Assembly (NCBI GenBank): GCA_902593795.1
Contig: CACJJR010000001.1
Coordinates: 131,230-195,229 of the forward strand
Length of the DNA stretch: 64,000 bases
Source: an uncultured Candidatus Actinomarina sp.
GTDB taxonomy: Bacteria > Actinomycetota > Acidimicrobiia > Actinomarinales > Actinomarinaceae
Direction: 5' to 3'
Shown: piece after piece, positions 1 to 64,000 of the stretch
Position numbering within the stretch: position 1 is the stretch's first letter
How the letters are laid out: each line of letters begins with the position of its first letter
Position numbers and translations under genes: made by a program
Notes under the pieces: generated by a model
The model's database searches: none
The model's input: the letters and a program-made list of their open reading frames with translations, nothing else
Told to the model about the DNA's origin: nothing

Positions 1-88
1 TTTCCGCACTTAAGTCTTCAATTTCTGAAGGACTAGAACAAAAAGTTAAAAGAAGTACAAATAAAATTAAAAGTATTTTAATCCTCAT
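1..88 (-). CDS. 5' end of a probable lipoprotein gene that runs off the left edge (partial)
   Basis: The minus-strand ATG at 88 gives MRIKILLILFVLLLTFCSSPSEIEDLSAE. This has a basic n-region, a hydrophobic core and a Cys, which is signal-peptide/lipobox-like. It starts 10 nt downstream of the lysA stop. Only 29 codons are visible. Confidence 0.35.
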   Translation of the reverse strand, partial: MRIKILLILFVLLLTFCSSPSEIEDLSAE

Positions 89-98
89 ATTTACTATC

Positions 99-1370
99 TT
101 AAATTAAATCGTTTACGAATGTATCTTGAAAACTCTGTCTATTTACTAACTCAACTACACCACTACTAGTCACTGCAACAACTCCTGATTTAGGCACTCG
201 GTTATAGTTACTTGCCATAGCGAAAGTATACGCACCGGTAGATGTAGACATTAAAATATCTCCAGACACAGTATCGCTTGGCAACATTGCATCTTTTACT
301 AATAAATCTCCACTTTCACAGTGTCTACCAGAGACTGCATGAACTACGTCTTCTCCAGCTTTTTCACCAGAGATATTAAAGAGTTTATGTTCACTTCCAT
401 ACAGTGCTGGCCTTGGATTATCTGACATACCACCATCTACCAAAATATATGGTTTCTCACCTCGATCGTCTTTTATAGCTCCAGCAGTATATAAAATTAC
501 ACCTGGATTGTTGACCAATGCTCTTCCTGGTTCAATCATGACTTTATAGGAGCCACTCCAGTGTTCTTTAATCCCTTCATGAATGGCATCTGCATAGACT
601 TTTAATTCATGATCTACTTCATCACCGGCATATGGTGAAAAGAATCCACCACCCGCATCAAAAACTATCTCTCTCTCGACACTTGCTGGGTGAGCATTAA
701 GAAAATCTGCACACTCACTCATTGCTTTTTTATAACGATCTGGGTCTTTAATCTGGCTTCCAATATGCACATGCACTCCAGAAAAAAGTAAGTGAGGGGA
801 GTTATATATTTGTTGCAGTGCCTCTTCTGCAAACCCAATGGAAATACCAAACTGTTGGTCGTATCCTGAAGTTAACACCATAGGATGAGTCTCAGCTCCA
901 ACATCTAAGTTGATTCTCATTATTACTGGTTGTTTTCTATCTAATTTCTCTGCAACTTCTTCTAGCATTGGAATCTCAAAACGATTGTCTACTGAGATAT
1001 GGCCACCATTATGTTGCATAAAAAACTCAATCTCATCTCTATGTTTAAACGTTCCATTAAATAGTGAGTTTTCTAATGTTCCAGTAACTGCCTGTACTGT
1101 TGCCATTTCTCCACCGGAGACAACATCTACTCCCCAGCCTTTATCATCTAACTCTTTTACTAATGCTTTACAGATAAATGCTTTTGCTGCGTATCTAAAA
1201 TATGTCTCCTGACCAAAGGCGTTCGTAAAATAATCAATGTTATCTTTTAAGTGTTCCCAGTCATAGACATACAGAGGTGTTCCATACTCTTTTGCTACAT
1301 CTAGTAATGAAGTCTTTCCAATATGAGCAACTCCATTTTTAAATTCGAGATTAGATGGTAAATAATTCAT
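99..1370 (-). CDS. lysA: diaminopimelate decarboxylase (PLP-dependent Orn/DAP/Arg decarboxylase fold)
   Basis: 423 aa. Motifs seen: TPLYVYD, YAAKAF (PLP lysine context), GGG loop, EPGR, and CESGD near the C-terminus. Confidence 0.85.
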   Translation of the reverse strand: MNYLPSNLEFKNGVAHIGKTSLLDVAKEYGTPLYVYDWEHLKDNIDYFTNAFGQETYFRYAAKAFICKALVKELDDKGWGVDVVSGGEMATVQAVTGTLENSLFNGTFKHRDEIEFFMQHNGGHISVDNRFEIPMLEEVAEKLDRKQPVIMRINLDVGAETHPMVLTSGYDQQFGISIGFAEEALQQIYNSPHLLFSGVHVHIGSQIKDPDRYKKAMSECADFLNAHPASVEREIVFDAGGGFFSPYAGDEVDHELKVYADAIHEGIKEHWSGSYKVMIEPGRALVNNPGVILYTAGAIKDDRGEKPYILVDGGMSDNPRPALYGSEHKLFNISGEKAGEDVVHAVSGRHCESGDLLVKDAMLPSDTVSGDILMSTSTGAYTFAMASNYNRVPKSGVVAVTSSGVVELVNRQSFQDTFVNDLI

Positions 1371-2134
1371 TTCTTTAAACGACGCTTAATCCAGGCAATA
1401 TCTTTCTTCTGCGCTTCAAGTCCTCCCGGTGTTTCTACAACAATATCAGATTTACAATTCTTAATAACATATTCCAGTTCTGCTTTTGGAATATTGCCTT
1501 TTCCTAGATTTTCATGACGATCTCTTGAACTTTCAAATCCATCTTTAGAATCATTGAAATGAACAAGGTCAATATTTTTTACCAGTTTTTTAAATCCTCT
1601 GACTGCCTTTTCAGTTGGAATACCTCCAGCCCATGTGTGACAAGTATCTAAGCAAAGTCCAACATTTAAATGTCCAATAACTTCCCATAGCCTTTCAATG
1701 GAATCCATATATCTTGCTACAGAGTTTTTTCCACCAGCAGTATTTTCTACTAAAACTCTCATACCTGTGTCTTCAACATGTTCTATAGCTTTTCGCCAGT
1801 TGTCATAACCTGTACCAATGTCTCCACCTTCACCTACAGATCCGCCATGTACAATAACTCCTTTGGCTCCAAAACTAGCTGCTACTTTACAAGTATCTTT
1901 GAGTAGTTTTCTACTTGGGTGACGTACTTTATTATTTGGTGTTGCAACATTTATTAAATAAGGTGCATGAACGTATATAGGACCACTGAAATCTTGTAAT
2001 TCTTCTAAATCTTCTCGTGGTTTTGGGCTTTTCCACATCTGAGGACTTGAAACAAAAATCTGAAAAGTATCACCTTTTCTCATTTTTATCTCTTCTACAG
2101 CATTTTTTGAAGGTATGTGTGCGCCAATATTCAT
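1367..2134 (-). CDS. nfo: deoxyribonuclease IV / AP endonuclease (xylose-isomerase-like TIM barrel)
   Basis: 255 aa. It has HAPYLINVA, VIVHGGS, and His/Asp/Glu metal-ligand positions (CLDTCH, HFND) typical of Nfo. There is a 4-nt overlap with lysA. Confidence 0.75.
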   Translation of the reverse strand: MNIGAHIPSKNAVEEIKMRKGDTFQIFVSSPQMWKSPKPREDLEELQDFSGPIYVHAPYLINVATPNNKVRHPSRKLLKDTCKVAASFGAKGVIVHGGSVGEGGDIGTGYDNWRKAIEHVEDTGMRVLVENTAGGKNSVARYMDSIERLWEVIGHLNVGLCLDTCHTWAGGIPTEKAVRGFKKLVKNIDLVHFNDSKDGFESSRDRHENLGKGNIPKAELEYVIKNCKSDIVVETPGGLEAQKKDIAWIKRRLKK

Positions 2135-2173
2135 GGGTATATTATAAAGGAATAATAAGCTGTAAAGAAAAAA

Positions 2174-3712
2174 TTATCCCATTACTTGCTCTGGCCCAAC
2201 AAGAATATACACACACTGTGGATTAGCAAACTTTTCGTTATTATCTATAACAGTAACTTCCAGTGCATTATTTATGTTTTTGATTTCAACACTTGCTCCC
2301 TGAGCTGTGCTTAGGTCAAGATCAATACATATATTCATTACTTTTATATCTGCTGGATTAGCACCTTCCACTAACCATTTCTTAGTTGGTGCTTGTGTTG
2401 GTCCAGTATTCAATGAGGTTATAGTGTATTTTGTTTCTATACGTTCTGTAAAGATAAGCACACCTCCATTGCGACTGCTAAAATTTCCAAATGCTAATAA
2501 TTGTCGTCCATTGGTTAAATCAAGAAAATCTGGATCACCTCCAGGTGGAAGGTACTCTGGTTCAGACCAGTTAATGCCATCAGGTCCTTTTCTGTATTCC
2601 ATAAAGTCATATGTTGGCCAGATCCATTCCACAATTCCTGCTCTATTTAGTTTGATAGCTGGGTTTGTAGTTACATCTATATCCCCACCATATAAACGAT
2701 CAATTTGTACACTCCAGCTAATTCCATCATTAGATGTTGCTACACACGCTCTTCGGTTAAAAGGGCCTAGAGGACTTACTAACTCTTGTACATGAAAAAT
2801 CCAAGAGCCATCATTTAATTTAGTAATTGTAGGATCTCCTAATGGTCCAAATGGGTTTCCGTCAGTGTCCTTGCAGTCTGATTGTACAAATCTTGGAATA
2901 CTAACTTCTTGAAAATTTTTTCCATCTGAAGATTCATATTTTACTAATGAGTCACCAGATGCGGAAAGTTTCCAGCCCCATGCAGATACTGTTCCGTCGA
3001 TTACTAATGCTTCAATAGGAGACTGAACAGGAACTCTAACGCCTGCCTCTACAATCCATGTTCTTCCCCCATCGCTGGACACCGCTGAATGAATCAAGTT
3101 GTCATATCCACTGATCCCTGCTTGAGGTTCATTACCGTTCTTAAAGTAAACCCTAAGATTCCCATCATTTGTTTGTACTAAAGATGGATCAGCAATATTT
3201 CCTAAATTGTTTTCTAAACTTCTAATTGAACCAAGATAGGAAAGATGCATAGAACTTAATGTAGTGCCTTGCATTACCGGGTTTCCCTGCTCTTGTTTTT
3301 GATTTGCTTCAGATGGAGAATTATCGCCTTCAGCGACTGGTTGTCTGCCACCTATGCCCGGATCCGGTGGTGGTGGTATATTACATGCTTTAAAATATTC
3401 TTGATATTTTTCCTGTGTTGCGTTTCCTTCAATTAAATCCTTTTCCATCTCCCTAATTACTTCAGATCCTGCTTTTTCAACTAAACATACTTGCTCACTT
3501 TTCAATAAATAGTAGAAAATGCCCTGAGGAAACTCTGCCAGCAGTTCTTCAACTATATTTTCAGTTGAAACTTTATCAATAGAAGTAGCATCATTAATTA
3601 TTGTTTCTTCTGTGCTTGACTCAATATTGATGTTGTCTGAAGAATTTTCTTCAGTTGAACAAGCTTGAAATAATAAAAGAAGAATTAAGCCTATATTTAT
3701 TGACTTTTTCAT
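2174..3712 (-). CDS. secreted/lipid-anchored BNR (Asp-box) repeat beta-propeller protein, sialidase/glycosidase-like, function unknown
   Basis: 512 aa. It has the signal peptide MKKSINIGLILLLLFQAC. Asp-box motifs are SSDGGRTW, SSDGKNF and SNDGISW. Confidence 0.7.
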   Translation of the reverse strand: MKKSINIGLILLLLFQACSTEENSSDNINIESSTEETIINDATSIDKVSTENIVEELLAEFPQGIFYYLLKSEQVCLVEKAGSEVIREMEKDLIEGNATQEKYQEYFKACNIPPPPDPGIGGRQPVAEGDNSPSEANQKQEQGNPVMQGTTLSSMHLSYLGSIRSLENNLGNIADPSLVQTNDGNLRVYFKNGNEPQAGISGYDNLIHSAVSSDGGRTWIVEAGVRVPVQSPIEALVIDGTVSAWGWKLSASGDSLVKYESSDGKNFQEVSIPRFVQSDCKDTDGNPFGPLGDPTITKLNDGSWIFHVQELVSPLGPFNRRACVATSNDGISWSVQIDRLYGGDIDVTTNPAIKLNRAGIVEWIWPTYDFMEYRKGPDGINWSEPEYLPPGGDPDFLDLTNGRQLLAFGNFSSRNGGVLIFTERIETKYTITSLNTGPTQAPTKKWLVEGANPADIKVMNICIDLDLSTAQGASVEIKNINNALEVTVIDNNEKFANPQCVYILVGPEQVMG

Positions 3713-3883
3713 ATATTAACTATTATATGAAATATTTCGTTTTACAAATAAATTACGTAATTTTATTAAAATTATAGATAGGACTTCCTTTCGTGCTTTG
3801 AGCCACTTCTAAAGCCGATAAAACAAAAATTTACAGCCACGGGGAGTCTTTTTGCTTTTTTTGGAATAAAAACCCTGTAAAAA

Positions 3884-4035
3884 GTGAAAATCCCGATTGA
3901 TCTTGCGACCTTCCGGGATTTTCTTACTATCTTCAATTAGGTCTTGCGACTTCATTTCTTATAGTTATATAAAAGTACAGTAGTTTTGTGATTTAAGCAA
4001 GATATTTTTGTTTCTTTTTTTCGCGAACTTTTATA
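3884..4035 (-). promoter_or_regulatory. copy A of a duplicated ~150-nt upstream element (promoter-like part plus a 36-nt hairpin with U tract) before the BNR lipoprotein gene 2174..3712
   Basis: It aligns block by block with 5069..5221. The hairpin at 3887..3922 is AAAATCCCG/CGGGATTTT enclosing GGTC-GCAA-GATC (minus-strand sense). It also has a TTCGCGAA palindrome at 4020..4027. Confidence 0.5.
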
Positions 4036-4058
4036 CATGTTTTCTATAGTTTTTATAT

Positions 4059-5036
4059 CTATGGCGTTATTAAAACCATGGAGTAAAGAATGTAATCTCT
4101 GTCTCCTAACTCATTTGGAGCTACAGAAGATATCAATAAATAAGTGCCGTTGTCTAACAAAATACCTGTTGGGTCAAGATAGCTCATATTCGTTGGTGAT
4201 ATTGCATTTCCAGTAAATTCCCAAGTAAGGCCATCTTTTGACGTACCGTAAAAAATACTCTGAGGGATTCTTGGAAGCCCTTCTGGTGAATAGGAAAAGA
4301 CAGCCTCCCAATTATTTTCTTCAGCTCGTAAAACTTCAAAATCAACATAACCATTTTCTAGCCTGTATCCTGGATCTTTCGTAAATTTTATTCCTTTAGG
4401 TGAATCTGAAGTAGCGCTTACTATTTTTTCTCCACGCATTCCTGTTGATTCTGCAACCCAATAAAGTCTTACACGTCCATCCGGTAAAAGAACTGAATCG
4501 GGAACACCCCAAGCCATACTTCCGCCATCGTTAAAACCTAACGATTTTGATTCGGAGTAGGTTAGTCCATCCTCACTGAATATAGCCGTATATATTTCTT
4601 TCGATTTTGTATTAGGGTTGAGTTCAACATAATACCCCCTTCTAACACCATCTACAGTTGTAATTAATGTTAAGTCTTGAACTCTGTTTACTACACCTTG
4701 TCTGATACAGTTCAGTTCATAATCACATAAATCCACAGCTAATCCCATTACATCAAGACTCGAATAAAAAATTCTTAATGTAGAGCTGTCAACAACTTCC
4801 ATATGTGGACTTACGCCCCTTACCATCATGTTTTTAATTTCTGAAAGAACTCCGTCTGGCTGAAGAGTAGTTGTGGTTGTATCTTGAACTGTAGTTGTGG
4901 TTGTATCTTGAACTGTAGTTGTGGTTGTCTCCTGTTCTTCAGTAGAAGCAGGCTGTTCAACTGAGCTTGTAACACCCTCTACGCTTGAACCTCCACAAGA
5001 AATAAGTATGAATCCTAAAAATATTATTTTCTTCAT
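4059..5036 (-). CDS. lipoprotein with a Thr-rich linker and a BNR (Asp-box) beta-propeller-like domain, function unknown
   Basis: 325 aa. It has the lipobox LISC, the linker TTTTTVQDTTTTTVQDTTTTTLQ, and Asp-boxes SEDGLTY and SKDGLTW. Confidence 0.7.
   Translation of the reverse strand: MKKIIFLGFILISCGGSSVEGVTSSVEQPASTEEQETTTTTVQDTTTTTVQDTTTTTLQPDGVLSEIKNMMVRGVSPHMEVVDSSTLRIFYSSLDVMGLAVDLCDYELNCIRQGVVNRVQDLTLITTVDGVRRGYYVELNPNTKSKEIYTAIFSEDGLTYSESKSLGFNDGGSMAWGVPDSVLLPDGRVRLYWVAESTGMRGEKIVSATSDSPKGIKFTKDPGYRLENGYVDFEVLRAEENNWEAVFSYSPEGLPRIPQSIFYGTSKDGLTWEFTGNAISPTNMSYLDPTGILLDNGTYLLISSVAPNELGDRDYILYSMVLITP
4867..4930 (-). repeat. 24-bp tandem repeat (about 2.6 copies) encoding the Thr-rich linker
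   Basis: On the plus strand, gtagttgtggttgtatcttgaact occurs at 4867..4890 and again exactly at 4891..4914. A diverged partial copy follows to 4930. Confidence 0.9.
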
Positions 5037-5068
5037 ATTTTGATACTACACAGTTATTTCATGACAAA

Positions 5069-5221
5069 AGCAAAAATCCCGATTGATCTTGCGACCCTCC
5101 GGGATTTTTTATTCTATCTTCTTTTCCATCTTGCGATTTCTTTTCCGATAGTGTTCTATAAATATACGTTAGTTTTTGTTCTTACGCAAGATATTTACTA
5201 ATGTATTTTTCGCGAGGTTTA
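5069..5221 (-). promoter_or_regulatory. copy B of the duplicated upstream element, before the BNR lipoprotein gene 4059..5036
   Basis: The hairpin at 5072..5110 has the same arms and the same GGTC-GCAA-GATC interior as copy A. A second small GCAA hairpin at 5128..5137 corresponds to 3941..3950 in copy A. TTCGCGAG lies at 5209..5216. Confidence 0.5.
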
Positions 5222-5266
5222 GGAACCATTTTCAACATCAAGAACAATATTCCTAATATAAAAAAC

Positions 5267-5716
5267 CTATTCTTCTTCTTGAAAACTAAATGATGGAAAA
5301 ACATTATGGATTTCATTAATTGGGACATCATCAATTTGAATACTGTATGTCTCTTCATCAAATGAAATCTTTAGAAAATTATCCTCTACTAATTCAACGT
5401 TTGTTATATCAAATGTATTCCTAATTACAGAAAGTGTTTTTTCTTTTGTACGGAGCACTATCTTTGTATCAATAACTTCAATAACCGGTTGGAATATACT
5501 TTGAATTGATATGAATAGTTGTAGTAACCCAAAAAATAGTAAAAGATAGTAAAGGTATTCCTCCCTCGAGTTTGATCCAAATTCTCCTAATTTAAAATAG
5601 GTTATCATTAGTTTTCTAAAAGGGCCTGAAATAATATTATCTATTCCAATGTATGTAAGGAGACTTCCCCTGAGAAGTGGGAGAAGAAGACTATTCCTAT
5701 CTCTATAAATTTTCAT
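5267..5716 (-). CDS. hypothetical membrane protein
   Basis: 149 aa. It has one or two hydrophobic segments (YLYYLLLFFGLLQLFISIQSIF) followed by a soluble acidic C-terminal domain. No motif was recognised. Confidence 0.55.
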   Translation of the reverse strand: MKIYRDRNSLLLPLLRGSLLTYIGIDNIISGPFRKLMITYFKLGEFGSNSREEYLYYLLLFFGLLQLFISIQSIFQPVIEVIDTKIVLRTKEKTLSVIRNTFDITNVELVEDNFLKISFDEETYSIQIDDVPINEIHNVFPSFSFQEEE

Positions 5717-5766
5717 ATATTTTATCTTTAGCTATCAGAATAACCTAGTTTAGCTATTGTTTTTGT

Positions 5767-6462
5767 ATGGAAATCGTATTGATTCGACATGGTCAACCAG
5801 AATGGATGCCTAATAATATTTATACTAAAAATCCAGGACTTACTGATTTAGGAAAAATACAATCTCAAAAATCCTCTTCAGTTTTTCAAAAAAACGATAT
5901 TGATGAGTTGTGGGTTTCACCTCTAAAGCGTGCCCAAGAGACTTTTACTCCTTTCAAAGAAAAAGGTGTCGCAAAATCTACCTACATATATGAATGGCTT
6001 CAAGAAATGCAAGACGATGAGGAAGAAGCTTTATATGGGAAAAGCAGTGAAGAAATAATGGCATTTTTTGAAAAACGTAATTCACAGTCATTTGAAGAGT
6101 GGACTGTTGGTAATCATGGAAAATACATGGAAAAATTTAGTAAAAATATTGTATCGAATTTAGAAATAGAGCTGGAGAAAAGAGGGATAGTTTCATTAGA
6201 TACAAAATTCGATAGGCGATTTGATTTAAGCAAATCTAACATTGAGAAGCTTATGATTATTTCTCATGCTGGAACTATGTCTGTACTGCTCTCGTATTTT
6301 TTAAATATGCCTCTTTATGCATGGACATGGAGAAAATTTCTTCCAAGACATACTGGACACACTACATTTAAATCTACTGAGATTTCTAATGGTCACTTTT
6401 TTAGACTTAAAGAGTTTAACAATGTCTCATTTATGGACAGTGACGAAGAACAAACCTACTAA
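5767..6462 (+). CDS. histidine phosphatase family protein (phosphoglycerate-mutase-like)
   Basis: 231 aa. It has an N-terminal LIRHGQPEW (RHG catalytic motif) and a later SHAGT. Confidence 0.7.
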   Translation: MEIVLIRHGQPEWMPNNIYTKNPGLTDLGKIQSQKSSSVFQKNDIDELWVSPLKRAQETFTPFKEKGVAKSTYIYEWLQEMQDDEEEALYGKSSEEIMAFFEKRNSQSFEEWTVGNHGKYMEKFSKNIVSNLEIELEKRGIVSLDTKFDRRFDLSKSNIEKLMIISHAGTMSVLLSYFLNMPLYAWTWRKFLPRHTGHTTFKSTEISNGHFFRLKEFNNVSFMDSDEEQTY

Positions 6463-6484
6463 AATAATTTTAAATTAATAAATT

Positions 6485-7153
6485 ATGCCTTATACAAAAG
6501 CTTTACCTGAGGTAACTATTAGTGCCTATACGCCAAGAAAGAAGCGTTTCTTTTTGAAGTATCTTGCTCATTTTCTGCTTTTTTTTGAAAATGTCAAAGC
6601 TAAAGGATCATTTTTAGATAATAAAAGAGTAATAGTTGCTGCTGCGCCTCATCAATCGGGAAAAGACGAATATTTAATGGTTTTAATGATTTTAGCTTTA
6701 GATATTGATGTCTGTTATCTTTCAGCAAAATGGACTATGCGAAGAATTCCTAATCCTTTCATTAATCCTGCAGATATCGACAAACAAGGTATCCCTTGGC
6801 CACTTGGTTGGCTCCAAGAAATTGCATTTAAAAAATTTGGTGCCATCCCAGTAGACAGAAAAATGAATAGTGGCCAGTATGATTCTGTTGTTAAGGAGCT
6901 TACTCAACGAGACAATTTCCTACTTATTATTACACCGGAAGGCAGATTTGATGCAACTAGATTTAGAAGTAGTTTTTTGTATTTAGCTAAGGAGCTGGAA
7001 GCCGAAGTAATGCCTGTACAGATCGATTATGAAAATCATAAATTACAGTTTTTAAATAGTTTAGACCTTGAAGGATCAGAAGAAGAAGTTATACAAAGAC
7101 TTCGTTTATGCTTTGATGGAATAAAGGGTAAAAAAAATAGGTTTAAAGCTTAA
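6485..7153 (+). CDS. PlsC-type (lysophospholipid/glycerolipid) acyltransferase
   Basis: 222 aa. It has the HX4D motif HQSGKD and a downstream ITPEGR block. Confidence 0.6.
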   Translation: MPYTKALPEVTISAYTPRKKRFFLKYLAHFLLFFENVKAKGSFLDNKRVIVAAAPHQSGKDEYLMVLMILALDIDVCYLSAKWTMRRIPNPFINPADIDKQGIPWPLGWLQEIAFKKFGAIPVDRKMNSGQYDSVVKELTQRDNFLLIITPEGRFDATRFRSSFLYLAKELEAEVMPVQIDYENHKLQFLNSLDLEGSEEEVIQRLRLCFDGIKGKKNRFKA

Positions 7154-8004
7154 TGGAAGAGAAAATTCATAATTTAATCAATGAAAGAAACCCTTGGTTA
7201 CTCAAAAGTAATTTTTTATCAAAAACACTTTATAAGATACTTAAAAAGTATCTCAAATTTAATGAAACTGTTTTTGTTGGTGAACATATTCAAAGCATGT
7301 CTGGACAAGAGGCCTTTAGCTGGTTAGGTAATGAGTATACAAGTAACTGCACTGTTGAAGGTCTTGAAAATATTCCTAGTGATGGAAAATTCTTAATTGT
7401 GTCAAACCACCCTATGGGAGCTGCAGATGCTATTGCACTCTATCACCAGATTTATCCAGTGCGTGATGACCTTTTCTTTTTTGCAAATGAATTATTTGTT
7501 TATCTTTTAGGTGCTTTTCACGATCTCTTAGCGCCAGTTGTCTGGAACAAGGAAAAAGAAACCCATTCAGCTAACAAAGAAACTCTTGAACGTCTTAGTG
7601 TTTTTTTTGGCGATGATAGAGGCGGTATAATCTTCCCTTCAGGACGGCTTTCAAAGCTTACACTATTTGGTTTATGGGATCGACCATGGGAGAGCACTCC
7701 TATTGCTCTTGCTAAAAAATACAATTTCCCCCTAGTGCCTGTATATGTAGAAGGTAAAAACTCCTGGTTCTTTTATTTTGCATCATATCTAAATAAGCAA
7801 TTAAGAGATGTTTCTCAATTAAATGAGTTGTTTAACAAAAGAAATGTAAAAATATCTATAAAAATCGGTAAACCTGTAAATGTAAGTACCCTAAATGACA
7901 ATAACGACGTAGCAATTAATCAGCTGCGCTATAAGTCGGAAAGTCTTAGAAAAAAAGGTTTGTTGAAGTTAAATCGAAAAATTAATCTAAGAAATCTTAG
8001 TTAA
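7153..8004 (+). CDS. second acyltransferase of the PlsC/LPLAT superfamily
   Basis: 283 aa. It has SNHPMGAADA (a variant NHx5D) and IIFPSGR blocks. Its start overlaps the stop of the previous gene. Confidence 0.55.
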   Translation: MEEKIHNLINERNPWLLKSNFLSKTLYKILKKYLKFNETVFVGEHIQSMSGQEAFSWLGNEYTSNCTVEGLENIPSDGKFLIVSNHPMGAADAIALYHQIYPVRDDLFFFANELFVYLLGAFHDLLAPVVWNKEKETHSANKETLERLSVFFGDDRGGIIFPSGRLSKLTLFGLWDRPWESTPIALAKKYNFPLVPVYVEGKNSWFFYFASYLNKQLRDVSQLNELFNKRNVKISIKIGKPVNVSTLNDNNDVAINQLRYKSESLRKKGLLKLNRKINLRNLS

Positions 8005-8006
8005 AT

Positions 8007-8984
8007 TTATTCTACAACTTCCCCTGTTCGTGGATTTACACCTAGATTACCAACCATATATCCAAATAAAAGTGGTGTAGTTACCAAACCTCCGAGGCCG
8101 TAGAATCTCCAAGTAATATCATAAGAGTTTTGTGCTTGCAAAATTAATAAATATACAACAAAAAACAAACCGTAAAGAGAAGCTACCATTGCTGAACTTA
8201 CTTGAATTTTACGATCATGATCTGTTTTGTAATACCAATTTGTTACTGAATAAACTCCAAAACTATAGGCTGCACCAATACCAATAATTAACAACATTAA
8301 TCCAGTGTCTCCTAAAGAAGAATGGACCGAAACATAAACAAAAGAGAGAAAATAGAGTAGGAACATTTGACTTGATGTCATTTTGAATCTTACTGCATAA
8401 ACAAAAACAATACTCGCAAGCATAGCTTGAAAAAATAATGTTCCTGCAGCAAATGCATCGTCATATGAAAAAAATACACCATATTGCAAATATGGATGAA
8501 GGAACTGTGTAATAAACATTATCAAACCATAAATTGTTGATACTGCTACTACTGAAGCTGTATCTAGTTTGTCAGTACTTGGCCTTGCAGTAAAAACATA
8601 ATCCAACATAAGAAAGGCACCTAAAAAAAGCATTAAGTGTGAAGGTGAAACTAGAGGTTCTACTCCAGTCTCGATCCCAAGCAGGGTATGCCAAACTGCA
8701 TCAGAAGCTCCTCCTATACCGAAAATTACTGCCCCTAAAACACCAACATCAAATTTGTAATCTTTTATTTTATTTTTAACATAGATGGCAACAAGAACTG
8801 AGAAAGCATACCCTGAATACAATACTGCATGCCAGGGAGTAAAAAATGTTTCAATATCATCAATTAAGTATGTATGAGCACTTGAATCTATCCAGGCACC
8901 AATAAAGAACCAAAGCATAGCAACAATAAATAAGTTTCTATCTTTCTGATTGGTTATTGCAACAGGTGACAATTTATTAAACAT
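8007..8984 (-). CDS. polytopic integral membrane protein, function unknown
   Basis: 325 aa. It is hydrophobic throughout, with roughly 9-10 predicted TM segments. Confidence 0.6.
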   Translation of the reverse strand: MFNKLSPVAITNQKDRNLFIVAMLWFFIGAWIDSSAHTYLIDDIETFFTPWHAVLYSGYAFSVLVAIYVKNKIKDYKFDVGVLGAVIFGIGGASDAVWHTLLGIETGVEPLVSPSHLMLFLGAFLMLDYVFTARPSTDKLDTASVVAVSTIYGLIMFITQFLHPYLQYGVFFSYDDAFAAGTLFFQAMLASIVFVYAVRFKMTSSQMFLLYFLSFVYVSVHSSLGDTGLMLLIIGIGAAYSFGVYSVTNWYYKTDHDRKIQVSSAMVASLYGLFFVVYLLILQAQNSYDITWRFYGLGGLVTTPLLFGYMVGNLGVNPRTGEVVE

Positions 8985-9052
8985 ATAAATATTATAAACA
9001 GAAAGCTTTTCTGGTCTTTACGAAAATAAGCTAGAAAAGATAAAATAAGCCT

Positions 9053-10219
9053 ATGGAAAATCAAGAATTTAATCGAACGCTTACTTTGAAAAGTTCTATC
9101 TATCTTGGTTTAAGTTCAATGATTGGTGCTGGATTATTTAATAATATTGCTCCTACTTCAAAAATTAGTTCCTATGGATCACTTATTGGTCTGTTAATAG
9201 CTTCTTCTTTGGCTTTTGCAAATGCCTCATCATCTGCTCAACTGTCCTCATTATTTCCAAGAACAGGTGGAACATATTTGTACGCAAAAGAGGTTTTAGG
9301 TAGACCTTATCACATTATCGCTGGTGCGGTTTTTATAATAGGTAAAACAATCAGCTGTATAGCAATAGCTTTAACAGTTGGGAACTATCTTTCGCCAGTG
9401 TATGGACGAGAACTTGGTGTAGTTTTATGTTTACTAATTTTTTTGCTAAGTTTCTCTGGGATAAACAAAACAGCGGAGATAGCAAAGTGGTTTGTTTGGA
9501 TTTTGTTTGGATTACTTATGTTTTACAGTTTTTCTATTATCTCAACATCAGGTGTTAATTATGCTATTCCAGTCTTTAACGATATCTCTTTCGACAGTAT
9601 TTTACTCTCTGCAAGTATTTGGTTTTTTGCTTTCACTGGATATTCAAGACTAGCTACGTTTGGTGAAGAAATTAAAAATCCTAAAGAAATAATTCCTACG
9701 GCAATTTTTACTGGACTTGGAATTACTGTTTTTTTATATCTAATTATTACTTGGTTAACCCTTTCTATTGTAAGTCCAGAAATTATTATGAATTCAAGCA
9801 CTCCGTTGCTCGTTGCAATGGATGTAAGTAGATTTTCAGAATTTACATTTCTGGTCATTTTTGCTTCTTCTATTGCTATGGTTTCTGTATTCCTAGCTCT
9901 AATGCCCGGCATAAGCAGAATATATGTTGCACTTTCTAGAGATAAAATACTCCCTCAGGGTTTCTCCAAAATTCACAAAAAATTTAACTCTGCTTACTTC
10001 TCAGAAGCTTTTGTTCTTATCTCAGTGATAATTGGAATTTACAGCTTTGATGTGGTGGGATCAATAAAGTTAAGCTCTTTTTTTATTTTGATATATTACA
10101 CAATTACAAATCTCTGTGTTATCAAATTAGATAAAGAAAACAGGCTTTACTCAGTGGGCATAGCTTATTATGGCTTTACGCTTTGTCTTGTTTTAGCAGT
10201 AACACTAGTAATTTTTTGA
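9053..10219 (+). CDS. APC-superfamily amino acid/polyamine permease
   Basis: 388 aa. It has an N-terminal LSSMIGAGLF block and about 11-12 hydrophobic segments typical of APC permeases. Confidence 0.65.
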   Translation: MENQEFNRTLTLKSSIYLGLSSMIGAGLFNNIAPTSKISSYGSLIGLLIASSLAFANASSSAQLSSLFPRTGGTYLYAKEVLGRPYHIIAGAVFIIGKTISCIAIALTVGNYLSPVYGRELGVVLCLLIFLLSFSGINKTAEIAKWFVWILFGLLMFYSFSIISTSGVNYAIPVFNDISFDSILLSASIWFFAFTGYSRLATFGEEIKNPKEIIPTAIFTGLGITVFLYLIITWLTLSIVSPEIIMNSSTPLLVAMDVSRFSEFTFLVIFASSIAMVSVFLALMPGISRIYVALSRDKILPQGFSKIHKKFNSAYFSEAFVLISVIIGIYSFDVVGSIKLSSFFILIYYTITNLCVIKLDKENRLYSVGIAYYGFTLCLVLAVTLVIF

Positions 10220-10280
10220 TAAAGAAACTGGGATTACTCCCGATTTGGTTTCTGTGATCTATAAAAATTTATGCTAAATG

Positions 10281-10335
10281 TTTCACAAATTATATTATTT
10301 TGTGAAATAAATATCACAATCTTGCACGGTTGTGA
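10281..10335 (+). promoter_or_regulatory. two tandem everted TCACA..TGTGA repeats (candidate transcription-factor operator) upstream of the SRPBCC gene
   Basis: TTTCACAAA (10281..10289) and TTTGTGAAA (10299..10307) form a perfect 9-bp inverted repeat with a 9-nt spacer. A second TCACA (10314..10318) and TGTGA (10331..10335) pair follows. Confidence 0.4.
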
Positions 10336-10458
10336 AAATAAAATTATAATTAATAGTGGTCAACCGCGTGTATGCGTTAAAAATCACTCAAATACACTTC
10401 CATAGTGGTTGACCTATGCTCAATTGAATATATAACCCAACGCATTTATTCTTAAGTA

Positions 10459-10950
10459 ATGCAGAGATTTAAATCCTCAAATAGTAAATTGTATAAATGC
10501 TCTAAGGAAGTTCTTTGGGAAACTATTTCATCACCAAATTACTTAAACAATACACATCCATATTGTGAAAATAATTCTGTAATTAACTGGGAAAAAGATA
10601 TCCATGAAGACAAACTAGTCTATCTAAATGGATTAACCTATAAAAGAAAATTTTCTTCTTGGAAACCGGGTGAAGGTTACGATCTCTGGATAGGAAGTAA
10701 TAATAGAAATCAGTCCTTTGTTGAATGGAGAATAAAAGAGGAAGATAGCGGGGTAAGACTTTCAATAACCGTGTACCCCTTTTTATTAAGCACCTGGCCG
10801 AAGATTCTTTCTTTTTTGCCCTATTTTTTATATATAAATATCAAATTAAAGTCGTATTTGAACTCAGTATTAAGTGGAATTGAATGGTTTATTGAGGAAA
10901 ATACTCCTGTACCCAGAAATAAATTTGGTAAACATAGTTGGTTTTCTTAA
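10459..10950 (+). CDS. SRPBCC (START/polyketide-cyclase-like) family protein
   Basis: 163 aa. The N-terminus (KCSKEVLWETISSPNYL) and the overall length and pattern resemble SRPBCC ligand-binding proteins. A hydrophobic C-terminal segment is present. Confidence 0.5.
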   Translation: MQRFKSSNSKLYKCSKEVLWETISSPNYLNNTHPYCENNSVINWEKDIHEDKLVYLNGLTYKRKFSSWKPGEGYDLWIGSNNRNQSFVEWRIKEEDSGVRLSITVYPFLLSTWPKILSFLPYFLYINIKLKSYLNSVLSGIEWFIEENTPVPRNKFGKHSWFS

Positions 10951-10951
10951 C

Positions 10952-11464
10952 TTAATGTTCTCTTGATCTAGAGGATTTTGACATTGTTTTTTCTAAGGAT
11001 CCATTTGCAAATATAAAAGACTCGACACTATCTACTAAGTGTTTTCCATTTTGTGATTTTTGCATAATTACATCAACAGTCATACCTTCATAGGGTGAGA
11101 TTAATGTTATTGAGTGCTGTCTAAATCTCTTCGAAGACTGGTCTCGACGTATTACATCACTAATCATGTTGCTAGACTCCCATGACCAATCTTCACCGAC
11201 GGAAACAAATTTACATATATGTTTTGTCTGTGACTTGTCTATTCTTGCTCCAGGGCAAACTAGCATAGAACCTTCAACCCAGGGGTTTAAACCTAATCCA
11301 TCTATCTTTGGGAAAGCAACATTAAAAGAGTCTTCAACTATTGCCTCTATATCACCTTTTTTAAAATTTCTTTCTTTAATGATCTCAGAAATTGTATTTT
11401 GAATTTTAAATAATGATTCTTCGTCTAAATTTTCAAGATTTTCCCTGTCCATAGTTATATACAA
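10952..11464 (-). CDS. hypothetical protein
   Basis: 170-aa ORF. It is convergent with the SRPBCC gene at a 1-nt gap. No motif was recognised. Confidence 0.5.
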   Translation of the reverse strand: MYITMDRENLENLDEESLFKIQNTISEIIKERNFKKGDIEAIVEDSFNVAFPKIDGLGLNPWVEGSMLVCPGARIDKSQTKHICKFVSVGEDWSWESSNMISDVIRRDQSSKRFRQHSITLISPYEGMTVDVIMQKSQNGKHLVDSVESFIFANGSLEKTMSKSSRSREH

Positions 11465-11485
11465 ACAGTGAGGTAAGACAAATTA

Positions 11486-11641
11486 CTATTCTTCTTCTAG
11501 AAGAAGTTTTTGACCTGCTGTTTGTTTTCCTCTTAAATCACGAATATCTACACGAATTACACCGATTACAAATATTGTGAGTGTACCGACCGGAAATAAC
11601 AGGATTAAGAATAACGGTGATGAAGTTAATGTATCTAGCAT
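11486..11641 (-). CDS. possible 51-aa single-TM micro-protein
   Basis: It is not in the ORF track because it is under 60 aa. The sequence is MLDTLTSSPLFLILLFPVGTLTIFVIGVIRVDIRDLRGKQTAGQKLLLEEE. No clear SD is present. Confidence 0.3.
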   Translation of the reverse strand: MLDTLTSSPLFLILLFPVGTLTIFVIGVIRVDIRDLRGKQTAGQKLLLEEE

Positions 11642-11691
11642 ATTTTTATCATAACAAATTTACATAGTATAATTAAATTGAGAGAGGAAAT

Positions 11692-11847
11692 ATGCAAAAA
11701 TTAGGATTGTACGCAAGCATGGTATCTGTAATAGCATCTGTGCTTATTTATATTGTTTTGGATGATTCTCAACTTGCGATCTATGTAGGTTTATGGGCTC
11801 CAACACTTATTCTTTATAGCCAGGCTTACGAACAAGCAAACAACTAG
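11692..11847 (+). CDS. probable 51-aa two-TM micro-protein
   Basis: The sequence is MQKLGLYASMVSVIASVLIYIVLDDSQLAIYVGLWAPTLILYSQAYEQANN. A purine-rich SD (gagagaggaaat) lies directly before the ATG. Confidence 0.5.
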   Translation: MQKLGLYASMVSVIASVLIYIVLDDSQLAIYVGLWAPTLILYSQAYEQANN

Positions 11848-11973
11848 TTCAGTTTACGTATAAATTAAACTGTTGTTAGTATTTGATTGTGAATAAAGTT
11901 GAAAAGAAATCATTTTTTGGATTCTTAGCTATTGCATTTGTTTTGCACATGTATCTTGTTTTAACAACACTCA

Positions 11974-12435
11974 TTGGTGGTTAAAAAAACTTTAATTCTT
12001 CTAATACTTCTAGTTTCTTGTTCTGGAAGCCAAACAGTTGTTGATGAACCTCCAAAAAGTCTTGATTCAGAAGAAGTTCTTAATTTAATATTTGATAGTT
12101 ATAAAAATTTTACAAGCAACCCGAAAAAAGCTGTTGATACAATCTGGGGATTTGCTCATGAAGATAATAAAGAGATTACGGGACCGAAAGAACGCTTTTA
12201 TCAAATGTTAATATCGGAGCCATACGACTCGATAATCGATTTAAAAGAATACTCTTATGAAGTTACATATGAAAATGAAACTAATATCCACTACGAAGTT
12301 AAAGTACTTGCAAAAACAAATAACTATTTTGTTATTACTTGGGTTTTTGAGAAAACAGAATGTCCTGATTCTGAAGAGCAGTGTTGGCTTACCATCGCTG
12401 TAACCGCTCCTGCATATTTTGAATCTGGTATTTAA
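11974..12435 (+). CDS. lipoprotein, function unknown
   Basis: 153 aa. It has the signal peptide KKTLILLILLVSC (lipobox LVSC). The start may be TTG at 11974 or GTG at 11977. Confidence 0.6.
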   Translation: MVVKKTLILLILLVSCSGSQTVVDEPPKSLDSEEVLNLIFDSYKNFTSNPKKAVDTIWGFAHEDNKEITGPKERFYQMLISEPYDSIIDLKEYSYEVTYENETNIHYEVKVLAKTNNYFVITWVFEKTECPDSEEQCWLTIAVTAPAYFESGI

Positions 12436-13065
12436 TTACTCATCAAGGCTATCAAGAGGATTTTCAGGCTGGCAAATTTCAAAAGCTTCCTGTACTTCCT
12501 CAGAGCTAAAATCAATATCAGCATCTCTGAAAGCAAAGAAGCCAAATTCTCCAGGTTTTGGATCCGGAAAATCTATACCTTGATCTCGCATGCATTGAGA
12601 AAACTCTAGAGAAGCATCTACCAAAGCTGCCTCGACTTCAGGATCTAGGTCAAACTGCTCTGGAAGTGCGTTTCTTAAAATATCTTCACAACTTTCAAAA
12701 GCATTCTCAAATTCTTCTTCATTTTCTATTTCTAGATTATCAAACTCAGGATTGCCATCAATATCAAATGTTGGGTCTGGAAAGTTAATTCCCTCTTCTC
12801 TCATACATTGTGCAAAATTAAGAACACCTTCTTCAAAAGTAGTTTCCTCATCAACGATGGTTGTTTGTGTTGTGGAGTCAATAGTCGCTACACCCTGTGA
12901 TTCTTCCCCTCCAATTGTGCATGCAGTAAAAACCGCAACGAAAAAAAGTAGTTTTACTTTCTTACTGCTTCTGCTGGTTGAATTTTTGATGCTTTTATAG
13001 CTGGATAAACACCAGAAATAGCTCCGATTAATAAAGCTAAAAGCACTGCTCCAAATATTTGCCAT
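12436..13065 (-). CDS. acidic Cys-pair-repeat lipoprotein, paralog 1 of 4 (start codon uncertain)
   Basis: It has the lipobox VFTAC, then two repeats: FAQCMREEGINFPDP...FESC and FSQCMRDQGIDFPDP...FEIC. The only in-frame ATG (13065) lies 112 nt inside the upstream permease gene. Confidence 0.6.
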   Translation of the reverse strand: MANIWSSAFSFINRSYFWCLSSYKSIKNSTSRSSKKVKLLFFVAVFTACTIGGEESQGVATIDSTTQTTIVDEETTFEEGVLNFAQCMREEGINFPDPTFDIDGNPEFDNLEIENEEEFENAFESCEDILRNALPEQFDLDPEVEAALVDASLEFSQCMRDQGIDFPDPKPGEFGFFAFRDADIDFSSEEVQEAFEICQPENPLDSLDE

Positions 13066-14138
13066 ACTGGTATTGAGAATACAATATTTGTGTAATTAGT
13101 ATAACCCAGAGTTATAGCCGCTCCGAGAAGCACCCCTACAAGACCTCCAATGCCTGACAAAACAATACTTTCTAATAAAAACTGGTAGCGGATTTCTCTT
13201 CTAGTTGCACCAATAGATCTTCTAACTCCAATTTCCATTCTTCGTTCAAGAACTGACATAACCATAACATTAGCAATAGCTACTCCTCCAACGAGTAGAG
13301 CAACTGAACCTAAGCCTAAAAGTAAATTTGTGAAAGCCTCTTCTGCTGCTTGTTGTGCTTCTAATGCATCTGAAGGACGTGTCACTTCAACTTGGTCTGG
13401 GTTTTCAGGATTCATAGACGGAGCAAGAACCTCTACAACATCTTCTATGAATGTTGGATTTGCCCTTAAATAAATAGTTGTTGGTTCCTCATCAATATCA
13501 AAAAGTGTTTTTGCTACGCCGTATCCAATAAACACAGACCTATCTAGGTCTGGATGGATCTTTAATTCTTCTAATATTCCAACAACACCAAACCATTCGT
13601 TTTCAATCATGATTCTTGTTGGTGTAGATAGATTGTTAATTCCTAATCTTTGAGCCGTTACACTGCCCAAAACTGTTACTGGAACATCAGATAATCCATC
13701 TTGTATAAAACGACCATCAGTAAGATTTCCACCTATTACATCCAAAAGTTCAGAACTTGTGACAATAGTTGAAATACCTCCACCTTCAAATTCTGAAATA
13801 AAGTTACTTCGCCTTACCAATAGGTCTGTTTGGGTTGTTGATGTAACTTCTTGAACAGGACCTATTCTTTCTACCATGCCTAAAACACCTGTAGGAAGTT
13901 TTTCTTGTGTTCCAAAAAAACCTGCCTGTGGTGAAGCTTTGACTAAATTAGTACCTAACGACTCTAAGGTGGAAAGAAGGTCAGCCCTACCTGAAGCAGA
14001 GATTCCGGATACTGCAACTATTGCTGCGATACCGATGCCTATACCTATCGATGTAAGAGTTGCCCGTCCTTTTCTTGCTCGTACTCCATATAAAGCAACA
14101 AAAAACAAGTCTCTGATCTTAAGCCTTTTTTTACTCAT
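12954..14138 (-). CDS. ABC transporter permease, FtsX/MacB type (4 TM plus a large extracytoplasmic domain)
   Basis: 394 aa. An N-terminal TM is followed by a ~230-aa soluble domain, then three C-terminal TMs with the FtsX-like block ERRMEIGVRRSIGATRREI. Confidence 0.8.
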   Translation of the reverse strand: MSKKRLKIRDLFFVALYGVRARKGRATLTSIGIGIGIAAIVAVSGISASGRADLLSTLESLGTNLVKASPQAGFFGTQEKLPTGVLGMVERIGPVQEVTSTTQTDLLVRRSNFISEFEGGGISTIVTSSELLDVIGGNLTDGRFIQDGLSDVPVTVLGSVTAQRLGINNLSTPTRIMIENEWFGVVGILEELKIHPDLDRSVFIGYGVAKTLFDIDEEPTTIYLRANPTFIEDVVEVLAPSMNPENPDQVEVTRPSDALEAQQAAEEAFTNLLLGLGSVALLVGGVAIANVMVMSVLERRMEIGVRRSIGATRREIRYQFLLESIVLSGIGGLVGVLLGAAITLGYTNYTNIVFSIPVWQIFGAVLLALLIGAISGVYPAIKASKIQPAEAVRK

Positions 14139-14818
14139 TGGCTTACTATTTTTCCATCAACTAATTCAATAACTTTTTTGAACATGCTTGCATGTTCTTG
14201 ATTGTGGGTAATCATTATTACAGTTTTTCCCTGATTATTTAGATCTTTTAATATATTCAAAATATTTAGGCCGGACTCCATATCTAAATTACCTGTTGGC
14301 TCATCAGCTAATACAAATGCAGGATCTTGAACAAGGGCCCGAGCAATTGCAACTCTTTGCTGTTGACCACCAGACAATTCTGTAGGCAGATGTGTCAACC
14401 TGTCTCCAAGGCCTACTTGCTCTAAAACTTCTTTTGCTTTTTCTAATCTGTTTTTTCTAGAAATTCCTTGATATAAAAGGCCTTCGGCAACATTTTCCTG
14501 TGCGGTTAAGCCAGGTAAAAGAAAGAAGCTTTGAAATATAAATCCAATTTTCTCACCTCTGAATTTTGAAAGCTCGTTGTCTGAGAGTTTTGATATGTCA
14601 TTACCTTCAATTTCTATAGAACCGTCGGTTATGCTGTCTAGTAGCCCGATCATATTTAAGAAAGTTGATTTTCCACTACCTGATTGACCGACTATTGAAA
14701 CAAAATCTCCTTCTTTAATTTCTAGTGAAACACCGTCTAATGCTCTTACAGGTGGTGGGCCTTCATATACTTTTGATATGTTGTTTATAGAGATTACAGT
14801 TTTTGTACTGGTTTTCAT
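14135..14818 (-). CDS. ABC transporter ATP-binding protein (MacB/LolD-like)
   Basis: 227 aa. It has Walker A GQSGSGKST, the signature LSGGQQQRVAIARAL, and Walker B FVLADEPTGNLD. Confidence 0.9.
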   Translation of the reverse strand: MKTSTKTVISINNISKVYEGPPPVRALDGVSLEIKEGDFVSIVGQSGSGKSTFLNMIGLLDSITDGSIEIEGNDISKLSDNELSKFRGEKIGFIFQSFFLLPGLTAQENVAEGLLYQGISRKNRLEKAKEVLEQVGLGDRLTHLPTELSGGQQQRVAIARALVQDPAFVLADEPTGNLDMESGLNILNILKDLNNQGKTVIMITHNQEHASMFKKVIELVDGKIVSQ

Positions 14819-16404
14819 CTTGGTACAACTACTATTTGACCCTCTGAGATATTTCCTTTTACTTCGACAAATCCATCAGTAAAAACCCCTATTTCAACTG
14901 CAACATAGCTAGTGTCTACACCAGATTCACCTTCAAATGTTCCACTGTCGAGCTCTCCACTATAAATTTCTAAAGCATAGCCACCCTCTGCTAGGGCAAG
15001 TAAAGCGTTTACTGGAACATATAGTACGTTTTCAGAAATCTCTGTTGTGACAAATACTTTTACGGGTGCTTGATCGTAGGCCTCAATCTCTTCTGGATTA
15101 AGGACTTCTAAGGTTACTTCTATAAACTCTCCTGCTTGAGTTTGTGTTACAACCTGATCTATAAAAGTAATAACCGTTGGTACTCTCTCGTCTGTTGGGA
15201 GTTCTATCTCAACACTATCGCCAAGAGAAACTGTTTCTTGATCTGTAGCATCCACTTGAAAGACAACTTCAATTCCAATAGAGGAAATGTTATAAAGAGG
15301 TGAATTTAACACAACAGCTGAACCTACGTCACTAATATAAGAACCTACAATTATTGGTGTTTTTGATGCATAAGCATTTGTAGGGCTAAAAGTTTCTGAT
15401 TTTGAAGCAAGCTCAAGTTCTTCAAGCTCTTCTTTTGCTTTTGCTAATTCGGCAGCTTGATCAACGCCTTCATTATAATTTTTGACTATATCATCATATG
15501 CTTTTTGTGCTGTCTCAATAGCTAAGGCTTCTGTTGCATCAATTCCCGACTCTTTTCCTTTTTCTAAATTTTGAATTCTTTTTTGTTCTTCTATTTTTTG
15601 TTCATAATCTTTAATTTCAAGTTCTACGACACCCGTCCCTTTCATTTTTTCAGCAGTAATAGGGTTCGTTGGGTCTTTTAATATTGCAATTTGAATTTCA
15701 TAATCTTCAATAAGCTCTTTTGCTTGTTGCCAAGCTGCATTTTCTTCAATAGCAGTTTCTTTGGCATCATCTAACTTCTTTTTCTTGTCATTAACTTGAG
15801 CTAGTGATGTTCCTCCATCAGCAATAGTGTCTTCAATATTTTCGACTTCCGTCTTTTTTAAATTAATAGCTACCTGTTCTGCTGGTGTAATTTCAGATTT
15901 TGTATCAATCTTGTAGTCAACATAAAGAGCATTGAGCATATTTGAAGTAGTTTCATCAAAAGTTTCATCGGGTATGAAGTCTTCTGCAGCATAACCCAAG
16001 AATACAAGAGCTTTTTCAAGTTGTAGCACATCAGGACCAGTGTCTGAGTTCAGATCTAAAGTTCTATAAAATGGTGTTGCTCCCTCAACTAAAATTACAG
16101 GTTTATTATCAACAGCAAAAAGTATTTCTCCAAAATTAATAATTGTTCCTTCTTTAGGGACTAATGTAACAACTCCTGACATTGGTGAGTTAAGAACCTT
16201 GCTGTCCGTCTGTCTTAATGTTCCGTTGTACTCTTCTTTTTTTGCTAAATCACCTTTTTGTATTGCAACAGTAGTTAGTTCTAAGGTTTTATTACTAGAA
16301 GATGTTTCTGCATTTTGGGTACCAAAGTAATAACCCCCATAAGCCAGGGCTGCTATAAAAATTAGCGTGTACAAGTTTTTTAATTTAAGTAAGTTTTTCA
16401 TCAT
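14815..16404 (-). CDS. membrane-anchored periplasmic-adaptor-like protein (HlyD/MacA-like) with a putative peptidoglycan-binding domain
   Basis: 529 aa. It has an N-terminal TM, the block GPDVLQLEKALVFLGY (PG_binding_1-like), a long charged coiled-coil region, and a beta-rich C-terminus. Confidence 0.6.
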   Translation of the reverse strand: MMKNLLKLKNLYTLIFIAALAYGGYYFGTQNAETSSSNKTLELTTVAIQKGDLAKKEEYNGTLRQTDSKVLNSPMSGVVTLVPKEGTIINFGEILFAVDNKPVILVEGATPFYRTLDLNSDTGPDVLQLEKALVFLGYAAEDFIPDETFDETTSNMLNALYVDYKIDTKSEITPAEQVAINLKKTEVENIEDTIADGGTSLAQVNDKKKKLDDAKETAIEENAAWQQAKELIEDYEIQIAILKDPTNPITAEKMKGTGVVELEIKDYEQKIEEQKRIQNLEKGKESGIDATEALAIETAQKAYDDIVKNYNEGVDQAAELAKAKEELEELELASKSETFSPTNAYASKTPIIVGSYISDVGSAVVLNSPLYNISSIGIEVVFQVDATDQETVSLGDSVEIELPTDERVPTVITFIDQVVTQTQAGEFIEVTLEVLNPEEIEAYDQAPVKVFVTTEISENVLYVPVNALLALAEGGYALEIYSGELDSGTFEGESGVDTSYVAVEIGVFTDGFVEVKGNISEGQIVVVPR

Positions 16405-16467
16405 TATTCCAATCAGATTAGTTTATTAAACCTGTAAGTTTTCTGAGAAATTATTTTATTAAATTTC

Positions 16468-17067
16468 TTAATCGTCCCATTCCTCGTCTTTTAATTCTTC
16501 TGGCATTGTTTCCTCGCAGGCCTGCCATGTCTGAACGATTGGATCATCTTCGCTAAAATCCCATTCTTCAGTTGTGTATGCATCAAGGTTCACATTTCTA
16601 TTAAAGTAATCGGGATCAGGAACCCTTGGATATCCATTCTCTCTAAAACACTTTGCAATAAAAAGAGAAGAGTCTAATTCTTTTGCCACTTGTGCAGGGT
16701 CTTCAAATTGATTTTCATCAGCAACACCCCATAAATTATATTTCAATGCACATTCCTCGATAATATCCCAAAGTTCTTCCGCTTCCTGTTCTGTTATTGT
16801 TTCAAAATAAGAAGCAATGGTTGTATAAAGGTCTAAGAAGTTTTTAGGTTCTTTAAATTTATAACCAGATTCATTTACACATTGAACAAGGACTAGTGGG
16901 GCATCTTCATCTGAGATTTCTTCTCTTTCATCTGACAACTCAACACCCAATGAAATTGCTTCTTTTCCTTTGTCAGTGTCAGCAACTGAAACAACAGATT
17001 TTTCTTCTTGTTGGAATAAAGAACAAGCTGTTAATAATACGAGTATTATTGAGGTTTTTTTATACAT
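16468..17067 (-). CDS. acidic Cys-pair-repeat lipoprotein, paralog 2 of 4
   Basis: 199 aa. It has the lipobox LLTAC. The repeats are LVQCVNESGYKFKEP...IEEC and IAKCFRENGYPRVPDP...WQAC. Confidence 0.7.
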   Translation of the reverse strand: MYKKTSIILVLLTACSLFQQEEKSVVSVADTDKGKEAISLGVELSDEREEISDEDAPLVLVQCVNESGYKFKEPKNFLDLYTTIASYFETITEQEAEELWDIIEECALKYNLWGVADENQFEDPAQVAKELDSSLFIAKCFRENGYPRVPDPDYFNRNVNLDAYTTEEWDFSEDDPIVQTWQACEETMPEELKDEEWDD

Positions 17068-17092
17068 ATAAAATTATAAATAATATGTAGTT

Positions 17093-17683
17093 TTATCCTC
17101 CACCTTGCTGTGGTGGTTCAAGTCCGAGATCGTCAAAGCATTCTCCAGCAGCTTCTCTAACTTGGTCTTCTAAATATTGCCCAGACTGCACTAATCCAAC
17201 AAGTATTGGTCTAAGGGGTCTGTCTGCACTAGGGTCTTCAACCTCTATGCCTTTTCCTCTTAAGCATTGAGCAAATTCAAGCTCTGTATCAAGCCTTTCT
17301 GCAACATCTTCTGGATTCTCAAAGTCTGCGTTGTCTCCCAAAGGAATATTGTTTTCTTCTGCACACATTTGTATAGTCTGAAAAAGCTCTGTTCTTCCTC
17401 TTTCATCAGCTGCAATAAAGATCGGAGTTAAAACACTTCTTAAACCTTCATCGTTCTTTGGATCTTGAACGTCGTATCCGTTATCCCTTAAGCACCTAGC
17501 TAACAAAAGCTCAGCATCTTCAGGTGATAAAGTTTCTTCGACAACATCTTCTACGATAGTTGTTACCGTTGCGACAGTCGATAAGTCTTCTGTGGAAACT
17601 ACACCTTGTGAGTCATCTGACGAGGAGCACGCAGAGATAAGAACAAATATAAGTAATAAGAAAATGTTTAAGTATTTTTTCAT
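17093..17683 (-). CDS. acidic Cys-pair-repeat lipoprotein, paralog 3 of 4
   Basis: 196 aa. It has the lipobox LISAC. The repeats are LARCLRDNGYDVQDP...IQMC and FAQCLRGKGIEVEDP...AGEC. Confidence 0.7.
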   Translation of the reverse strand: MKKYLNIFLLLIFVLISACSSSDDSQGVVSTEDLSTVATVTTIVEDVVEETLSPEDAELLLARCLRDNGYDVQDPKNDEGLRSVLTPIFIAADERGRTELFQTIQMCAEENNIPLGDNADFENPEDVAERLDTELEFAQCLRGKGIEVEDPSADRPLRPILVGLVQSGQYLEDQVREAAGECFDDLGLEPPQQGGG

Positions 17684-17687
17684 AATT

Positions 17688-18128
17688 TTAATTGTTTTCC
17701 CTTATTGAAATTAAAAAGAAAATTAAAGTCACTAAACCTATCAAGGGAGAGAGCGCTCCCGGAGGATCTGCACTAATGATTAAAGACTTATAAAAACCAA
17801 TTCCTGCTCTGAATATGTTTTCTAAAGCAATAATTAACAACATAAGCGGAATAAGCTCTCTAATTTTTAAAACAACCAGAAGCAAAATGCAAGTTAAAAC
17901 TAGCTGTGAAAAACCCCACTGTGCAAATATTGAAACAATGTTGTTTGCAGCTTCTGGTGAATAACTACTTAGTGGAATGCCCGCAATAGATTCAGCTCCA
18001 CCATCTTCAGCAAATATGTGTTCAAGGCTTCTAAATAAGTTGAACCCAACTAGTAACCAACAAAAGTAGTAGATAAATTTGTTACTTGGAATTTTATTTT
18101 CGATTGTTTCGGGTATTAATTTTTTCAT
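17688..18128 (-). CDS. small 4-TM membrane protein, function unknown
   Basis: 146 aa with four hydrophobic segments. It sits between lipoprotein paralogs 3 and 4. Confidence 0.55.
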   Translation of the reverse strand: MKKLIPETIENKIPSNKFIYYFCWLLVGFNLFRSLEHIFAEDGGAESIAGIPLSSYSPEAANNIVSIFAQWGFSQLVLTCILLLVVLKIRELIPLMLLIIALENIFRAGIGFYKSLIISADPPGALSPLIGLVTLIFFLISIRENN

Positions 18129-18183
18129 AAAGTGTTTCTATGTTTTTAGTTTCTTTATTTTTTTTATTATACAAATCTAATAC

Positions 18184-18675
18184 TTATTTTTGCCAACCAC
18201 ATTCTTGTAACAGTGGTGTTATATCATCTTCTGATTTTTTTAATCCACTTAAGTCAAGTTTAGGCTCTTGTTGGCTAGGGTCTTCAATCTCTATGCCTTT
18301 TCCTCTTAGACATTTGGCTAACTCAAGATTTTCGTCGTATAATTTAGCAAGCTCCTCTGGATTTGAAGCAGATGAATCTGTCCAAAGATTGTATTTATTA
18401 ATACAATAATTAACATCGTCCCCCAACTGTAACTCTTCCTCCTTGCTATTGCTTAGTTGACTAATTGTTGTTTTTAAATCTTGTATGTCAAACGGTGTTG
18501 CTATGTTGTATCCCTTTTCTTCATTCAAACACTGAGATAAAACAATTGGATAATCCTCTTCTTCTATTATTGAGGTTGTTGTGGTGTTTCCCGAAAGAGA
18601 AGCTACTCCTTCATTGCTAGGGGCTGAACATAAACTTAAAAAAAGAATAAAAAGTAATAAATTTGTTTTTTTCAA
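18184..18675 (-). CDS. acidic Cys-pair-repeat lipoprotein, paralog 4 of 4
   Basis: 163 aa. It has the lipobox LSLC. The repeats are LSQCLNEEKGYNIATP...VNYC and LAKCLRGKGIEIEDP...LQEC. Confidence 0.7.
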   Translation of the reverse strand: MKKTNLLLFILFLSLCSAPSNEGVASLSGNTTTTSIIEEEDYPIVLSQCLNEEKGYNIATPFDIQDLKTTISQLSNSKEEELQLGDDVNYCINKYNLWTDSSASNPEELAKLYDENLELAKCLRGKGIEIEDPSQQEPKLDLSGLKKSEDDITPLLQECGWQK

Positions 18676-18677
18676 CT

Positions 18678-19781
18678 TTACTTATTCCTTAGACCAAACA
18701 ATGGCCTTAGTGGTTTGATGTTTTTTATAGCGTGATAAATAGTTAAAGAGAGAAAGCAAATCAAGAACAAGGCAATTGGAAATTTAATTATTGGATGAAT
18801 ATTTATACCTGCAAAAAAATACATTACTGCCATTTGTACAGGTAAGTGAACAATGTAAACAGGATAAACAGCTGTTTTATAATAGGTAAGTTGTGGTGAA
18901 TCATTGTTAAGATAAACAGCTCCTAGGCCCAGAAGTAAGAATATAAAATTAAAAGATTCGAAAGCTATGAGTCTATTGTCTAGTGCATAACCATCTTCGA
19001 AATTATTAAAAAATCTATACATATAAGAAACACTTGCAAAAGCTAGATGTATTCGCCAATTTCGCTTATTTGATTCCCAGAAAGCCTCGCCCTGTGAAGT
19101 TAAGACTATGCCGATCAAGAACCATAAAAAACCAAGTAGTAGCCCGTGCTCGGTGTTTGCATATTCGTTATAAAAATTTCCATAGTACGAATCGGGATTA
19201 AATCTAAGAAGGTTTAGAACGTGACCTTCAAGAATAATCGGTATTAAAAATATAAATATACCTCCGGGTTGTTGAAGCAAAGAAGAAATAATGCCTTCTT
19301 TTTGATTTTTATTAGAAATAAAATTTAAAACAGGAACTAACAGTATGCAGTAAATCAAGATATTTAAGAGAAACCATAAATGAACACCATTAAATTCAAA
19401 AGCAGCAAATATTAACCATAATGAGTCGGGTGACCAACCCTCATAATATGTAACTGCAATTACGAGAGAAGCTGTAGCAAATGTGATGGTTCCAAACAGC
19501 CAGGGGACTACAAGAATCTTAACTCTTTCTTTTAATATTTCTGGGCGTGTTCTTTTTTGAAACGATAACCTTAGAGCAATTCCAGCAATCAAAAAAACTA
19601 ACGGTATTCTCCATGTGTTTAGTAAGTTCAGTAATGGCCAAATTCCATCAGCAATTCTTTTATTTTGAACAAAAAGAATATATGGAGAGAGTGAGGTAAA
19701 TGAAATTCCAAGATGATAAAAAATGAGCAGAAACATTGCTATGGACCTCAAAGCGTCAATATCGTATCTTCTCTCGTTCAT
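18678..19781 (-). CDS. acyltransferase family 3 (membrane-bound O-acyltransferase-like)
   Basis: 367 aa. The N-terminus RYDIDALRSIAMFLLIFYHLGISF is characteristic of acyltransferase_3 proteins. It is about 10 TM. Confidence 0.65.
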   Translation of the reverse strand: MNERRYDIDALRSIAMFLLIFYHLGISFTSLSPYILFVQNKRIADGIWPLLNLLNTWRIPLVFLIAGIALRLSFQKRTRPEILKERVKILVVPWLFGTITFATASLVIAVTYYEGWSPDSLWLIFAAFEFNGVHLWFLLNILIYCILLVPVLNFISNKNQKEGIISSLLQQPGGIFIFLIPIILEGHVLNLLRFNPDSYYGNFYNEYANTEHGLLLGFLWFLIGIVLTSQGEAFWESNKRNWRIHLAFASVSYMYRFFNNFEDGYALDNRLIAFESFNFIFLLLGLGAVYLNNDSPQLTYYKTAVYPVYIVHLPVQMAVMYFFAGINIHPIIKFPIALFLICFLSLTIYHAIKNIKPLRPLFGLRNK

Positions 19782-19809
19782 ATGAACAATATTAATGCCT
19801 GGGTTTGAA

Positions 19810-20244
19810 TTAATTAAATTGTAGTTTCTCTTTAAGGTCTTCAGTTATTGGTGTGGCTTTCATGGTTGTTTGATCTGTATAAACATGAACCGCTTCACAA
19901 GAACTTACTAGTTCCCCTGTTTCTTTTAAAAACATTCCCATAATCCAGGTCATACTTGAGTTGCCTATTTCCTTAACTCTGACCCCAATCTCTATATCCT
20001 GATCAAAGTAGAGAGGTTTGTTGTACTGAACTAATACCTGTACAGTATGAAAATCTTTTTTCGTCTCTTCGATGTCTTTCAAGTAATCATAATTTATATG
20101 CTTAAAATAAGCAGTAATTGCCTGATCAAAAAATGCTACGTGATTAGCATTGTGCATTACTCCTTGTGGATCAAGTTCATAATATCTAACAGTTGTTTCC
20201 CAAAAAGCTTGAAATTCTTCTCTAGATAGGTTTATTTTTGACAT
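19810..20244 (-). CDS. acyl-CoA thioesterase, hotdog fold (YbgC/4HBT-like)
   Basis: 144 aa. The block VRYYELDPQGVMHNANHVAFFDQA matches the catalytic-Asp N-terminal pattern of 4HBT thioesterases. Confidence 0.65.
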   Translation of the reverse strand: MSKINLSREEFQAFWETTVRYYELDPQGVMHNANHVAFFDQAITAYFKHINYDYLKDIEETKKDFHTVQVLVQYNKPLYFDQDIEIGVRVKEIGNSSMTWIMGMFLKETGELVSSCEAVHVYTDQTTMKATPITEDLKEKLQFN

Positions 20245-21447
20245 CTAAACAAAAATTTGTGTTTTAGGTTCTATCCCACCAGTTAAAGGCATGGCATATT
20301 CAAAAAAATCGTTTGTAACATATGGTTTAGTCTCATCCAAAAAATCTTGAGGCATGTCTTTTGTATGTTTCGCAACTTTATTCAGCTCTACAACATCGAC
20401 ATCACAGTGGTATGTTTCTGACAATTGTCGTTTAAGAATTACAGATCCACTTTGTAGATCTTGAGAAGCGATAACAGCATGTTGTCCAACCCTCTCTGCT
20501 TCTTCAGCGTCTACATCAGAAACATCGGCTAAAAAAGATCTTTGTAAATATCCAAAGGTATCCGCCCTAACTCTTGCACTATCAATGTGTTCCGAAACTA
20601 TGTTTGTCAACGTATCGCCTAATGCCCCTGAGCCTGAGAGCTGGATATTTCCATGGCTGTCTTTTTTTCCAGCAAGGCCAGAACCTGTTTCACTTGCATA
20701 TGTCTGTAAGAAATATTCACCCTCTTCGTTATGTATACCTTCAGAGACTGCAATCACACATCTTCCAAGTGAATCATATACTTCTTTCACTTCTTTTAAA
20801 AATTCTTCAATTTTGAATACTTTTTCAGGAACATAAACTAAGTGGGGACCGTCTTCTTCGGTAGACTTACCTAAAGTGCTTGCAGCAGTAAGCCAGCCTG
20901 CGTGTCTACCCATCAAAACATTAATTTTAATTCCTTTGAGACTTCTATTGTCTGCATCATCCCCTTGAAAAGCATGTGCGACAAACCGGGCCGCTGAGCC
21001 ATAACCTGGACAGTGGTCTGTTTCAAGTAAATCATTATCAATAGTTTTTGGAATATGAAATGCTTTCATTTCATACCCAATAGAACTTGCTCCCTTTGCA
21101 ACAAGATTTGCTGTTTCTGCAGAATCATTACCGCCTATGTAGTAAAAGTTTCTAATGTTTTGTTTTTCAAATATTGAAACAAGTTTTTCTATATCAGATT
21201 CTGTAGGCTTTTTTCTTACCGAACCTAAGGCTGCAGCTGGTGTTTTACCAATTCCATAAAGTTGAGCTTCTGATAGGCTGGCAAGGTCAACAAAATCTTC
21301 ATTGAGCATTCCTTCTAATCCGTGTTTTGCGCCAAGGATTTCTTCAAAATCAGATTTAGTAGCTTCTTTAATAAAACCAACTAGTGACCTATTTATAACA
21401 GCTGTTGGACCTCCAGATTGTCCAATAACTGCTTTGCCTTGTGGCAT
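20245..21447 (-). CDS. 6-phosphofructokinase family, possibly PPi-dependent (PFP type)
   Basis: 400 aa. It has IGQSGGPTAVIN, IGGNDS (Asp at the position that is Gly in ATP-dependent enzymes), PKTIDND and MGRHAG. The cofactor choice is inference. Confidence 0.7.
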   Translation of the reverse strand: MPQGKAVIGQSGGPTAVINRSLVGFIKEATKSDFEEILGAKHGLEGMLNEDFVDLASLSEAQLYGIGKTPAAALGSVRKKPTESDIEKLVSIFEKQNIRNFYYIGGNDSAETANLVAKGASSIGYEMKAFHIPKTIDNDLLETDHCPGYGSAARFVAHAFQGDDADNRSLKGIKINVLMGRHAGWLTAASTLGKSTEEDGPHLVYVPEKVFKIEEFLKEVKEVYDSLGRCVIAVSEGIHNEEGEYFLQTYASETGSGLAGKKDSHGNIQLSGSGALGDTLTNIVSEHIDSARVRADTFGYLQRSFLADVSDVDAEEAERVGQHAVIASQDLQSGSVILKRQLSETYHCDVDVVELNKVAKHTKDMPQDFLDETKPYVTNDFFEYAMPLTGGIEPKTQIFV

Positions 21448-21449
21448 TT

Positions 21450-22361
21450 TTAGCTCCCGTTTTGATATACAGAAATAAAACTTAGATAAGAATCTGCAAT
21501 CTCTGTAACCGCTTCTTCTCGTGACTTTTCTTCTTCATGCCACCCTTTAAGAGAATTCCAGAAAATTGATCTTCCAATTGCAAAACCTTTATAACCGTCA
21601 ACAGAGGAACCCGCTCTAAGCCATTCATTGACTTTTTCATCATTTGCTCCTCTACCAAGAACAACTGCTATAACGTCTTCTCTTCCACCGTCTTTAATAA
21701 CTTTTGAAACATTTTCGTTATCTTCAACTGTGTCTAAACCTTCAATTTTCCAAATATCAGGATCTGCTCCTCTTTCTCTCATTTCCTCAACAACTTGTAC
21801 GGCTAGCTTAGGTCTAATTTCAGAATCATATCTTGCTTGATCACCATCAACGCTTGCTAATTGTTCTTCTGATGCAGGAACAAGAAACTCTAAAAGAAAC
21901 TTTCTCTCGTTTTCATCAAGCCATTCTGAAAGTGTTTTTATTCTTTCCCCTTGTATTTGCCTTGTTTCAGGGTCGTCATCAGGATTCCATCGGACGAGTA
22001 TCTTTACAAAATCAGCATTCACTTCTTTGATTTTTTCTCCAAAATCGTCACCATATTCAAAATCAAAAACTTTTTGTCCTGACTTTTCTACAGGTGCTGC
22101 AAGCTTAATACCCATTTCTTTTGCCCTGTTTTGAACTTGAAGTCCAAATGTTTCGTCTACAAGAATTGCGGGGTCTCCGCCATTTATTCCTTTACTGCTT
22201 GCTTCAAGAAACCCATCAAAAATTATATCTTTCATAGATGAGACTCTTGCTACCTCTTCATTAGAGGGCTGCCTTCCTTCAACACCCAAAAGTCCCTTTG
22301 TTAAAGTACCTCTGTGGTCAAATGCAAGTATGTATAAATCGTTTGGATACCCCTTCATCAA
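21450..22361 (-). CDS. class I aldolase-like (beta/alpha)8 protein (LacD / DUF2090 / Cgl0159-like family)
   Basis: 303 aa. The N-terminal ILAFDHRGTL block resembles tagatose-/sulfofructose-bisphosphate aldolase relatives. It lies 2 nt upstream of the PFK gene. Confidence 0.5.
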   Translation of the reverse strand: MMKGYPNDLYILAFDHRGTLTKGLLGVEGRQPSNEEVARVSSMKDIIFDGFLEASSKGINGGDPAILVDETFGLQVQNRAKEMGIKLAAPVEKSGQKVFDFEYGDDFGEKIKEVNADFVKILVRWNPDDDPETRQIQGERIKTLSEWLDENERKFLLEFLVPASEEQLASVDGDQARYDSEIRPKLAVQVVEEMRERGADPDIWKIEGLDTVEDNENVSKVIKDGGREDVIAVVLGRGANDEKVNEWLRAGSSVDGYKGFAIGRSIFWNSLKGWHEEEKSREEAVTEIADSYLSFISVYQNGS

Positions 22362-22368
22362 TTCTCCT

Positions 22369-23289
22369 TTAAACTTTTTGTTTAGTGTTTCTTCTAGTTA
22401 AAACATAAATCATTATTACTAAAAACAATAATGATATTAATAGTAACTGGTCAGAATACACGTTGGTTTGTGCACTTTCTTCGAAAGTAGTAGACAACTC
22501 TTCGACAAGCTGGACAGTAGTTGTTCCCCAGTTGCTTGCAAGAGTGTCATCAAGAAAATATACATTAGAGTTTTCTACTGCTGATATATTCCCCCAACCT
22601 TCTCTTATTGAAAGATCTTTATTTAAATAATCAGAGTGTCCTACAACAATATAGTCTGGATTAGACCCTATAACCATTTCCTCACTCAGAGCTGGATACC
22701 CACTTCCAAAAGGGTCTTCTTCTGAATTAGCAATGTTTACAATACCAAGTTCATTGTAAATTTCTCCAATTAGTGAATCAGAATTTACACTATAAATTCC
22801 ATAGGAATATCCAATTTCATGATAGACAGAGACATTTTCGTAATTAGCATCATCTAATATCCGGTTAATTTCTAGTTTCATGTCTCTAACCTTCGAAGAG
22901 GCCGCACCTTTTTTATTTACAATCTCTCCAATTGTTGAAATTTGAGAATAAACATCTTCAAAATTTTTCGCTGGTGGAAGTAAGACATAGTTGATTTCCT
23001 GGCTTTCAAGCCCGTCGACTATTCCATTAAAATCAAAGGCAACGATAACCATATCTGGATTTAATGGCGCAAGCTCTTCCGCTGTTACTGTGTATGCGTC
23101 TATTCTTTCCACTGGAAAATCAACCTCAGAAAAAGCATCCACTGCAATTAGTGTGTCTTGTGCTTCTAATGACTGAATAATTTCAGTGTGTGTTGTTGAT
23201 AAAGATATAATTTTTATATCTTCGCTTTCTTGTGCTGGACTCGAACACATCGATACCAACAAGGCAAGAAAAATTAACTTAGTTTTCAT
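22369..23289 (-). CDS. BtuF/FhuD-type (cluster A-II) periplasmic binding protein, probable cobalamin binder, with an N-terminal lipobox and a C-terminal TM anchor
   Basis: 306 aa. It has the lipobox VSMC and IISLSTTHTEIIQSLEAQDTLIAVD (Peripla_BP_2-like). The C-terminus is LLLISLLFLVIMIYVLTRRNTKQKV. A cobalamin riboswitch lies immediately upstream. Confidence 0.65.
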   Translation of the reverse strand: MKTKLIFLALLVSMCSSPAQESEDIKIISLSTTHTEIIQSLEAQDTLIAVDAFSEVDFPVERIDAYTVTAEELAPLNPDMVIVAFDFNGIVDGLESQEINYVLLPPAKNFEDVYSQISTIGEIVNKKGAASSKVRDMKLEINRILDDANYENVSVYHEIGYSYGIYSVNSDSLIGEIYNELGIVNIANSEEDPFGSGYPALSEEMVIGSNPDYIVVGHSDYLNKDLSIREGWGNISAVENSNVYFLDDTLASNWGTTTVQLVEELSTTFEESAQTNVYSDQLLLISLLFLVIMIYVLTRRNTKQKV

Positions 23290-23295
23290 AATTTC

Positions 23296-23465
23296 CTTTC
23301 TTACCTTGAGAAAATTTAGGAAACTTCAAGAATTTCTAGAAACTTCATCCCTTCTCTCGAGGACTGTCGTTATACAAATAATGAAGTCGACCTGACTTAT
23401 CTTTCGAATTACAGTTGCGGGACAGTGCTAGATTTTCACTAACTTCGCTCCATTATTCTTGTTGA
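23296..23465 (-). promoter_or_regulatory. cobalamin (B12) riboswitch
   Basis: The minus strand reads ...AAUGGAGCGAAGUUAGUGAAAAUCUAGCACUGUCCCGCAACUGUAA...GAUAAGUCAGGUCGACUUC... This matches the GGUGAAAAUCC / CCCGCAACUGUAA core and the AGUCAGG..AC B12-box. Downstream, UUUCCU can pair with the AGGAAA SD. Confidence 0.8.
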
Positions 23466-23476
23466 ATAGTAGCAGG

Positions 23477-24076
23477 TTAGTAAGAGTCGTCTTCTTCGTT
23501 TTCGGTGTTTTTAAGAGCATCCATCAAAGTAGGTTCTTCAATGTTTCTTGGAACGTCTGGCCTTGGTAGGTCTGACTCTGATGGCTGTTTTTCTGAGGCA
23601 GCTTCTGTTCTAACTTTTTTTATAGTCTTTATCATTGACATCAATACTGTTTCTTTTTGGTCTTGTTTTGTGTCTTGTTTTGCTTTTTTAGGTTTTGCTG
23701 GAGCATCAAGGTGTGTTTCCTCAAGTACTACAACTTCAATACCTCCAACTAAGTCAGATACAAGATTGTAGAAAAAAGCACCAACAGTAGCGATAGCTGT
23801 TTGTGTAAGCATATAAACAGCTGCAAGAGATACCAGTCCAGTAAAGAGTGGTTCAATATTTCCAACTAATGACGCGTCTTGGTCAAGCAAGGCAAGCCTT
23901 CTCGCAATGTCTTCTAGCCCTTGAGGTACTCCAGCGTTAACTAGTAATACCCACATAATAGAAAAACCTAAGACAACGGTTAGTGCAACAACAAAGTTTA
24001 AAACCAACGTGACTTTTAGAACTGTCCATGGATCAATTTTTCTAATTATTCTTCTTACTCTGTTAACTCGGACCAT
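23477..24076 (-). CDS. DUF3566-like transmembrane protein (conserved partner downstream of actinobacterial gyrA)
   Basis: 199 aa. It has VRRIIRKIDPWTVLKVTLVLNFVV followed by TM segments and a charged tail. It occupies the syntenic position right after gyrA. Confidence 0.6.
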   Translation of the reverse strand: MVRVNRVRRIIRKIDPWTVLKVTLVLNFVVALTVVLGFSIMWVLLVNAGVPQGLEDIARRLALLDQDASLVGNIEPLFTGLVSLAAVYMLTQTAIATVGAFFYNLVSDLVGGIEVVVLEETHLDAPAKPKKAKQDTKQDQKETVLMSMIKTIKKVRTEAASEKQPSESDLPRPDVPRNIEEPTLMDALKNTENEEDDSY

Positions 24077-24079
24077 AAC

Positions 24080-26623
24080 CTAGCTTTTTATGGGTATAAA
24101 TGCTGAAACTTCCTCTTCTGAGGCTAGTTTCATAACCCTAACTCCTTGTGCTGCTCTACTCATTTGTTTTATCTGCTTTACAGCACATCTTATTGCTGTT
24201 CCGCCTGTACTCATAAGCATAACCTCAGTATCTTCATCTACTGATCTGGCTCCTACTAAATTTCCTTTCGCCTCTGTAACTTTTAAGGCCTTTACACCCA
24301 TGCCGCCCCTGCCAGCTCTTCTAAATTCATCTAGCTTTGTTCTTTTTCCATACCCCTTAGCTGTTATAAAAAGCAGTGTTTCGTCTCTAGATGTAGCGGC
24401 TCCTACTACCTTGTCACCTTCTCTTAATTTAATACCTCTTACCCCCATTGCTGTCCTGCCTTGTGGTTTTAAATTTGTTTCATCAAAGCGTATTGCTTGA
24501 CCTTTTTGAGAAACAAGTATGACGTCTTCTTTTCCTGACGTAGTTTTAACAGAAACTACTCTGTCGTCATCTTTTAGTTTTATAGCCTGAAGAGACTTGT
24601 AATTTGAATCAAAGTCTTTAAACTTTGATTTTTTCACAGTTCCCTTTTCTGTCATTATTAATAAAAATTTCTCAGTTTCATAATCTCTGGTATCAATGAT
24701 TGCCTGTACTTTTTCATCTTGACCCATAGATAACACGTTTTGAATTAAGGAACCTCTAGCAGTTCTGTTAGTTTTTGGAATTTCATGTGCTTTCGCCCTG
24801 TAGACCTTCCCTTTGTCTGTAAAAAATAATAAATATGAGTGAACAGATGTTGAAAGGAGGTGTTCTATAACATCTTCGTCAGATGAGGCAGCCTTTACAC
24901 CCTTGCCTCCTCGACCTTGTTTTTTATAAGATGTAGATGGTACAGATTTAACATATCCGTTTGAAGAAACTGAAACAATTATTTCTTCGTCTTCAATCAA
25001 ATCTTCAATAGATACCTCTCCAACGTCGGGAACGATTCTTGATCTTCTTTCATCTCCAAATTTTTCAGTAATTGCTTCTAGTTCTTCAATTAAAATTGTA
25101 TTTTGCTTTGTTCGGCTTTTAAGAATTGCTGCTAGCTCTTTTATAGTGTTTTTGAGTTCTTTTTTTTCTTCTTCTAGTTTTTCCATTTCTAAAGCGGTAA
25201 GTCTTCTTAAGGGCATGTCTAATATGTGTGATGCCTGAACTTCAGATAGTTTAAATTTAGTCATAAGAGATTTTCTTGCGGTATCTACGTCTTTTGAAGC
25301 TTTGATAACTTTGATTATCTGATCAATTTTATTTAAAGCAAGCAGTAAACCCTCTACAATATGTAATCTGTTTTCAGCTTTTTCCAACCTGTATTTGGTA
25401 CGTCTTTGAATTACATCTATTTGGTGGCTTATGTAATAGTTGATTAACTCGGGAACAGATAAAACTTTTGGAACGCCGTCAACCAGCGCTACTGAGTTGA
25501 CTGAAAAAGTGTCTTGTAGTTGAGTTTGTTTAAATAGTTGATTTAATACCACTTGAGGAACTGCATCTCTTTTTAATTCAACAACTAGTCTTGTACCGTT
25601 TCTGTCACTACTCTCGTTTCTAAGGTCAGATATTCCTTGAAGTTTCTTGTCTTGAACAAGTGTTGCAATTTTTTCCATTATTCTATCCGTTGAAGCTTGG
25701 TATGGAAGCTCTTTCACCACAATTGCTGATCTTCCTCTTCCAAGCTCCTCAACATCAGCAACAGCTCTTATTTTTATTGAACCTCTTCCTTTTAATATTG
25801 CTTCTTTAATAGTTGGGGTTTCAACAACAAGTCCACCTGTTGGGAAATCTGGTCCTTTAATAATTTTTAAATAATCCTTTGGTTTTACGTCCTTGTTAGC
25901 AATTGTAAACTTTACAGCTTCTGTGATTTCACGTAAGTTGTACGGAGGCATGTTTGTAGCCATAGCAACCGCTATTCCCTCTGCTCCATTAACTAAAAGG
26001 TTGGGGAACCTAGCGGGCAAAACTTTTGGTTCTGATGTCTCGCCAGAATAATTTGGTTCAAAATTAACTGTGTCTTCATCAATTCCGTCTAAAAGCTGTG
26101 ATGAAAGGGAGGACATTCTTGACTCTGTGTACCTCATGGCTGCAGGAGGGTCGTCCGGCGTGCCAAAGTTTCCTTGTGGTTCAATCAGTGGATATCGAGT
26201 ACTAAAGTGTTGACCTAACCTAACAAGGGTTCCATAAATGGCATCATTTCCATGTGGGTGATAGTTACCCATAACATCACCTACAACCTTTGAACATTTC
26301 CTAAAAGGACCTGTTGGTCTAATGCCTGTTTCATACATGGAGTATAAAATTCTTCTTTGAACTGGTTTCAGCCCATCTTTAACGTCCGGAAGTGCCCTAG
26401 AAACAATGACAGACATTGCGTAATCTAGAAAAGATTTTGATATTTCGTCTTCTACAGCAATAGTTCCGTTGTTTGTATTTTCTAGCTCTTTTGTAGCCAC
26501 TGCAGATGGTTTCTTTTTTGGAGCTGGTTTTTTAGCTGCTGGTTTCTTTTTTGGAGCTGGTTTTTTAACTGGGGGTTTTTTAGCTGCTGGTTTCTTTTTT
26601 GGAGCTGGTTTTTTTGGAGCCAT
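24080..26623 (-). CDS. gyrA: DNA gyrase subunit A, with a ~42-aa Lys/Pro/Ala-rich N-terminal extension
   Basis: 847 aa. It has [35 protein letters not shown] (catalytic Tyr), and a C-terminal beta-pinwheel. The ATG overlaps the gyrB stop (TAATG). Confidence 0.95.
26495..26620 (-). repeat. imperfect tandem nucleotide repeats encoding the PAKK-type tail of GyrA
   Basis: On the plus strand, gctgctggtttcttttttggagctggtttttta-type units recur. The peptide is [38 protein letters not shown]. Confidence 0.85.
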
Positions 26624-28545
26624 TATACGTCCAAAAATCTTACGTCTTTAGCGTTCTTTTCTATAAAAAGTTTTCTTTTAGATACATCGTTGCCCATTAA
26701 GACTTCAAACATATCAGAAGCCTTGGCCATTGCTCCTTTGGCGTCTGCAAGTGTTACTTTAATAAGGGTCCTTGTTTCTGGATTCATCGCTGTGTCCCAC
26801 AGCTCACCAGCATTCATTTCACCAAGACCTTTGAACCTGCTGATATCAAATTTTTTATTTTTGTTTTCTTTTTTAAACTTGTTAAGTGCTTCGTCGTCCT
26901 TTAAATAGGTTATTCCAGAAGAAGCTTTAAGCCTGTAAAGTGGTGGTTCTGAGATCCAAACCTTTCCGCTAGTAATTAGGCCTGGCATAAATTTAAAGAA
27001 AAACGTTAAGAGCAGGGTTCTTATGTGTGCACCATCTACATCAGCATCTGTAAGAAAAATAATTTTGTCATATCTTGACTCTTCTCCGTTGTACTGTGTT
27101 TTAATTCCCGTTCCAATTGCTTTTATTAAAGCGCTAATTTCTTCATTTTGAAGTGCTCTGTTTTCTGTAACTTTCTGAACATTTATTATTTTGCCCCTTA
27201 TTGGCAAAATTGCTTGAACTCTTGAATCTCTTGCTTGTTTCGCTGGGCCTGCTGCTGAGTCTCCTTCAACAATAAACAGTTCGCTTTCTGTTGGATCAGT
27301 AGAGGAACAGTCTGCTAGTTTCCCGGGCAGTCCTGATGTTTCAAGAATACTCTTTCTTTTCGTAAGCTCTCTTGCTTTTTTTGCGCTCATTCTTGCTTTT
27401 GCCGCAACAGCGCACCTTTCAACAATAGCTCTTCCCTCTTTCGTGTTCTTTGTTAGCCATTTTGGAAATTCATCATTTATTAATACTTGAACTCTTGATT
27501 TCATTTCTGTGTTCCCAAGCTTTGTCTTTGTTTGTCCTTCAAACTGTGGTTCTTTGACCCTCACAGAAACAACTCCTGTCATTCCTTCTCTTATGTCATC
27601 TCCAGTAAGTGAAATGTCTGAGTGTAGGTTTCTTTTTTTTGCAAAGTCGTTAATAGCTTTTGTCACCGCTGTTCGAAGGCCCTCTTCGTGGGTGCCTCCT
27701 TCTAGTGTGTGGATGTTGTTTGCAAAGCTTTTTACCGTTACATCATCTTCGTTTTTCCACTGTAAAGCTACTTCAATTTCTGAGTCTTTAGTTTGGTCTG
27801 CAAAAGAAATTATTTTTTCATGAAGTGGTTCAAACCCTTCGTTCAAATATTCAACAAAATCGATAAGGCCTCCTTTGAAGTGAAACTCTTCCTTTGTTGC
27901 TGGCTTGACCCTGTTGTCAACGAGAGTAATTTTTAGACCTTTGTTCAAAAAAGCGGTTTGACGGAGCCTTTCAGAAACAATGTTGTATTCATATGTCTGG
28001 GTTTCGTCAAAAATTTCTGGATCTGCAAGAAAGTTAACTTTGGTTCCTGTTTTTTTAGATACCTTGCCTCTTTTGATTTTTGTTTTAGGTTTTCCTAAAT
28101 CAAAGTCTTGATTCCAAACGTGGCCATCTCTTTGAACCTCTACTTTAACAAACTTGGAAAGAGCGTTAACTACCGAAATACCAACCCCGTGGAGTCCTCC
28201 ACTAACTGTATAGGCTCCTGACTCGAACTTCCCACCTGCGTGAAGAGTTGTTAAGACCGTAGTGAGGGCAGAAATTTTAGTTTTTGGATGTGGTTTAACC
28301 GGAATACCGCTTCCATCATCTTCAACCGTTACTGATCCGTTTTTCTCCAAAGCAACAGTAATTTTTGAACACCTGCCAGCCATTGCTTCATCAACTGAGT
28401 TGTCTAAAACTTCCCAAATAAGGTGGTGTAGTCCGTTTGGTCCTGTTGAACCAATATACATAGCTGGTCTTTTTCTAACTGCTTCAAGACCCTCAAGAAT
28501 TTTTATATCTTTTGAATCATAACTATTTGAATCTTTTTTAGACAC
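26623..28545 (-). CDS. gyrB: DNA gyrase subunit B
   Basis: 640 aa. It has the GHKL ATPase blocks (LEGLEAVRKRPAMYIG, LHAGGKF) and Toprim EGDSAAG and DADVDGAHI. Confidence 0.95.
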   Translation of the reverse strand: MSKKDSNSYDSKDIKILEGLEAVRKRPAMYIGSTGPNGLHHLIWEVLDNSVDEAMAGRCSKITVALEKNGSVTVEDDGSGIPVKPHPKTKISALTTVLTTLHAGGKFESGAYTVSGGLHGVGISVVNALSKFVKVEVQRDGHVWNQDFDLGKPKTKIKRGKVSKKTGTKVNFLADPEIFDETQTYEYNIVSERLRQTAFLNKGLKITLVDNRVKPATKEEFHFKGGLIDFVEYLNEGFEPLHEKIISFADQTKDSEIEVALQWKNEDDVTVKSFANNIHTLEGGTHEEGLRTAVTKAINDFAKKRNLHSDISLTGDDIREGMTGVVSVRVKEPQFEGQTKTKLGNTEMKSRVQVLINDEFPKWLTKNTKEGRAIVERCAVAAKARMSAKKARELTKRKSILETSGLPGKLADCSSTDPTESELFIVEGDSAAGPAKQARDSRVQAILPIRGKIINVQKVTENRALQNEEISALIKAIGTGIKTQYNGEESRYDKIIFLTDADVDGAHIRTLLLTFFFKFMPGLITSGKVWISEPPLYRLKASSGITYLKDDEALNKFKKENKNKKFDISRFKGLGEMNAGELWDTAMNPETRTLIKVTLADAKGAMAKASDMFEVLMGNDVSKRKLFIEKNAKDVRFLDV

Positions 28546-28619
28546 GAATTATCTCCAAGATACGCTTCTATTTATTTGTTACAGCCCCTGCTGAAATCTT
28601 ATTTTACTAGATTTACAGA

Positions 28620-28907
28620 TTATTGCTTAATATTGGATATTTGAACATCAACGTTTTTAAGCTTAATTTTCGTATTTTTTTCAATATTTATAATTAAATT
28701 TTGTGAATCAAGCTCTAAGATTTTTTTAACTCTTGAATTATCAACATAAACAATAAGCGTGTCGTTTAAAACTGGTCCTGTTACAACATCTCCTACCCAC
28801 TTATAGTGGCTTTTAGTTATATAGTCTTCAATTTTTTTAGAGTTGTTGAAGTTTATACCCAGTGTGTTGGTGTTTGGATTTATTCTTTCGGGGTCTTTTT
28901 TAAACAC
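28620..28907 (-). CDS. dciA: DUF721/DciA-like protein
   Basis: 95 aa. HYKWVGDVVTGPVLNDTLIVYVDNSRVKKILE fits the DUF721 pattern. It holds the syntenic slot immediately upstream of gyrB (the Rv0004 position in mycobacteria). Confidence 0.55.
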   Translation of the reverse strand: MFKKDPERINPNTNTLGINFNNSKKIEDYITKSHYKWVGDVVTGPVLNDTLIVYVDNSRVKKILELDSQNLIINIEKNTKIKLKNVDVQISNIKQ

Positions 28908-30025
28908 TATTCATTAGTTCTAACAGGCATTAATAAGTATTGGTATGTTTCCTCTTCACCTTGAATTACCGCTGGTTTGTCGTTTCCTGAAAATCTCAAA
29001 AACGCTTTTCCGCCGTCTAAAACTTCAATGCCTTGAATTAAGTAATTGGGGTTAAATGAAATCTTAAAGTCTGATACGTCCCCGACCTCTAGTCCGAGAA
29101 TATTAATATCAATCTCCTCAACACCCCCACCAATATCTTTGTTTGTTGATGAGATGTTTAATGTGTTCTCGTTAACAACCTTTAAAGTTACTGGAATAAA
29201 GCCCTCAGCAACAACAGTGGATCTGTCTAATGATTCCAAAATATCTTTTTTGTCTACCTCTATAGAAAAAACGTTTTCTTTTGGAAAAAGTGCTTGGTAT
29301 TCTGGATAACTTCCTTCGAGTTTCCTTACTGATGTATAGTATTTGTCGTTATAAAAATGAAGCTCTCTGTCTGTTGAGTTTATGAAAATTCTTTCTTCAC
29401 TGTCTTCAAAAAGTTTTATTGTTTCGTTTAAGGATCTGTATGAAACTATTCCAGCATCGTTTATTGGAAGGTTTGAAATCGTGTTTGTTGCGAGTCTGTA
29501 GCTATCTGTTGAAACAAGTGTCGTTTTTTCTTCTTCGTTGTCAAAATATACCCCCGTAAGTATTGGTTTTCCTCCTTCTGGAGAAGCTGCTATCCCAACT
29601 TTTCTTAAGGCTTGGAAAAGCTCTGATGGTGCTAGTTCTTGGCTTTCTTCTTCTTTATAAGACTTTTCAAGTAATGCTTTTGGGTATGTTAGGTGGTCTA
29701 GTTTTCTTAGTTTATATTCAGACTTTTCAGTTTCGATCATGACTTCGTTTCCTAGGTCTGAAAAAACAACCTCTCCTGGTGCCATTTTCCTTACCACCTC
29801 GGACAAAACCCTTGAACTTATTAAACACTCTCCGTCTACCATTGAATCTACCTGAAGCTTGGCCTTTATTACCAGATCTAAGTCTGAACCAATTACCTCA
29901 CAAAAGCCTTCTTCAACTTTAATGTAGATGCCTTGAAGAGAAGGTGTTGAGGGTTTAACATCCACAGCTCTTGAAACAGACAGTATGACTTCTTTTAGCT
30001 CTTTTGTTTTTGACTTAAACTTCAA
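28907..30025 (-). CDS. dnaN: DNA polymerase III beta sliding clamp
   Basis: 372 aa. It has three-domain clamp length, the C-terminal LLMPVR motif, and a position directly after dnaA. Confidence 0.9.
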   Translation of the reverse strand: MKFKSKTKELKEVILSVSRAVDVKPSTPSLQGIYIKVEEGFCEVIGSDLDLVIKAKLQVDSMVDGECLISSRVLSEVVRKMAPGEVVFSDLGNEVMIETEKSEYKLRKLDHLTYPKALLEKSYKEEESQELAPSELFQALRKVGIAASPEGGKPILTGVYFDNEEEKTTLVSTDSYRLATNTISNLPINDAGIVSYRSLNETIKLFEDSEERIFINSTDRELHFYNDKYYTSVRKLEGSYPEYQALFPKENVFSIEVDKKDILESLDRSTVVAEGFIPVTLKVVNENTLNISSTNKDIGGGVEEIDINILGLEVGDVSDFKISFNPNYLIQGIEVLDGGKAFLRFSGNDKPAVIQGEEETYQYLLMPVRTNE

Positions 30026-30128
30026 TTTATTCCTTTATATATATAACAACAATAAAGCTGTTAAAAATGTTTAATAAACCAAACAACTTTTTAAACACGC
30101 TTTTTCTTTGTAGTAAGTTTTAAACATT

Positions 30129-31451
30129 TTAAACACTCTCAAGAGAATTGTTCTTAAAAGTTATTTTATTGTTGAAAATGTTTATTTCTTTCTTCAAACC
30201 AGGAGAACCCTCAACTTTTTTAATTGAGGACAGAATGGTCGAGTGAGATCTGTTTCCAACATACAGACCAATCTGATTTAAAGAATATTCGGTGTGTTTT
30301 CTCATTAAATATATAAAGAGGTGCCTAGCGTTGCTAACCTGCTCGCTTCTGTTTTTAGACAAAACCAGCCTTTTATCAACTTGATATAAATCTGAGCAGT
30401 AATCAAGAATAAACTCTGGCGTAAGCTCTAAAACTTTGTTTTCACTATACATTGAAACAAGCTCTGCAACGTATTTAGCATTACCCTCACCTGTTTGTTT
30501 ATTGATTATAAGGTTGTTCACAACACCATTTATTTCCCTAAAGCTTTGAAAGTCTAAAGAGGAAAGTAGTTTAAACTCTTTATTTGTTACCAGGTTTCCA
30601 CCATATTCTTTGTTGCTTTGATTCAGCACCTCTGAGAATATTTTTTTATCAGGCTTTTCAATATCAGTAACGAGCCCGTTTAATATTCTTGACACCAATC
30701 TCTCAGGAAAACCAAGAAGATCTTGTGGTTTTTGATCAGACGCCAAAACAACGGCTTTAGAATTATTTAAAAAATAGTTTATGGTGTGAAAAAGCTCTTC
30801 AGAAACACCCTTTTTGCCTAAGAAAAACTGAATATCGTCAATTAACAATATATCAACAGATCTTATTTTGTTTTTAAAAATGTCTATATCTTTGTTTTTT
30901 ATTCCGCTTATATAAGATTCAAGAAAGGACTCTGAATCGATATAAAAAGAGGAGTAAGAAGCCTTTTCTATGGTTTTAAGTAAGTGGGTTTTTCCGACAC
31001 CTGGCTTTCCATAAACAAAAAGAGGATTAAAACGACTACCGGGATTCATGACAACGTTTTTAGCGGCTGTTACGGCAAGGTTGTTACAACTACCTATAAA
31101 CAAATCGTCAAAAAAATCAAGATCAAACACTGGCTGGTCCTCAATGATCTCCTCTTCGACTTTTTCTTCTATAACTTCAACTGATTGAGGGGGTTTAATA
31201 AAAGATTTATCAAGAACAAAGACACAGTTATGACCAGGCTTTATTGATTTATATACCTTTTCAATGCTATTAAAAACTTTTTTCTCAATAGAGGTCTTAA
31301 TAAAATCAGAACCAACATAAATATTTAAATTACCATCGGGACTTATTTCAAAACCAACCTGGTCAAGCCAGTACTTATCAGTTTTATTTTCTACTTCACT
31401 ATTTAATTTATTTTTAAAGTCTTGTAGTTGACTATTCATATCTCCACCCAA
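30129..31451 (-). CDS. dnaA: chromosomal replication initiator DnaA
   Basis: 440 aa. It has Walker A GKPGVGKTHLL, DDIQF, and the C-terminal DNA-binding block LNQIGLYVGNRSHSTILSSIKK. The true start may be the ATG at 31439 rather than the TTG at 31451. Confidence 0.95.
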   Translation of the reverse strand: MGGDMNSQLQDFKNKLNSEVENKTDKYWLDQVGFEISPDGNLNIYVGSDFIKTSIEKKVFNSIEKVYKSIKPGHNCVFVLDKSFIKPPQSVEVIEEKVEEEIIEDQPVFDLDFFDDLFIGSCNNLAVTAAKNVVMNPGSRFNPLFVYGKPGVGKTHLLKTIEKASYSSFYIDSESFLESYISGIKNKDIDIFKNKIRSVDILLIDDIQFFLGKKGVSEELFHTINYFLNNSKAVVLASDQKPQDLLGFPERLVSRILNGLVTDIEKPDKKIFSEVLNQSNKEYGGNLVTNKEFKLLSSLDFQSFREINGVVNNLIINKQTGEGNAKYVAELVSMYSENKVLELTPEFILDYCSDLYQVDKRLVLSKNRSEQVSNARHLFIYLMRKHTEYSLNQIGLYVGNRSHSTILSSIKKVEGSPGLKKEINIFNNKITFKNNSLESV

Positions 31452-31722
31452 CTTTATTAAACTTAAACGACACCATTAATATTTCATAGAGTGTGAAAAA
31501 CATATTAAATTTTTACAATTCGTTGCACCTTACCGACAAACCTTGTTTTTATTGGCTTTTGTGTGTATAAATCAACAAACAACAAACCAAAAGTTGTTGT
31601 TATAAGATGTTAGTTAGTTTGTTTTTCGCGATGTATAAATACTTTTCGCGAAGTGTAAAAATTAAAAATAAATTTGGTTTGTTTAAATACTTTATTGATT
31701 TAATGTTAGTTAAAGGTAAAAA
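31452..31722. other. candidate replication origin (oriC) / divergent rpmH-dnaA promoter region
   Basis: Gene orientation switches here. The spacer is 272 bp and AT-rich. TGTGTATAA (31562..31570) matches the reverse DnaA box TGTGGATAA at 8 of 9 positions. The repeat TGTATAAAT occurs twice and TTCGCGA(A/T) occurs twice. Confidence 0.5.
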
Positions 31723-31857
31723 ATGAAAAGAACTTATCAACCTAGTAATAGAAAAAGAAGCAGAAAACACGGTTTTAGATCAAGAATGCGAACCCGAGCT
31801 GGTCGCGAAATTCTTAAAAGAAGAAGAAAAAAAGGTCGAAAGATTATCTCTGCCTAG
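31723..31857 (+). CDS. rpmH: 50S ribosomal protein L34
   Basis: It is not in the ORF track (44 aa). The sequence is [44 protein letters not shown]. Confidence 0.95.
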
Positions 31858-31860
31858 GTT

Positions 31861-32178
31861 TTGTTGGTGAAGTTCGCTGCATTAAATAAAAAAAATCATT
31901 TTGAAAGCCTAAGAAAAGAAGAATTCTGCTTTGCAGAAAAAGGCGTAAGAGTTTTTGTAAAAGAAAATTATGTTGACACAAACAGACTAGCAGTCAGCAT
32001 TTCAAGCAAATACGCAAACGCTGTAAACAGAAATAGATTTAAAAGAAGGATTAAAGAAGTAGTCAGGGGTTTAGAAACAGATTTAAGTATTGATATTTTA
32101 GTTGAAGGAAACTCGAAATCTCCATTACTAAAATTGAATGAAGTTGAAACAATCTTAAAAAAACACCCTCTGCTTTAA
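31861..32178 (+). CDS. rnpA: ribonuclease P protein component
   Basis: 105 aa. It has the NRNRFKRRIKE motif and a position after rpmH. The start is a non-ATG (TTG/GTG). Confidence 0.85.
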   Translation: MLVKFAALNKKNHFESLRKEEFCFAEKGVRVFVKENYVDTNRLAVSISSKYANAVNRNRFKRRIKEVVRGLETDLSIDILVEGNSKSPLLKLNEVETILKKHPLL

Positions 32179-32187
32179 TATAAAAAA

Positions 32188-32403
32188 ATGAAAATTGTTA
32201 CGGTTTTATACCAAATGGCACGATCACTGCTTTCTTATTTCGGACTAGGTAGTGGAAACTGCATGTATTACCCAACATGTTCAGAGGTAATTGCTGAAAG
32301 CCTAGAAAACAAAGGGTTTGTTGGGACTATTCCTACAATTTTTAAGAGAGTTGTTATTTGTAATCCGATATATCAGAAATTTGGTAAAAATTGGCAATAT
32401 TAG
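32188..32403 (+). CDS. yidD: membrane protein insertion efficiency factor YidD
   Basis: 71 aa. It has the CMYYPTCSEV motif and lies between rnpA and yidC. Confidence 0.85.
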   Translation: MKIVTVLYQMARSLLSYFGLGSGNCMYYPTCSEVIAESLENKGFVGTIPTIFKRVVICNPIYQKFGKNWQY

Positions 32404-33203
32404 AACCATTTGCTCTTGCTATAGGATTTCTTCTTTCATATGTTTATGATTTCACCCTTTCTTATGGTTTTGCAATTGCAATACTTACAGTAATCATAAA
32501 TGTAATTATTTTCCCACTTACATTGAGACAGACCAGGTCAACAAAAAGAATGCAAGATGCTCAGTCTGATATTAAAAAACTACAGAAACAACACAAAGAC
32601 AATAAAGAAGATTTAAACAAAGCTATGGCGGCTATGTATAAAGAAAAAGGAATAAACCCGCTCGGTTGTATTTTGCCTCTTATTATTCAAATGCCAATCT
32701 GGTTTGCTCTCTTTAGGGTTTTAAGAGAACCACTAGAGTTTATCCCAGCGTCTTCAATTCTTTTTAAAGATCTTGAAGTTAGCACCAGCCTAACGTTTTT
32801 TAATATGGATCTACAGATTCCACCATCTGAAGTAGCAGAATGGATTGACAGGGTTCCTTATTTAATTTTGATTTTATTTGTTATTTTGACTGCCTTGTTT
32901 CAACAGCAACAAATAACAAAGAAATCAGGCAAGAGTGACAACCCCCAGGCCCAACAAATGCAAATGGTGGGTAAGGTAATGCCAATATTTTTTGGATTTA
33001 TTTCTTGGACATTACCAACAGGACTTGTTGTTTACTTTTTAACAGGAAATATATTTCGAATTGGCCAGCAAGCACTGATTGTAAAGCTTGACGACCGTGA
33101 AGAAGTTAAAGATGAAAAAAAAGAGGAAAAGGATGAAGACACACAAACAAATCCAATTCAAGAAAATCCTCGTAAAAACCGCAAAAAAAGAAGGAGAAAA
33201 TAG
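32391..33203 (+). CDS. yidC: membrane protein insertase YidC (short Gram-positive type) with a basic C-terminal tail
   Basis: 270 aa. It has FPLTLRQTRSTKRMQ, NPLGCILPLIIQMPIWFALF and the C-terminus RKNRKKRRRK. Confidence 0.9.
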   Translation: MAILEPFALAIGFLLSYVYDFTLSYGFAIAILTVIINVIIFPLTLRQTRSTKRMQDAQSDIKKLQKQHKDNKEDLNKAMAAMYKEKGINPLGCILPLIIQMPIWFALFRVLREPLEFIPASSILFKDLEVSTSLTFFNMDLQIPPSEVAEWIDRVPYLILILFVILTALFQQQQITKKSGKSDNPQAQQMQMVGKVMPIFFGFISWTLPTGLVVYFLTGNIFRIGQQALIVKLDDREEVKDEKKEEKDEDTQTNPIQENPRKNRKKRRRK

Positions 33204-33967
33204 TGGCAAATAATAAATGGGTTGAAGTAGAAGCAAAATCAATTGATGATGCTATTAAAGCAGGCTTAAGTGAGTTGAATCTTCAAGACGCAACACAGGC
33301 AAACATAAACATACTACGTGAACCAGAAGGTGGAGTATTTGGCGTGGGCGGAACAAAAGCCCTTGTAAGAATTTCTGTAAGAAACGTTGGTTCAAGAAAC
33401 TACTCTAATAAAAGACGTAATAATAATCGAAATAACAACAGTAAAAACACCAATAAAAACGGCTATAAAAAGCAATATGATTCAAAAAAACCAAGGGTTG
33501 AAGCTGATAAAGATGAGCAGTTAAAAGTATCAATTGACTTTCTAAAAGGCCTTGTTAAGTCTTTTGGGCTTAAAGGGGACGTAAAAGGTACACTTGAAGA
33601 CGAAAATTTAGTAGTACAGGTAACCGGTGAACAAACAGAAGCATTAGTGGGCGATAAGGGATTCATTATCCGATCACTCCACGAACTTACAAGAACAGTT
33701 GTCCAAAGAAAAACTGGTGCTGGAACCAGACTCAGGTTAGATGTTGCAGACTATGCATTAAAAAGAAAAGAAGCTCTAACTATTTATGCTGAGAGGTTAA
33801 GTAAGCAAATTATTGAAGACAAACAAGAAGTAATGCTTGAGCCAATGAATTCTGTAGATAGAAAAACCCTCCATGATGCTGCTTCAAACTTTGAAGGTAT
33901 AAAATCATATTCTGAAGGAAGAGAACCATACAGATCAGTTGTTTTTGCACCTGAAGAAGAAGAATGA
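33203..33967 (+). CDS. jag: Jag/KhpB RNA-binding protein (Jag_N, KH, R3H)
   Basis: 254 aa. It has a C-terminal R3H-like LEPMNSVDRKTLHDAA and an Asn/Arg/Lys-rich linker. It holds the syntenic position after yidC. Confidence 0.8.
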   Translation: MANNKWVEVEAKSIDDAIKAGLSELNLQDATQANINILREPEGGVFGVGGTKALVRISVRNVGSRNYSNKRRNNNRNNNSKNTNKNGYKKQYDSKKPRVEADKDEQLKVSIDFLKGLVKSFGLKGDVKGTLEDENLVVQVTGEQTEALVGDKGFIIRSLHELTRTVVQRKTGAGTRLRLDVADYALKRKEALTIYAERLSKQIIEDKQEVMLEPMNSVDRKTLHDAASNFEGIKSYSEGREPYRSVVFAPEEEE

Positions 33968-34560
33968 TTTTTGAGCCCCAGGTTCCTGACTGGGGTGAAA
34001 AATTAACTTTTAATAAATTAAACGAACTAATTAAATACCACACATGGCTAAGTACAACTGGCATAAAAACAGGCTTAATTAGTCCTAAAAATGAACAATT
34101 TATTTGGGATGAATTTATTATTCACTCTCTTTATTTTGCAAAAATAATTACAGAAATGCCAAATATTGTTGAAGAAGTTTCAGATCTTGGTACCGGTGGG
34201 GGGATTCCAGGTATACCTATAGGTATTACTACAGATATAAAGGTTAATTTGGTAGATATTAAGGAAAAAAGAGTTTTTGAACTATCAAGGCTTTTAAAGA
34301 TACTGGACCAAAAAAACATGTTTTCACTACAAGAGGACGCAGAAGATCATATTAAAAATGGAGGGTTTTTTGTTTCAAGATGTTATATATCTAGTGAAAA
34401 TGTAATAAATTCGATTAAAAAAGACAAGAAAACAACATATTTAGTTTCTTCAACTGGTGAAAACATAGAATATGACAATAACCTGTTTCACGTGAAACAC
34501 GAAAAATTTAAGATCAATAAAAACGATATAAGACATATAGATGTTATAAATGTTAAGTGA
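33964..34560 (+). CDS. rsmG: 16S rRNA (guanine527-N7)-methyltransferase
   Basis: 198 aa. It has the SAM motif DLGTGGGIPGIPIGI and sits in the gidB position before parA. Confidence 0.85.
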   Translation: MIFEPQVPDWGEKLTFNKLNELIKYHTWLSTTGIKTGLISPKNEQFIWDEFIIHSLYFAKIITEMPNIVEEVSDLGTGGGIPGIPIGITTDIKVNLVDIKEKRVFELSRLLKILDQKNMFSLQEDAEDHIKNGGFFVSRCYISSENVINSIKKDKKTTYLVSSTGENIEYDNNLFHVKHEKFKINKNDIRHIDVINVK

Positions 34561-35312
34561 AAACAATTTCTGTAGTTTGTCAAAAGGGTGGAGTTGGAAA
34601 GACAACCACAGTTATTAATATTGCAAGCGTACTTGCAAACAAAGGTCTAAAAACACTCATAATTGATACAGACCCTCAAGGAAATGTGTCTACATATCTT
34701 AATCAAGAAAAATCTAACACAGACAACACCACTACTACAGACATTTTGGATGGTGAAAAAAATATAAATCCGTTAAAAGTTATTGATAATTTATATTTAA
34801 TTCCTTCAGATATTGATATTAAAAAACATAATTCGGAGAAAATAATAGGTGGATCAAAACTGAAAAAAATCCATGAAAATGAAAATATAAATACTTTTGA
34901 CATAGTACTTATAGATACTCCTCCAACAATGAGTTCTCTTGTGCAGGAAGCTCTTGCAACAGCAGATTACTATTTTATTCCAAGTAAACCTGAGTTCTTA
35001 GCAGTTGAAGGAGTAGGACAAGCTATGTCTTTTGCTAAACAAACAATAGCAGAGGTTCCTCACACCAATCCAGTTTTTCTCGGTGTTATATTAAACCAAG
35101 TTGATACCCGAAGAGGTAGTTATCAAGATTTTGAATCTGAGTTAAAGCACATCTTGGCAGACAAACTTTTTAAAACACATATATCACAACTAACTGAAAT
35201 TGCAGACAGTCCGTTCTATGCTAAAACTGTATTAGATTTTAATGAAAATAGTAAAGCTAGAATTGAATTTGAAGAGTTGACCGAGGAACTATTAAAAAAG
35301 GTAGGATTATGA
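34557..35312 (+). CDS. parA: chromosome partitioning ATPase ParA/Soj
   Basis: 251 aa. It has the deviant Walker A KGGVGKTTT and IDTDPQGN. The start is GTG. Confidence 0.9.
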   Translation: MKTISVVCQKGGVGKTTTVINIASVLANKGLKTLIIDTDPQGNVSTYLNQEKSNTDNTTTTDILDGEKNINPLKVIDNLYLIPSDIDIKKHNSEKIIGGSKLKKIHENENINTFDIVLIDTPPTMSSLVQEALATADYYFIPSKPEFLAVEGVGQAMSFAKQTIAEVPHTNPVFLGVILNQVDTRRGSYQDFESELKHILADKLFKTHISQLTEIADSPFYAKTVLDFNENSKARIEFEELTEELLKKVGL

Positions 35313-36106
35313 AAAGGTCTCTGAACACACTTATTGAAAGCACGGATGTTAGAGAGTTTAAAGTTGTTGAAATTCAAATTCAAAAAATTAGTGAAAGTAA
35401 ATCACAAGCAAGAACCTACTTTGATCCAAAAAAACTAGAAGAACTTTCGGAGTCTATAAAAAAAAGTGGTGTGTTACAACCAATTATTGTCCAAGACGTA
35501 GGGAATGACAGTTACCAACTTATTGCTGGAGAAAGAAGGCTCAGAGCTAGTAAATTATCTGGTTTAAAAACAATTCCATGTCTTGTAAAAGATGTAAGTG
35601 ATAAAGATGCTGCTGTTCTTGGTTTAGTTGAAAATGTTCAGAGGTCTCAGCTTAATACAATAGAAGAAGCCCTTGGTTACAAAAGTATTAAAGAAACATA
35701 TGGGCTTAATGCTAAAGAAATAGGTTTGTTAGTTGGAAAAAGTAGGCCTTTTATCGCTAATTTGTTAAGAATTTCAAACTTAAGCAGTACAGTACAGGAA
35801 GCTTTAAAAAATGAAAAAATATCTTTTGGCCAAGCCAGACCATTAATAGTTTTAGATCACAATCTTCAAGACAAGCTTCTTGTAGAAATTATTCAAAGAT
35901 CAATGAACAGTCGTCAGGTGGAAGAAAAAGTTAGCGAACTAAATGGGAAATCTATGATGAGTGAAGAGGTTCTACATGCAAAAAACGAATTGGAAAATTT
36001 GGTTGGTTCAAAAGTACAGGTTAAAAAAACTGGAAAATCATTTAAAGTAAATTTAAATTTTCAAGACTTTGAGAAACTCAAACAGTTTATAAATAACCTC
36101 AGCTAA
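35309..36106 (+). CDS. parB: chromosome partitioning protein ParB/Spo0J
   Basis: 265 aa. It has LIAGERRLRASKL and a ParB-box/HTH region. Confidence 0.9.
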   Translation: MKRSLNTLIESTDVREFKVVEIQIQKISESKSQARTYFDPKKLEELSESIKKSGVLQPIIVQDVGNDSYQLIAGERRLRASKLSGLKTIPCLVKDVSDKDAAVLGLVENVQRSQLNTIEEALGYKSIKETYGLNAKEIGLLVGKSRPFIANLLRISNLSSTVQEALKNEKISFGQARPLIVLDHNLQDKLLVEIIQRSMNSRQVEEKVSELNGKSMMSEEVLHAKNELENLVGSKVQVKKTGKSFKVNLNFQDFEKLKQFINNLS

Positions 36107-36109
36107 TTA

Positions 36110-36985
36110 TTAATAAATATCTGAATATACGTTTGAAATAACATCAAAAATAGAAACCAAATTAATTTGGTAAAAATTACCATTTATAATTATTGAAACA
36201 GCTCGGGTGTTTTTTAGAAGCATATTGTTCTTTCCGTTGGGACTTTTGTCTATCTTTGAAGATATTATTTCTGCTAGCTTTTTTCCGATATTACTTACGG
36301 AATGTTTTCCTTGAAAATAGTCAACAGTGGGCTGTTGGCTGTTTTCAAAAGTTAAAAAGACCGAGGGGTTTATTTTGTTAACAAAAGAAATAATGTTTTC
36401 TTTGGTTAATGTTTCTCCAGCTTCTGAAGCAAAAGAGACTTTTATTCCACTTTTATTCGCCAACTCTTTAAGCGACTCATAAAAAACAACCTGATCTTTA
36501 TATTCACCAATATTTTCCACATATATACACACATTGAGCATTGACCCGGGACGTTTAAAAGCTTTAATAGCTTCGTTAAGCGAATTATCCAGGTTAGGTC
36601 TGATTAATTTTTTAATTTCAGTTACTGTATTTAAGCCAACAACTCCATCAATAGTTAAACCCCTGTTTTCTTGAAAAGCCTCTACAGATTTCATTAATTC
36701 TTTTGTGTATTCGGAATTTATAGGTTCTGAATAAAAACCAAGTCTAGAGAGTAATTCTTGGAGCTCTTCAATATCAGATCCCTTTAGAACTGGGTTTGAA
36801 AAGTTTAGAATTCGATCTCCGAGACTGTATCCGTGGTTTAAAAGTTCTAGCCATAAATTATCTTTAGAGATAGATTGTTCTAAATTGTAATCGTTTAAAA
36901 AAAGTTCAATGAGAGATCTACACTCAATTGAGTTTTCTGGAAAACGATAACCAGCTGCTTGAATTTTATTACTTAAATCTAACAA
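36110..36985 (-). CDS. CwlM-like protein: peptidoglycan-binding domain(s) plus a degenerate amidase_3-like domain
   Basis: 291 aa. It has GSDIEELQELLSRLGFY...VEAFQENRGLTIDGVVG (PG_binding_1). The C-terminal half has amidase_3-like length, but I do not see the usual DPGHGG-type metal motif. It sits in the syntenic cwlM slot between parB and trxB. Confidence 0.5.
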   Translation of the reverse strand: MLDLSNKIQAAGYRFPENSIECRSLIELFLNDYNLEQSISKDNLWLELLNHGYSLGDRILNFSNPVLKGSDIEELQELLSRLGFYSEPINSEYTKELMKSVEAFQENRGLTIDGVVGLNTVTEIKKLIRPNLDNSLNEAIKAFKRPGSMLNVCIYVENIGEYKDQVVFYESLKELANKSGIKVSFASEAGETLTKENIISFVNKINPSVFLTFENSQQPTVDYFQGKHSVSNIGKKLAEIISSKIDKSPNGKNNMLLKNTRAVSIIINGNFYQINLVSIFDVISNVYSDIY

Positions 36986-37028
36986 TTCTTCTTGTGACAG
37001 ATTGTCAATGTAGCTTAAGTTGTCTTGA

Positions 37029-37958
37029 TTAATGATCTAACCATCTTTCAGAATCTATAGCGGCTTGGCACCCTGTTCCTGCAGCTGTTACAGCTTGTCG
37101 ATATATTGAGTCAGCTACATCTCCTGCTGCAAAAACCCCAGGCACAGAAGTACTTGTGTCCGTTGTAAACCCAGTTTTGATATAGCCTTTTTCATCTAAT
37201 TCAACAAAATTATTTAAAAAACCAACATTAGGATCATGACCAATGGCAACAAAAACCCCATCAATATCCATTTCCTTTTCAGAACTATTGACTGTGTCTT
37301 TAAGAACAATAGAAGACACAGCACCCTCTCCATTTATTTTTTCTACGGTACTATTCCAAATAACTTCTATTTTTTCATGGTTCAAAACCCTGTCTTGCAT
37401 AATTTGGCTTGCTCTAAACTCATCTCTTCGATGGACAACATAAACTTTGCTGGCAAATTTAGTTAAAAATAAAGCCTCCTCCATTGCTGAATCTCCGCCA
37501 CCAACTACAGCAACTTCTTTTTCTTTAAAAAAGAATCCATCACACGTTGCACAAGCAGAAACACCGTATCCCTGTAGCTCTTTCTCGCCTTCTACACCCA
37601 ACCATCTTGCAGAAGCACCAGATGAAATAATAACTGACTTAAATTCATATTCTCCTTTTGAGCTTTTAAGCTTAAATCCTCCATCGATGCTTTCAATTGA
37701 ATCTATAATTTCAGTTTTGATTTCTGTTCCGAATCTTTCAGCTTGTCCTTTAAAAACTTGCATTAGCTCTGGCCCCATTATTCCATCGACAAACCCAGGA
37801 TAGTTTTCAACATCGGTGGTAAGCATTAATTGTCCACCAGATTCAAGTCCCTCAAAAAGAACTGGCTCGAGGTTTGCTCTACTAGCGTAAATTCCGGCTG
37901 TGTATCCAGCTGGCCCAGAACCAATTATTGCAACATTTTTCATATTTTTTTTCTCCAA
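37029..37958 (-). CDS. trxB: thioredoxin-disulfide reductase
   Basis: 309 aa. It has GSGPAGYTAG (FAD), the redox motif CATCDG, and GGGDSAMEEA (NADPH). Confidence 0.95.
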   Translation of the reverse strand: MEKKNMKNVAIIGSGPAGYTAGIYASRANLEPVLFEGLESGGQLMLTTDVENYPGFVDGIMGPELMQVFKGQAERFGTEIKTEIIDSIESIDGGFKLKSSKGEYEFKSVIISSGASARWLGVEGEKELQGYGVSACATCDGFFFKEKEVAVVGGGDSAMEEALFLTKFASKVYVVHRRDEFRASQIMQDRVLNHEKIEVIWNSTVEKINGEGAVSSIVLKDTVNSSEKEMDIDGVFVAIGHDPNVGFLNNFVELDEKGYIKTGFTTDTSTSVPGVFAAGDVADSIYRQAVTAAGTGCQAAIDSERWLDH

Positions 37959-38224
37959 TAACTTTTAACTGATAAAAATAAAAACAAAAGCCCTAGTGAA
38001 GCAAAAGCAAAACCAGTAGGATTTACACCTATTAATAAACCCAGACCCTGCATGATTTTTATAATTCCTATAAATATAAATATTAAAGACAGGAACAACA
38101 AAACTATAAGCAGAAAACCTAAAGAAGCAAATCCAGTTACCCTCTTAACAGGCTTAACTATAAGTCTTCTTAAGGTGTCTAGTAAACTTTCAAAAGATTC
38201 TATAAAGCTATCTTCTTGTTCCAT
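37940..38224 (-). CDS. small membrane protein, function unknown
   Basis: 94 aa with two hydrophobic segments. It overlaps the trxB start by 19 nt. Confidence 0.45.
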   Translation of the reverse strand: MEQEDSFIESFESLLDTLRRLIVKPVKRVTGFASLGFLLIVLLFLSLIFIFIGIIKIMQGLGLLIGVNPTGFAFASLGLLFLFLSVKSYWRKKI

Positions 38225-38263
38225 AGACTTTATATTAAGCTAACGAGGATTATTAATGAAGTT

Positions 38264-38971
38264 CTATTTGGGGTTGCTTGTACTTAAAATTAAAAAATTA
38301 GTCTTAGTAGGCGTGAATCCATTATTTAAGTAGAGATTTTTTGCATGTGTATTTTGTTCTTGAGTATTAAGCCTTATGTTTATTAACTTTTTCTGCTTAG
38401 AAAATTTTACTATTTCACTTAAAAGTATTTTCCCAAAACCTCTTTGTTGAAATTCTTTATCTATTCCAAACCTCTGAAGGAAACCATAGTTTCTTGTGAC
38501 ACCTAAAATACCATATCCTACAGTGTTGTTATCTTTCTTTTGTATGAACAAATAGTTATGTGTGCAGCTGGAAATTGTTTCATTAAAAGCAGCAACAGAG
38601 TTTTGCCAGTAGGAGTCAAAAATTTTATGATCAAGATTTATAATTTCTGGAATTTTTTTATTTGTAAAAATTTCTACATTCTCAACTTCTTTATCTGAGT
38701 ACTTGATGTGCTTTAAATTAAGAGATAAAACATTAAGTTTTTGAACCTCTTCCCACCCAGAGACCTTCCATGTTTCTGAATTACTCTCGTCAACCATGGA
38801 ACTATTAAAAATTAAATTATTTTGGTCAGCTATTTGATTTATTTTTTTAAGTAATGGTTTTCCACCATAAGCTTTTTCAAAATAAACTATTGAGGTATCG
38901 TCATTCCACTTGCGTGTATAAAAAGTTCCTTGCCAAGAATTGTGCTTCTTTTTTTCATCGGTTAAAAACAT
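38264..38971 (-). CDS. GNAT family N-acetyltransferase
   Basis: 235 aa. The acetyl-CoA motif A is QQRGFGKILL in the C-terminal half. Confidence 0.7.
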   Translation of the reverse strand: MFLTDEKKKHNSWQGTFYTRKWNDDTSIVYFEKAYGGKPLLKKINQIADQNNLIFNSSMVDESNSETWKVSGWEEVQKLNVLSLNLKHIKYSDKEVENVEIFTNKKIPEIINLDHKIFDSYWQNSVAAFNETISSCTHNYLFIQKKDNNTVGYGILGVTRNYGFLQRFGIDKEFQQRGFGKILLSEIVKFSKQKKLINIRLNTQEQNTHAKNLYLNNGFTPTKTNFLILSTSNPK

Positions 38972-39380
38972 ATTTTAATATTTTCCTGTCTTCATCATGA
39001 GTAAGTAAGCTAAGTGCGTTTTCAAAATTTTCTAATGCAATTTCTTCTACCTCATCATCAGGTTCATTTTTGAAAGCTTCTATGACTTCCATCTCATAAA
39101 ACCATACTGTTTTTTGTACCGTTTCTCCATTACGCTCAACCTCATACCTTGACTCAGCAATTGGCTTAGTGTTCACAATTTTTACTTCAAATCCTGTTTC
39201 TTCAAACACTTCTCTTACAGCTGCTTCTGAAGGCTTTTCACCTTCTTCTAAGTGACCCTTTGGATAGCCCCACCAAGGTTCGCTATCTTTAGAAGAATCA
39301 CCCTTTTTATTTTTTACTAATAAAATTTTTTCTTCTGAAAGAACTATTCCACCAGCGGCAAAGTCTACTCCTGCATTCAT
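38955..39380 (-). CDS. NUDIX hydrolase
   Basis: 141 aa. It has the NUDIX box GHLEEGEKPSEAAVREVFEETG. Confidence 0.85.
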   Translation of the reverse strand: MNAGVDFAAGGIVLSEEKILLVKNKKGDSSKDSEPWWGYPKGHLEEGEKPSEAAVREVFEETGFEVKIVNTKPIAESRYEVERNGETVQKTVWFYEMEVIEAFKNEPDDEVEEIALENFENALSLLTHDEDRKILKYVFNR

Positions 39381-39417
39381 GCTTCTATTGTTTCCATTCT
39401 TCTTCTAAGATATCAAT

Positions 39418-40791
39418 ATGGTACCAAAAACCCTATTAAGTCTAATTGAGAATAGTGAATATTTGAAAACTGTGTCTGATCTATACAGTTCAAATGGTTA
39501 TGAATTCTATCTAGTTGGTGGTGCTGTTAGAGATGGGATTTTAGATATTGAAACAACTGATTTTGACTTTACTACCAACGCTTCCCCTGAGGAATCAATC
39601 GATTTATTAAATAACAACGGTTATAAAACTACTGAAATCGGTAGAGCTTTTGGAACCATTGAGCTACAGATCGATAATAATTCTCTACACATTACAACAT
39701 ACAGAAAAGATACTTATGAAAACTCATCACGAAATCCATCTATAGAATCTGCAACTGATTTAGACACAGATTTATCTAGAAGAGATTTTACGATTAACTC
39801 AATAGCTTATTCTATTGATGCCAATGAACTTATAGACCCTTTTAATGGTTTAAAAGATCTAGCCGCGGGAGTTATTAGAACTCCAGATGATCCCATTATA
39901 TCTTTTTCAGATGACCCCCTAAGAATGTTGAGGGTCTGCAGATTTATTAGTACACACGGATTTTCTCCAGATAATGAGACTTATGTGGCAATTAGGGATA
40001 ACACTGAGAGAATAAAAATTGTTTCGACAGAAAGAATCAGGGATGAGATTTCAAAGCTTTTGATAGGAAAAAACCCTTCCCTTGGTTTAAGAACTTTTGT
40101 AGAGAGTGGCTTAAGCTCATATATAGTTCCTGAGTTAAATGCGCTTAAAATTGAGGTAGATCCAAATCACCACCATAAAGATGTATATGAACATACATTA
40201 ACTGTTGTTGACAATGTTTCTGCAACTTTAGTTAGAAGACTAGGAGCTCTTTTTCACGATATTGCAAAGCCAAACACAAAAGGTATTGAAAATGGAAAAG
40301 TTCACTTTAGACACCATGAAGTAGTCGGGGCAAAAATGACTAAAAGGATTCTTCAAGAATTAAAGTATGATAAAAAAACCATCAAGGATGTAGCACTATT
40401 GGTTGAGCTTCACCTTAGGCCACATACTTTTAAAATGGGGTGGACAGACTCTGCTGTTAGAAGGTATATAGTTGATGCTGGTACAGTTTTAGACGATTTA
40501 AATAATTTAGTTAGGGCAGATGTAACAACTAAAAACAAACAAAAAGCCCAGGAAATATATGACAAATTAGATGAAATGGAAAATAGAATTAAAGAGGTTC
40601 TTGAAAAAGAGGAAATGTCAAAACTAAGACCTCCAATTACTGGAGATGAAATAATGGAAATCTTTAATCTTGAACCAGGTCCCAAAGTTGGATTAATAAT
40701 GAAAGCTTTGTATGAGCAAAGAATTAATGAGGGTGAAGTCTCAAAAGAAGATGCGATAAAGTTAGCAGGAGACATCTTTAAAGAATTATAA
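39418..40791 (+). CDS. cca: CCA tRNA nucleotidyltransferase / poly(A) polymerase family with an HD domain
   Basis: 457 aa. It has LVGGAVRD, DFTINS, RxxRF and the HD region HHKDVYEHT...FHDIAKP. It is divergent from the NUDIX gene, as in actinobacteria. Confidence 0.85.
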   Translation: MVPKTLLSLIENSEYLKTVSDLYSSNGYEFYLVGGAVRDGILDIETTDFDFTTNASPEESIDLLNNNGYKTTEIGRAFGTIELQIDNNSLHITTYRKDTYENSSRNPSIESATDLDTDLSRRDFTINSIAYSIDANELIDPFNGLKDLAAGVIRTPDDPIISFSDDPLRMLRVCRFISTHGFSPDNETYVAIRDNTERIKIVSTERIRDEISKLLIGKNPSLGLRTFVESGLSSYIVPELNALKIEVDPNHHHKDVYEHTLTVVDNVSATLVRRLGALFHDIAKPNTKGIENGKVHFRHHEVVGAKMTKRILQELKYDKKTIKDVALLVELHLRPHTFKMGWTDSAVRRYIVDAGTVLDDLNNLVRADVTTKNKQKAQEIYDKLDEMENRIKEVLEKEEMSKLRPPITGDEIMEIFNLEPGPKVGLIMKALYEQRINEGEVSKEDAIKLAGDIFKEL

Positions 40792-40828
40792 TTGTATAAA
40801 TATGCAACCTTATGTATATTTATACAAT
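40791..40828 (+). promoter_or_regulatory. pair of 18-bp ARG boxes overlapping a promoter-like TTGTAT-17-TATATT for argR
   Basis: Box 1 is ATTGTATAAATATGCAAC (40791..40808). Box 2 is TATGTATATTTATACAAT (40811..40828), after a 2-bp gap. Both fit WNTGAATWWWWATTCANW with 2-3 mismatches. Confidence 0.6.
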
Positions 40829-41288
40829 GAAGAAATCTACTATTCAAAGACAAAGACTTATAGCTGACTTTATAGATTCTGGAAATGTTTCTTCTCAAAA
40901 TCAACTCAAGGGACTTTTAAAAAAGAATCAAATTTTAATTACACAAGCGACACTATCAAGAGATCTAAATGAACTAGGTGCAATTAAGAAAAGGTTAAAA
41001 AATGGAAGGCTTGTTTACGTTTTGCCTAAAAACCAAGATAATAATGCACAATTCAAAATTGCAAAAAAAGCATTAGAAGATTTTGTTTTAGATGTTGAAC
41101 CTGTTTCAAATCAGGTTGTAGTAAAAACTACTACAGCTGCTGCCCAAGTAATAGCTGAATCAATAGACAATCTCTATATTGACAATATTGTTGCATCAAT
41201 TGCTGGTGATAACGTTGTCTTAATAATTTCTAATGATGAAACTAAAGCAAAAGAAGTAGCAAAGACAATCGAAAATAATATAAAATAA
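40827..41288 (+). CDS. argR: arginine repressor ArgR
   Basis: The N-terminal winged helix is RQRLIADFI...ITQATLSRDLNELG. The C-terminal oligomerisation block is SIAGDNVVLII. The ORF track starts at 40812, but that ATG lies inside the ARG boxes and the -10. The ATG at 40827 (MKKSTIQRQ) is favoured. Confidence 0.85.
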   Translation: MKKSTIQRQRLIADFIDSGNVSSQNQLKGLLKKNQILITQATLSRDLNELGAIKKRLKNGRLVYVLPKNQDNNAQFKIAKKALEDFVLDVEPVSNQVVVKTTTAAAQVIAESIDNLYIDNIVASIAGDNVVLIISNDETKAKEVAKTIENNIK

Positions 41289-41292
41289 TTTA

Positions 41293-42099
41293 ATGCTCCT
41301 ATTTTCAGAATATGATAAATCTTTAGATAATGTCTATTCAAGCCAACCAGTAGTTGATATTAATCTGAGTGATACTAACAATTATCTAGTAAGGTTTCCA
41401 AAATTTAAACAAGTTACCCACATCATCCTTGCGTTTGATGCTGAAAATTTATTTCTTAAGGAAAAAAGCTCTTATGGATATTTTTTTAATTTAGAGTCAC
41501 TTTTGTCTGAGCTTGAAGAGAGTGAAAATAGAGGATATTTTGTTGTTGCGACAACATCTAATTCAAGCAGGCAACAACAGTACAATCCATATCCAAGAAA
41601 TAAACGTGAAAATTTTGCTACCAAGCATATTAAATCTACTTTTGAAACACACCTTCCACAGATATGCAGTGATTATGACATCGAAATATCTAATTTAAAA
41701 AAAATTGTAATGGGAGCATCTATGGGTGGTTTAATGTCAATTAAGACGTCTATTTTATACCCCGCCTTTGATAATATAATCTCCCTTTCTCCAGCATTTT
41801 GGTTTGGTTATCCAGGAATTGTTAATGATTTAGATAGCTTGAATAAAAAATCTACATGCAATATATCTGTTGGCACAGAAGAGGGAGACATTTTTGGCGA
41901 CGATGTAAGAAATATATTTCCAAATGATTGGGACTTAGATTTTTCAAATAACAATAATTTTTATGTTTCAGGAGTAAAGAGAATCAAAGAAGAATTAGAG
42001 TTAAGAAACATTAATACAAATTTCATATTTAAAGAACAGGGAAAACATAACGAAACATATTGGAATCCTATCCTTAAACAATTTCTACTTTCTATATAA
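41293..42099 (+). CDS. alpha/beta-hydrolase, putative esterase family
   Basis: 268 aa. It has the nucleophile elbow GASMGG and a late HNE(T)YW His region. Confidence 0.55.
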   Translation: MLLFSEYDKSLDNVYSSQPVVDINLSDTNNYLVRFPKFKQVTHIILAFDAENLFLKEKSSYGYFFNLESLLSELEESENRGYFVVATTSNSSRQQQYNPYPRNKRENFATKHIKSTFETHLPQICSDYDIEISNLKKIVMGASMGGLMSIKTSILYPAFDNIISLSPAFWFGYPGIVNDLDSLNKKSTCNISVGTEEGDIFGDDVRNIFPNDWDLDFSNNNNFYVSGVKRIKEELELRNINTNFIFKEQGKHNETYWNPILKQFLLSI

Positions 42100-42142
42100 A
42101 AAGAACTAGCCTATTAAGCACTTATTAGATTATTCTTATTCA

Positions 42143-43567
42143 GTGATGGGTAATTCAAAAATAGCTAGAGAAAATCTGGCTAAAGAAATTAAAAATGGTG
42201 CTGTGATAATTCATAGCGGTGACATTGTTTATAGAAACAATGACACTTGGTATCCGTTTAGACAGGATTCGAATTTTTATTATCTAACTGAATGGCCAGA
42301 ACCAGAAGCCCATGCAGTAATTTTAATTAAAGACTCAAAGTATGAATTACATATGTTTGTTCAAGATAGAAATGAAGAGATGGAGACCTGGGAAGGAAAA
42401 CGCCTAGGCCAGTCTGGAGCAGTAGAACAGTTTGAAGCTGAGAAAGCTTATTCGTACCAAGATTATAGAAAAATATTACCAAACCTATTGAGCGGGTATC
42501 AAAATGTCTATTGCGATTACTCTTCTCCAAACTTTGAAAAATATGACAAAAGTCTGCTTACGAATGCAGTTCCGTATGATCAAAGAGGTGCTGATTTCAG
42601 TAATGCCACTTTATATTCAATACAACCATTGATTTCAGAGCTCAGGTTAATAAAGAGTGATGGAGAAATTCAACTACTTAAGGAAGCGTGCGACATAACT
42701 GTAGCTGGACATATACATGCAATGAAAATTACAAATCCTGGCAGTTATGAGTACCAAGTAGCTGCAGAGATGGAGAAAGTATTTTATGAAATGGGAGCAG
42801 AGAGACTAGGTTATCCTTCAATAGTTGCGGGTGGTCACAATGCATGTATTCTTCACTATTCAACTAACAGAGACTTACTTGATAAGGGCAGTCTTTTATT
42901 AATTGATGCTGCTGCAGAATTTGGCATGTACTCATCAGATGTAACAAGAACGTTTCCCGTTTCTGGCAAATTTACATCACCCCAGAAAGCTGTATACGAA
43001 GAGGTTTTAAAAGTACAAAAAGAAGGCATTGAAGGTGTGGAAATAGGCAATTCCATGAAAAATATTCATGAACAGACAATTAAATCATTATCAGAATCAT
43101 TAGTAAATTTGGGCTTAGTTCCATTAGGTGTCGATGAAACCATTTCAATGATGCATTTCTTTGAGTTCTTTATGCACGGCACTGGACACTGGCTTGGTCT
43201 TGACGTTCACGATGCAGGTAGCAATGAAAAAAATGGTAAACCAAGAGCATTTGAACATGGGATGGTAACCACTATAGAGCCAGGTATTTATGTAAGACCA
43301 ACAAAATCTACTATAGAGTTTCCTCTTTTAGAAAGAGATCCGGTTCAAATAAGAGAGCGAAGAAAACTTATGGGAATGGAAAAAGCAACAAAACTAGAAA
43401 AAGAAGAAATCATGAATGCTAAAACTGTAAAACATGAAATTCCAACTGAGTTACTCGGTATTGGAGTAAGAATTGAAGATGATATTGTTTGTACAGACAA
43501 AGGACCAGTTAACCTTACCGAAAAAGCTCCAAAAACAATAGAAGAAATAGAAGCAGCTATAGCTTAA
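42143..43567 (+). CDS. pepP: Xaa-Pro aminopeptidase (M24B)
   Basis: 474 aa. It has the metal-ligand blocks LIDAAAEFGMYSSDVTRT, HGTGHWLGLDVHD, TIEPG and GIGVRIEDD. Confidence 0.85.
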   Translation: MMGNSKIARENLAKEIKNGAVIIHSGDIVYRNNDTWYPFRQDSNFYYLTEWPEPEAHAVILIKDSKYELHMFVQDRNEEMETWEGKRLGQSGAVEQFEAEKAYSYQDYRKILPNLLSGYQNVYCDYSSPNFEKYDKSLLTNAVPYDQRGADFSNATLYSIQPLISELRLIKSDGEIQLLKEACDITVAGHIHAMKITNPGSYEYQVAAEMEKVFYEMGAERLGYPSIVAGGHNACILHYSTNRDLLDKGSLLLIDAAAEFGMYSSDVTRTFPVSGKFTSPQKAVYEEVLKVQKEGIEGVEIGNSMKNIHEQTIKSLSESLVNLGLVPLGVDETISMMHFFEFFMHGTGHWLGLDVHDAGSNEKNGKPRAFEHGMVTTIEPGIYVRPTKSTIEFPLLERDPVQIRERRKLMGMEKATKLEKEEIMNAKTVKHEIPTELLGIGVRIEDDIVCTDKGPVNLTEKAPKTIEEIEAAIA

Positions 43568-43571
43568 AGTC

Positions 43572-44342
43572 ATGTCTTCACCTAGATTAATTTACTCAAT
43601 TTATGAAAATCGTTTGCTGAATAAGTTGGAAAAAGAAAATCTGCCAAAACACATTGGACTAATACATGATGGCCACAGAAGGTACGCCAGAAAGGAAGGA
43701 CTGCTGAGTTTTGAAGTTTCATACAAAATTGGTATGACAAGACTTAAAGAATGTATTGCATGGTGTGATGAAGTAGGGATTGATTTCATCACAAGCTGGC
43801 TTCTATCAAGAGAAAACCTATCAAGACCACCAGAAGAATTACAACCATACTTCCAAGTCTTGAATGAACTTTTTGAAGAGCTATTAATTGACGATGTAGT
43901 TGATAACTTTAAAATTGAATTTATTGGATCCACAGATCTTTTACCTGATTTTCTACAAGAAACTATTAAACAGCTCAAAGAAGTTAGAGGTGGTGGACAA
44001 AAAACCTTAACAATCGCACTTGGTTACGGAGGTCGACAAGAAATTTTAGATGCCATTAAGGGACTGATTGATCAAAATAGAAAAGATCACAATGATTTTG
44101 ATGAGTTAATTGAGAACGTAACAGATGAGCAATTACGAAAACATTTATACTCACCTGAAACTCCAGATATTGATTTAATTATCAGAACAAGTGGAGAGTC
44201 AAGGTTGTCAGGGTTTTTATTATGGCAAAGTGCTTACTCTGAGGTGATTTTTCAAGATGTTTACTGGCCTGAATTTAGAAAAATCGATTTCCTTCGCTGT
44301 CTAAGAGAGTACTCTCAAAGAGAACGTCGTTTCGGTCAATAA
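43572..44342 (+). CDS. uppS: cis-prenyltransferase (undecaprenyl/decaprenyl diphosphate synthase family)
   Basis: 256 aa. It has HIGLIHDGHRRYA, DLIIRTSGESRLSGFLLWQSAYSE and a C-terminal RERRFG. Confidence 0.9.
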   Translation: MSSPRLIYSIYENRLLNKLEKENLPKHIGLIHDGHRRYARKEGLLSFEVSYKIGMTRLKECIAWCDEVGIDFITSWLLSRENLSRPPEELQPYFQVLNELFEELLIDDVVDNFKIEFIGSTDLLPDFLQETIKQLKEVRGGGQKTLTIALGYGGRQEILDAIKGLIDQNRKDHNDFDELIENVTDEQLRKHLYSPETPDIDLIIRTSGESRLSGFLLWQSAYSEVIFQDVYWPEFRKIDFLRCLREYSQRERRFGQ

Positions 44343-44369
44343 AAATATTTATGTTAAACTAATTCAACT

Positions 44370-45653
44370 ATGCAAGAATTTTTAGCTTCTACAAACTTCA
44401 CAGTTATTTTTATATCTCTAATAGCTATTAAATTTTTACTTGAGACATATTTAAAAATTAGAAACCTTAAATCTATCGAACTTAACAAAGATACTATTCC
44501 TGAGAGGTTTACAAGTGTTGTCACCGAGGAAGAGTACAAGAAATCAATAGATTACAATGTTGACCGAATCAGATTCCAAATTTTTACAGCCTTATTCGGT
44601 GCTGTGGTACTAATAATCTTTACTTTAGGAGGATTATTTAACTTTCTTAGTGAAGTAGTAGTTTCTACAACCTCATCAGATGTTCTCGGAGCAGTTTTAT
44701 TAGGGCTTTTACTGCTGATAGTTGAGCAAGTAATTTCAATTCCAATATCTATCTACTCAACCTTTGTTATAGAGGAAAGACACGGTTTCAATAAAACAAC
44801 AACAAAAACATTTGTGACCGACATTTCTAAAAGTTTGTTAATTTCTGCGACTATCTCATCAGTTATTTACGCAACTGTAATTTATATAGTTGTAAATTTA
44901 GGAGACAATTGGTGGATATATGCATTTGGAGCCGTTTTTACTCTTCAAGCAATAATTTTCTTTCTATATCCGGTCTTAATAATGCCCCTTTTCAATAAGT
45001 TTGAACCACTAGATGATGATGAATTTAAAAAACCAATTGAGAAATTACTAGAAAAAATTGACTTTAAGTCAAAAGGCTTATTTGTGATGAATGCAAGCTT
45101 AAGAAGCACACATGGAAATGCTTTTTTCACCGGGTTTGGAAAGAATAAAAGAATTGTATTCTTTGATACTCTTTTAAAAACAATCACTCCGGACGAAATG
45201 GAAGCAATCCTCGGGCATGAATTAGGTCATTATAAACTTGGGCATATCAAAAAAGGATTATTGAGCTCATTAGTTTTTGGATTTATCGGGTTTTATTTAT
45301 TAAGCGAAATATTACAGAGTGATAATTTCTTTTTGGATCATGGCCTTGAAAGCCTAACTATTTATTCTAAGTTTTTACTTTTTTACCTTGTAATAGGTTC
45401 TTATACTTTTTTTACAAAGCCGTTTACTTCAGCTTTGTCTCGTAAAAGAGAATTCGAAGCAGACGATTTTTCTTTTCAATACACTAGCGGTGAATATATG
45501 ATTTCAGGACTACTTAAACTTAGTAAAGACAATGCTTCTAACCTTACCCCAGACCCACTCTATAGCTCTTATTACTATTCACACCCACCAATTGCTGAAC
45601 GTGTTCAAAGCATAGAAAAAAAATTAAGCCAAATAGGAAAAAAGAGGGACTAG
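44370..45653 (+). CDS. M48 family zinc metalloprotease, Ste24/HtpX-like (polytopic)
   Basis: 427 aa. It has multiple TMs, HELGHYKLGH and a downstream EFEAD third ligand. Confidence 0.8.
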   Translation: MQEFLASTNFTVIFISLIAIKFLLETYLKIRNLKSIELNKDTIPERFTSVVTEEEYKKSIDYNVDRIRFQIFTALFGAVVLIIFTLGGLFNFLSEVVVSTTSSDVLGAVLLGLLLLIVEQVISIPISIYSTFVIEERHGFNKTTTKTFVTDISKSLLISATISSVIYATVIYIVVNLGDNWWIYAFGAVFTLQAIIFFLYPVLIMPLFNKFEPLDDDEFKKPIEKLLEKIDFKSKGLFVMNASLRSTHGNAFFTGFGKNKRIVFFDTLLKTITPDEMEAILGHELGHYKLGHIKKGLLSSLVFGFIGFYLLSEILQSDNFFLDHGLESLTIYSKFLLFYLVIGSYTFFTKPFTSALSRKREFEADDFSFQYTSGEYMISGLLKLSKDNASNLTPDPLYSSYYYSHPPIAERVQSIEKKLSQIGKKRD

Positions 45654-45656
45654 CCC

Positions 45657-46901
45657 TTACGCAACGCTTAAGACAAATAATGCTTGGAGTGTTAAAGCTA
45701 CAGTTATAAACAAAAAGATATACTGAGTCTTATCACTTTTTTGATGTCCAAATAATTTTACTGATAAATCATGAGCAAGAATAACACTTAACATATGACC
45801 AGCAAGTGTAACTATTACCATAACTATCCAGAGAACAATAGGTTCTATGAAGTAATCAACTACAGGTTCTTGAATATTAAATAAATTCCATCCAAAACCA
45901 AAGGGATCATTTAGTCGATAGAGGACAGTCTGAAATTCAAACAATAGCAAACTTAAATAATGTGTCACATGATATGCAAATGCAATAGGAAGCATGGTGT
46001 GTCCAAATTTTAGAGATATCTCATTTAAATCAAATTTTTCACCACTAACGCGAATAGCAAAATAGCATGCAAATCTGTAAAAGACGATTATTAAAAGATT
46101 CATTAATAAGAAAGCCCCAGTAGAAAAAAATGTTTCATAAGTTTGTGAACCAAATAATTCAAACCAAAAAGTAGTTTCCCGCAAACCGTCATAAGTAACT
46201 GTTCCAATCATCAATAAAATGAAGTACTCCATACCTTTTAGTTGTGCAAGATTAGAGATGTTATTAAGTAAATTTTTAAAAACAGGAGTTTTATTTGTTA
46301 TTCTCAACTTGCTGTATAAATGATGCAGTAGCAAGAGAGGATCAACTTCAATTATTGTTTTTTTATAAAATTTTTGAAGAAGTGAAACTACTGTTATCAA
46401 TATTAAGAAAACTATTCCTATATGCCTAGGGTTTCCAGGCTTATTCCAAACTAATTCGAACCAGGTTAAACATAAAAATAAAATAGAAGCAAAATATACA
46501 TTTTGTGAAACACCTTCACGATTGACAATAAGTGCTAAAGGGTTAAATTTTGCATATAAATCTCCAAAGATGAGACCAAGTACAGGTACAGCAATCCATA
46601 AAAATATCCATAAAACTAGGGGTGTAATAGAAGTTGTAGCAGCCTCGTTGTTGATTAATCCAGGAACAGTTAATAAGAGTAAAATCAAAAATCCAAAAGA
46701 TTTTCCAGCAAAGCTCTGCTTTGTTGAAAACAAGGATTCTTGAGAAGTTAATATTGATTCTTTCCAAGAAGTCTTTAAAAACACGAAAGTTAGAACAATT
46801 ACTAAAACTGCAGCGTTCAAAACTATATCAAATGGTATAGGCAGGTCCCCAACATTTATAATGCCATGTTTGACTTGTGGTAAAAATTTATAATTATTCA
46901 A
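45657..46901 (-). CDS. polytopic membrane protein, function unknown
   Basis: 414 aa with about 11-12 hydrophobic segments. No motif was recognised. Confidence 0.6.
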   Translation of the reverse strand: MNNYKFLPQVKHGIINVGDLPIPFDIVLNAAVLVIVLTFVFLKTSWKESILTSQESLFSTKQSFAGKSFGFLILLLLTVPGLINNEAATTSITPLVLWIFLWIAVPVLGLIFGDLYAKFNPLALIVNREGVSQNVYFASILFLCLTWFELVWNKPGNPRHIGIVFLILITVVSLLQKFYKKTIIEVDPLLLLHHLYSKLRITNKTPVFKNLLNNISNLAQLKGMEYFILLMIGTVTYDGLRETTFWFELFGSQTYETFFSTGAFLLMNLLIIVFYRFACYFAIRVSGEKFDLNEISLKFGHTMLPIAFAYHVTHYLSLLLFEFQTVLYRLNDPFGFGWNLFNIQEPVVDYFIEPIVLWIVMVIVTLAGHMLSVILAHDLSVKLFGHQKSDKTQYIFLFITVALTLQALFVLSVA

Positions 46902-46955
46902 CTAAATAATGACCTTTTCTATCTTTCATTATCAATATATAATAAGTGATATATT

Positions 46956-47135
46956 ATGTGCGTACTTTGTAATGTTATTGAAAAAGATTTTATAGAGTCG
47001 GCATTGGCAGTGCAGGATACTATTACCGGTGAGTCAATGACGATTCCTCTAAGGGCACCTTTAGAAACTTTTCATTCATTTGAAGGGATTCAGTCTCTGT
47101 TATTAAATGCAAATTTGCTTGCAATTATATTTTAA
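46956..47135 (+). CDS. possible 59-aa protein with an N-terminal CxxC
   Basis: It is just below the ORF-track cutoff. The sequence is MCVLCNVIEKDFIESALAVQDTITGESMTIPLRAPLETFHSFEGIQSLLLNANLLAIIF. It fills the spacer exactly up to the zur stop. No SD is present. Confidence 0.3.
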   Translation: MCVLCNVIEKDFIESALAVQDTITGESMTIPLRAPLETFHSFEGIQSLLLNANLLAIIF

Positions 47136-47137
47136 TC

Positions 47138-47575
47138 CTATTTACAGTTTGAACATTCCTCAGTACAAAGCCCAAACATTTCAACTCTGTGATCTGTGAT
47201 TTTGAAGTTAAAGTTTTTTTGTACTTTTTCTATTTCTTTATTGAGCATTAGTTCAAACTCTTCACTTAATTCAACATCAATAACTTCGCCACAATCACTA
47301 CAAAAAAGATGATGATGATGAGAGTGGTCCTCTAATATTAGTTCTACAACAGTTGAATTATCAGGTGAAGTAAACTCATTAAGAATCTTTATTTTCTTAA
47401 GGTCATTTAAAACTCTATATAATGTGGATTTTGCTACGGCTCCTTGAAGTTTAGATTGAAGCTCATCTATCGTTACAGGGTTACCAAATTCTAAAAGCGC
47501 TTCAAGTACTAAAATTCTAGGATTAGTAATAGAGACACTGTGTTTGGATAGTATTTCTTTAGAGTCCTCAATCAT
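47138..47575 (-). CDS. zur: Fur-family metalloregulator, probably Zur
   Basis: It has the HTH TNPRILVLEAL...STLYRVLNDL and metal sites HSHHHHLFCSDCG and CTEECSNC. The ORF track extends to 47662, but the extra 29 aa are hydrophobic and overlap the operator/promoter. The ATG at 47575 (MIEDSKEIL) is favoured. Confidence 0.8.
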   Translation of the reverse strand: MIEDSKEILSKHSVSITNPRILVLEALLEFGNPVTIDELQSKLQGAVAKSTLYRVLNDLKKIKILNEFTSPDNSTVVELILEDHSHHHHLFCSDCGEVIDVELSEEFELMLNKEIEKVQKNFNFKITDHRVEMFGLCTEECSNCK

Positions 47576-47640
47576 GTTTTTTATTATACTTATCAATTCC
47601 AAAACAGACGAAATTAAAACATATATAAACTTGACAATAA

Positions 47641-47667
47641 AATAAATGAGACTTATTCTCATTTATT
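47641..47667. promoter_or_regulatory. Zur/Fur-type operator palindrome overlapping the znuA promoter
   Basis: AATAAATGAGA-CTTAT-TCTCATTTATT has perfect 11-bp arms. The core TGAGA-N5-TCTCA mirrors the TGAAA-N5-TTTCA architecture of actinobacterial Zur boxes. TTGACA lies at 47631..47636 and TATTCT at 47654..47659 (17-nt spacer). Confidence 0.6.
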
Positions 47668-47691
47668 GTTATTAATTAGAAGGAGAATTTT

Positions 47692-48711
47692 TTGAAGAAT
47701 AAACCTATTTTTAAATTTGGTGTTCTTGCACTCTCAATAGTATTGATTGCTTGTTCTGGCGGAAGCACAGATGCAGGTTGTCCAGAAATTGATGGCAGAG
47801 AGATCAATGTTGTAGCAACAACACCAATGATTGGTGAGTTTGTTGGTCAAGTAGGTGGAGAAAACATCAATCTTACGATATTAATGCCGCTTGAAGCTGA
47901 TCCTCATACCTATGAACCAGCACCACAAGATGCTGGAAAAATCGCGGATGCTGATCTAGTTTTTTATACAGGGTTAATGTATGAACCAGCAGCTCTAATT
48001 GAGTTACTTGAGAATTCAGCATGCGGTGCCGAGGCTTTGGCAGAAGTGGGTGAAAGTGTTTTTCCAATAGAGTTTAAAGAAGGTGGTCACGATGATCATG
48101 ATGACCATGACGAAGAAGGACATGATGACCATGACGAAGAAGGACATGATGACCATGACGGGCATGAAGGTCACGGCCACGGCGCCTACGACCCTCACTT
48201 TTGGTTTGATCCCAATAGAGTTGTTTATGCAGCAGAATTTATAGAGTCAAAATTAGTTGAGTTTGATTCAAGCAACGCTGCTAATTATGAAGCAGCTGGA
48301 GATGCTTATACAAAAGAGTTAAGTGGCTTAACAGGCCAGGTCTCACAATTAATTGGATCAATACCTTCTCAAAATAGAAAACTCATAACTACACATGAGT
48401 CTTTAGGTTACTTAGAAGCCAAATTCGGATTGGAAGTGCTTTCAACAATCATTCCTGATTTAGACTCTTCGAACGAGATAACACCATCACAGCTTGTTGG
48501 TGTGATTGACGTAATAGAAGATAATAATGTAAAGGTAATTTTTATTGAAGCTGAAGCTCCATCTGTTTATGCAGAAACAATTGTTGCAGAAACAGGAATA
48601 AAAGCTGTTGAAGGCTTGTGGGTAGAAACTCTTAAACCAGGTCAAACCTATCCAGAGTTTTTAATCGCTGCTGTTGAATTAATTGTGGAGAATCTTTCAA
48701 ATACAGATTAA
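47692..48711 (+). CDS. znuA: metal ABC transporter substrate-binding lipoprotein (ZnuA/TroA cluster A-I) with a His/Asp/Glu-rich loop
   Basis: 339 aa. It has a TTG start with an AGGAGA SD, the lipobox LIAC, and the loop GGHDDHDDHDEEGHDDHDEEGHDDHDGHEGHGHG. Confidence 0.8.
   Translation: MKNKPIFKFGVLALSIVLIACSGGSTDAGCPEIDGREINVVATTPMIGEFVGQVGGENINLTILMPLEADPHTYEPAPQDAGKIADADLVFYTGLMYEPAALIELLENSACGAEALAEVGESVFPIEFKEGGHDDHDDHDEEGHDDHDEEGHDDHDGHEGHGHGAYDPHFWFDPNRVVYAAEFIESKLVEFDSSNAANYEAAGDAYTKELSGLTGQVSQLIGSIPSQNRKLITTHESLGYLEAKFGLEVLSTIIPDLDSSNEITPSQLVGVIDVIEDNNVKVIFIEAEAPSVYAETIVAETGIKAVEGLWVETLKPGQTYPEFLIAAVELIVENLSNTD
48097..48160 (+). repeat. 24-bp tandem repeat (about 2.7 copies) encoding the His-rich loop of ZnuA
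   Basis: catgatgaccatgacgaagaagga occurs at 48097..48120 and 48121..48144, with a partial copy to 48160. Confidence 0.9.
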
Positions 48712-48755
48712 GTTGATTGTAGATAACTTTCAGCAATCTAAAGAAAGGTATCACA

Positions 48756-49547
48756 ATGAAAACAGCTGAAGAAAGTGTACTTGGTGACACAGCAATCATC
48801 GTTTCTGACGGTTGCTGTGTTCAGCTTGGCAACACGCCTGCATTAGATGATGTAACTTTTGAAATCAATAAAGGGAAAAAGGTTGCAGTTGTAGGACCAA
48901 ATGGTGGTGGTAAATCCACTTTATTCAATGCTATTGCAGGATTAGTTCCCATTGTGGCAGGTTCATTGCAAATTAATGGTATGAGTCCAAAAGACGCTAA
49001 GGGCACAATCAGCTACGTTCCTCAAAGAGATTTAATTAACCGAAACTTTCCTCTTTCTGTAAAACAGGTAGTTGAAATGGGTCTAATTAATAAAAGTTCT
49101 TTAAATTTGTTTTCAAGAAAAAAAATAAATTCAAAAATTAAAGAAGCATTAGAAAATGTTGGACTTACTGAAAAAATAAATGAAAATATAAACAATCTAT
49201 CAGGTGGACAATTTCAAAGAGTCTTAATAGCAAGGGGCCTAGCTCAAGATGCAGACATTTTACTTTTAGACGAGGCTTTTAGCGCTGTTGATGTCGGAGC
49301 TCAAGAGGATATCATGAGTTTAATTAGTGATATAAATCTAGATGGTAAAACAATTTTAGTTGCAACTCACGACATAAATAATCTCGAGGAAAAATTTGAT
49401 GAAGTCTTATGTCTGAATAGGCACTGTTGTGCTTATGGAGACCCATCTGAAGTATTAACTAAAGATGTAATTCAAGAAATGTATGGTTCACATTTTGAGA
49501 TGTTTAAAACACACACTCCAGAAAGTCATATGAAAAATAATGATTGA
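48756..49547 (+). CDS. znuC: metal ABC transporter ATP-binding protein
   Basis: 263 aa. It has Walker A GPNGGGKST, the signature LSGGQFQRVLIARGL, and LLLDEAFSAVD. Confidence 0.85.
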   Translation: MKTAEESVLGDTAIIVSDGCCVQLGNTPALDDVTFEINKGKKVAVVGPNGGGKSTLFNAIAGLVPIVAGSLQINGMSPKDAKGTISYVPQRDLINRNFPLSVKQVVEMGLINKSSLNLFSRKKINSKIKEALENVGLTEKINENINNLSGGQFQRVLIARGLAQDADILLLDEAFSAVDVGAQEDIMSLISDINLDGKTILVATHDINNLEEKFDEVLCLNRHCCAYGDPSEVLTKDVIQEMYGSHFEMFKTHTPESHMKNND

Positions 49548-50364
49548 AATAATAATTGAACCTTTCAAGTATGATTTTATGGTTCGTTCTTTAGTCACTG
49601 CTATAGCTTCAGGGATTATGTTATCAATATTGGGACCTTTTGCTATCAATAGAAATATGGGTTTTATGGCTGATGCAATGGCTCATGCGACACTTCCGAT
49701 TATTGCAGTCGGTGTTTTTCTTGGTTTTAGTATTTCTGAATTAGGGGTTCCAGCATCTATATTGATTGCACTTTTCTTGGGATATATAATCAAAAATTCA
49801 AATGTTGGTGAGGACACTGCAATAGGCATTATTTTTTCTTCTTTTTTTGCGCTTGGATTTATTTTGATTTCGGTACTTAATGTAACAATTAATTTAGAGG
49901 ATCTATTATTTGGCCAAATATTAGCAGTGAGTCAATTTGATGTATTAATAGTTATTGCAATGTGTTTTGCTGTAGTTAGTTTGGTCATAATATTTTTCAA
50001 GCAACTACTGTTTTATTCCTATGATCCAATTGGTGCAGAGGTAAAAGGTCTAAATACTAATTTCTTAAATTATTTATTTCTCATAATTTTATCTGTAGCT
50101 ATTGTGGCGTCTCTTCAAACAGTTGGAATTATTTTAGTTTTAAGCATGCTTTTAATTCCGGCTGCTGCATCAAAGCAAATAACAGATACATTTGTTCCGT
50201 CCATATATGTAAGTATTATTTTTGGAGTCTTTTCATCAGTTTCAGGTCTTTTTCTATCTTACTTTTTTAACTTACCCTCTGGTCCAACCATGTCTTTAGT
50301 AGCAACTTCAATTTTTGTAATCTGCTTTTTTGTAAGTAAATTAAAGAAAGTTCGAATTCAATAA
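49540..50364 (+). CDS. znuB: metal ABC transporter permease (ABC-3 family)
   Basis: 274 aa. It is polytopic and overlaps znuC by 8 nt. Confidence 0.8.
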   Translation: MIEIIIEPFKYDFMVRSLVTAIASGIMLSILGPFAINRNMGFMADAMAHATLPIIAVGVFLGFSISELGVPASILIALFLGYIIKNSNVGEDTAIGIIFSSFFALGFILISVLNVTINLEDLLFGQILAVSQFDVLIVIAMCFAVVSLVIIFFKQLLFYSYDPIGAEVKGLNTNFLNYLFLIILSVAIVASLQTVGIILVLSMLLIPAAASKQITDTFVPSIYVSIIFGVFSSVSGLFLSYFFNLPSGPTMSLVATSIFVICFFVSKLKKVRIQ

Positions 50365-50417
50365 ACCATTGCATTTAATTCGCTGTTGAGTCACAATTCT
50401 TTAATATAATTAAACCT

Positions 50418-50896
50418 ATGAATATTGAAACATACTCAATCTGGCTTCAAAATTCCCAACATAATAAAGAGATAACAAACCTAATCAATAGATATGCTTC
50501 TGATGGATCAAAAGATAGTTTTTTTCCACATGTAACACTTGTTACACATATTGTTACTGAAGAAAGAGGGGTTGAGACCTTAACACAGCTATCTAATGAT
50601 AAATGCGATATTGTTTTTGATAAATTTTCAATTGGAGACACATATTTTCAGAGGTTGTATCTAGAATCATCTGATAATTCTTACTTTTTTAATTCTGTTT
50701 CAAAAATCCAAGGATGGCCAAGCCTTTGGGTACCACATCTTTCATTAAGTTATGGGGATGAGTTACCTAAATCTTTCGACCCAGGGAGCTTAATGAACTC
50801 ATCCCTATAACTATTTCATTTGATACTCTGTCTTTATACAAAACAGGACCAAAGGTTTCAGAGTGGAAGGAGATAACCACTCTAAGACTTAATTGA
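50418..50896 (+). pseudogene. 2H phosphoesterase (cyclic phosphodiesterase/LigT-like) interrupted by a 1-nt frameshift
   Basis: The two HxT/S motifs are present (FPHVTLV, PHLSLSY). The frame ends at 50810. The shifted frame continues from ~50785 as RELNELIPITISFDTLSLYKTGPKVSEWKEITTLRLN* to 50896, a plausible C-terminal strand region. The switch is at the ccaggg run. Confidence 0.55.
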
Positions 50897-52237
50897 CTCC
50901 TTTGCTATCTTTACTTTTTCAGCAGGAAATTCGTAATCTACCATTTCTCCTGATAAGAAATTACTATAAGCCTGCATATCAAAGTGTCCATGACCACACA
51001 TGGCGGTTAAAACTGCAATGGACTTAGAGTTTTCATCTGCATTTTTTGCTGCTCGTATTGCTGACGCAATTGCATGAGTAGCCTCAGGAGCTGGAACTAT
51101 ACCTTCAGTTTTTGCAAATAACTGACCTGCTTCAAAACACTCTTTCTGACCTATAGCCTCTGCCTCAATTAATTTTTCTTCATACATAGCACTAACTAGT
51201 GGTGCCATTCCGTGGTATCTTAAACCACCAGCATGAATTGGATCAGGCACAAAAGAATGACCAAGGGTATGCATTTTGACTACGGGAGCCATTCCTACTG
51301 AGTCCCCAAAATCATATGCATACGTTCCCTTAGTCAAAGATGGACAAGCCTGTGGCTCAACAGCTCGTATAACTGTAGATTTGTTATTTTGCATATTCTC
51401 TCTAGCAAAAGGTGTAAAAAGACCAGCAAAGTTTGAACCACCTCCAGTACAACCAACAATTACATCTGGATAGTCGTCTGTAAGTTCTAATTGTTTTAAT
51501 GCCTCTTCACCAATAATTGTCTGATGCATTAGGACATGATTCAACACACTTCCTAATGCGTATCTTGTTTTCTCATCTTTTGCTGCAACTTCAATAGCTT
51601 CTGAAATAGCAATACCCAGACTTCCAGGAGTTTCAGGGTCTTCAGAAAGGAATTTTTTTCCAATATCTGTTCTTTCAGAGGGGCTTGAATACACTTTTGC
51701 ACCATATATCTCCATCATTGTTTTCCTATATGGTTTTGCCAAATATGATGCAGCTACTTGAAACACCTCTAGTTCAATTCCAAAAGCTTGGCATGCAAAA
51801 GCCAGAGCAGAACCCCACTGCCCAGCACCTGTTTCTGTAACCATTTTTTTAACACCTTCTTCAGCGTTATAAAACGCTTGGGGGATTGCAGTGTTAGGTT
51901 TATGCGAGCCAGACGGGGATCCACCTTCATATTTATAATAAATTCTTGATTTTGTACCCAGAGCTTTCTCAAGACGAATTGCTCTAAATAACGGAGAAGG
52001 CCTATAAAGCTTATATAAGTCTAAGACAGGTTTTGGTATGTCTATAAACGAATCTTGAGATACTTCTTGTAAAATCAATCCCATTGGAAATAGAGGAGCT
52101 AAATCCTCCGGACCAATTGGTTCCATTGTCTGTGGATTCAACGGTGGTGGTAATGGATTTGGCAAATCTGGGATTATGTTATACCACCTTGTTGGCATCT
52201 CAGATTCTGACAATAAAAATTTATATTGTTCGCTCAT
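50882..52237 (-). CDS. trpB: TrpB2-type tryptophan synthase beta-like enzyme (stand-alone)
   Basis: 451 aa. It has the TrpB2-specific N-terminus MPTRWYNIIPDLP...PPLNP, the PLP lysine GSHKPNTA, and GGGSNFAG. Confidence 0.85.
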   Translation of the reverse strand: MSEQYKFLLSESEMPTRWYNIIPDLPNPLPPPLNPQTMEPIGPEDLAPLFPMGLILQEVSQDSFIDIPKPVLDLYKLYRPSPLFRAIRLEKALGTKSRIYYKYEGGSPSGSHKPNTAIPQAFYNAEEGVKKMVTETGAGQWGSALAFACQAFGIELEVFQVAASYLAKPYRKTMMEIYGAKVYSSPSERTDIGKKFLSEDPETPGSLGIAISEAIEVAAKDEKTRYALGSVLNHVLMHQTIIGEEALKQLELTDDYPDVIVGCTGGGSNFAGLFTPFARENMQNNKSTVIRAVEPQACPSLTKGTYAYDFGDSVGMAPVVKMHTLGHSFVPDPIHAGGLRYHGMAPLVSAMYEEKLIEAEAIGQKECFEAGQLFAKTEGIVPAPEATHAIASAIRAAKNADENSKSIAVLTAMCGHGHFDMQAYSNFLSGEMVDYEFPAEKVKIAKESIKS

Positions 52238-52252
52238 TGTTCCTCCTAAAAT

Positions 52253-52278
52253 AAAAAAACCGGGCTGTGCCCGGCTTT
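52253..52278 (-). terminator. intrinsic terminator located inside the trpB2 5' leader (attenuator)
   Basis: The minus strand reads AAAG-CCGGGC-ACA-GCCCGG-UUUUUUU. It is a GC stem in an AT-rich genome with a 7-U tract, and it ends 14 nt before the AGGAGG SD of trpB2. No minus-strand gene lies upstream that it could serve. Confidence 0.75.
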
Positions 52279-52302
52279 AGAAAACAACATAGAACTAGGC
52301 AC

Positions 52303-52347
52303 CTACATATGTAGAATCCACCAGTTCCAGTTTGTTACTTTATACAT
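52303..52347 (-). CDS. 14-codon Trp-rich leader peptide (trpL-like)
   Basis: ATG TAT AAA GTA ACA AAC TGG AAC TGG TGG ATT CTA CAT ATG TAG encodes MYKVTNWNWWILHM. Three of the 14 codons are Trp. The stop is followed directly by GUGCC, which can pair with GGCAC in the terminator. Confidence 0.6.
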   Translation of the reverse strand: MYKVTNWNWWILHM

Positions 52348-52460
52348 TGTTATAAATGTAGATGTTTTTTATAAAATTTCAAAATTATAATTGTAAATTT
52401 TTTGTTAACAATACATTAACAAAATATCAATAAACCAACTTATTACCTAGTATTGAACTC

Positions 52461-53189
52461 ATGAATAAAATAATCCACTCACTAAATTTAACAAAAATTT
52501 ATGGTGAAAAAGAAACTAGCGTTACAGCGCTAGACGATATTAATGTTGAATTTAAAGAAAATGATTTTACGGCAATTATGGGACCTTCTGGTTCCGGAAA
52601 GTCCACTTTACTTCATTGCCTAGCGGGACTAGATAGACCTACATCAGGTCAAATTTATTTGAGAGAAGAAGATATATCAACACTTAATGACAAACAATTA
52701 ACAAAAATTAGAAGAGATAGTTTTGGTTTTGTTTTTCAAGCATTTAATTTAATCCCAACTCTAACTGCTGAAGAAAACATTACCCTTCCCGCATCAATAG
52801 CTGGTAGAAAGCCAGATATGGACTGGGTAAAACAAGTTGTTGATGCAGTAGATATTGGTGACAGGTTAACTCACAGGCCGAACGAATTATCTGGTGGCCA
52901 ACAGCAACGTGTTGCAGCCGCACGAGCAATGGCGACGAAACCAGAAGTTATATTTGCTGATGAACCTTCAGGAAACTTAGATTCCAAATCAAGTAAAGAA
53001 TTACTAGTTTTTATGAAATCAGTAGTTGATGAATTGAACCAGACAATAATTATGGTGACACATGATCCCTATGCAGCTTCTTTTGCAAATAGAGTAGTCA
53101 TGTTAAAAGACGGAAGTATTGCAAGTGATTTAGAAAAACCAACCCAGGAAGAAATTGTTGCAGAGGTTACAGCCTTAACTAACATCTAA
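52461..53189 (+). CDS. ABC transporter ATP-binding protein (MacB/LolD-like)
   Basis: 242 aa. It has GPSGSGKST, LSGGQQQRVAAARAM and IFADEPSGNLD. Confidence 0.9.
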   Translation: MNKIIHSLNLTKIYGEKETSVTALDDINVEFKENDFTAIMGPSGSGKSTLLHCLAGLDRPTSGQIYLREEDISTLNDKQLTKIRRDSFGFVFQAFNLIPTLTAEENITLPASIAGRKPDMDWVKQVVDAVDIGDRLTHRPNELSGGQQQRVAAARAMATKPEVIFADEPSGNLDSKSSKELLVFMKSVVDELNQTIIMVTHDPYAASFANRVVMLKDGSIASDLEKPTQEEIVAEVTALTNI

Positions 53190-55840
53190 TGTTTGGATTT
53201 ACAAAGCGCCCGCTTTTTCTTATAGCTTGGAAAAACTTAAAAACTTACCCAGTTAGAATTTTTCTCACTACATCGTCAATTATTCTCGGCGTAGCAGTAA
53301 TTATTGCCTCGAATATTTTTTCTGAAAGCAATAAGTCAGCATTTGACAATTTGTTTACGGGTATATATGAAGGGGTTGACTTAGTAGTACAACCTATTCA
53401 AGAAGATTTTGCTCAAGGATTTAGCGGAGATGGTGGACAGGGACCTATTTCTTTTGAAGTTAAAAAGATTCCTGATGAAAAGATACAAGATATACAAAAT
53501 CTACCTAGTGTGAAAGCTGCTTGGGGAGAGGTTTTAGGATATGCTCAGTATATAAAATTTGGGCCAAGAAAAGACTGCCATTCTTTTATCAAAGAGTGCC
53601 CAAGAGAAACAATTCTTATTCAAAATGGTTTTGCACCTACATTTGGTGCAGCCTGGGATAGCAACTCTTATGCTCAGCAATGGTCTCTTGTTGATGGAGA
53701 ACCTCCTGCAAGTATTAAAGAAGTAGTTATGGATGTGTTAACAGCTGAAAATAATGGATTTGTTGTAGGAGATAAAGTTACCGTTCTTGCTGGAGCAACT
53801 CCTGCAACATTTACTATTTCAGGAATTGCAGAATTTGCAAGTGTTGGGTCGCCTGGTGGTGCAACATTTGCTTTATTTGAATTTAAAACAGCACAGAGGC
53901 TTTTAGATTCAAGAGGTAAAGTCGATTTGATTAATGTTGTAATTGAAGACAATTTTGATATCAATGATGTTAAAGATCAAATTACAAACTTAGATTCAGA
54001 AAACTTAAATGTAATTAACGCACAAGAAGCAGCTGCAGAGCAAGCAGACTCTATCAAACAGGGTCTAGATTTTTTCAATACTATTCTTAATGTTTTTGCT
54101 GGAATAGCAATATTTGTTGGTGCTTTTATTATTCAAAATACCTTCAGAATCCTCTTGCTCCAAAGAACAAAAGAACTTTCATTGTTGCGAGCTTTAGGTA
54201 CGTCCAAGCGACAGATTTATAGACTAGTTATCTCAGAATCTCTCTTTATGTCGATTATTGGATCAGGCCTAGGTATTGGTTTAGGCATTGGATTGGCTGT
54301 AGCGGTTAAAGCTGGATTGCAGTATTTTGAATTCGGACTTCCAGATGGTCCATTAGTTTTAACTACAGAAGCTGCATTGGTTGGTTTAGCAATTGGAATA
54401 ACTGTCACTATTATGTCTTCGATACTTCCAGCCAGAAAGGCCTCACAAGTAAGCCCCATGGAAGCTATAAGAGATAGTATTTCAACTCCAAAAGGAAAAT
54501 CATTATTTATACGCCTATTACTTGGCTCTTTAATTTCAACGATAGGTTTTGGAATGCTATTTGGTGTATTGTTTGAATTTTTAGATCTACCCACACTGTC
54601 TGCTTTACAACAAGTTGGTTTTGGAGCAGGAATAATATTTATCGGTATATCAGTAATAACTCCATCAATAACAAAACCTTTTGTATTTTTATTTGAAAAA
54701 GTATACAACCTTGTGTTTGGTATTTTAGGCAAGTTAGCAACAGAAAACTCAAAACGTACACCAAGAAGAACAGCTTCTACTGCATCTGCTTTAATGATTG
54801 GTTTAACGTTAATTTCTTTGGCTAATGTAATTACGACTTCATTTAAAGCACAGGCTGAGACTTTAATTAGTGAAGTAATATTAGCTGACTATCAAGTAAG
54901 TGCAGCTAATGTATTTGCATCTCCAGGAATTCCAACAGGATTGTCTGAAGAGCTCTTAGAGCTTGATGAAGTAACTAAACTTTCAAGAACAAGAGCTACA
55001 GTGGTTGGATATAATCAAAGACCCCTGATACTAGGTGCAGTTGATGAAACAGTTTTTGATCTTGTAAAGACAGATGATATTGAGGGAAGCAGAGAAGGGT
55101 TTTTGGAAAAAAATACTATCGGAATTCTAAGGCCTACTGCTGAGAGAGAAGAGCTATCTGTTGGCGATAAAGTTACATTAACGATTCCTGAAGAAGGGGA
55201 AAAAGTTTTTACTGTTTCTTATATATTTGATTGGACGACCCAACCTCCTGCTGAATTTTTTGTTTTATTAGAGAATAATTCATTTTTTAATGAAGAGTCT
55301 TTAGATACTGAGTTATATTTTAACGTATCCGAAAAAACTCCTGAGCTAGAAGAGAAAATTAATGGGATTGTTGATGGTTACCCTGGTGTTGAAATACGAG
55401 ATGAAGACGGATTAGTTGAAGAAGCAAACAATCAAATACAGTTATTACTTAATGTAATTTACGGGTTCTTATCAATCTCCATTTTTGTTGCACTGTTTGG
55501 AATAACCAATACTTTATCTCTCTCAGTTTATGAAAGAACAAGAGAGATTGGACTAATGAGAGCAATTGGAACATATAGAAAGCAAATAAGAAGAATGATT
55601 TTTATTGAATCTTCTATTATTTCTATATTCGGTGCTGCTTTAGGTACAGGACTTGGAATTTTCTTTGCATGGAGCTTGATACAAACATTAGCTGATGAAG
55701 GGTTCACAGTTTTCGCTGTTTCTATTCCACAGACATTCTTATGGATTGGTATAGCAATTATTGCAGGTGTCATTGCAGCTATACTTCCAGCTATTAGGGC
55801 AGCAAGACAAAACATACTCGACGCTATCTCTTACGAGTAA
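53189..55840 (+). CDS. ABC transporter permease with two FtsX-type modules (YbbP-like)
   Basis: 883 aa. It has two repeats of a TM, a large extracytoplasmic domain and 3 TMs. The FtsX blocks are QRTKELSLLRALGTSKRQI and ERTREIGLMRAIGTYRKQI. Confidence 0.8.
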   Translation: MFGFTKRPLFLIAWKNLKTYPVRIFLTTSSIILGVAVIIASNIFSESNKSAFDNLFTGIYEGVDLVVQPIQEDFAQGFSGDGGQGPISFEVKKIPDEKIQDIQNLPSVKAAWGEVLGYAQYIKFGPRKDCHSFIKECPRETILIQNGFAPTFGAAWDSNSYAQQWSLVDGEPPASIKEVVMDVLTAENNGFVVGDKVTVLAGATPATFTISGIAEFASVGSPGGATFALFEFKTAQRLLDSRGKVDLINVVIEDNFDINDVKDQITNLDSENLNVINAQEAAAEQADSIKQGLDFFNTILNVFAGIAIFVGAFIIQNTFRILLLQRTKELSLLRALGTSKRQIYRLVISESLFMSIIGSGLGIGLGIGLAVAVKAGLQYFEFGLPDGPLVLTTEAALVGLAIGITVTIMSSILPARKASQVSPMEAIRDSISTPKGKSLFIRLLLGSLISTIGFGMLFGVLFEFLDLPTLSALQQVGFGAGIIFIGISVITPSITKPFVFLFEKVYNLVFGILGKLATENSKRTPRRTASTASALMIGLTLISLANVITTSFKAQAETLISEVILADYQVSAANVFASPGIPTGLSEELLELDEVTKLSRTRATVVGYNQRPLILGAVDETVFDLVKTDDIEGSREGFLEKNTIGILRPTAEREELSVGDKVTLTIPEEGEKVFTVSYIFDWTTQPPAEFFVLLENNSFFNEESLDTELYFNVSEKTPELEEKINGIVDGYPGVEIRDEDGLVEEANNQIQLLLNVIYGFLSISIFVALFGITNTLSLSVYERTREIGLMRAIGTYRKQIRRMIFIESSIISIFGAALGTGLGIFFAWSLIQTLADEGFTVFAVSIPQTFLWIGIAIIAGVIAAILPAIRAARQNILDAISYE

Positions 55841-55867
55841 ATATATTTTGACCTTAAAATGTAAATT

Positions 55868-57166
55868 ATGGCTCAAGAAGAAATAGTTAAACTATTATCA
55901 GAAATGGTAGAAATAAGATCTATCAGTTCAGACAAGAACCACAGAGATGATGTTGATGCATCAGCACAATTTGTTCAAGACTTGTTTGCAAATTTAGGAC
56001 TCAATACTCAAGTTATAAAAGTTGCAGGAGGCATGCCAGCTGTAGTAGCGCATACAGAAATTGATCCATCTAAAAAAACAGTCTTGCTATACGCGCACCA
56101 TGACGTACAACCAGTTGGTGATTTAGATTTATGGAATACTGAACCTTTTGATCCAGTAGTGAAAGATGGAAGACTGTATGGAAGAGGTTCTGGTGATAAC
56201 AAATCTGGAGTAGTTGTTCATTACAATGTAGTAAAAGAACTACTTGACGACTTGCCAGTAAATATTCGTATTTTTATTGAAGGTGAAGAAGAAATTGGCT
56301 CTCCAACCATGTCAGATTTCATCGAACAGAACAGAGACGCTTTAGAAGCTGATGTAATAGTTATCGCAGATTCAGGAAATGTAAAAATTGGAGTTCCAAC
56401 TGTGACTACAACTTTAAGAGGACTTGTAGATGCAATTATTGAAGTTGATCAACCAATGAGACCAATACACTCTGGTGTTGGTGGAGGAGTTGTTCCAGAC
56501 GCTTTTATGGTGTTGAGTAGAATCATTGCTTCTTTTCATAATGAAAAGGGAGAGCTCATGGTTGAAGGTTTAACCCCAACTGATATGCAAGTTACAGAAC
56601 TTGAAGAATCTTTTATGAAAAAAATGCTTGGATCAGATGAAATTAATCTATTTGATACCGAAAGTATTTCAAAAAGACTTTGGCTAGAACCAGCACTAGA
56701 TGTATTAGCTATTGATGCTCCACCAGTTAAAGATGCAGTAAATTTAGTTATCCCTAAAGCTAGTGCAAAAATTAGCCTCAGACTTCCGCCAACAGAAGAT
56801 CCGGAGCATGCAATGAAAATGCTTGAGGAACATGTGATGAAGAATATTCCTTGGAATGCATCAGTTAAATTTATTCCAAACTCAAAAGGTTCCGGCGTAG
56901 TTGCAAATCCTAATAAACCATTTACAACAGAGTTGGTTAACAGCTTTAATTCAATTTGGGATAATGAAACAGCGTATATTGGTGTTGGAGGCTCTATACC
57001 TTTTGCTAATGATTTTGTGAGAGAATTTCCTAATGCAGAACTTGTATTAGTTGGTGCTGCTGACGAAGAACTTGGAAATGCTCATGCACCGAACGAGAGT
57101 GTTCAACTTGACCACATTGAAATGCTCATTGAAAGTCTTGTTAAAACTCTCAAAAATATTTCTTAA
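55868..57166 (+). CDS. M20 family metallopeptidase (dipeptidase/ArgE-DapE-like)
   Basis: 432 aa. It has YAHHDVQP, GRGSGDNKSG, EGEEEIGS and a C-terminal NAHAPNE. Confidence 0.8.
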   Translation: MAQEEIVKLLSEMVEIRSISSDKNHRDDVDASAQFVQDLFANLGLNTQVIKVAGGMPAVVAHTEIDPSKKTVLLYAHHDVQPVGDLDLWNTEPFDPVVKDGRLYGRGSGDNKSGVVVHYNVVKELLDDLPVNIRIFIEGEEEIGSPTMSDFIEQNRDALEADVIVIADSGNVKIGVPTVTTTLRGLVDAIIEVDQPMRPIHSGVGGGVVPDAFMVLSRIIASFHNEKGELMVEGLTPTDMQVTELEESFMKKMLGSDEINLFDTESISKRLWLEPALDVLAIDAPPVKDAVNLVIPKASAKISLRLPPTEDPEHAMKMLEEHVMKNIPWNASVKFIPNSKGSGVVANPNKPFTTELVNSFNSIWDNETAYIGVGGSIPFANDFVREFPNAELVLVGAADEELGNAHAPNESVQLDHIEMLIESLVKTLKNIS

Positions 57167-57332
57167 AAAGTAAAGCTCCAGGTCCTTGTAAAGCCTTATT
57201 TTACTTAAATTTTACATAAATTTAATAAAATCTAATACAAGCCTCATAATATTTTTGTAGAATAGCCATGTAATTTAAGGAAGTTAAATTACGTCAAATA
57301 TTAGGGGGAGCTTATGGAAGGTAGGTTAACCT

Positions 57333-57878
57333 ATGAAAAAATTTTTCATCCAAGATGATGTTTCTACAGCGAAAACATCATCAATTCTATTCTTTATCTC
57401 TGGAGTAATAGCTTTTATACAGCCAGACATACTAGTTGTCAGAACATTAGCTAGTTTCTTTGGAGCTGTAGCAATAGCACAGATTGTACTCCTTGGACCA
57501 CAAATAATGGAAGACAGCATTCCTGAATCCTGGAGGACTGCAAACGCTATGATTGCTGCTGTTATTTTGCTGGATAACTTGATCGACACTGGTTATGTCG
57601 CAAGAGAACTAGAAAACCCAATTGCACGAGAACCAATATTTATATTTCTTAATTTTGCTTTTCTTGGGTATGCTTTCACAACTGAAGGTAATATGTCTAA
57701 CGTATTTAGATATATGATTATGTTTGGAGCTTCTGCATTTATTCTTGTTTTAGGCGCAGAGTTCTTTTTTGGAGTAGAGATACCTGAATCTCTTGACATA
57801 ATATTTTTGCCAGTGTTCTTTACCTGGCTTATAGGAATTACAGCGGGAACTTACACAGCTTTTAGCAATAAACAATAA
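57333..57878 (+). CDS. polytopic membrane protein, paralog M1 of an uncharacterised family
   Basis: 181 aa. It has MKKFFIQ..., IPESWR after TM2, and IPES before the last TM. It is similar to M2 and M3. Confidence 0.7.
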   Translation: MKKFFIQDDVSTAKTSSILFFISGVIAFIQPDILVVRTLASFFGAVAIAQIVLLGPQIMEDSIPESWRTANAMIAAVILLDNLIDTGYVARELENPIAREPIFIFLNFAFLGYAFTTEGNMSNVFRYMIMFGASAFILVLGAEFFFGVEIPESLDIIFLPVFFTWLIGITAGTYTAFSNKQ

Positions 57879-57896
57879 CAAAAGAAAGGAAATAAA

Positions 57897-58469
57897 ATGA
57901 AAGCATTTTTTACCCAACCGATAGGCAGTCTTGTAAGACAAAACGCAATCGGTTTTATTGGTTGTAATATTTATTTAATTGCTACTGGATTTGAACTTTT
58001 TGAGTCCGTTGATGGAGTAAATAGAATATTCAACTTTGCTTGGGGTTTTACATTATTAGCGATAATTATAGGTAGTTATCAATTAGTTGAAGATCAGGTA
58101 CCTGAGTACTGGAAAATGGCTACCGGTATTTTAGGAACAGTGATAATACTTGGAACACTTATTGAAATATCAGTACCTGAATTTAGAGAAAATGGTTTTT
58201 CAGGAATGTACTTCCTGTGGGCATTCAACTCATTGACTTATCTTCTTACTATAAGAGGTACTGGAGTCTTTAGACCAGTTTATGAGTATTTAAGTATTTT
58301 TGCTTTTACTTTTATCCTCATTGCCTCAGGTGGAAATTTATTTTTTGATTATACACCACCAGAGTCAATCCAACTAGTTTTTGGAATCGCATGGATCTCT
58401 ATGATTATAGGTTTTGGATACGGAAGTTATGTTGCTTGGGGTGACAAAATGTCATCAAGCACAGAATAA
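57897..58469 (+). CDS. polytopic membrane protein, paralog M2
   Basis: 190 aa. It has MKAFFTQ..., VPEYWK and TPPES. The RBS region aaagaaaggaaataaa is shared with M3. Confidence 0.7.
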   Translation: MKAFFTQPIGSLVRQNAIGFIGCNIYLIATGFELFESVDGVNRIFNFAWGFTLLAIIIGSYQLVEDQVPEYWKMATGILGTVIILGTLIEISVPEFRENGFSGMYFLWAFNSLTYLLTIRGTGVFRPVYEYLSIFAFTFILIASGGNLFFDYTPPESIQLVFGIAWISMIIGFGYGSYVAWGDKMSSSTE

Positions 58470-58486
58470 AAGAAAGGAAATAAATT

Positions 58487-59026
58487 ATGAAATCATTTTT
58501 TGCATCAACAGATAAAGAAAATGCACAACAGGCTGGTTACTTATTCCTAATTACAAACCTTTTAGGATTTGTAACTACAGGAATAATGGGAATGGAAGCT
58601 CCTCCGGGAGAGCTATTGGTAAACTTTTTATGGGGTTTAAGCCTTGCTGGTATTTTTCTGACCATTAAACCATTATTAGGAGATAATGTGCCTGAAAATT
58701 GGAGAGAAGGCACAACTTTTCTAGCAGCAGCAATTTTTGCAGGAAACTGTTTAACACTAGGAAGTGATGGAAATGAATTTGGTCCTTTTTTCTTTTTTAT
58801 TTGTTTAAACATGGTGGCTTTATATGCAGTTTCAGAGGGTGTTATTGGTAATATATGGAGATACAACCTTTTAGTCGGAGGGCTTATGGGAGTTATTTTT
58901 GCTGGGGCTGGGACATTTTTTGGATATGAACCGCCAGAAGCTTTAATGCCCCTTCAATTAGTCCTTTGGGTAACATTTATCTTAGGTCTAGGAGTAGGCC
59001 CATTGTTAGCATGGAGAGATAGATAA
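58487..59026 (+). CDS. polytopic membrane protein, paralog M3
   Basis: 179 aa. It has MKSFFAS..., VPENWR and EPPEA. Confidence 0.7.
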   Translation: MKSFFASTDKENAQQAGYLFLITNLLGFVTTGIMGMEAPPGELLVNFLWGLSLAGIFLTIKPLLGDNVPENWREGTTFLAAAIFAGNCLTLGSDGNEFGPFFFFICLNMVALYAVSEGVIGNIWRYNLLVGGLMGVIFAGAGTFFGYEPPEALMPLQLVLWVTFILGLGVGPLLAWRDR

Positions 59027-59667
59027 TGTATGTAAGACTAGGATTAGCAACTCCAAAAGAAGGAATGACAGAGGAAGCTCTTCATTATTTTAGAGACGTA
59101 GCAATTTCTGTTTATGATCAAGTAAGTGGTCTTCTTGGTGCTGCAGCATGTATTAACAATGCTGGTCAGCTCATGGCATGGACTACTTGGGTGAACAATG
59201 AAGCAAAAGAAGCTGCAATGTCAGAGTTTCAACAAAACCTTTCAGGATTAGCTGATTTCATTACAGAACCCCCAACAATACTTGAAGGGCCAATGGTTGC
59301 AGGACAACAATACATTATGGTTCCAAAAGATGGTGAAGACCCATTTTTTGCAAGATTTGTATTAGGCGGTGGAACTCAAGAAGGTAAAACTTATGATGAT
59401 GTTACAGAGTTTATGACAAACACTGTTTATCCGGCATATGAAAATGTTGATGGCATATTTGCTACTGCTGCATGCAAAGTTGATGACAATAGTGGTTTTA
59501 GTTTCAATTTTTGGACGAGTCACGATGCTGCACATGCAGCATCTGATGTAATCGCAGATGTTGTACAAGATGCAGTTACAAATTTAATTAAAGAAGCACC
59601 TCAAGAATTAACAGGAGAATGTAATGTTTGGAAAAACTATGTCGATTTTCCTGTAGGAAAAATATAG
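59026..59667 (+). CDS. soluble protein with two tandem ferredoxin-like (ABM/Dabb-like) halves, paralog S1
   Basis: 213 aa. The two halves start MYVRLGLATPKEG... and FFARFVLGGGTQEG... and resemble each other. The ABM-like assignment rests on the pattern (beta-strand start, W/F..S.eda..) only. The start overlaps the M3 stop (TAATG). Confidence 0.6.
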   Translation: MYVRLGLATPKEGMTEEALHYFRDVAISVYDQVSGLLGAAACINNAGQLMAWTTWVNNEAKEAAMSEFQQNLSGLADFITEPPTILEGPMVAGQQYIMVPKDGEDPFFARFVLGGGTQEGKTYDDVTEFMTNTVYPAYENVDGIFATAACKVDDNSGFSFNFWTSHDAAHAASDVIADVVQDAVTNLIKEAPQELTGECNVWKNYVDFPVGKI

Positions 59668-59677
59668 AAAGGAAATT

Positions 59678-60295
59678 ATGTTAACTAGTAAAGAAGCTCA
59701 GCTCGGTAGTTTAATGGCAAGAATTGCAGCATTGGGAACCATTGTTGTATTCGCAGTTCAAGCTTTGCTTATTGGGCCAGATCAGATTGGTTATAGCACT
59801 GAATACGGAGCTATTGTAGATATAGCTTCATTTGTTCAAACTTTTGGAATTTTGTTTACAATTTCGTTAACTCAAAAATTGTTTGGAGACAACAATCCAT
59901 ACTTTAGGATTGTCAGTGCAATACTATTTGTTGCTGCAGTAATTCAACTAACAGGATCATTGTCATCAACAGGTAATGCAAACAGCGTCTTTGATTCTGT
60001 ACTATCAGCAGATCAAGCAAATGCAGTTGCAAATAACGGCCAGCTCGTTACATTCGTCCTATATGGAATATGGGCCTTATGCTTAATAAGTGCTGATGAA
60101 AATAATCGTGTTCCATCGTGGGGAAGAATGTCTGGACAAGGTGCTGCTTACCTTGTTATAGCTGTTCAAATTGGAGCATTATTTGGTTTGATACCACTAG
60201 CTGCTTTTGTGCCGGTATTCATTCTTGGAGGAGTAATTCTCTTCCCAGTTTTTGTATACGGAATAAGCATTGCATTTAGTAAGTCGGGAGAATAG
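59678..60295 (+). CDS. polytopic membrane protein, divergent paralog M4
   Basis: 205 aa with 5-6 hydrophobic segments. It has the same size class and operon context as M1-M3, but its similarity to them is weak. Confidence 0.65.
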   Translation: MLTSKEAQLGSLMARIAALGTIVVFAVQALLIGPDQIGYSTEYGAIVDIASFVQTFGILFTISLTQKLFGDNNPYFRIVSAILFVAAVIQLTGSLSSTGNANSVFDSVLSADQANAVANNGQLVTFVLYGIWALCLISADENNRVPSWGRMSGQGAAYLVIAVQIGALFGLIPLAAFVPVFILGGVILFPVFVYGISIAFSKSGE

Positions 60296-60298
60296 ATT

Positions 60299-60934
60299 AT
60301 GTATTTTAGAGTAACGTTACCAGCCTTACAAGATGGAAAAAAAGATGAGGCAGTGTCTTTTGTTAAAGAGAGAGTAATGACGGAGTTTGACAATACGCCC
60401 GGATTGCTTTCTATGACAGCTGCAATTACTGGAGACACAACAGGCATAAATATTGCATGTTACGAAAGTAAAGAATCAATGGAAGCTGTTATAGATCAAA
60501 TTCAAGGTATTTTATCCGAGGCCGCCGACTTAATGGCAGCACCTCCAGTTATATACCAAGGTGATGCTGTGTATGGCAAGGTATACCAAACTATGGATAA
60601 AGAAAGTCAAAGACCAAGTTATTTGAGACTAGTTGTAGGTGTTGCAAAAGACACAGAAGCTGTCTTAAATTTCTTAAAAGAAAAAGTAGATCCAATATAT
60701 GAAGAGTCAGAAGGCCTTCAGGTAACAGGTGCGATTTTTGATGGAGATAGCGCCATTAGTTGGAACTTTTGGGATTCACAAGAAGATATGGATGCTGCTG
60801 TTGCGAAACTACAAGACGCACTTGATAGTGAATCAGAGACTGACTTGTTCGACGGGAGCACTATAGCTTATATGGGACCTGTGTACGCAGGTAAGCTGTT
60901 TATTGATTTTAATGAAGGAGATACTCCAACATAG
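60299..60934 (+). CDS. soluble tandem ferredoxin-like (ABM/Dabb-like) protein, paralog S2
   Basis: 211 aa. The halves start MYFRVTLPALQDGKKDE... and SYLRLVVGVAKDTE... It is collinear with S1. Confidence 0.6.
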   Translation: MYFRVTLPALQDGKKDEAVSFVKERVMTEFDNTPGLLSMTAAITGDTTGINIACYESKESMEAVIDQIQGILSEAADLMAAPPVIYQGDAVYGKVYQTMDKESQRPSYLRLVVGVAKDTEAVLNFLKEKVDPIYEESEGLQVTGAIFDGDSAISWNFWDSQEDMDAAVAKLQDALDSESETDLFDGSTIAYMGPVYAGKLFIDFNEGDTPT

Positions 60935-60971
60935 TTCTCTCTAACAGATAACGCATACAAAAAATGCACAG

Positions 60972-61004
60972 AAAAAAGGGATTTTATAAAAATCCCTTTT
61001 TTTT
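60972..61004 (+). terminator. intrinsic terminator closing the 57.3-60.9 kb operon
   Basis: AAAAAAGGGATTTT-ATA-AAAATCCC is followed by an 8-T run at 60997..61004. Confidence 0.75.
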
Positions 61005-61165
61005 ATCATAGAAATATTTAGCATATTTCTATGTCTAGAAAGATAACACCAGCCAGAGTATTTTTGATTCTTTTCGTTATTTATGTACTTTTTTCTGAGG
61101 ATAACACTGCAAGAAGATTTAAACAACTACCTGAACTATTGCTAAATTATTTTTAAACTTAATTT

Positions 61166-61543
61166 ATGAATTTAAACAATTTCACAGAAGCTGAATACAT
61201 AAACCTCATTACTTATAAGAGAGATAAATCCTCTGTCACAACTCCAGTATGGGTTGCTGCTTTTTCTAATTCATTAGTTGTTACAACGAGCCTTAATGCT
61301 GGAAAAGTCAAAAGAGTAAGAAATAATGGTAAAGCAACAATTTACATTACTAACCAAAATGGTTCTAAAAAACTTTCAGAGAGCCTTGATTTAAAAGCAA
61401 CACTTATAGAAGACTTAGATCTTAAAAAACAAGCTACAGATTTAATTAGAAAAAAATACGGCATGATGGCAAAGATGATCATGAAAGGTCCTGATGAAAA
61501 AAGGGCAATTATAAAACTAGAGGAAATAGGAGGTGAAAAATGA
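61166..61543 (+). CDS. PPOX-class (pyridoxamine-5'-phosphate-oxidase-like, possibly F420-dependent) split-barrel protein
   Basis: 125 aa. The pattern YINLITYKRDKSSVTTPVWVA...GKVKRVRNNGKATI resembles the small actinobacterial PPOX-class family. Confidence 0.55.
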   Translation: MNLNNFTEAEYINLITYKRDKSSVTTPVWVAAFSNSLVVTTSLNAGKVKRVRNNGKATIYITNQNGSKKLSESLDLKATLIEDLDLKKQATDLIRKKYGMMAKMIMKGPDEKRAIIKLEEIGGEK

Positions 61544-61574
61544 TGTGTCCAGAATGTGGATGTGAAGACGAAAG

Positions 61575-63443
61575 TTAATTCAAATTATCTTTGTGCCAAT
61601 TAATGATATGGTCAAATCTTTGTTTTCTGTGATTTGGCGTTCCAGATCTAGAAAGCTCATGACTTTCACCAGGAAATCTAAGCATTGCTGTTTTCACACT
61701 TCTTCTTTTAAGGTTGGAAAATAACTGTTCTGCTTGCTCTACTGGGCATCTGTAGTCTTCTTGTGAGTGAATAATTAGTGTCGGAGTTTTTATATTTGAT
61801 GCGTATGTAATAGGACTTTTTTTTCTGTATAAATTAATATTTTTTTCCATATCATCAAGTAAATACATTTCAGGAAAACCTATTCCTATGTCTGACGTAC
61901 CAACCATAGTCTCCCAATTTAAAAGCGCTCTTTCAACTATCGCAGATTTGAACATATTCGGATTATGACTAATGACCCAAGAGGTCATAAAACCTCCATA
62001 CGAGCCACCCATAATTCCATCATTTCTATTTGTAATGCCCATTAATTTTTTCATACTTTTAAATGAAGTAAGAACATCATGTAAGTCTGTCATCCCCCAT
62101 TTGTTACCACAGACATCTCTTAAGAAATCATGACCTCTACCACTAGAACCTCTGGGGTTACAAGCAATAACATTAAAACCTGCAGAAGCATATGTTTGAA
62201 ACTCATCAAAAAATGTAAAACCGTATTGGCTTGCGGGCCCACCATGAATATTCAAGATTGTTGGTTTATCTTTACCCACAAAAATTCCCCACGTATCTAT
62301 TTTTGATTTTCCTGTATCAATTCTTCTATACTCACAATCCCATGTCTTAACCTTTTTGTTAAAAAATTCATTAGCTTTGGACGTTTTTTCAAGTTGACCA
62401 TTATTTAGTTCATAGACTTCGTCAGGCTTTGAGAATGAGTTGGCTATCACATAGATTTTATCATTGTTAAAGGCAAAATCTTTAACCGTAACTTCTGCAT
62501 CAATTAAATCAATGTTATTTGTTCCATCACGGAGCAAAGTTTTTCCAGAGTCTTCATATAAAAAATAGAGTATAGAATCACTAACCTCTGCTTTTACAAC
62601 ATTTCTATCAAACGTACGATGTCTAAATGTAACTTTTCCATTGCTTGAAAGTTTTAAAACAGCCGTGTTTGTCGGCCAGTCAAACCTATTTCTTAAACCT
62701 ACTGCGTGAAGCTCACCTTCATAATAGAAAAGATTACCCATGCTTCCTTTTGAATGAACTTCATTAATCTTTTTGGCTTCTAATGAGCCAACTTTCTCTT
62801 CTAACATGGTCCCCTTAGAGTTGTACTTTTCATAAGAGAAAACAACACCCTTATCACTTTCAACCAAGGACCCGATTGAAATAATATGGTTTTTATCTCC
62901 GTCTACTATTTTATTAAATTTACTTGTTCCAAGATTAACCTTATAGACGTGACCTCTTTTGTTATAGATTATTCCTCTAGTATCAAAACGAAATGGAAGA
63001 TTTTCATAATACATTGGCTCAGAATCTTTATTTTCTATATTTTTAAATTCTTCACTAAATTCACTTGAAGTTACGTATATAAATTTTCCATCAGCACTTA
63101 ATAAGTAATTACTTATACTCCCATCAATCTCAAAAACTTTATTTACAGATCTTCCTGCTTGCATATATATAGAAGATAAAGTTTTTTTTGATTTACTTTT
63201 GTCTTGTACAGTTCTATTTGTTTTAATATAAAAAATAGTATTTTCTTTATCTCCAAATTTTGGATTACTAAAGTTACTGTCCCCTGATTTAAACTTCTTC
63301 CATTCACCGTTGCTTCTTTTCCACAACTCACTGATGTATGTATTTGTATCAAAGTCCATGCGAGTACTTTGTACAACTAAATTTTTACCTTTACCAACTA
63401 AATTAGATAATGTATTAAAGGAATTTAAGTTTTCAGATTTCAT
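61575..63443 (-). CDS. S9 family serine peptidase (prolyl oligopeptidase/acylaminoacyl-peptidase-like)
   Basis: 622 aa. It has an N-terminal beta-propeller-like region and a C-terminal alpha/beta hydrolase with GGSYGGFMT and late D and H (GESHEL). Confidence 0.85.
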   Translation of the reverse strand: MKSENLNSFNTLSNLVGKGKNLVVQSTRMDFDTNTYISELWKRSNGEWKKFKSGDSNFSNPKFGDKENTIFYIKTNRTVQDKSKSKKTLSSIYMQAGRSVNKVFEIDGSISNYLLSADGKFIYVTSSEFSEEFKNIENKDSEPMYYENLPFRFDTRGIIYNKRGHVYKVNLGTSKFNKIVDGDKNHIISIGSLVESDKGVVFSYEKYNSKGTMLEEKVGSLEAKKINEVHSKGSMGNLFYYEGELHAVGLRNRFDWPTNTAVLKLSSNGKVTFRHRTFDRNVVKAEVSDSILYFLYEDSGKTLLRDGTNNIDLIDAEVTVKDFAFNNDKIYVIANSFSKPDEVYELNNGQLEKTSKANEFFNKKVKTWDCEYRRIDTGKSKIDTWGIFVGKDKPTILNIHGGPASQYGFTFFDEFQTYASAGFNVIACNPRGSSGRGHDFLRDVCGNKWGMTDLHDVLTSFKSMKKLMGITNRNDGIMGGSYGGFMTSWVISHNPNMFKSAIVERALLNWETMVGTSDIGIGFPEMYLLDDMEKNINLYRKKSPITYASNIKTPTLIIHSQEDYRCPVEQAEQLFSNLKRRSVKTAMLRFPGESHELSRSGTPNHRKQRFDHIINWHKDNLN

Positions 63444-63458
63444 ATATTAAAACATATT

Positions 63459-64000
63459 CTATTTACTTAAACTATCAGCGACAAGTGTAATTAGTGCTGA
63501 TGAAAATAAAGCTATAGCAAAAGTATTTAGATCAGCTAAACCATAAAGGTCTGTCGGTATAAAAATACCTCCAGGGTTTTCACTTAGATTTATAAATAGA
63601 TATCTATAGATATAAACGGAAATAAGTGATCCGACGAATGGAATAATAAGTAAAGCATCCTTACTAGATTTTTTCAGCCTATAGAAAGCTGGAAAAACAA
63701 GACAAGTAGCAAACAGATCAGCCACTAAAAATACATTAAAAATACTTGTTACTTCAAGTGAAATTATTAAAGCAGTACAAACAACTAGTAACGTTATTAA
63801 TTTAGCTTCTTCTGATTTTTTCTTAATGATGTCAACGGAAATAGTTGAAGCTATTGCATTTTCAAGAGTATCAATGCTCGATGTTACAAGTAGGGTGGCT
63901 AAAGAAACTAGTAAAATAATCGTAAAATTATTTAATTCAAGCTGGTCAATAAAGCTTAATGAAGGCGTTTCAAGACCTTTTCCTGCTCCAACTGCACCGC
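63459..64000 (-). CDS. 3' part of a polytopic transporter gene (possibly sodium:solute symporter family), running off the right edge
   Basis: The reading frame stays open upstream of the Met given in the ORF track, all the way to 64000 (GAVGAGKGLETPSLSFIDQ...TLENAIASTISVDII...). It is hydrophobic. The family call is tentative. Confidence 0.5.
   Translation of the reverse strand, partial: GAVGAGKGLETPSLSFIDQLELNNFTIILLVSLATLLVTSSIDTLENAIASTISVDIIKKKSEEAKLITLLVVCTALIISLEVTSIFNVFLVADLFATCLVFPAFYRLKKSSKDALLIIPFVGSLISVYIYRYLFINLSENPGGIFIPTDLYGLADLNTFAIALFSSALITLVADSLSK

Follow-up and report, generated by a model that had tools for sequence, protein, structure and literature searches.

Multicopy families of small RNAs are among the described systems closest to the element considered here. 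In Vibrio, the several copies of the small RNA Qrr (Qrr1-5) have a regulator site conserved upstream of them, the Yfr2 family of the marine picocyanobacteria, themselves streamlined, comprises multicopy small RNAs with conserved, repeated unpaired motifs, and 6C RNA (RF01066) is an actinobacterial small RNA of two hairpins with C-rich loops. To our knowledge, Actinobacteria are generally devoid of Hfq. In Listeria monocytogenes, all five copies of the multicopy small RNA family LhrC1-5 need the LisRK two-component system, and one motif is found in both the first loop and the loop of the terminator (PMC4132741). The locus described here, in a window of 64,000 nucleotides (the whole stretch of DNA analysed) from an uncultured Candidatus Actinomarina, holds two copies of a module that is predicted to encode RNAs of a comparable kind. 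Like LhrC1-5, the module would provide several paralogous RNA genes of ~100 nt per genome, each with a 5' hairpin and a terminator hairpin repeating one loop motif; the LhrC copies are under one regulator (LisRK), and the module copies have a TCGCGAAAAA box in common. The CU-rich UCCC motifs of LhrC pair with the Shine-Dalgarno sequence, whereas the module presents GNRA loops and purine-rich exposed strands; unlike LhrC, moreover, it has neighbouring genes that appear leaderless, and its expression and targets are at most predicted. Compared with Qrr1-5 and Yfr2, the module shows no similarity of sequence or structure, has no Rfam match at E ≤ 10 and belongs to another phylum. It shares with 6C RNA a similar size, two hairpins and the phylum, but it has GNRA sequences in both loops, and scanning against Rfam yielded no match.

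The two copies, of ~150 nt each, lie on the minus strand at 5221..5069 (copy A) and 4035..3884 (copy B), in agreement with the positions and strand proposed in the initial annotation of this DNA, and the block-by-block correspondence of their two spacers that it described is reproduced by our spacer alignment. The same annotation had singled out these spacers as unusually long, and so they are when compared with the median intergenic spacer of 2-3 bp in Actinomarinales genomes (PMC7771536). Every copy has the same anatomy, namely the TCGCGAAAAA box, a -35 hexamer TTGCnn, a variable 17-nt spacer, a -10 hexamer TAnnTT, an RNA of ~87 nt and a U tract, and the parts of copies A and B are as follows.

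5206..5215, minus strand: upstream box TCGCGAAAAA of copy A, at about -61..-52 from the predicted start, invariant in the alignment
5184..5189, minus strand: -35 hexamer TTGCGT of copy A, read from the sequence, with TTGC conserved in the alignment
5161..5166, minus strand: -10 hexamer TATATT of copy A, read from the sequence, with TAnnTT conserved in the family
5066..5154, minus strand: predicted small RNA of copy A, ~87 nt with predicted ends (MFE -24.9 kcal/mol, z -3.87, MFE structure 53% of the ensemble)
5114..5151, minus strand: P1 (CUAUC/GAUAG), 9x9 purine-rich internal loop and P2 (AUC-GCAA-GAU) of copy A, supported by covariation
5072..5109, minus strand: P3/P4 terminator hairpin of copy A, AAAAAUCCCGG-AG-GGUC-GCAA-GAUC-AA-UCGGGAUUUUU, with the U tract running on to 5066
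4017..4026, minus strand: upstream box TCGCGAAAAA of copy B, inside the perfect palindrome TTCGCGAA
3995..4000, minus strand: -35 hexamer TTGCTT of copy B, from the sequence and the family alignment
3972..3977, minus strand: -10 hexamer TACTTT of copy B, TATTTT in most relatives
3879..3965, minus strand: predicted small RNA of copy B, ~85 nt (MFE -26.5 kcal/mol, z -4.15, MFE structure 46% of the ensemble)
3926..3965, minus strand: P1 (ACUAU/AUAGU), internal loop and P2 (GUC-GCAA-GAC) of copy B, supported by covariation and folding
3886..3923, minus strand: P3/P4 terminator hairpin of copy B, followed by the interrupted U tract UUUUCACUUUUU

The two copies are much closer to each other than their downstream proteins are, with 93% identity over the 43 nt of the terminator-hairpin block and 71% over the 68 nt of the promoter block. 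The motif TCGCAAGAY occurs four times in the 64 kb, only within copies A and B, where ~0.43 matches would be expected, and none of 100 shuffles of the window reached this count; the hairpin pattern likewise gave two matches in the window against an expectation of zero. A covariance model of the module (R1) recovered exactly these two copies in the window, with 110.5 bits for A and 103.4 bits for B, the next-best matches being the reverse strand of the same two hairpins. The initial annotation had made its proposal depend on the discovery of further copies, and these proved numerous: the model matched 122 times in 72 genome loci of Candidatus Actinomarina, the two-hairpin pattern was found in 95 genome stretches, of which the non-chance ones are nearly all from Candidatus Actinomarina or Actinomarinales, and at least 120 marine metagenome contigs carry the module. 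It is present at about 3-4 copies per genome, and besides the two paralogous copies of the window, with their conserved core, several single assemblies hold three or four by the exact pattern (four at L010 and L051 together, three in a 1.01-Mb contig represented by L049 and L077). Module types A and B are each kept across genomes, and the internal-loop sequences differ from one type to another. The mean pairwise identity of the module is 84%, compared with 63% for the adjoining coding gene, and the module is still 81% identical where that gene is only 50-70% identical. A search of the whole window against Rfam 15 at gathering score yielded a single match, an AdoCbl riboswitch at 23337-23473, outside the module, and a search of 3600-5400 at E ≤ 10 gave only chance-level matches (E 5.2-9.9, 13-19 bits, compared with gathering scores of 40-114), so that the module matches no Rfam family; the initial annotation had recognised no known riboswitch class in it. 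Viral contigs contained no copies, and the module was not found in the Actinomarina papers searched or in a Red Sea primary-transcriptome study. The module family appears to be confined to Candidatus Actinomarina and its order Actinomarinales.

The predicted RNA consists of P1, built around a purine-rich internal loop and the GNRA-capped P2, followed by the GNRA-capped P3/P4 hairpin and the U tract. Among 157 unique sequences, P2, P3 and P4 are ~100% paired, with one P3 pair gapped in two sequences, and both loops are GNRA throughout (GCAA, GAAA, GGAA, GAGA or GUAA), that of P2 being GCAA in 136 and GAAA in 21. The compensatory difference first noticed between the two copies of the window (AUC-GCAA-GAU and GUC-GCAA-GAC) recurs family-wide, the closing pair of P2 being AU in 72 sequences, GC in 85 and unpaired in none. 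Swaps between AU and GC and between UA and CG are found within the P2, P3 and P4 helices; the inner pairs of P3 are AU, GC or GU, P4 exchanges UA for CG, with GGCC-GAGA-GGUC variants, and the pairs of P1 covary as well (UA with AU, CG with UA or AU). The terminator hairpin of 15 bp is the most conserved part of the module, with 14 of its pairs 100% paired and the outermost 99%. In an alignment test, 94.3% of the cells were paired, compared with 30-50% when the helix partners were slid, and double changes occupied 61 cells, compared with 21 +/- 3 after shuffling, a value that none of 500 shuffles attained; the family alignments consist of pattern-selected, closely related sequences, in which many of the invariant positions carry no information and the counts cannot be taken as independent events. 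The compensatory changes back P1, P2, P3 and P4 alike, and the alignment shows the structure of the module RNA to be supported by covariation. As judged from these comparisons, selection is acting on the RNA beyond the needs of a promoter or a plain terminator, because P1, P2 and P4 stay paired, and both loops stay GNRA, through compensatory changes. A single fold dominates for both RNAs of the window, with 46-53% of the ensemble and a centroid identical to the MFE structure. A small ORF in the RNA of copy A (AUG GAA AAG AAG AUA GAA UAA) was considered and rejected, the AUG being missing in most copies.

The region upstream of the RNA holds the putative promoter and the box. The promoter-like TTGC(G/T)T region of the initial annotation corresponds to a putative -35 hexamer, and across 60 loci the box and the -35 and -10 hexamers are conserved whereas the 17-nt spacer between the hexamers is variable. 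We infer that the module has its own promoter, of sigma-70 type, with a start ~7 nt after the -10; the genome of Candidatus Actinomarina has only two sigma factors (PMC7771536). Of 255 family copies, 251 carry the exact TCGCGAAAAA box, at a constant 77-79 nt upstream of P2. The box probably serves as a binding site for a DNA-binding factor or resembles a UP element, and the earlier suggestion of a shared operator may hold for this box with its fixed spacing. The palindrome described at the same place is perfect in copy B only and imperfect in copy A (CTCGCGAA on the coding strand), the box being its invariant core. The sole other boxes of the window lie in the region upstream of dnaA, at 31622-31651, and DnaA-box-like 9-mers are not enriched within the window. 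A simple consensus scan skipped the copy A promoter, since TTGCGT agrees with TTGACA at only three of six positions, and a simple terminator scan skipped the hairpin, since a loop limit of 8 nt leaves no room for the inner helix; both omissions follow from fixed rules, and they are not counted as evidence either way.

The genes and signals around the two copies are the following.

5267..5716, minus strand: 149-aa gene upstream of copy A, its syntenic partner in 60 loci
4059..5036, minus strand: ORF of a 325-aa predicted lipoprotein, the cassette between copies A and B, with lipobox LISC and Thr-rich repeats
5043..5048, minus strand: -10-like hexamer TAGTAT, 6 nt upstream of the start codon ATG (5036) of the 325-aa gene
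2174..3712, minus strand: gene of a 512-aa predicted lipoprotein, following copy B and the second block and grouped by single-linkage clustering with other variable secreted proteins
3722..3727, minus strand: -10 hexamer TATAAT, 9 nt upstream of the start codon ATG (3712) of the 512-aa gene
3782..3848, minus strand: second conserved block GACUCCCCGUGGCUGUAA...GUGGCUCAAAGCACGAAAGGAAGUC, outside the module, in the spacer of copy B, with no Rfam match

The two lipoprotein genes had been described as paralogous BNR-repeat genes, a description that calls for correction: their products show no significant pairwise similarity (E = 0.41) and are linked only via intermediates, and neither has a Pfam BNR domain, Asp-box-like SxDGxxW motifs alone being visible. 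Many genomes have no gene between A and B, so that the copies are adjacent. The genes that follow the module encode secreted NHL/beta-propeller lipoproteins, cytochrome P450, endonuclease IV (AP endonuclease), a 5'-3' exonuclease, a Zn-dependent dehydrogenase of the alcohol-dehydrogenase family and a tRNA. Among 212 non-redundant copies, 66 have an ORF start at most 80 nt downstream, 67 have the second block and then a gene, 26 have another copy directly downstream, 20 face a convergent GNAT gene that has its stop codon inside the U tract, and of the 31 classed as other many precede GTG-start lipoprotein genes. Most copies are co-oriented with a gene beginning 25-190 nt downstream, so that some read-through coupling is possible. 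A TANNNT hexamer precedes the start codon in 71% of the genes after the module (at 6 nt in 50% and at 7 nt in 21%), compared with 3% in the control, and the homologue of the 512-aa gene in relatives has TATAAT 6 nt before the ATG. This spacing fits the actinobacterial arrangement of a -10 and a leaderless start (PMC3898074), and the genes after the module would have their own leaderless promoter between the hairpin and the start codon. The objection that the initial annotation raised against its own proposal, that the promoters of the lipoprotein genes might lie downstream of the hairpins, thus describes the arrangement that the hexamers point to. The second block, which had not been distinguished as a separate feature of spacer B, occurs once per locus, upstream of lipoprotein or nfo genes, in 47 unique versions. 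It was rejected as a structured RNA on account of its lack of covariation and a fold z of +0.75, and it is treated as separate from the module.

We consider it rather probable, on balance, that every copy forms a complete transcription unit of its own for a small RNA and that the copies make up a family of sibling small-RNA genes. The putative promoter of its own, the intrinsic terminator of its own (the covarying hairpin with its U tract) and the paralogous copies in each genome are those of such a family. We propose that the sigma-70-type promoter, regulated through the TCGCGAAAAA box at about -60, would fire a transcript starting ~7 nt past the -10, that a two-domain RNA of ~87 nt would be made and that the P3/P4 hairpin and U tract would end it, leaving a P1 domain that displays two exposed purine-rich strands and the GNRA-capped P2. 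Lying between an A tract and a U tract, this hairpin would also serve as a bidirectional terminator for the transcripts of the upstream gene and of the convergent gene, and the transcript of the 149-aa gene (5267..5716) would likewise stop at the hairpin of copy A, while the adjoining protein genes would be transcribed from their own leaderless promoters downstream of it. The copies lie where variable gene cassettes meet, in a small variable locus, and the P3 stem variants shared within a locus (see below) point to gene conversion between them. The RNA would most likely be a trans-acting regulator or a protein-binding RNA, which would be expressed under the factor recognising the box. The variation of the loops within GNRA argues against a loop-based pairing seed. 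Duplexes between the RNA and the 5' ends of the adjoining genes were considered separately: they average -10.9 kcal/mol, compared with -10.1 for gene interiors, which is not significant overall (p = 0.056), and the duplexes of -16 to -17 kcal/mol obtained with lipoprotein genes are explained by the pyrimidine-rich codons of signal peptides.

The suggestion of the initial annotation was that the element is a shared cis-regulatory RNA, and of this the shared, structured and covarying element with many copies and no Rfam match stands. An attenuator or riboswitch, in which the module promoter drives the downstream gene and P3/P4 is a conditional terminator controlled by a ligand or an RNA-binding protein at P1/P2, is in our estimation unlikely. 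As in riboswitch or attenuator leaders, a structured domain and then an intrinsic terminator come after a promoter and usually before a co-oriented gene (the 66 and 67 of 212 copies given above), the P1/P2 domain is conserved and covaries, the U tract of copy B is interrupted and presumably leakier, and the lack of an Rfam match would make such a leader a new class. Unlike such leaders, however, the module has neither an antiterminator nor a coherent set of genes: folding of both RNAs revealed no alternative, mutually exclusive pairing, the sequences upstream of P3 show no segment complementary to its 5' half, and the downstream genes have no common function, pathway or ligand. Its most conserved part is the terminator hairpin and not the putative sensor, the reverse of the usual riboswitch pattern, and the internal-loop sequences vary between module types. 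Nor would the copies consistently occupy a co-transcribed 5' leader, since 46 of 212 (26 tandem, 20 convergent) have no gene to control, each tandem copy has its own putative promoter, and the downstream genes appear to have their own -10 box at leaderless spacing.

We give equally little credence to the module being a portable promoter and terminator at the level of DNA, a 'mobile promoter' or insulator that marks cassette junctions and gives homology, with the RNA as a by-product. In keeping with it, the module flanks each of the variable cassettes (P450, GNAT, lipoproteins), which are enclosed by conserved genes (<HisPhos >h149 ... >Nfo >LysA), and contigs often end at the module. Furthermore, of 99 pairs of paralogous copies within a locus, 93 have a P3 stem variant in common, compared with 58 +/- 3 after shuffling, and this excess of sharing far above chance points to recombination or gene conversion between the copies. 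A preprint with 84 complete genomes reports very few internal repeats in Actinomarina genomes, with a median length of 152 bp (10.64898/2026.04.03.716425). The pairing of P1, P2 and P4 and the GNRA loops are nevertheless kept by compensatory change, which speaks for selection at the RNA level; inspection of the listed sequences and gene maps brought to light neither terminal inverted repeats nor target-site duplications nor recombinase genes, and viral contigs are without copies. A transposable or miniature mobile element, considered as a separate candidate, was rejected on the syntenic positions of the module across loci, the lack of any transposase or integrase seen among the neighbours and the same absence from viral contigs.

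A more speculative combination, to which we attach only a slight probability, is that the module has two jobs jointly: it would be a regulated small RNA whose TCGCGAAAAA-binding factor also acts upstream of dnaA, and its near-identical copies would be recombination joints for the exchange of cassettes (surface protein, P450 and GNAT) at a variable locus of miniature size ~26 kb from dnaA. Were it true, it would constitute a new way to organise flexible genes in an ultra-streamlined genome. That the copies are nothing but intrinsic terminators with which the genes upstream (5267..5716 and 4059..5036) end, and which were duplicated together with their flanks, is very improbable, because the classic hairpin shape with A and U tracts on its two sides, its place downstream of a co-oriented gene at every locus and its service to the convergent GNAT gene leave the invariant box, the conserved -35 and -10 and the covarying P1/P2 upstream of the hairpin unexplained, and the sequence of the hairpin is conserved far in excess of what the stability of a stem-loop needs. 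The hairpin does resemble bidirectional intrinsic terminators in its GC-rich core and its A and U tracts, and in being common to the convergent gene in 20 of 212 copies; unlike them, it lies inside a larger conserved unit with a putative promoter and a second structured domain, and its sequence is near-invariant across the genus.

In size and abundance, Candidatus Actinomarina ranks with the smallest and commonest of the free-living marine bacteria. That such a streamlined genome retains three or four non-coding modules of ~150 nt, conserved above the protein genes next to them, implies that their function is important. Should the RNA be a regulator, very few others would be known from this lineage, and its control site can be recognised. 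The module may also account for the internal repeats of ~150 bp in complete Actinomarina genomes and for the assembly breaks at this locus, and it offers a concrete target for the mapping of ocean metatranscriptome reads. Finally, P4 (GGUCGCAAGAUC) may resemble helix 27 of the 16S rRNA of many bacteria, a likeness that we mention as a lead.

The minus-strand spacers 5266..5037 and 4058..3713 each hold one copy of the same ~150-nt element, here called the module, consisting of an upstream box, a promoter, a predicted two-hairpin RNA and a terminator. The features concerned are the following:

5221..5069, minus: module copy A, in spacer 5266..5037
5215..5206, minus: copy A box, TCGCGAAAAA
5189..5184, minus: copy A -35, TTGCGT, followed by a 17-nt spacer
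5166..5161, minus: copy A -10, TATATT
near 5154, minus: putative transcription start of copy A
about 5066, minus: end of the copy A U tract
5048..5043, minus: hexamer TAGTAT before the downstream gene
4035..3884, minus: module copy B, in spacer 4058..3713
4026..4017, minus: copy B box
4000..3995, minus: copy B -35
3977..3972, minus: copy B -10
about 3965..3879, minus: predicted RNA of copy B
3782-3848, minus: second block, ~67 nt, GACUCCCyGUGGCUGUAA...GUGGCUCAAAGCACGAAAGGAAGUC, highly conserved, with two GUGGCU repeats
3727..3722, minus: hexamer TATAAT before the downstream gene
23337-23473, minus: AdoCbl (cobalamin) riboswitch, Rfam RF01482, 54.6 bits against a gathering score of 50

The two copies are 93% identical over the 43 nt of the terminator-hairpin block and 71% over the 68 nt of the promoter block. 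All four TCGCAAGAY matches in the 64 kb fall inside a copy (0.43 expected), and the hairpin pattern appears twice, with none expected. The duplicated structured element described in the initial annotation is thus confirmed, and the relatives reported below greatly extend it. The genes that follow had been described as paralogous and BNR-repeat; Pfam finds no BNR domain in either protein, and their pairwise similarity is not significant (E = 0.41). Conservation is therefore much higher in the non-coding element than in the genes after it, and the pair did not arise by a recent tandem duplication that copied gene and spacer together.

In copy A, helix P1 (CUAUC/GAUAG) encloses the P2 hairpin AUC-GCAA-GAU together with a 9-nt purine-rich strand on either side of it. 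P3 (AAAAAUCCCGG/UCGGGAUUUUU) follows after a short, A-rich linker and contains a purine internal loop (2x2) and, as P4, the hairpin GGUC-GCAA-GAUC. All these parts recur in copy B. Each predicted RNA has one dominant fold (A: -24.9 kcal/mol, z -3.9, MFE structure 53% of the ensemble; B: -26.5 kcal/mol, z -4.2, 46%). The RNA structure of the module is under selection: in alignment A2 of module copies, 94.3% of cells pair, against 30-50% with partners slid by 1-3 columns, and 61 cells show double changes against 21 +/- 3 in shuffles, in closely related, pattern-selected sequences where many pairs are invariant, hence uninformative, and counts are not independent events. The compensatory outer P2 pair of the initial annotation proves to be family-wide, being AU in 72 and GC in 85 of 157 unique sequences and never unpaired. 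In the same set, under the same caveats, the two inner P3 pairs vary among AU, GU and GC, P1 swaps UA with AU and CG with UA/AU, and P4 swaps UA with CG. In copies found without constraint on P4, its loop is always GNRA (GCAA, GAAA, GUAA or GAGA; GGAA in one genome copy), and GAGA and some GAAA loops are accompanied by the compensating stem GGCC/GGUC. The purine-rich strands of copy A are near-direct repeats, GAAAAGAA occurring twice (A2 columns 22 and 41; window 5140 and 5121). In several copies (loci L039, L056, L093 and L094) the two have switched to GAAAAUAA in concert without being pairing partners, which could reflect gene conversion or a single partner that binds equivalently at both.

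Species-representative genomes, scanned once with the two-hairpin pattern, yielded 95 stretches, which, chance matches aside, are nearly all from Candidatus Actinomarina, OCS155 or Actinomarinales; a locus often carries 2-3 copies, and an assembly 3-4. A covariance model trained on 79 distinct copies found A and B and nothing else in the window. The further copies on which the initial annotation had made its reading depend were recovered: 122 model matches in 72 genome loci, some missed by the pattern, and at least 120 metagenome contigs with a scan anchored on P1/P2 alone; viral contigs had none. No Rfam 15 family matches the module, in keeping with the earlier failure to recognise a known riboswitch class, and no published account was found in the literature that could be searched. 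A 2026 preprint on complete Actinomarina genomes reports scarce internal repeats with a median length of 152 bp, left uncharacterised there, which fits the module. Many genome and metagenome contigs stop at, or within about 100 nt of, a copy (loci L011, L020, L076, L096, L097, L106, L113, L123, L124, L145, L148, L150, L159, L171, L174 and others), as would follow if the repeat interrupts short-read assemblies of Actinomarina. The copy in L011, which has the second block with it, comes from a MAG bearing the label Flavobacteriaceae; its 2.9-kb contig is most likely mis-binned Actinomarina.

Three rival readings were considered. One is that the modules are plain terminators; against it, in 60 loci with the upstream 149-aa gene, conservation covers the box, -35 and -10 but not the 17-nt spacer, as would be expected in a promoter. 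In 251 of 255 copies an exact box stands 77-79 nt before P2, and of the 281 boxes that about 1.4 Mb of Actinomarina DNA contains, 280 belong to a module. For a DNA-level portable promoter/terminator or recombination joint, the observation that within-locus copy pairs share the P3 stem variant in 93 of 99 cases (58 +/- 3 shuffled) indicates concerted evolution via recombination between copies; against it stand the compensated helices. Pairwise identity averages 84% in the module, compared with 63% in the adjoining coding gene. The third rival, a conditional attenuator, continues the riboswitch-like reading of the initial annotation, which is only partly supported: a structured RNA with its own promoter pattern stands, whereas mixed downstream genes, orphan copies and the lack of an antiterminator alternative in the predicted RNAs of A and B speak against it. 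So do the terminator hairpin, which is better conserved than any other part, and the P1 internal loops, which differ between module types. The genes after modules comprise variable secreted lipoproteins, cytochrome P450, endonuclease IV, 5'-3' exonuclease, Zn-dependent dehydrogenase and tRNA. Among 212 non-redundant copies, 26 have a second complete module, with a box and promoter of its own, directly after them; after another 20 comes a GNAT gene that is convergent and has its stop codon inside the U tract. Moreover, TANNNT is the actinobacterial -10 motif, in a phylum where leaderless mRNAs are common (PMC3898074). Of 162 genes after modules, 50% have a TANNNT hexamer whose end is exactly 6 nt from the start codon and 21% one at 7 nt, against about 3% at control ATGs, most commonly as TATACT, TATAAT or TAAAAT. 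In the window the hexamers are TAGTAT, 6 nt before the ATG of its gene, and TATAAT, 9 nt before that of the other, so that by sequence the lipoprotein genes have -10-like elements downstream of the hairpins, the arrangement the initial annotation had named as contrary to its reading. Given the mixed gene content, orphan copies, apparent separate promoters and single fold, the module is probably not a leader, and downstream transcripts would be independent of it.

Copies, conservation, RNA helices and gene contexts are observed; they are best read as sibling small-RNA genes that form a family and share a control box, the start site and the role of the box being inferred. Transcripts would terminate at the module hairpin, which could also stop transcription from both directions at the borders of cassettes. 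Pairing of the module RNA with the 5' ends of neighbouring genes was not significant. The nearest architectural precedent is LhrC (PMC4132741), likewise a multicopy family but without sequence or motif similarity. The modules form a candidate small-RNA family, new and restricted to this lineage, of a general kind already known; it is of moderate interest, given an ecologically abundant host whose genome is extremely economical.

The main locus reads <histidine phosphatase, >149-aa gene, module A, 0-3 cassettes, second block, 0-3 lipoprotein genes, >nfo, >lysA, each cassette (P450, a convergent GNAT gene or lipoproteins) being preceded by a further copy. In its minimal form A and B adjoin; in the window it runs A, lipoprotein-325, B, second block, lipoprotein-512, nfo, lysA. 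A second conserved site lies upstream of the 5'-3' exonuclease gene, and in L074 (3065-3161) and L128 a tRNA gene takes the place of a protein gene about 25 nt downstream of a type-B module. A locus has one second block, upstream of its first lipoprotein gene or of nfo, with or without a module directly before it; it shows no covariation, folds no better than shuffles (z +0.75), has no Rfam match and may be a regulatory region that acts at the DNA level. Apart from the module boxes, the window has just two of TCGCGAAAAA type, an exact one and TCGCGAAAAG, 20 nt from each other, at 31622-31651 (minus) in spacer 31452-31860, upstream of dnaA (30129-31451, minus) and between it and the divergent rnpA (31861-32178). 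Their placement suggests that the factor binding the module box could be active at the promoter of dnaA or the origin region as well. Finally, three tandem 24-nt repeats at 4861-4932 in the 325-aa lipoprotein gene encode a Thr-rich linker, TTTTTVQD x3, just past the lipobox.

Follow-up and report, generated by a model that had tools for sequence, protein, structure and literature searches.

The near-constant position of a small acidic lipoprotein immediately before the genes of a wall-anchored MacB-type ABC pump suggests that in single-membrane bacteria such pumps have a fourth component not described before. Four paralogs of this lipoprotein (P1–P4) are encoded on the minus strand of the Candidatus Actinomarina window, i.e., the whole 64-kb stretch of DNA that was analyzed. 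All eight ORFs of the co-directional run, in which the initial annotation had described P1–P4 as interleaved with the transporter, were recovered at the coordinates given there, and the gaps between the operon genes measure –4 to 63 nt. The features are as follows.

12436–13065, minus strand: P1 lipoprotein, at the 3' end of the operon
12676–12849 and 12460–12636, minus strand: P1 units
12919–12921, minus strand: Cys codon of the P1 lipobox, FTAC
12954–14138, minus strand: FtsX/MacB permease, 394 aa
14135–14818, minus strand: ABC ATPase, 227 aa
14815–16404, minus strand: adaptor (membrane-fusion protein), 529 aa
16468–17067, minus strand: P2 lipoprotein, directly upstream of the adaptor gene
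16738–16923 and 16504–16692, minus strand: P2 units
17023–17025, minus strand: lipid Cys codon of the P2 lipobox, LTAC
17093–17683, minus strand: P3 lipoprotein
17351–17536, minus strand: P3 unit 1, residues 50–111, Cys64 and Cys107
17126–17308, minus strand: P3 unit 2, residues 126–186, Cys140 and Cys182
17627–17629, minus strand: lipid Cys codon of the canonical P3 lipobox, LISAC
17688–18128, minus strand: 4-TM protein, 146 aa
18184–18675, minus strand: P4, a lipoprotein-like paralog with a TTG start
18391–18573 and 18187–18354, minus strand: P4 units
18628–18630, minus strand: Cys codon of the atypical P4 lipobox, LSLC
18678–19781: Acyl_transf_3, next after P4
19810–20244: 4HBT thioesterase, next after Acyl_transf_3

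The name "tripartite" given to the system in the initial annotation is a misnomer, because the operon has no outer-membrane factor gene. The acyltransferase and thioesterase genes reported beside the run are present here, but they are not conserved neighbors in other loci.

P1–P4 are paralogs, as had been supposed (BLASTP, 24–34% identity, E 5e-8 to 1e-22), and are indeed very rich in Asp and Glu, with a D+E content of 18–25%. All four carry a lipobox followed by a disordered tether and two Cys-pair units, although the lipobox of P4 departs from the usual form with Leu at –1. The unit spans ~58 aa with one Cys pair, and four columns are invariant across the eight copies: C, G (+5), P (+11) and the second C. 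An HMM built from first units only picked up the second unit of every paralog (E 3e-9 to 2e-5, against 0.85 for the best other ORF in the window), and the reverse search with a second-unit HMM recovered the first units at 8e-12 to 0.018, so that the internal duplication was borne out in both directions. Among the ORFs of the window, the unit profile matched only P1–P4. In the AlphaFold model of P3, which has pLDDT > 90 over both domains, the unit is predicted to fold into three helices (residues 54–67, 81–91 and 94–110 in unit 1; 124–143, 157–166 and 172–186 in unit 2) with the Cys pair placed on helices 1 and 3. This pair probably forms a disulfide bracing each domain; in Actinobacteria, even numbers of Cys are favored in exported proteins, and oxidation is of the Dsb type (PMC2823432). 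We looked for a confident match of the repeat to a known domain and found none in Pfam, NCBIfam, PDB sequences, PHROGs, PADLOC or by Foldseek against the PDB, where the best hit had an E of 1.1 and TM < 0.3; the view that the repeat lacks a characterized family therefore holds.

Although uncharacterized, the unit is not rare. The profile of the eight units retrieved 3,297 clusters (50% identity) with a threshold of E ≤ 1e-3, or 801 if the threshold is set to E ≤ 1e-10. Almost all of the 3,297 are two-unit lipoproteins of Actinomycetota and Chloroflexota, mostly acidic, and all are annotated as "hypothetical". Among the 150 clusters listed, nearly all have two matched stretches and a length of 170–230 aa; a lipobox is found in 123 of the 150 representatives, and in P0138, P0153 and P0251 an N-terminal TM helix replaces the lipid anchor. 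A conserved 'GVASL'-type motif lies in the tether 8–13 residues past the lipid Cys (75 of 121 representatives, compared to 2.9% in shuffled tails). Membrane anchoring is conserved across the family. The residues invariant in the unit are C, G, P, C, R and D-P. The family has a median mature pI of ~4 and a D+E content of 21%, an estimate of acidity that carries a bias, since acidic sequences went into the search profile.

The lipoprotein gene lies upstream of an adaptor homolog on the same strand in 80 of 80 GTDB loci, which are the best matches to one query alignment and thus not an unbiased sample. All four components, i.e., lipoprotein, adaptor, ATPase and permease, were detected in 75 of these loci, the remaining five being explained by contig-end cuts, fragmented ORFs or a borderline score. 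Three independently chosen representatives have the same order, lipoprotein–adaptor–ATPase–permease, with a 4-nt overlap at every gene junction, and this module also appears in the annotation of Streptomyces clavuligerus pSCL4. Linkage of the paralogs to this transporter type in other genomes, on which the initial annotation had made its proposal depend, was thus tested and found both in the 80 loci and in the three independent look-ups. OmpR-type two-component systems are the usual neighbor: 65 of the 80 loci have a histidine kinase and/or response regulator no more than 3.5 kb away, in most cases divergent from the operon, and in two of the three look-ups such a gene is immediately upstream. 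Since the lipoprotein is present even without a nearby kinase or regulator (15 of the 80 loci), it is tied to the pump and not to the regulator; the 64-kb window itself contains no two-component system. The 4-TM protein occurs in some Actinomarinales variants only and has no homolog among the 80 distant loci, and it is the lipoprotein, not the 4-TM protein, that is the conserved fourth component. With a mean pairwise identity of 0.40, compared to 0.45 for the adaptor, 0.62 for the permease and 0.65 for the ATPase, the lipoprotein is the fastest-evolving and the multi-copy component, and several Chloroflexota and Acidimicrobiia loci carry two to five copies in tandem. Two observations count against a partnership with the pump: its distance matrix is only moderately correlated with those of the pump proteins, the value for the adaptor (0.57) hardly exceeding that for the ATPase (0.51), and one orphan clade (P0142, P0279 and P0293) is found away from any pump, beside a TM protein of ~170 aa.

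The permease is of the MacB type (type VII ABC), with four TM segments (peaks at residues 28–46, 279–297, 325–343 and 352–370) and a ~230-aa loop between TM1 and TM2. It matches FtsX (3.7e-21) and MacB_PCD (5.8e-15), and its best solved relatives are MacB (5gko, 1e-25 over residues 8–392) and Spr0695 (5xu1_M, 1.2e-23), whereas LolC structures align at only 4e-6 over the C-terminal part. A Lol-like identity was rejected: the score with the lolCE model is 40 bits, and 362 would be required. The ATPase belongs to the MacB/LolD/FtsE/DarD type (ABC_tran, E 5.4e-35), and its NCBIfam matches, to DarD (1.9e-70), the MacB N-terminal half (4.7e-69) and LolD (5.6e-68), are all below the equivalog cut-offs. 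The adaptor combines a hydrophobic anchor at the N terminus with a barrel/membrane-proximal region at the C terminus; it matches RND_mfp below cut-off (E 2.4e-7), and its family profile matches MexJ (1.2e-8) and MacA (4e-5). The peptidoglycan-binding domain proposed for it is clear in homologs, 11 of 12 having PG_binding_1 (and 7 of 12 HlyD_3), but the window protein itself has only a degenerate domain at about residues 122–157 with a sub-threshold score (E 0.075). A single-sequence AlphaFold model of low confidence (pLDDT 38) places a K/E-rich helical insertion, with long helices, at about residues 174–331. The 4-TM protein shows four hydropathy peaks (18–32, 73–87, 92–106 and 128–142), which fits the four TM segments previously assigned to it; it has no match in Pfam or NCBIfam and no detectable similarity to any family, Yip1 included.

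The Gram-positive MacAB-like pumps YknWXYZ, Spr0693-0694-0695 and AS-48EFGH have the same adaptor, separate ATPase and 4-TM permease with a large extracytoplasmic domain, and likewise belong to single-membrane cells. YknX binds peptidoglycan, and YknW and AS-48E are extra co-transcribed membrane proteins, which gives additional components a precedent in such pumps; AS-48E has four TM helices (PMC5985334), as does the 146-aa protein here. Unlike the system described here, these pumps have no lipoprotein component of this family, and the adaptors here carry PG_binding_1 in place of the alpha-hairpin. Compared to MacAB-TolC, the operon encodes its ATPase and permease as separate polypeptides, has an additional lipoprotein component, and misses all NCBIfam equivalog cut-offs widely (86 bits vs 966). 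LolCDE shares the type VII ABC architecture and the involvement of lipoproteins, but it works without a membrane-fusion adaptor, and the family here includes TM-anchored variants.

We propose, with confidence about evenly balanced, that P1–P4 belong to a widespread family, as yet without a name, whose extracytoplasmic proteins are anchored to the membrane and work with a peptidoglycan-anchored MacAB-like pump. They are most likely accessory subunits, acting in substrate capture, hand-off or gating, of an envelope-detoxification pump. Each protein would be Sec-exported and lipid-anchored, its two three-helix domains held by a flexible tether of ~30–45 residues with the 'GVASL'-type motif. Acting at the outer face of the membrane, it may present or capture substrate for the periplasmic domain of the MacB permease, or dock on or gate the adaptor, and ATP-driven mechanotransmission would then expel the substrate via the adaptor across the wall zone. 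Because the lipoproteins are strongly acidic, our best guess for the substrate is cationic or amphipathic membrane-active compounds. In most genomes the adjacent OmpR-type two-component system probably turns the operon on.

An unlikely alternative is that the lipoproteins are dedicated cargo, which, once exported by Sec and disulfide-bonded, the pump would extract from the membrane, or pass via the adaptor to the wall or surface, in a Lol-like or STII/dispersin-like manner within a single-membrane cell. Among MacAB substrates, heat-stable enterotoxin II is small and disulfide-bonded, substrate genes frequently adjoin their exporters, several paralogs could be several cargoes, and the 4-nt gene overlaps show co-expression. 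MacB-family systems also handle Sec-exported proteins and lipoproteins, as in LolCDE and with dispersin, which at ~10 kDa is at the upper size (PMC5985334). However, some relatives have a TM helix at the N terminus, with a cytoplasmic extension, in place of the lipid anchor and could hardly be extracted or released; the fixed spacing between the anchor and the conserved motif suggests a tethered function, the permease is far closer to MacB than to LolC and falls short of the lolCE model, and a monoderm has no outer compartment to reach. We consider it improbable that the lipoprotein is instead an accessory of signal transduction, modulating the kinase (cf. CseA-CseBC, LpqB-MtrAB) or reporting pump load by Bce-type flux sensing. 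Actinobacterial two-component systems with lipoprotein partners are established and the frequent kinase and regulator neighbors fit this reading, but the invariant neighbor is the adaptor gene and not the kinase gene, and the loci that keep the lipoprotein without a two-component system, the window among them, argue against it.

A role as a metallochaperone passing metals to the adaptor and pump (cf. CusF-CusB), or as a membrane-surface cation buffer, seems to us just as improbable. Strong acidity is a family trait, and the gene order mirrors that of cusRS/cusCFBA, where the gene for a small extracytoplasmic protein immediately precedes that for the adaptor and the two-component system is divergent. 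The NCBIfam models nearest to the kinases include a heavy-metal sensor subfamily (190.6 bits vs a cut-off of 292.55). The likeness to Cus is a works-like analogy only: CusF shares no sequence or fold relation, being a soluble beta-barrel with Met/His/Trp ligands rather than lipid-anchored helical Cys-pair domains, and it serves an RND pump, not an ABC pump. Weak Pfam matches to COX17, CHCH and CX9C, and to insect PBP/GOBP, which are alike in their short disulfide-braced helices, occur in 4–9 of 48 members but are far under gathering scores (best E 0.0018–0.018), and the Cys spacing here is ~38–45 residues across three helices as opposed to a twin CX9C. Among the invariant residues there is no set of His, Met or free-Cys ligands, several units have L, F or V in place of the Met that follows the first Cys, and mature pI exceeds 6 in 9 of 123 representatives; export of metal ions is not known to us for any MacB-type pump. 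More improbable still is an FtsEX-like mechanotransmission device in which the peptidoglycan-binding coiled-coil 'adaptor' and the lipoproteins regulate a cell-wall process. FtsEX acts via coiled-coil partners (PMC5985334), the adaptor family has PG_binding_1 where MacA-type adaptors have the alpha-hairpin, and the system is kept in a streamlined genome without a regulator. Yet MacB_PCD is complete in the permease, which can be aligned with MacB over its whole length, with FtsX reaching only 5.7e-4 over a short segment; the adaptor resembles the efflux adaptors MexJ and MacA in its C-terminal half, and no component contains a hydrolase domain.

If P1–P4 are accessory subunits of the pump, the four diverged Actinomarina copies would broaden or partition the range of a single pump. 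The copy number among Actinomarinales lineages is at least two to four, related lineages having between one and three of them upstream of the adaptor; the four-copy state is lineage-specific. P3 is the core copy: all pump-linked Actinomarinales variants that were examined have it beside the adaptor gene or close to it, with P3-like copies in L086, L087, L090 and L091, and in L086 a 4-TM homolog lies upstream of P3. P0126 and P0128 are orthologs of P4. The start codon of P1 is uncertain, because its sole in-frame start, the ATG at 13065, sits 112 nt inside the permease gene, and no ATG, GTG or TTG is found near its lipobox. L087, the sole complete relative module, also carries the 3' copy, and the P1 ortholog there begins MKKIIFIFLLTSC and overlaps the stop codon of the permease gene through an ATGA.

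All of the genes that the initial annotation had named on the minus strand between 12436 and 20244 are present at those coordinates, in a window of about 35% G+C, with intergenic gaps of –4 to 63 nt across the run. In Pfam, the permease matches FtsX and MacB_PCD, the ATPase matches ABC_tran, and the neighbouring genes match Acyl_transf_3 and the 4HBT thioesterase family; the scan gave no family for the lipoproteins P1–P4, for a 146-aa membrane protein or for the window adaptor. The P2, P3 and P4 genes lie upstream of the pump genes and the P1 gene lies downstream:

12436-13065, minus strand: lipoprotein P1
12954-14138, minus strand: permease
14135-14818, minus strand: ABC ATPase
14815-16404, minus strand: adaptor
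16468-17067, minus strand: lipoprotein P2
17093-17683, minus strand: lipoprotein P3
17688-18128, minus strand: 146-aa protein with four transmembrane (TM) helices
18184-18675, minus strand: lipoprotein P4
18678-19781, minus strand: Acyl_transf_3 gene

Identical or near-identical copies of P3 occur in assemblies labelled Candidatus Actinomarina sp. The paralogs, the repeat and the operon first described from this DNA were confirmed, and the interpretation placed on them was supported in part.

In mutual BLASTP comparisons, P1–P4 matched one another at E 5e-8 to 1e-22 with 24–34% identity, and first halves also matched second halves. Each of the four proteins has two full-length matches to the repeat unit, and when the eight units are aligned, four columns do not vary (Cys, Gly, Pro and Cys). 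A profile of the four first units, used in a hold-out search, recovered all four second units (E 3e-9 to 2e-5) against a background in which the top unrelated window ORF reached E 0.85, and the reverse search, from second units to first, gave E 8e-12 to 0.018. By these comparisons the internal repeat of P1–P4 is real, and among all ORFs of the 64-kb window the unit profile found no match beyond these four proteins.

When the eight-unit profile was searched against 1.84 billion cluster representatives, 3,297 proteins were found at E≤1e-3 and 801 at E≤1e-10. The family is defined by two units of ~58 aa with the form h-x-x-C-(M/L/F/V)-(R/N)-x-x-G-x-x-x-x-(D/E/T)-P and a second Cys ~38–45 residues on, and its invariant columns are those of the window units. 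Among the 150 matches listed, nearly all had two matched stretches and a length of 170–230 aa; the majority resemble high-G+C actinobacterial lipoproteins with the motif FAQCMRDNGVDxPDP. Family members are publicly annotated as "hypothetical protein". Scanning 48 diverse members singly against Pfam and NCBIfam assigned no family, the weak sub-threshold matches being to CHCH/CX9C/COX17 and PBP_GOBP in Pfam and to assorted lipoprotein models in NCBIfam. A search of PDB sequences with the unit profile returned a single chance match, to a Tetrahymena respiratory-chain protein (E 0.0021), and a Foldseek search of PDB with the P3 model gave nothing below E 1, all TM-scores being under 0.3. The repeat, which the initial annotation could not assign to a characterised family, accordingly has no characterised homolog in Pfam, NCBIfam, PDB sequences or Foldseek; the lipoprotein family is uncharacterised but large.

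The lipobox criterion is a signal peptide that ends in [LVI][ASTVI][GAS]C. By regular expression, a lipobox was found in 123 of the 150 best representatives, and 100 of these 123 contain exactly five Cys, i.e., one lipid Cys and four others. Their median mature pI is ~4 with 21% Asp+Glu, a figure biased by the acidic query; in nine of the 123 the mature pI exceeds 6. The window lipoboxes were judged by inspection. P2 (LTAC) and P3 (ISAC) carry the lipobox that had been claimed for all four proteins, whereas that of P4 (LSLC) is atypical at –1 and that of P1 (FTAC) has no canonical start nearby. By the lipobox criterion, P1–P4 are predicted bacterial lipoproteins, i.e., substrates of Lgt and Lsp. 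Certain relatives have a cytoplasmic extension and a TM helix in place of the lipobox, so that the predicted conserved property is membrane anchoring and not lipidation as such.

The start of P1 is uncertain because no ATG, GTG or TTG lies between the ATG at 13065 and the lipobox (12919-13065, minus strand). With ATG 13065 as the only in-frame start, the P1 ORF shares 112 nt with the permease gene. In the related locus L087, the P1 ortholog begins MKKIIFIFLLTSC and its ATG overlaps the stop codon of the permease gene as ATGA; at the site of this ATG the window has AAG or AGT, depending on the placement of a two-residue length difference. In one related family representative (P0123), the upstream frame is open too, as in window P1.

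The tether that follows the lipid Cys is of low complexity and low pLDDT apart from a motif with the consensus GVASL, which begins 8–13 residues past the lipid Cys in 75 of 121 representatives, compared to 2.9% of shuffled tails. The window proteins carry these versions, all on the minus strand:

P1: GVATI, about 12880-12895
P2: SVVSV
P3: GVVST
P4: GVASL

Its fixed distance from the lipid Cys suggests that the motif may be a docking or processing element held at a fixed height above the membrane. The AlphaFold2 model of P3, built on a 48-sequence alignment, has pLDDT >90 in both domains and 54–66 in the tether. In every unit the model has three helices; helix 1 carries the first Cys and helix 3 the second. 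In Actinobacteria, Cys counts of exported proteins are even, and Dsb-like enzymes oxidise these proteins (PMC2823432); from this finding and the modelled Cys geometry, we infer that disulfides would form within units.

To follow the linkage with the pump, one genome per GTDB species was scanned with six high-GC members as the query. The 80 loci returned, a sample biased towards good matches to one query, belong to many orders of Actinomycetes and also to the Acidimicrobiia, the Thermoleophilia and the Nitriliruptoria, and at least eight are from Chloroflexota. Six-frame ORFs of these loci were searched with the unit profile and with the proteins of the window. Every one of the 80 has a two-unit ORF with an adaptor homolog after it on the same strand, and all four components were found in 75; the other five are cut by contig ends or show fragmented ORFs or a borderline score. 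Three further representatives, picked solely for long contigs and with genes called by others, have the order lipoprotein, PG_binding_1 adaptor, ABC_tran, MacB_PCD/FtsX, with a 4-nt overlap at every junction. The interleaving with the transporter genes that was noted in the window was therefore borne out as an upstream position in 80/80 loci and in these three representatives, and the gene overlaps point to a probable translational coupling of lipoprotein and pump genes. The same module is annotated in RefSeq on Streptomyces clavuligerus pSCL4 (BB341_RS33850-RS29860).

Several of the 80 loci carry tandem lipoprotein copies, two to five in number. In PLSDB, the 11.85-Mb record NZ_LT559118.1 (Nonomuraea gerenzanensis) has six separate family matches, which suggests that a large actinomycete genome may hold several modules. 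Over 68 loci, mean pairwise identity was 0.40 for the lipoprotein, 0.45 for the adaptor, 0.62 for the permease and 0.65 for the ATPase, the lipoprotein being the fastest-evolving component. In a mirror-tree comparison, the lipoprotein distance matrix correlated moderately with those of the pump parts (0.51–0.57) and no single partner stood out. Taken together, the survey shows a conserved module of four genes. What is new in it is a helical protein of two domains that is tethered to the membrane, usually acidic and probably braced by disulfides.

One clade of the family (P0142, P0279 and P0293) is orphan: it has no pump nearby and is paired with a TM protein of ~170 aa. Its sites are:

L085, 314-3434: P3-like gene on a 3.4-kb contig, beside a phrog_429 DNA end protector (2e-25) and an N6/N4 methyltransferase
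L094, 384-1477: orphan-clade genes in ordinary chromosomal context
L095, 3329-4419: orphan-clade genes in ordinary chromosomal context

A phage link of the lipoproteins was considered and dropped, because two scans of IMG/VR found no relative, PHROGs holds no family for P1–P4, and closer relatives of the L085 gene sit in ordinary chromosomal context. A role in anti-phage defence was likewise rejected, PADLOC giving no match.

The permease has hydropathy peaks at residues 28–46, 279–297, 325–343 and 352–370, with a loop of ~230 aa after the first, which fits the MacB layout of four TM helices and, from TM1 to TM2, a large extracytoplasmic domain. Its MacB_PCD match covers residues 27–229 (E 5.8e-15) and its FtsX match is to PF02687 (E 3.7e-21). 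Among solved proteins it is closest to MacB (5gko, 1e-25, residues 8–392; 5lil, 2.9e-23) and Spr0695 (1.2e-23). The E. coli MacB equivalog NF007826 scored 86 bits against a cut-off of 966, and the window ATPase is encoded separately. By these scores the permease is a member of the MacB/type VII ABC family, not a MacB ortholog. With regard to the Lol-like handling of lipoproteins that had been suggested, a LolCDE identity was rejected: TIGR02212 (lolCE) reached 40.4 bits where its cut-off is 362.45, the scores for LolC and LolE were 25–27 bits against 439–473, and the operon has an adaptor gene, which LolCDE lacks.

The assignment of the adaptor as peptidoglycan-binding held for its homologs, whereas the window protein itself is sub-threshold for PF01471 (PG_binding_1; 13.7 bits, E 0.075, gathering score 23 bits). 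It has a hydrophobic segment at residues 11–25 and matches RND_mfp at E 2.4e-7 (30 bits, cut-off 94.9). Of twelve family members, eleven carry PG_binding_1 (best 5.1e-22) and seven carry HlyD_3; PG_binding_1 is also above the gathering score in the adaptors of L014, L096, L097 and L098. A profile of the homologs searched against PDB matched MexJ (1.2e-8), MacA (4e-5) and several peptidoglycan-binding domains. Membership of the membrane fusion proteins is supported by these matches at the family level and is sub-threshold for the window adaptor alone. The window adaptor and eleven homologs, when aligned, begin with an N-terminal anchor and half a lipoyl domain; one or two PG_binding_1 domains come next, and then barrel and membrane-proximal domains. 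In the homologs, one or two PG_binding_1 domains take the place of the helical hairpin of MacA-type adaptors, as noted in L012, L019, L020, L036, L041 and L057. Acidimicrobiia adaptors are ~500–560 aa, and most have an internal duplication of the lipoyl-half and PG-binding segment. The Actinomarina adaptor has a degenerate first PG-binding domain and a K/E-rich insertion where its Acidimicrobiia relatives carry the second; a single-sequence AlphaFold model (pLDDT 38) places long helices at ~174–331 in this insertion. Actinomarina has a single membrane, and no gene for a TolC-type outer-membrane factor was found in the window operon or among the called genes of related loci.

Gene order varies among related Actinomarinales lineages; in the direction of transcription it is as follows:

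Window: thioesterase, acyltransferase, P4, 4-TM protein, P3, P2, adaptor, ATPase, permease, P1
L087: thioredoxin-like CPTC lipoprotein, P3-like, adaptor, ATPase, permease, P1-like
L086 (partial contig): 4-TM protein, P3, adaptor
L090 (partial contig): thioesterase, P3, P4, adaptor
L091 (partial contig): PFK, P4, P3, P2

We read P3 as the probable core copy among Actinomarinales and P1 as a putatively conserved 3' copy, present in the only related lineage with a contig extending that far. On the same reading, P2, P4, the 4-TM protein and the acyltransferase would be variably present among lineages, and the thioesterase and PFK would be syntenic backbone genes outside the system. A functional link to the acyltransferase and the thioesterase, suggested by the gene order in the window, was rejected: the 80 distant loci contained no acyltransferase homolog and one distant thioesterase match only, and in related Actinomarinales the thioesterase is absent or unrelated genes intervene. 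The best model for the Acyl_transf_3 gene is the MdoC/OpgC-type glucan succinyltransferase NF003014 (1.3e-23, below cut-off); the gene is missing at the equivalent position in related Actinomarinales loci and is thus probably an independent insertion. In L087, and in this one lineage only, a 163-aa thioredoxin-like lipoprotein with a CPTC motif is encoded directly upstream of the module (9486-9977); it may bear on how the Cys pairs become oxidised.

The pump is a member of the established MacB/type VII ABC family and resembles Gram-positive MacAB-like systems, which recruit extra membrane proteins such as YknW, and AS-48E with its four TM helices (PMC5985334). The 146-aa protein is like YknW/Yip1 in position and topology only: it gave no Yip1-domain match, and no Pfam or NCBIfam family at E≤1 other than a chance NCBIfam match (E 0.29). 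Adaptor-bearing MacAB-like pumps are common in single-membrane bacteria, where the role of the adaptor is an acknowledged open question (PMC5985334). Our literature search gave no account of the lipoprotein family or of a four-component actinobacterial system, nor any description of the near-invariant lipoprotein position before the adaptor gene or of an adaptor hairpin replaced by peptidoglycan-binding domains. A large "hypothetical" family with no Pfam, NCBIfam or structural relative almost always precedes such a pump, across two phyla. Its near-invariant position, the gene overlaps and this spread make the lipoprotein a concrete candidate for a fourth pump component, which could be tested in tractable actinomycetes, e.g., with the S. 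clavuligerus pSCL4 module. For annotators, the family provides a new domain definition and a conserved tether motif.

The most likely reading, for which we regard the chances as evenly balanced, is that the lipoprotein is an accessory subunit at the outer membrane face of a wall-anchored MacAB-like detoxification pump, for which it would capture, present or gate substrate. This reading draws on the tie of the lipoprotein to the adaptor gene rather than to regulator genes, its anchoring in all variants and its positioned tether motif; it also draws on the fast evolution and the duplication of the lipoprotein, in which it is like partners that determine specificity, the binding proteins of importers among them. 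The lipoprotein might instead be dedicated cargo of the pump, which we consider unlikely. Regulation bears on a further alternative. Of the 80 loci, 65 have a histidine kinase and/or an OmpR-type regulator no more than 3.5 kb away, and 38 have both; most of these genes are divergent and upstream, and no two-component regulator was found in the 64-kb window. In S. clavuligerus ATCC 27064, the gene in the lipoprotein position (CRV15_RS11640), a candidate family member, rose most with Bacillus velezensis (log2FC 3.15, 2.51 and 1.55, the first being the value of CRV15_RS11640; PMC12113186). That the lipoprotein modulates the neighbouring kinase is improbable, its gene being tied to the adaptor gene and not to the regulator genes. 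The kinases and regulators are nearest to generic CztS/CopS-type and VanS-O/VanR-O-type NCBIfam models, under the cut-offs, and a CusF-like cation chaperone, for which the usually acidic lipoprotein might be taken, is no more probable. Least likely of all is an FtsEX-like wall-remodelling device, although the adaptor family does carry peptidoglycan-binding domains; the FtsX structures, like those of LolC, are far weaker matches to the permease than MacB and Spr0695.

The accessory-subunit reading also has a stronger version, which we find doubtful, in which the Cys-pair lipoprotein would be an obligate fourth subunit defining a distinct type VII ABC class in single-membrane Actinomycetota and Chloroflexota. 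In one form, the lipoprotein would present substrate or act as a gate, which would explain adaptors without an outer membrane. In a more radical form, the machine would mechanically pull or reposition its own tethered lipoprotein through the wall-anchored adaptor and, if so, would be for monoderms an equivalent of mechanotransmission in the style of Lol or FtsEX.

Actinomarina, whose genome is among the most streamlined known in free-living organisms, keeps the system and has multiplied the lipoprotein; this retention, together with the lack of a two-component regulator in the 64-kb window, argues that the system is basic to the envelope and not an occasional resistance accessory.

Two further features of the window were noted. 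On the plus strand, a convergent 153-aa ORF (11974-12435) with a lipoprotein-like N-terminus, LLVSCSGS, ends at 12435 and abuts the P1 stop codon at 12436; its sole family match is a weak one to DUF6488 (E 0.0087). An AdoCbl (B12) riboswitch, RF01482, is found at 23337-23473 on the minus strand (54.6 bits, E 7e-8), directly upstream of a Peripla_BP_2 gene (22369-23289) at the head of the same tightly packed minus-strand run.

Follow-up and report, generated by a model that had tools for sequence, protein, structure and literature searches.

In actinobacteria, the C terminus of the topoisomerase TopA carries lysine repeats of the form K1-2(A/T/N)3-5, whose copy number varies between taxa (PMC5714199). 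In Streptomyces coelicolor, these repeats stabilise the enzyme–DNA complex and confer processivity (Strzalka et al. 2017, PMC5714199), and lysine repeats are over-represented in DNA-binding proteins (PMC5714199). PAKK/KAAK tails are also found on mycobacterial HupB (MDP1) and Streptomyces HupS, where they are disordered and needed for DNA binding and compaction (PMC5676037, PMC2932737, PMC5974015); the HupB tail is indispensable for HupB function (PMC5676037). An initial annotation of the DNA described here had named HupB and TopA C termini as known carriers of PAKK-type repeats, and the literature agrees (PMC5714199, PMC5676037). We found that gyrA of Candidatus Actinomarina, a highly streamlined marine actinobacterium (PMC7771536), encodes such repeats at the N terminus of DNA gyrase subunit A. 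That source makes no mention of gyrase, lysine or histone-like features, and the literature that we searched held no description of a lysine-repeat tail on GyrA. The kind of module is already known; what the literature searched does not describe is the GyrA carrier, the N-terminal position and the setting in an AT-rich minimal genome.

DNA gyrase is essential to bacteria and is targeted by drugs. The accessory elements known for it are the GyrA box, an acidic C-terminal tail and an insert in E. coli GyrB. We analysed a stretch of 64,000 nucleotides (the window) from a host that the annotation had taken for a low-GC actinobacterium, and which is indeed Candidatus Actinomarina, with a genome of 1.07 Mb in 11 contigs and ~35% GC. 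In the window, the ORFs run in the order dnaA, dnaN, a 95-aa ORF, gyrB and gyrA, with gyrA directly 3' of gyrB in the dnaA–dnaN–gyrB–gyrA cluster of the origin region (Table 1). The annotation had located the tail correctly, and its strand, which had been left unstated, is the minus strand.

Table 1. Features of the gyrB–gyrA locus, in positions of the window.
Feature	Position	Strand	Description and basis
gyrB	26623..28545	minus	640 aa; ORF list and sequence
gyrA	24080..26623	minus	847 aa; ORF list and sequence
gyrB stop TAA	26623-26625	minus	one-base overlap with the gyrA start codon
gyrA start codon ATG	26621..26623	minus	inside the TAATG stop/start overlap
GyrA lysine-repeat tail	26507..26620	minus	residues 2-39; seven KK/KKK clusters
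GyrA non-repetitive linker	26462..26506	minus	residues 40-54; between the repeats and I55, where alignment to solved GyrA structures begins
In-frame GTG (V42)	26498..26500	minus	alternative start proposed earlier; not conserved
Canonical GyrA body and stop codon	24080..26461	minus	Pfam, sequence and PDB alignments

Outside the tail, the protein is a standard DNA gyrase subunit A. Pfam hmmscan matched PF00521 to residues 76-516 (E=1e-155) and PF03989 in six stretches (E=4e-67), which gives a six-bladed C-terminal beta-pinwheel. The C-terminal domain contains the GyrA box QGRGGKG, the mark that separates gyrase from ParC, and the catalytic-tyrosine motif AAMRYTE(S) is present and aligns with M. 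tuberculosis GyrA structures. The genome gave a single GyrA-type match, and gyrase appears to be its only GyrA/ParC-type enzyme.

The N terminus of this protein has a highly biased composition. Residues 1-43 comprise 17 lysines, 12 prolines and 10 alanines, with no acidic residue at all, and residues 2-39 carry a net charge of +17, their lysine clusters being spaced by three residues of P, A or V. The underlying DNA is a tandem repeat with a period of 33 nt (2.2 copies, 92% match) made of 15/18-nt units, and its GC content is 41%, compared with 35% for the window. No other K/P/A repeat stretch appeared when all 1.07 Mb of the genome was translated in six frames.

At the gyrB/gyrA junction (GTATAATGG; …GAC GTA TAATG GCT…), a single base is common to TAA and ATG. 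This overlap had been noted before, and it makes translational coupling between the two genes probable. No clear Shine–Dalgarno sequence precedes the start, only a GGA at -11 to -9. As had also been claimed, there is no further ATG upstream of the conserved DYAMSVIV block, and the sole in-frame alternative start is the GTG at V42. The annotation had further argued from the stop-free state of the segment. The frame is open as stated, but by itself this is weak evidence, since the chance of one open 43-codon frame at this base composition is ~0.04; the case for translation therefore rests on comparison with relatives.

To make this comparison, we collected gyrB–gyrA junctions from 57 further species of Actinomarinaceae and counted the 53 that have a complete 5' end. 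The tail was present in all 53, and AKKTP repeats were likewise found in the sister genus (G080); in the incomplete orthologs, the contigs end within or beside the repeat. In every complete ortholog (53/53), the gyrA start codon lies 0-3 nt from the gyrB stop. The junction takes the forms TAATG, TAACATG, TAAAATG and TGATG, and in one species (L088) a GTG start occurs in TAGTG. The repeat part of the 53 tails consists of 41% K, 27% A, 20% P and 6% T, and D and E together make up 0.5%. KK(K) clusters number 4-10 in each tail, and the spacers between them, drawn from A, P, T, S and V, are exactly three residues long in 266 of 280 cases (95%). Across species, the N-terminal extension is 28 to 66 residues long. 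Where clades have a linker in common, the lengths are five residues or a multiple of five apart, as in 38/43/48/63 and 28/38/48/53, and the linker sequences that follow the tail are clade-specific. The tail is thus both conserved and variable in length, the outcome for which the initial annotation had suggested an alignment of orthologs.

The reading frame was maintained throughout these changes. The gyrA frame is open in 53 of 53 species although indels are many, all of them whole codons, and the alternative frames carry stops in 45/53 and 47/53 species. Stops or frameshifts in close relatives, which had been named as grounds for rejecting the tail, did not occur. Lysine codons vary synonymously (645 AAA and 119 AAG), and pairs of tails of the same length differ by 174 non-synonymous and 116 synonymous codon changes, with non-synonymous changes frequent in the spacers. 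A similar picture came from marine metagenome variants with 75-99% identity over the conserved part, in which KK positions are nearly invariant and the spacers exchange P, A, T and S. Their commonest lengths are 48 and 51, and the largest variant group steps through 46/51/56/61. Constraint appears to be limited to the charge and periodicity of the tail, and the pattern of substitutions and indels indicates that selection acts on the tail protein for periodic positive charge, whereas repeat number changes by whole 15-nt units.

These comparisons also bear on whether GyrA could begin at the GTG (V42) or beyond, leaving the tail untranslated and the upstream frame a coincidence of the DNA repeat. 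Such a GTG does exist in this genome, and the chance of the open frame quoted above is not negligible. The initial annotation had offered this codon as the alternative start. However, its equivalent was found only in this genome (G000) and its closest relative (G013), and in most Actinomarinaceae species there is no ATG, GTG or TTG between the start and the conserved block. An untranslated tail would also leave the sole conserved start codon without a purpose, and it does not fit the open frame in all 53 species despite whole-codon indels, the stops in the other frames or the conservation of amino acids, in which KK recurs every five residues. We therefore regard a downstream start as extremely unlikely. 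Judged from the KK periodicity, the whole-codon indels, the conserved start and the stops in other frames, the tail is very probably translated, and the claim that it is fused in frame to the GyrA N terminus held for frame and start as well as across the 53 orthologs. A GyrB–GyrA fusion made by a -1 frameshift, with the tail as an inter-subunit linker, was considered separately and rejected: upstream of the ATG, the gyrA frame closes within 2-18 codons, and the junction has no slippery heptamer that is conserved, some species having TTTTTG and others TTCTTG.

To define how far the tail extends beyond the family, we surveyed GyrA alignments from 401 genomes in 177 genera across the class. Outside Actinomarinaceae, these alignments begin at query residue 16 at the earliest, mostly near 45-55, and the earlier starts, where inspected, were read-through of upstream sequence. 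True GyrA N termini elsewhere in the class are short and acidic (MTDE…, MSDD…). One genus of Ilumatobacteraceae departed from this pattern: its GyrA starts with MASKKP(A/T)KK… in 4/4 species, followed by a looser Lys/Ala/Pro tail, and its TopA also has lysine repeats. Six sister genera in Ilumatobacteraceae have acidic GyrA N termini, which points to an independent gain of the tail in this genus. Among 78 GyrA N termini from across bacteria, which are 18-47 residues long, essentially no lysine was found, with the exception of a lysine-rich N terminus in Candidatus Falkowbacteria (CPR; L183). A search of residues 1-75 against protein representatives with HMMER, which down-weights low complexity, returned 11 matches, mostly short fragments; the three that were inspected are Actinomarina-like GyrA N termini.

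The Ilumatobacteraceae tail is informative about a possible function at the level of the mRNA. In this explanation, the A-rich, weakly structured repeat would keep the junction open and boost reinitiation, and the peptide would be a by-product. The overlap of stop and start without a clear Shine–Dalgarno sequence is consistent with such a role, as are the GGAG-containing gyrB–gyrA spacer of other Acidimicrobiia and the dominance of AAA among the lysine codons. By contrast, the tail of the Ilumatobacteraceae genus, which is also lysine-rich, follows an ordinary spacer with a Shine–Dalgarno-like AAGGA motif and lies in GC-rich DNA. Moreover, 4-10 repeats and an exact pentapeptide period are unnecessary for an mRNA role, which would also leave unexplained why acidic codons (GAA) are excluded and why proline and alanine codons are GC-rich (the tail has 41% GC against 35% for the window). 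We consider it very unlikely that the mRNA is what the repeat serves, and the preferred reading remains that the encoded peptide is the functional element.

We next considered where this peptide would sit on the enzyme. All solved GyrA and ParC chains matched in the PDB align from query residues 51-58 or later, a starting point that corresponds to residue 17 of the M. tuberculosis protein and residue 11 of the E. coli protein. This GyrA thus has about 45 extra residues, and the alignments begin only at about residue 55. In crystallised GyrB–GyrA fusion constructs, GyrB is joined immediately before the point at which the alignment starts, and in solved gyrases the N-terminal arm of GyrA lies at the DNA gate, in contact with the TOPRIM domain of GyrB. 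From there, the G segment, or a T segment as it arrives, could be within reach of a flexible 40-residue polycation on a 15-residue linker. An AlphaFold2 model of residues 1-560, built with 20 close homologs, was poor throughout (mean pLDDT 49, pTM 0.35).

Comparison with the described lysine-repeat systems places the tail closest to those of TopA. Both combine one or two lysines with three to five small neutral residues in variable copy number, and both are carried by a topoisomerase of the same phylum. The GyrA tail falls within the TopA-type motif definition but does not share the C-terminal location of the TopA and HU tails. The TopA repeats belong to a type IA enzyme and are linked to GC-rich genomes, whereas the GyrA tail is N-terminal on a type IIA subunit in a genome of 35% GC; it also has a stricter five-residue period and more proline. 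The tails of HupB/MDP1 and HupS similarly place Lys/Ala/Pro repeats on a folded DNA-binding core. However, these carriers are abundant nucleoid-associated proteins with C-terminal tails, whereas the carrier here is an enzyme and the HU of the same genome is tail-less. The C-terminal domain of linker histone H1, with its SPKK-type motifs, and chlamydial Hc2 have the same K/A/P composition and presumed electrostatic DNA binding. Precomputed Pfam matches to HC2 (PF07382) exist on many Actinomarina GyrA homologs and fit low-complexity similarity. For this GyrA, hmmscan gave no PF07382 match at E<=0.01, and homology to Hc2 was rejected; on sequence grounds, the resemblance to H1 and Hc2 is best read as compositional only.

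Gyrase itself offers one further comparison. The acidic C-terminal tail of E. coli GyrA is said to auto-inhibit wrapping, a finding attributed to Tretter and Berger in 2012. Like the tail described here, it is a short disordered charged appendage that tunes DNA interaction, but its charge, its terminus and its presumed effect are the opposite, and this GyrA has no acidic C-terminal tail.

The initial annotation had suggested that the tail might stand in for nucleoid proteins that streamlining removed. Our survey of these proteins did not bear this out. Lsr2 (PF11774) was absent from 41/41 genomes sampled, which cover 16 genera of the class, and HU open frames were 90-107 aa long in most class members sampled, with a few longer; this genome has one HU, a tail-less frame of 92 aa. 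Because Lsr2 is absent from all genomes sampled and HU is short in most class members sampled, there is no sign of a loss of tailed nucleoid proteins specific to Actinomarina. TopA of this genome (~898 aa) lacks lysine repeats and has an acidic end, …FSEEE, and the same is true of two other Actinomarina species.

These observations suggest how the tail may work. Translation of gyrA would probably start by termination–reinitiation where gyrB stops (TAATG), and the first 120 nt of the gene would specify a polycation of ~40 residues, very probably disordered because it is rich in proline. This polycation would add a charge of +17 to each GyrA, and of +34 to each A2B2 enzyme, and would be joined to the GyrA N-terminal arm by the 15-residue linker. 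It may bind the DNA backbone non-specifically, as a flexible electrostatic tether, and thereby raise the affinity of gyrase for DNA or its residence time on it, much as lysine repeats stabilise the DNA complex of Streptomyces TopA and make it processive. Repeat number would drift by one pentapeptide (15 nt) at a time through replication slippage or unequal recombination, and selection would meanwhile preserve the KK periodicity and the reading frame. By analogy with the TopA and HupB tails, we consider a tether that raises affinity or dwell time the most probable role, with moderate confidence.

A translated tail could instead have a main role other than DNA tethering, such as a regulatory contact with acidic surfaces of GyrB or of the GyrA C-terminal domain, the binding of RNA or polyphosphate, or nothing beyond a nearly neutral low-complexity expansion that is tolerated. 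The spacer residues evolve fast and repeat number is unstable, nearly all other gyrases lack the tail, which is accordingly not needed for the core reaction, and DNA binding by the tail is argued from analogy. Neutrality, however, is hard to square with the strict KK period of five, with the scarcity of acidic residues and with a highly streamlined lineage having kept the tail in 53/53 species. As for the other contacts, the same kind of repeat binds DNA in the best-studied cases (PMC5714199, PMC5676037), the carrier here is a DNA enzyme and, by homology, the point of attachment is close to the DNA gate. Such a role seems to us unlikely, if still worth serious consideration, and we continue with DNA tethering as the working explanation.

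Several points were counted against tethering as well. Most gyrases have no tail of this kind and work nonetheless, and GyrA N termini are usually acidic. The frequent non-synonymous changes in the spacers also belong here. GC-rich genomes have been suggested as the typical setting of lysine repeats (PMC5714199), and this genome has ~35% GC. A polycation near the DNA gate could equally modulate or hinder strand passage. It is possible to speculate, from the single GyrA/ParC-type match in the genome, that the tail might aid the capture of a second duplex for decatenation.

With this tail, gyrase joins TopA, HU, Ku and sigma factors as a carrier of the lysine-repeat module, which is no longer confined to GC-rich genomes but occurs in AT-rich ones as well. 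Among those of free-living organisms, this genome is one of the most streamlined, and that it has kept a single tail of this kind suggests that the tail is useful. A natural gyrase that carries a histone-like polycation next to its DNA gate would also serve to test how non-specific tethering affects supercoiling, decatenation and salt tolerance. A bolder interpretation, which we consider improbable, is that the 15-nt repeat is a tunable locus. Slippage would alter the number of KK units and hence the DNA affinity of gyrase and the supercoiling set-point; gyrase would double as a nucleoid-associated protein; and polycationic gyrase tails would have arisen repeatedly as an adaptation of ultra-small cells (Actinomarina, small-genome Ilumatobacteraceae and CPR). 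Should this be true, heritable and reversible control of global expression would become available to lineages that have hardly any transcription factors.

Two further candidates were examined and set aside. DNA bending by phased A-tracts was rejected by reasoning, because a period of 15 nt is out of phase with the helix. Three orthologs that seemed to lack the tail (G066, G073 and G076) were rejected as tail-less because their contigs stop beside the repeat. Several assemblies break at gyrA because of the repeat, and gene callers or curators might wrongly trim the start of the gene.

GyrA of an Ilumatobacteraceae-like genus of Acidimicrobiia carries an N-terminal Lys/Ala/Pro tail, looser in its repeats and beginning MASKKPAKKVAKPATKSAAK…. 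This genus, which has small genomes (1.7–2.2 Mb), gained its tail independently; the GyrA N-termini of six genera sister to it are acidic. A further lysine-rich N-terminal gyrase tail is that of an ultra-small bacterium, Candidatus Falkowbacteria, in which approximately 89 residues precede the conserved block of GyrA and 17 lysines fall within the first ~60 residues (MSKPDNKVNKKTKEDKNKKLSKASTKKAP…).

In Actinomarinaceae, a break at the tail repeat in the 5' end of gyrA can give the gene a false tail-less appearance. Contigs broke inside or directly beside the repeat in 7 of ~60 assemblies (G002, G048, G066, G073, G076, G078 and G080; loci L021, L098, L031–L034 and L093), and the 15-nt tandem repeat evidently hinders short-read assembly.

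C-terminal lysine repeats are reportedly a characteristic feature of TopA in actinobacteria, but the TopA of the Actinomarina genome containing the window lacks them and has an acidic C-terminal end (…FSEEE). Within the same class, AKKA-type tails were present on the TopAs of the Ilumatobacteraceae-like family (f7) and of genome G027, and were not found in families f2, f10 and f25. Separately, an ORF of at least 386 amino acids in a sister Actinomarina species (L036, G054:C8:6300-8400) contains an internal (PAVKK)4 repeat, of which a six-frame scan of the window's own genome found no counterpart.

Features in and beyond the window
Feature	Location	Strand	Remark
TopA, ~898 aa	G000:C1:304465-305730 + flanks (L065)	-	Outside window
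Tailed GyrA, Ilumatobacteraceae-like genus	L035 (G031:C1:1054800-1055950), L049-L051		
Lysine-rich GyrA, Candidatus Falkowbacteria MAG	L183, JAPLVX010000061.1		
dnaN	28907-30025		Order: dnaN, 95-aa ORF directly after, gyrB
gyrB–dnaN region	28546-28907	-	Contains 95-aa ORF
199-aa ORF	23477-24076	-	Immediately downstream of gyrA

Around the gyrase genes, recF was not at its usual position in the dnaN–gyrB interval. The 199-aa ORF looks like a membrane protein; its C-terminal half is charged (…PAKPKKAKQDTKQDQKE…), with an acidic stretch at the end.
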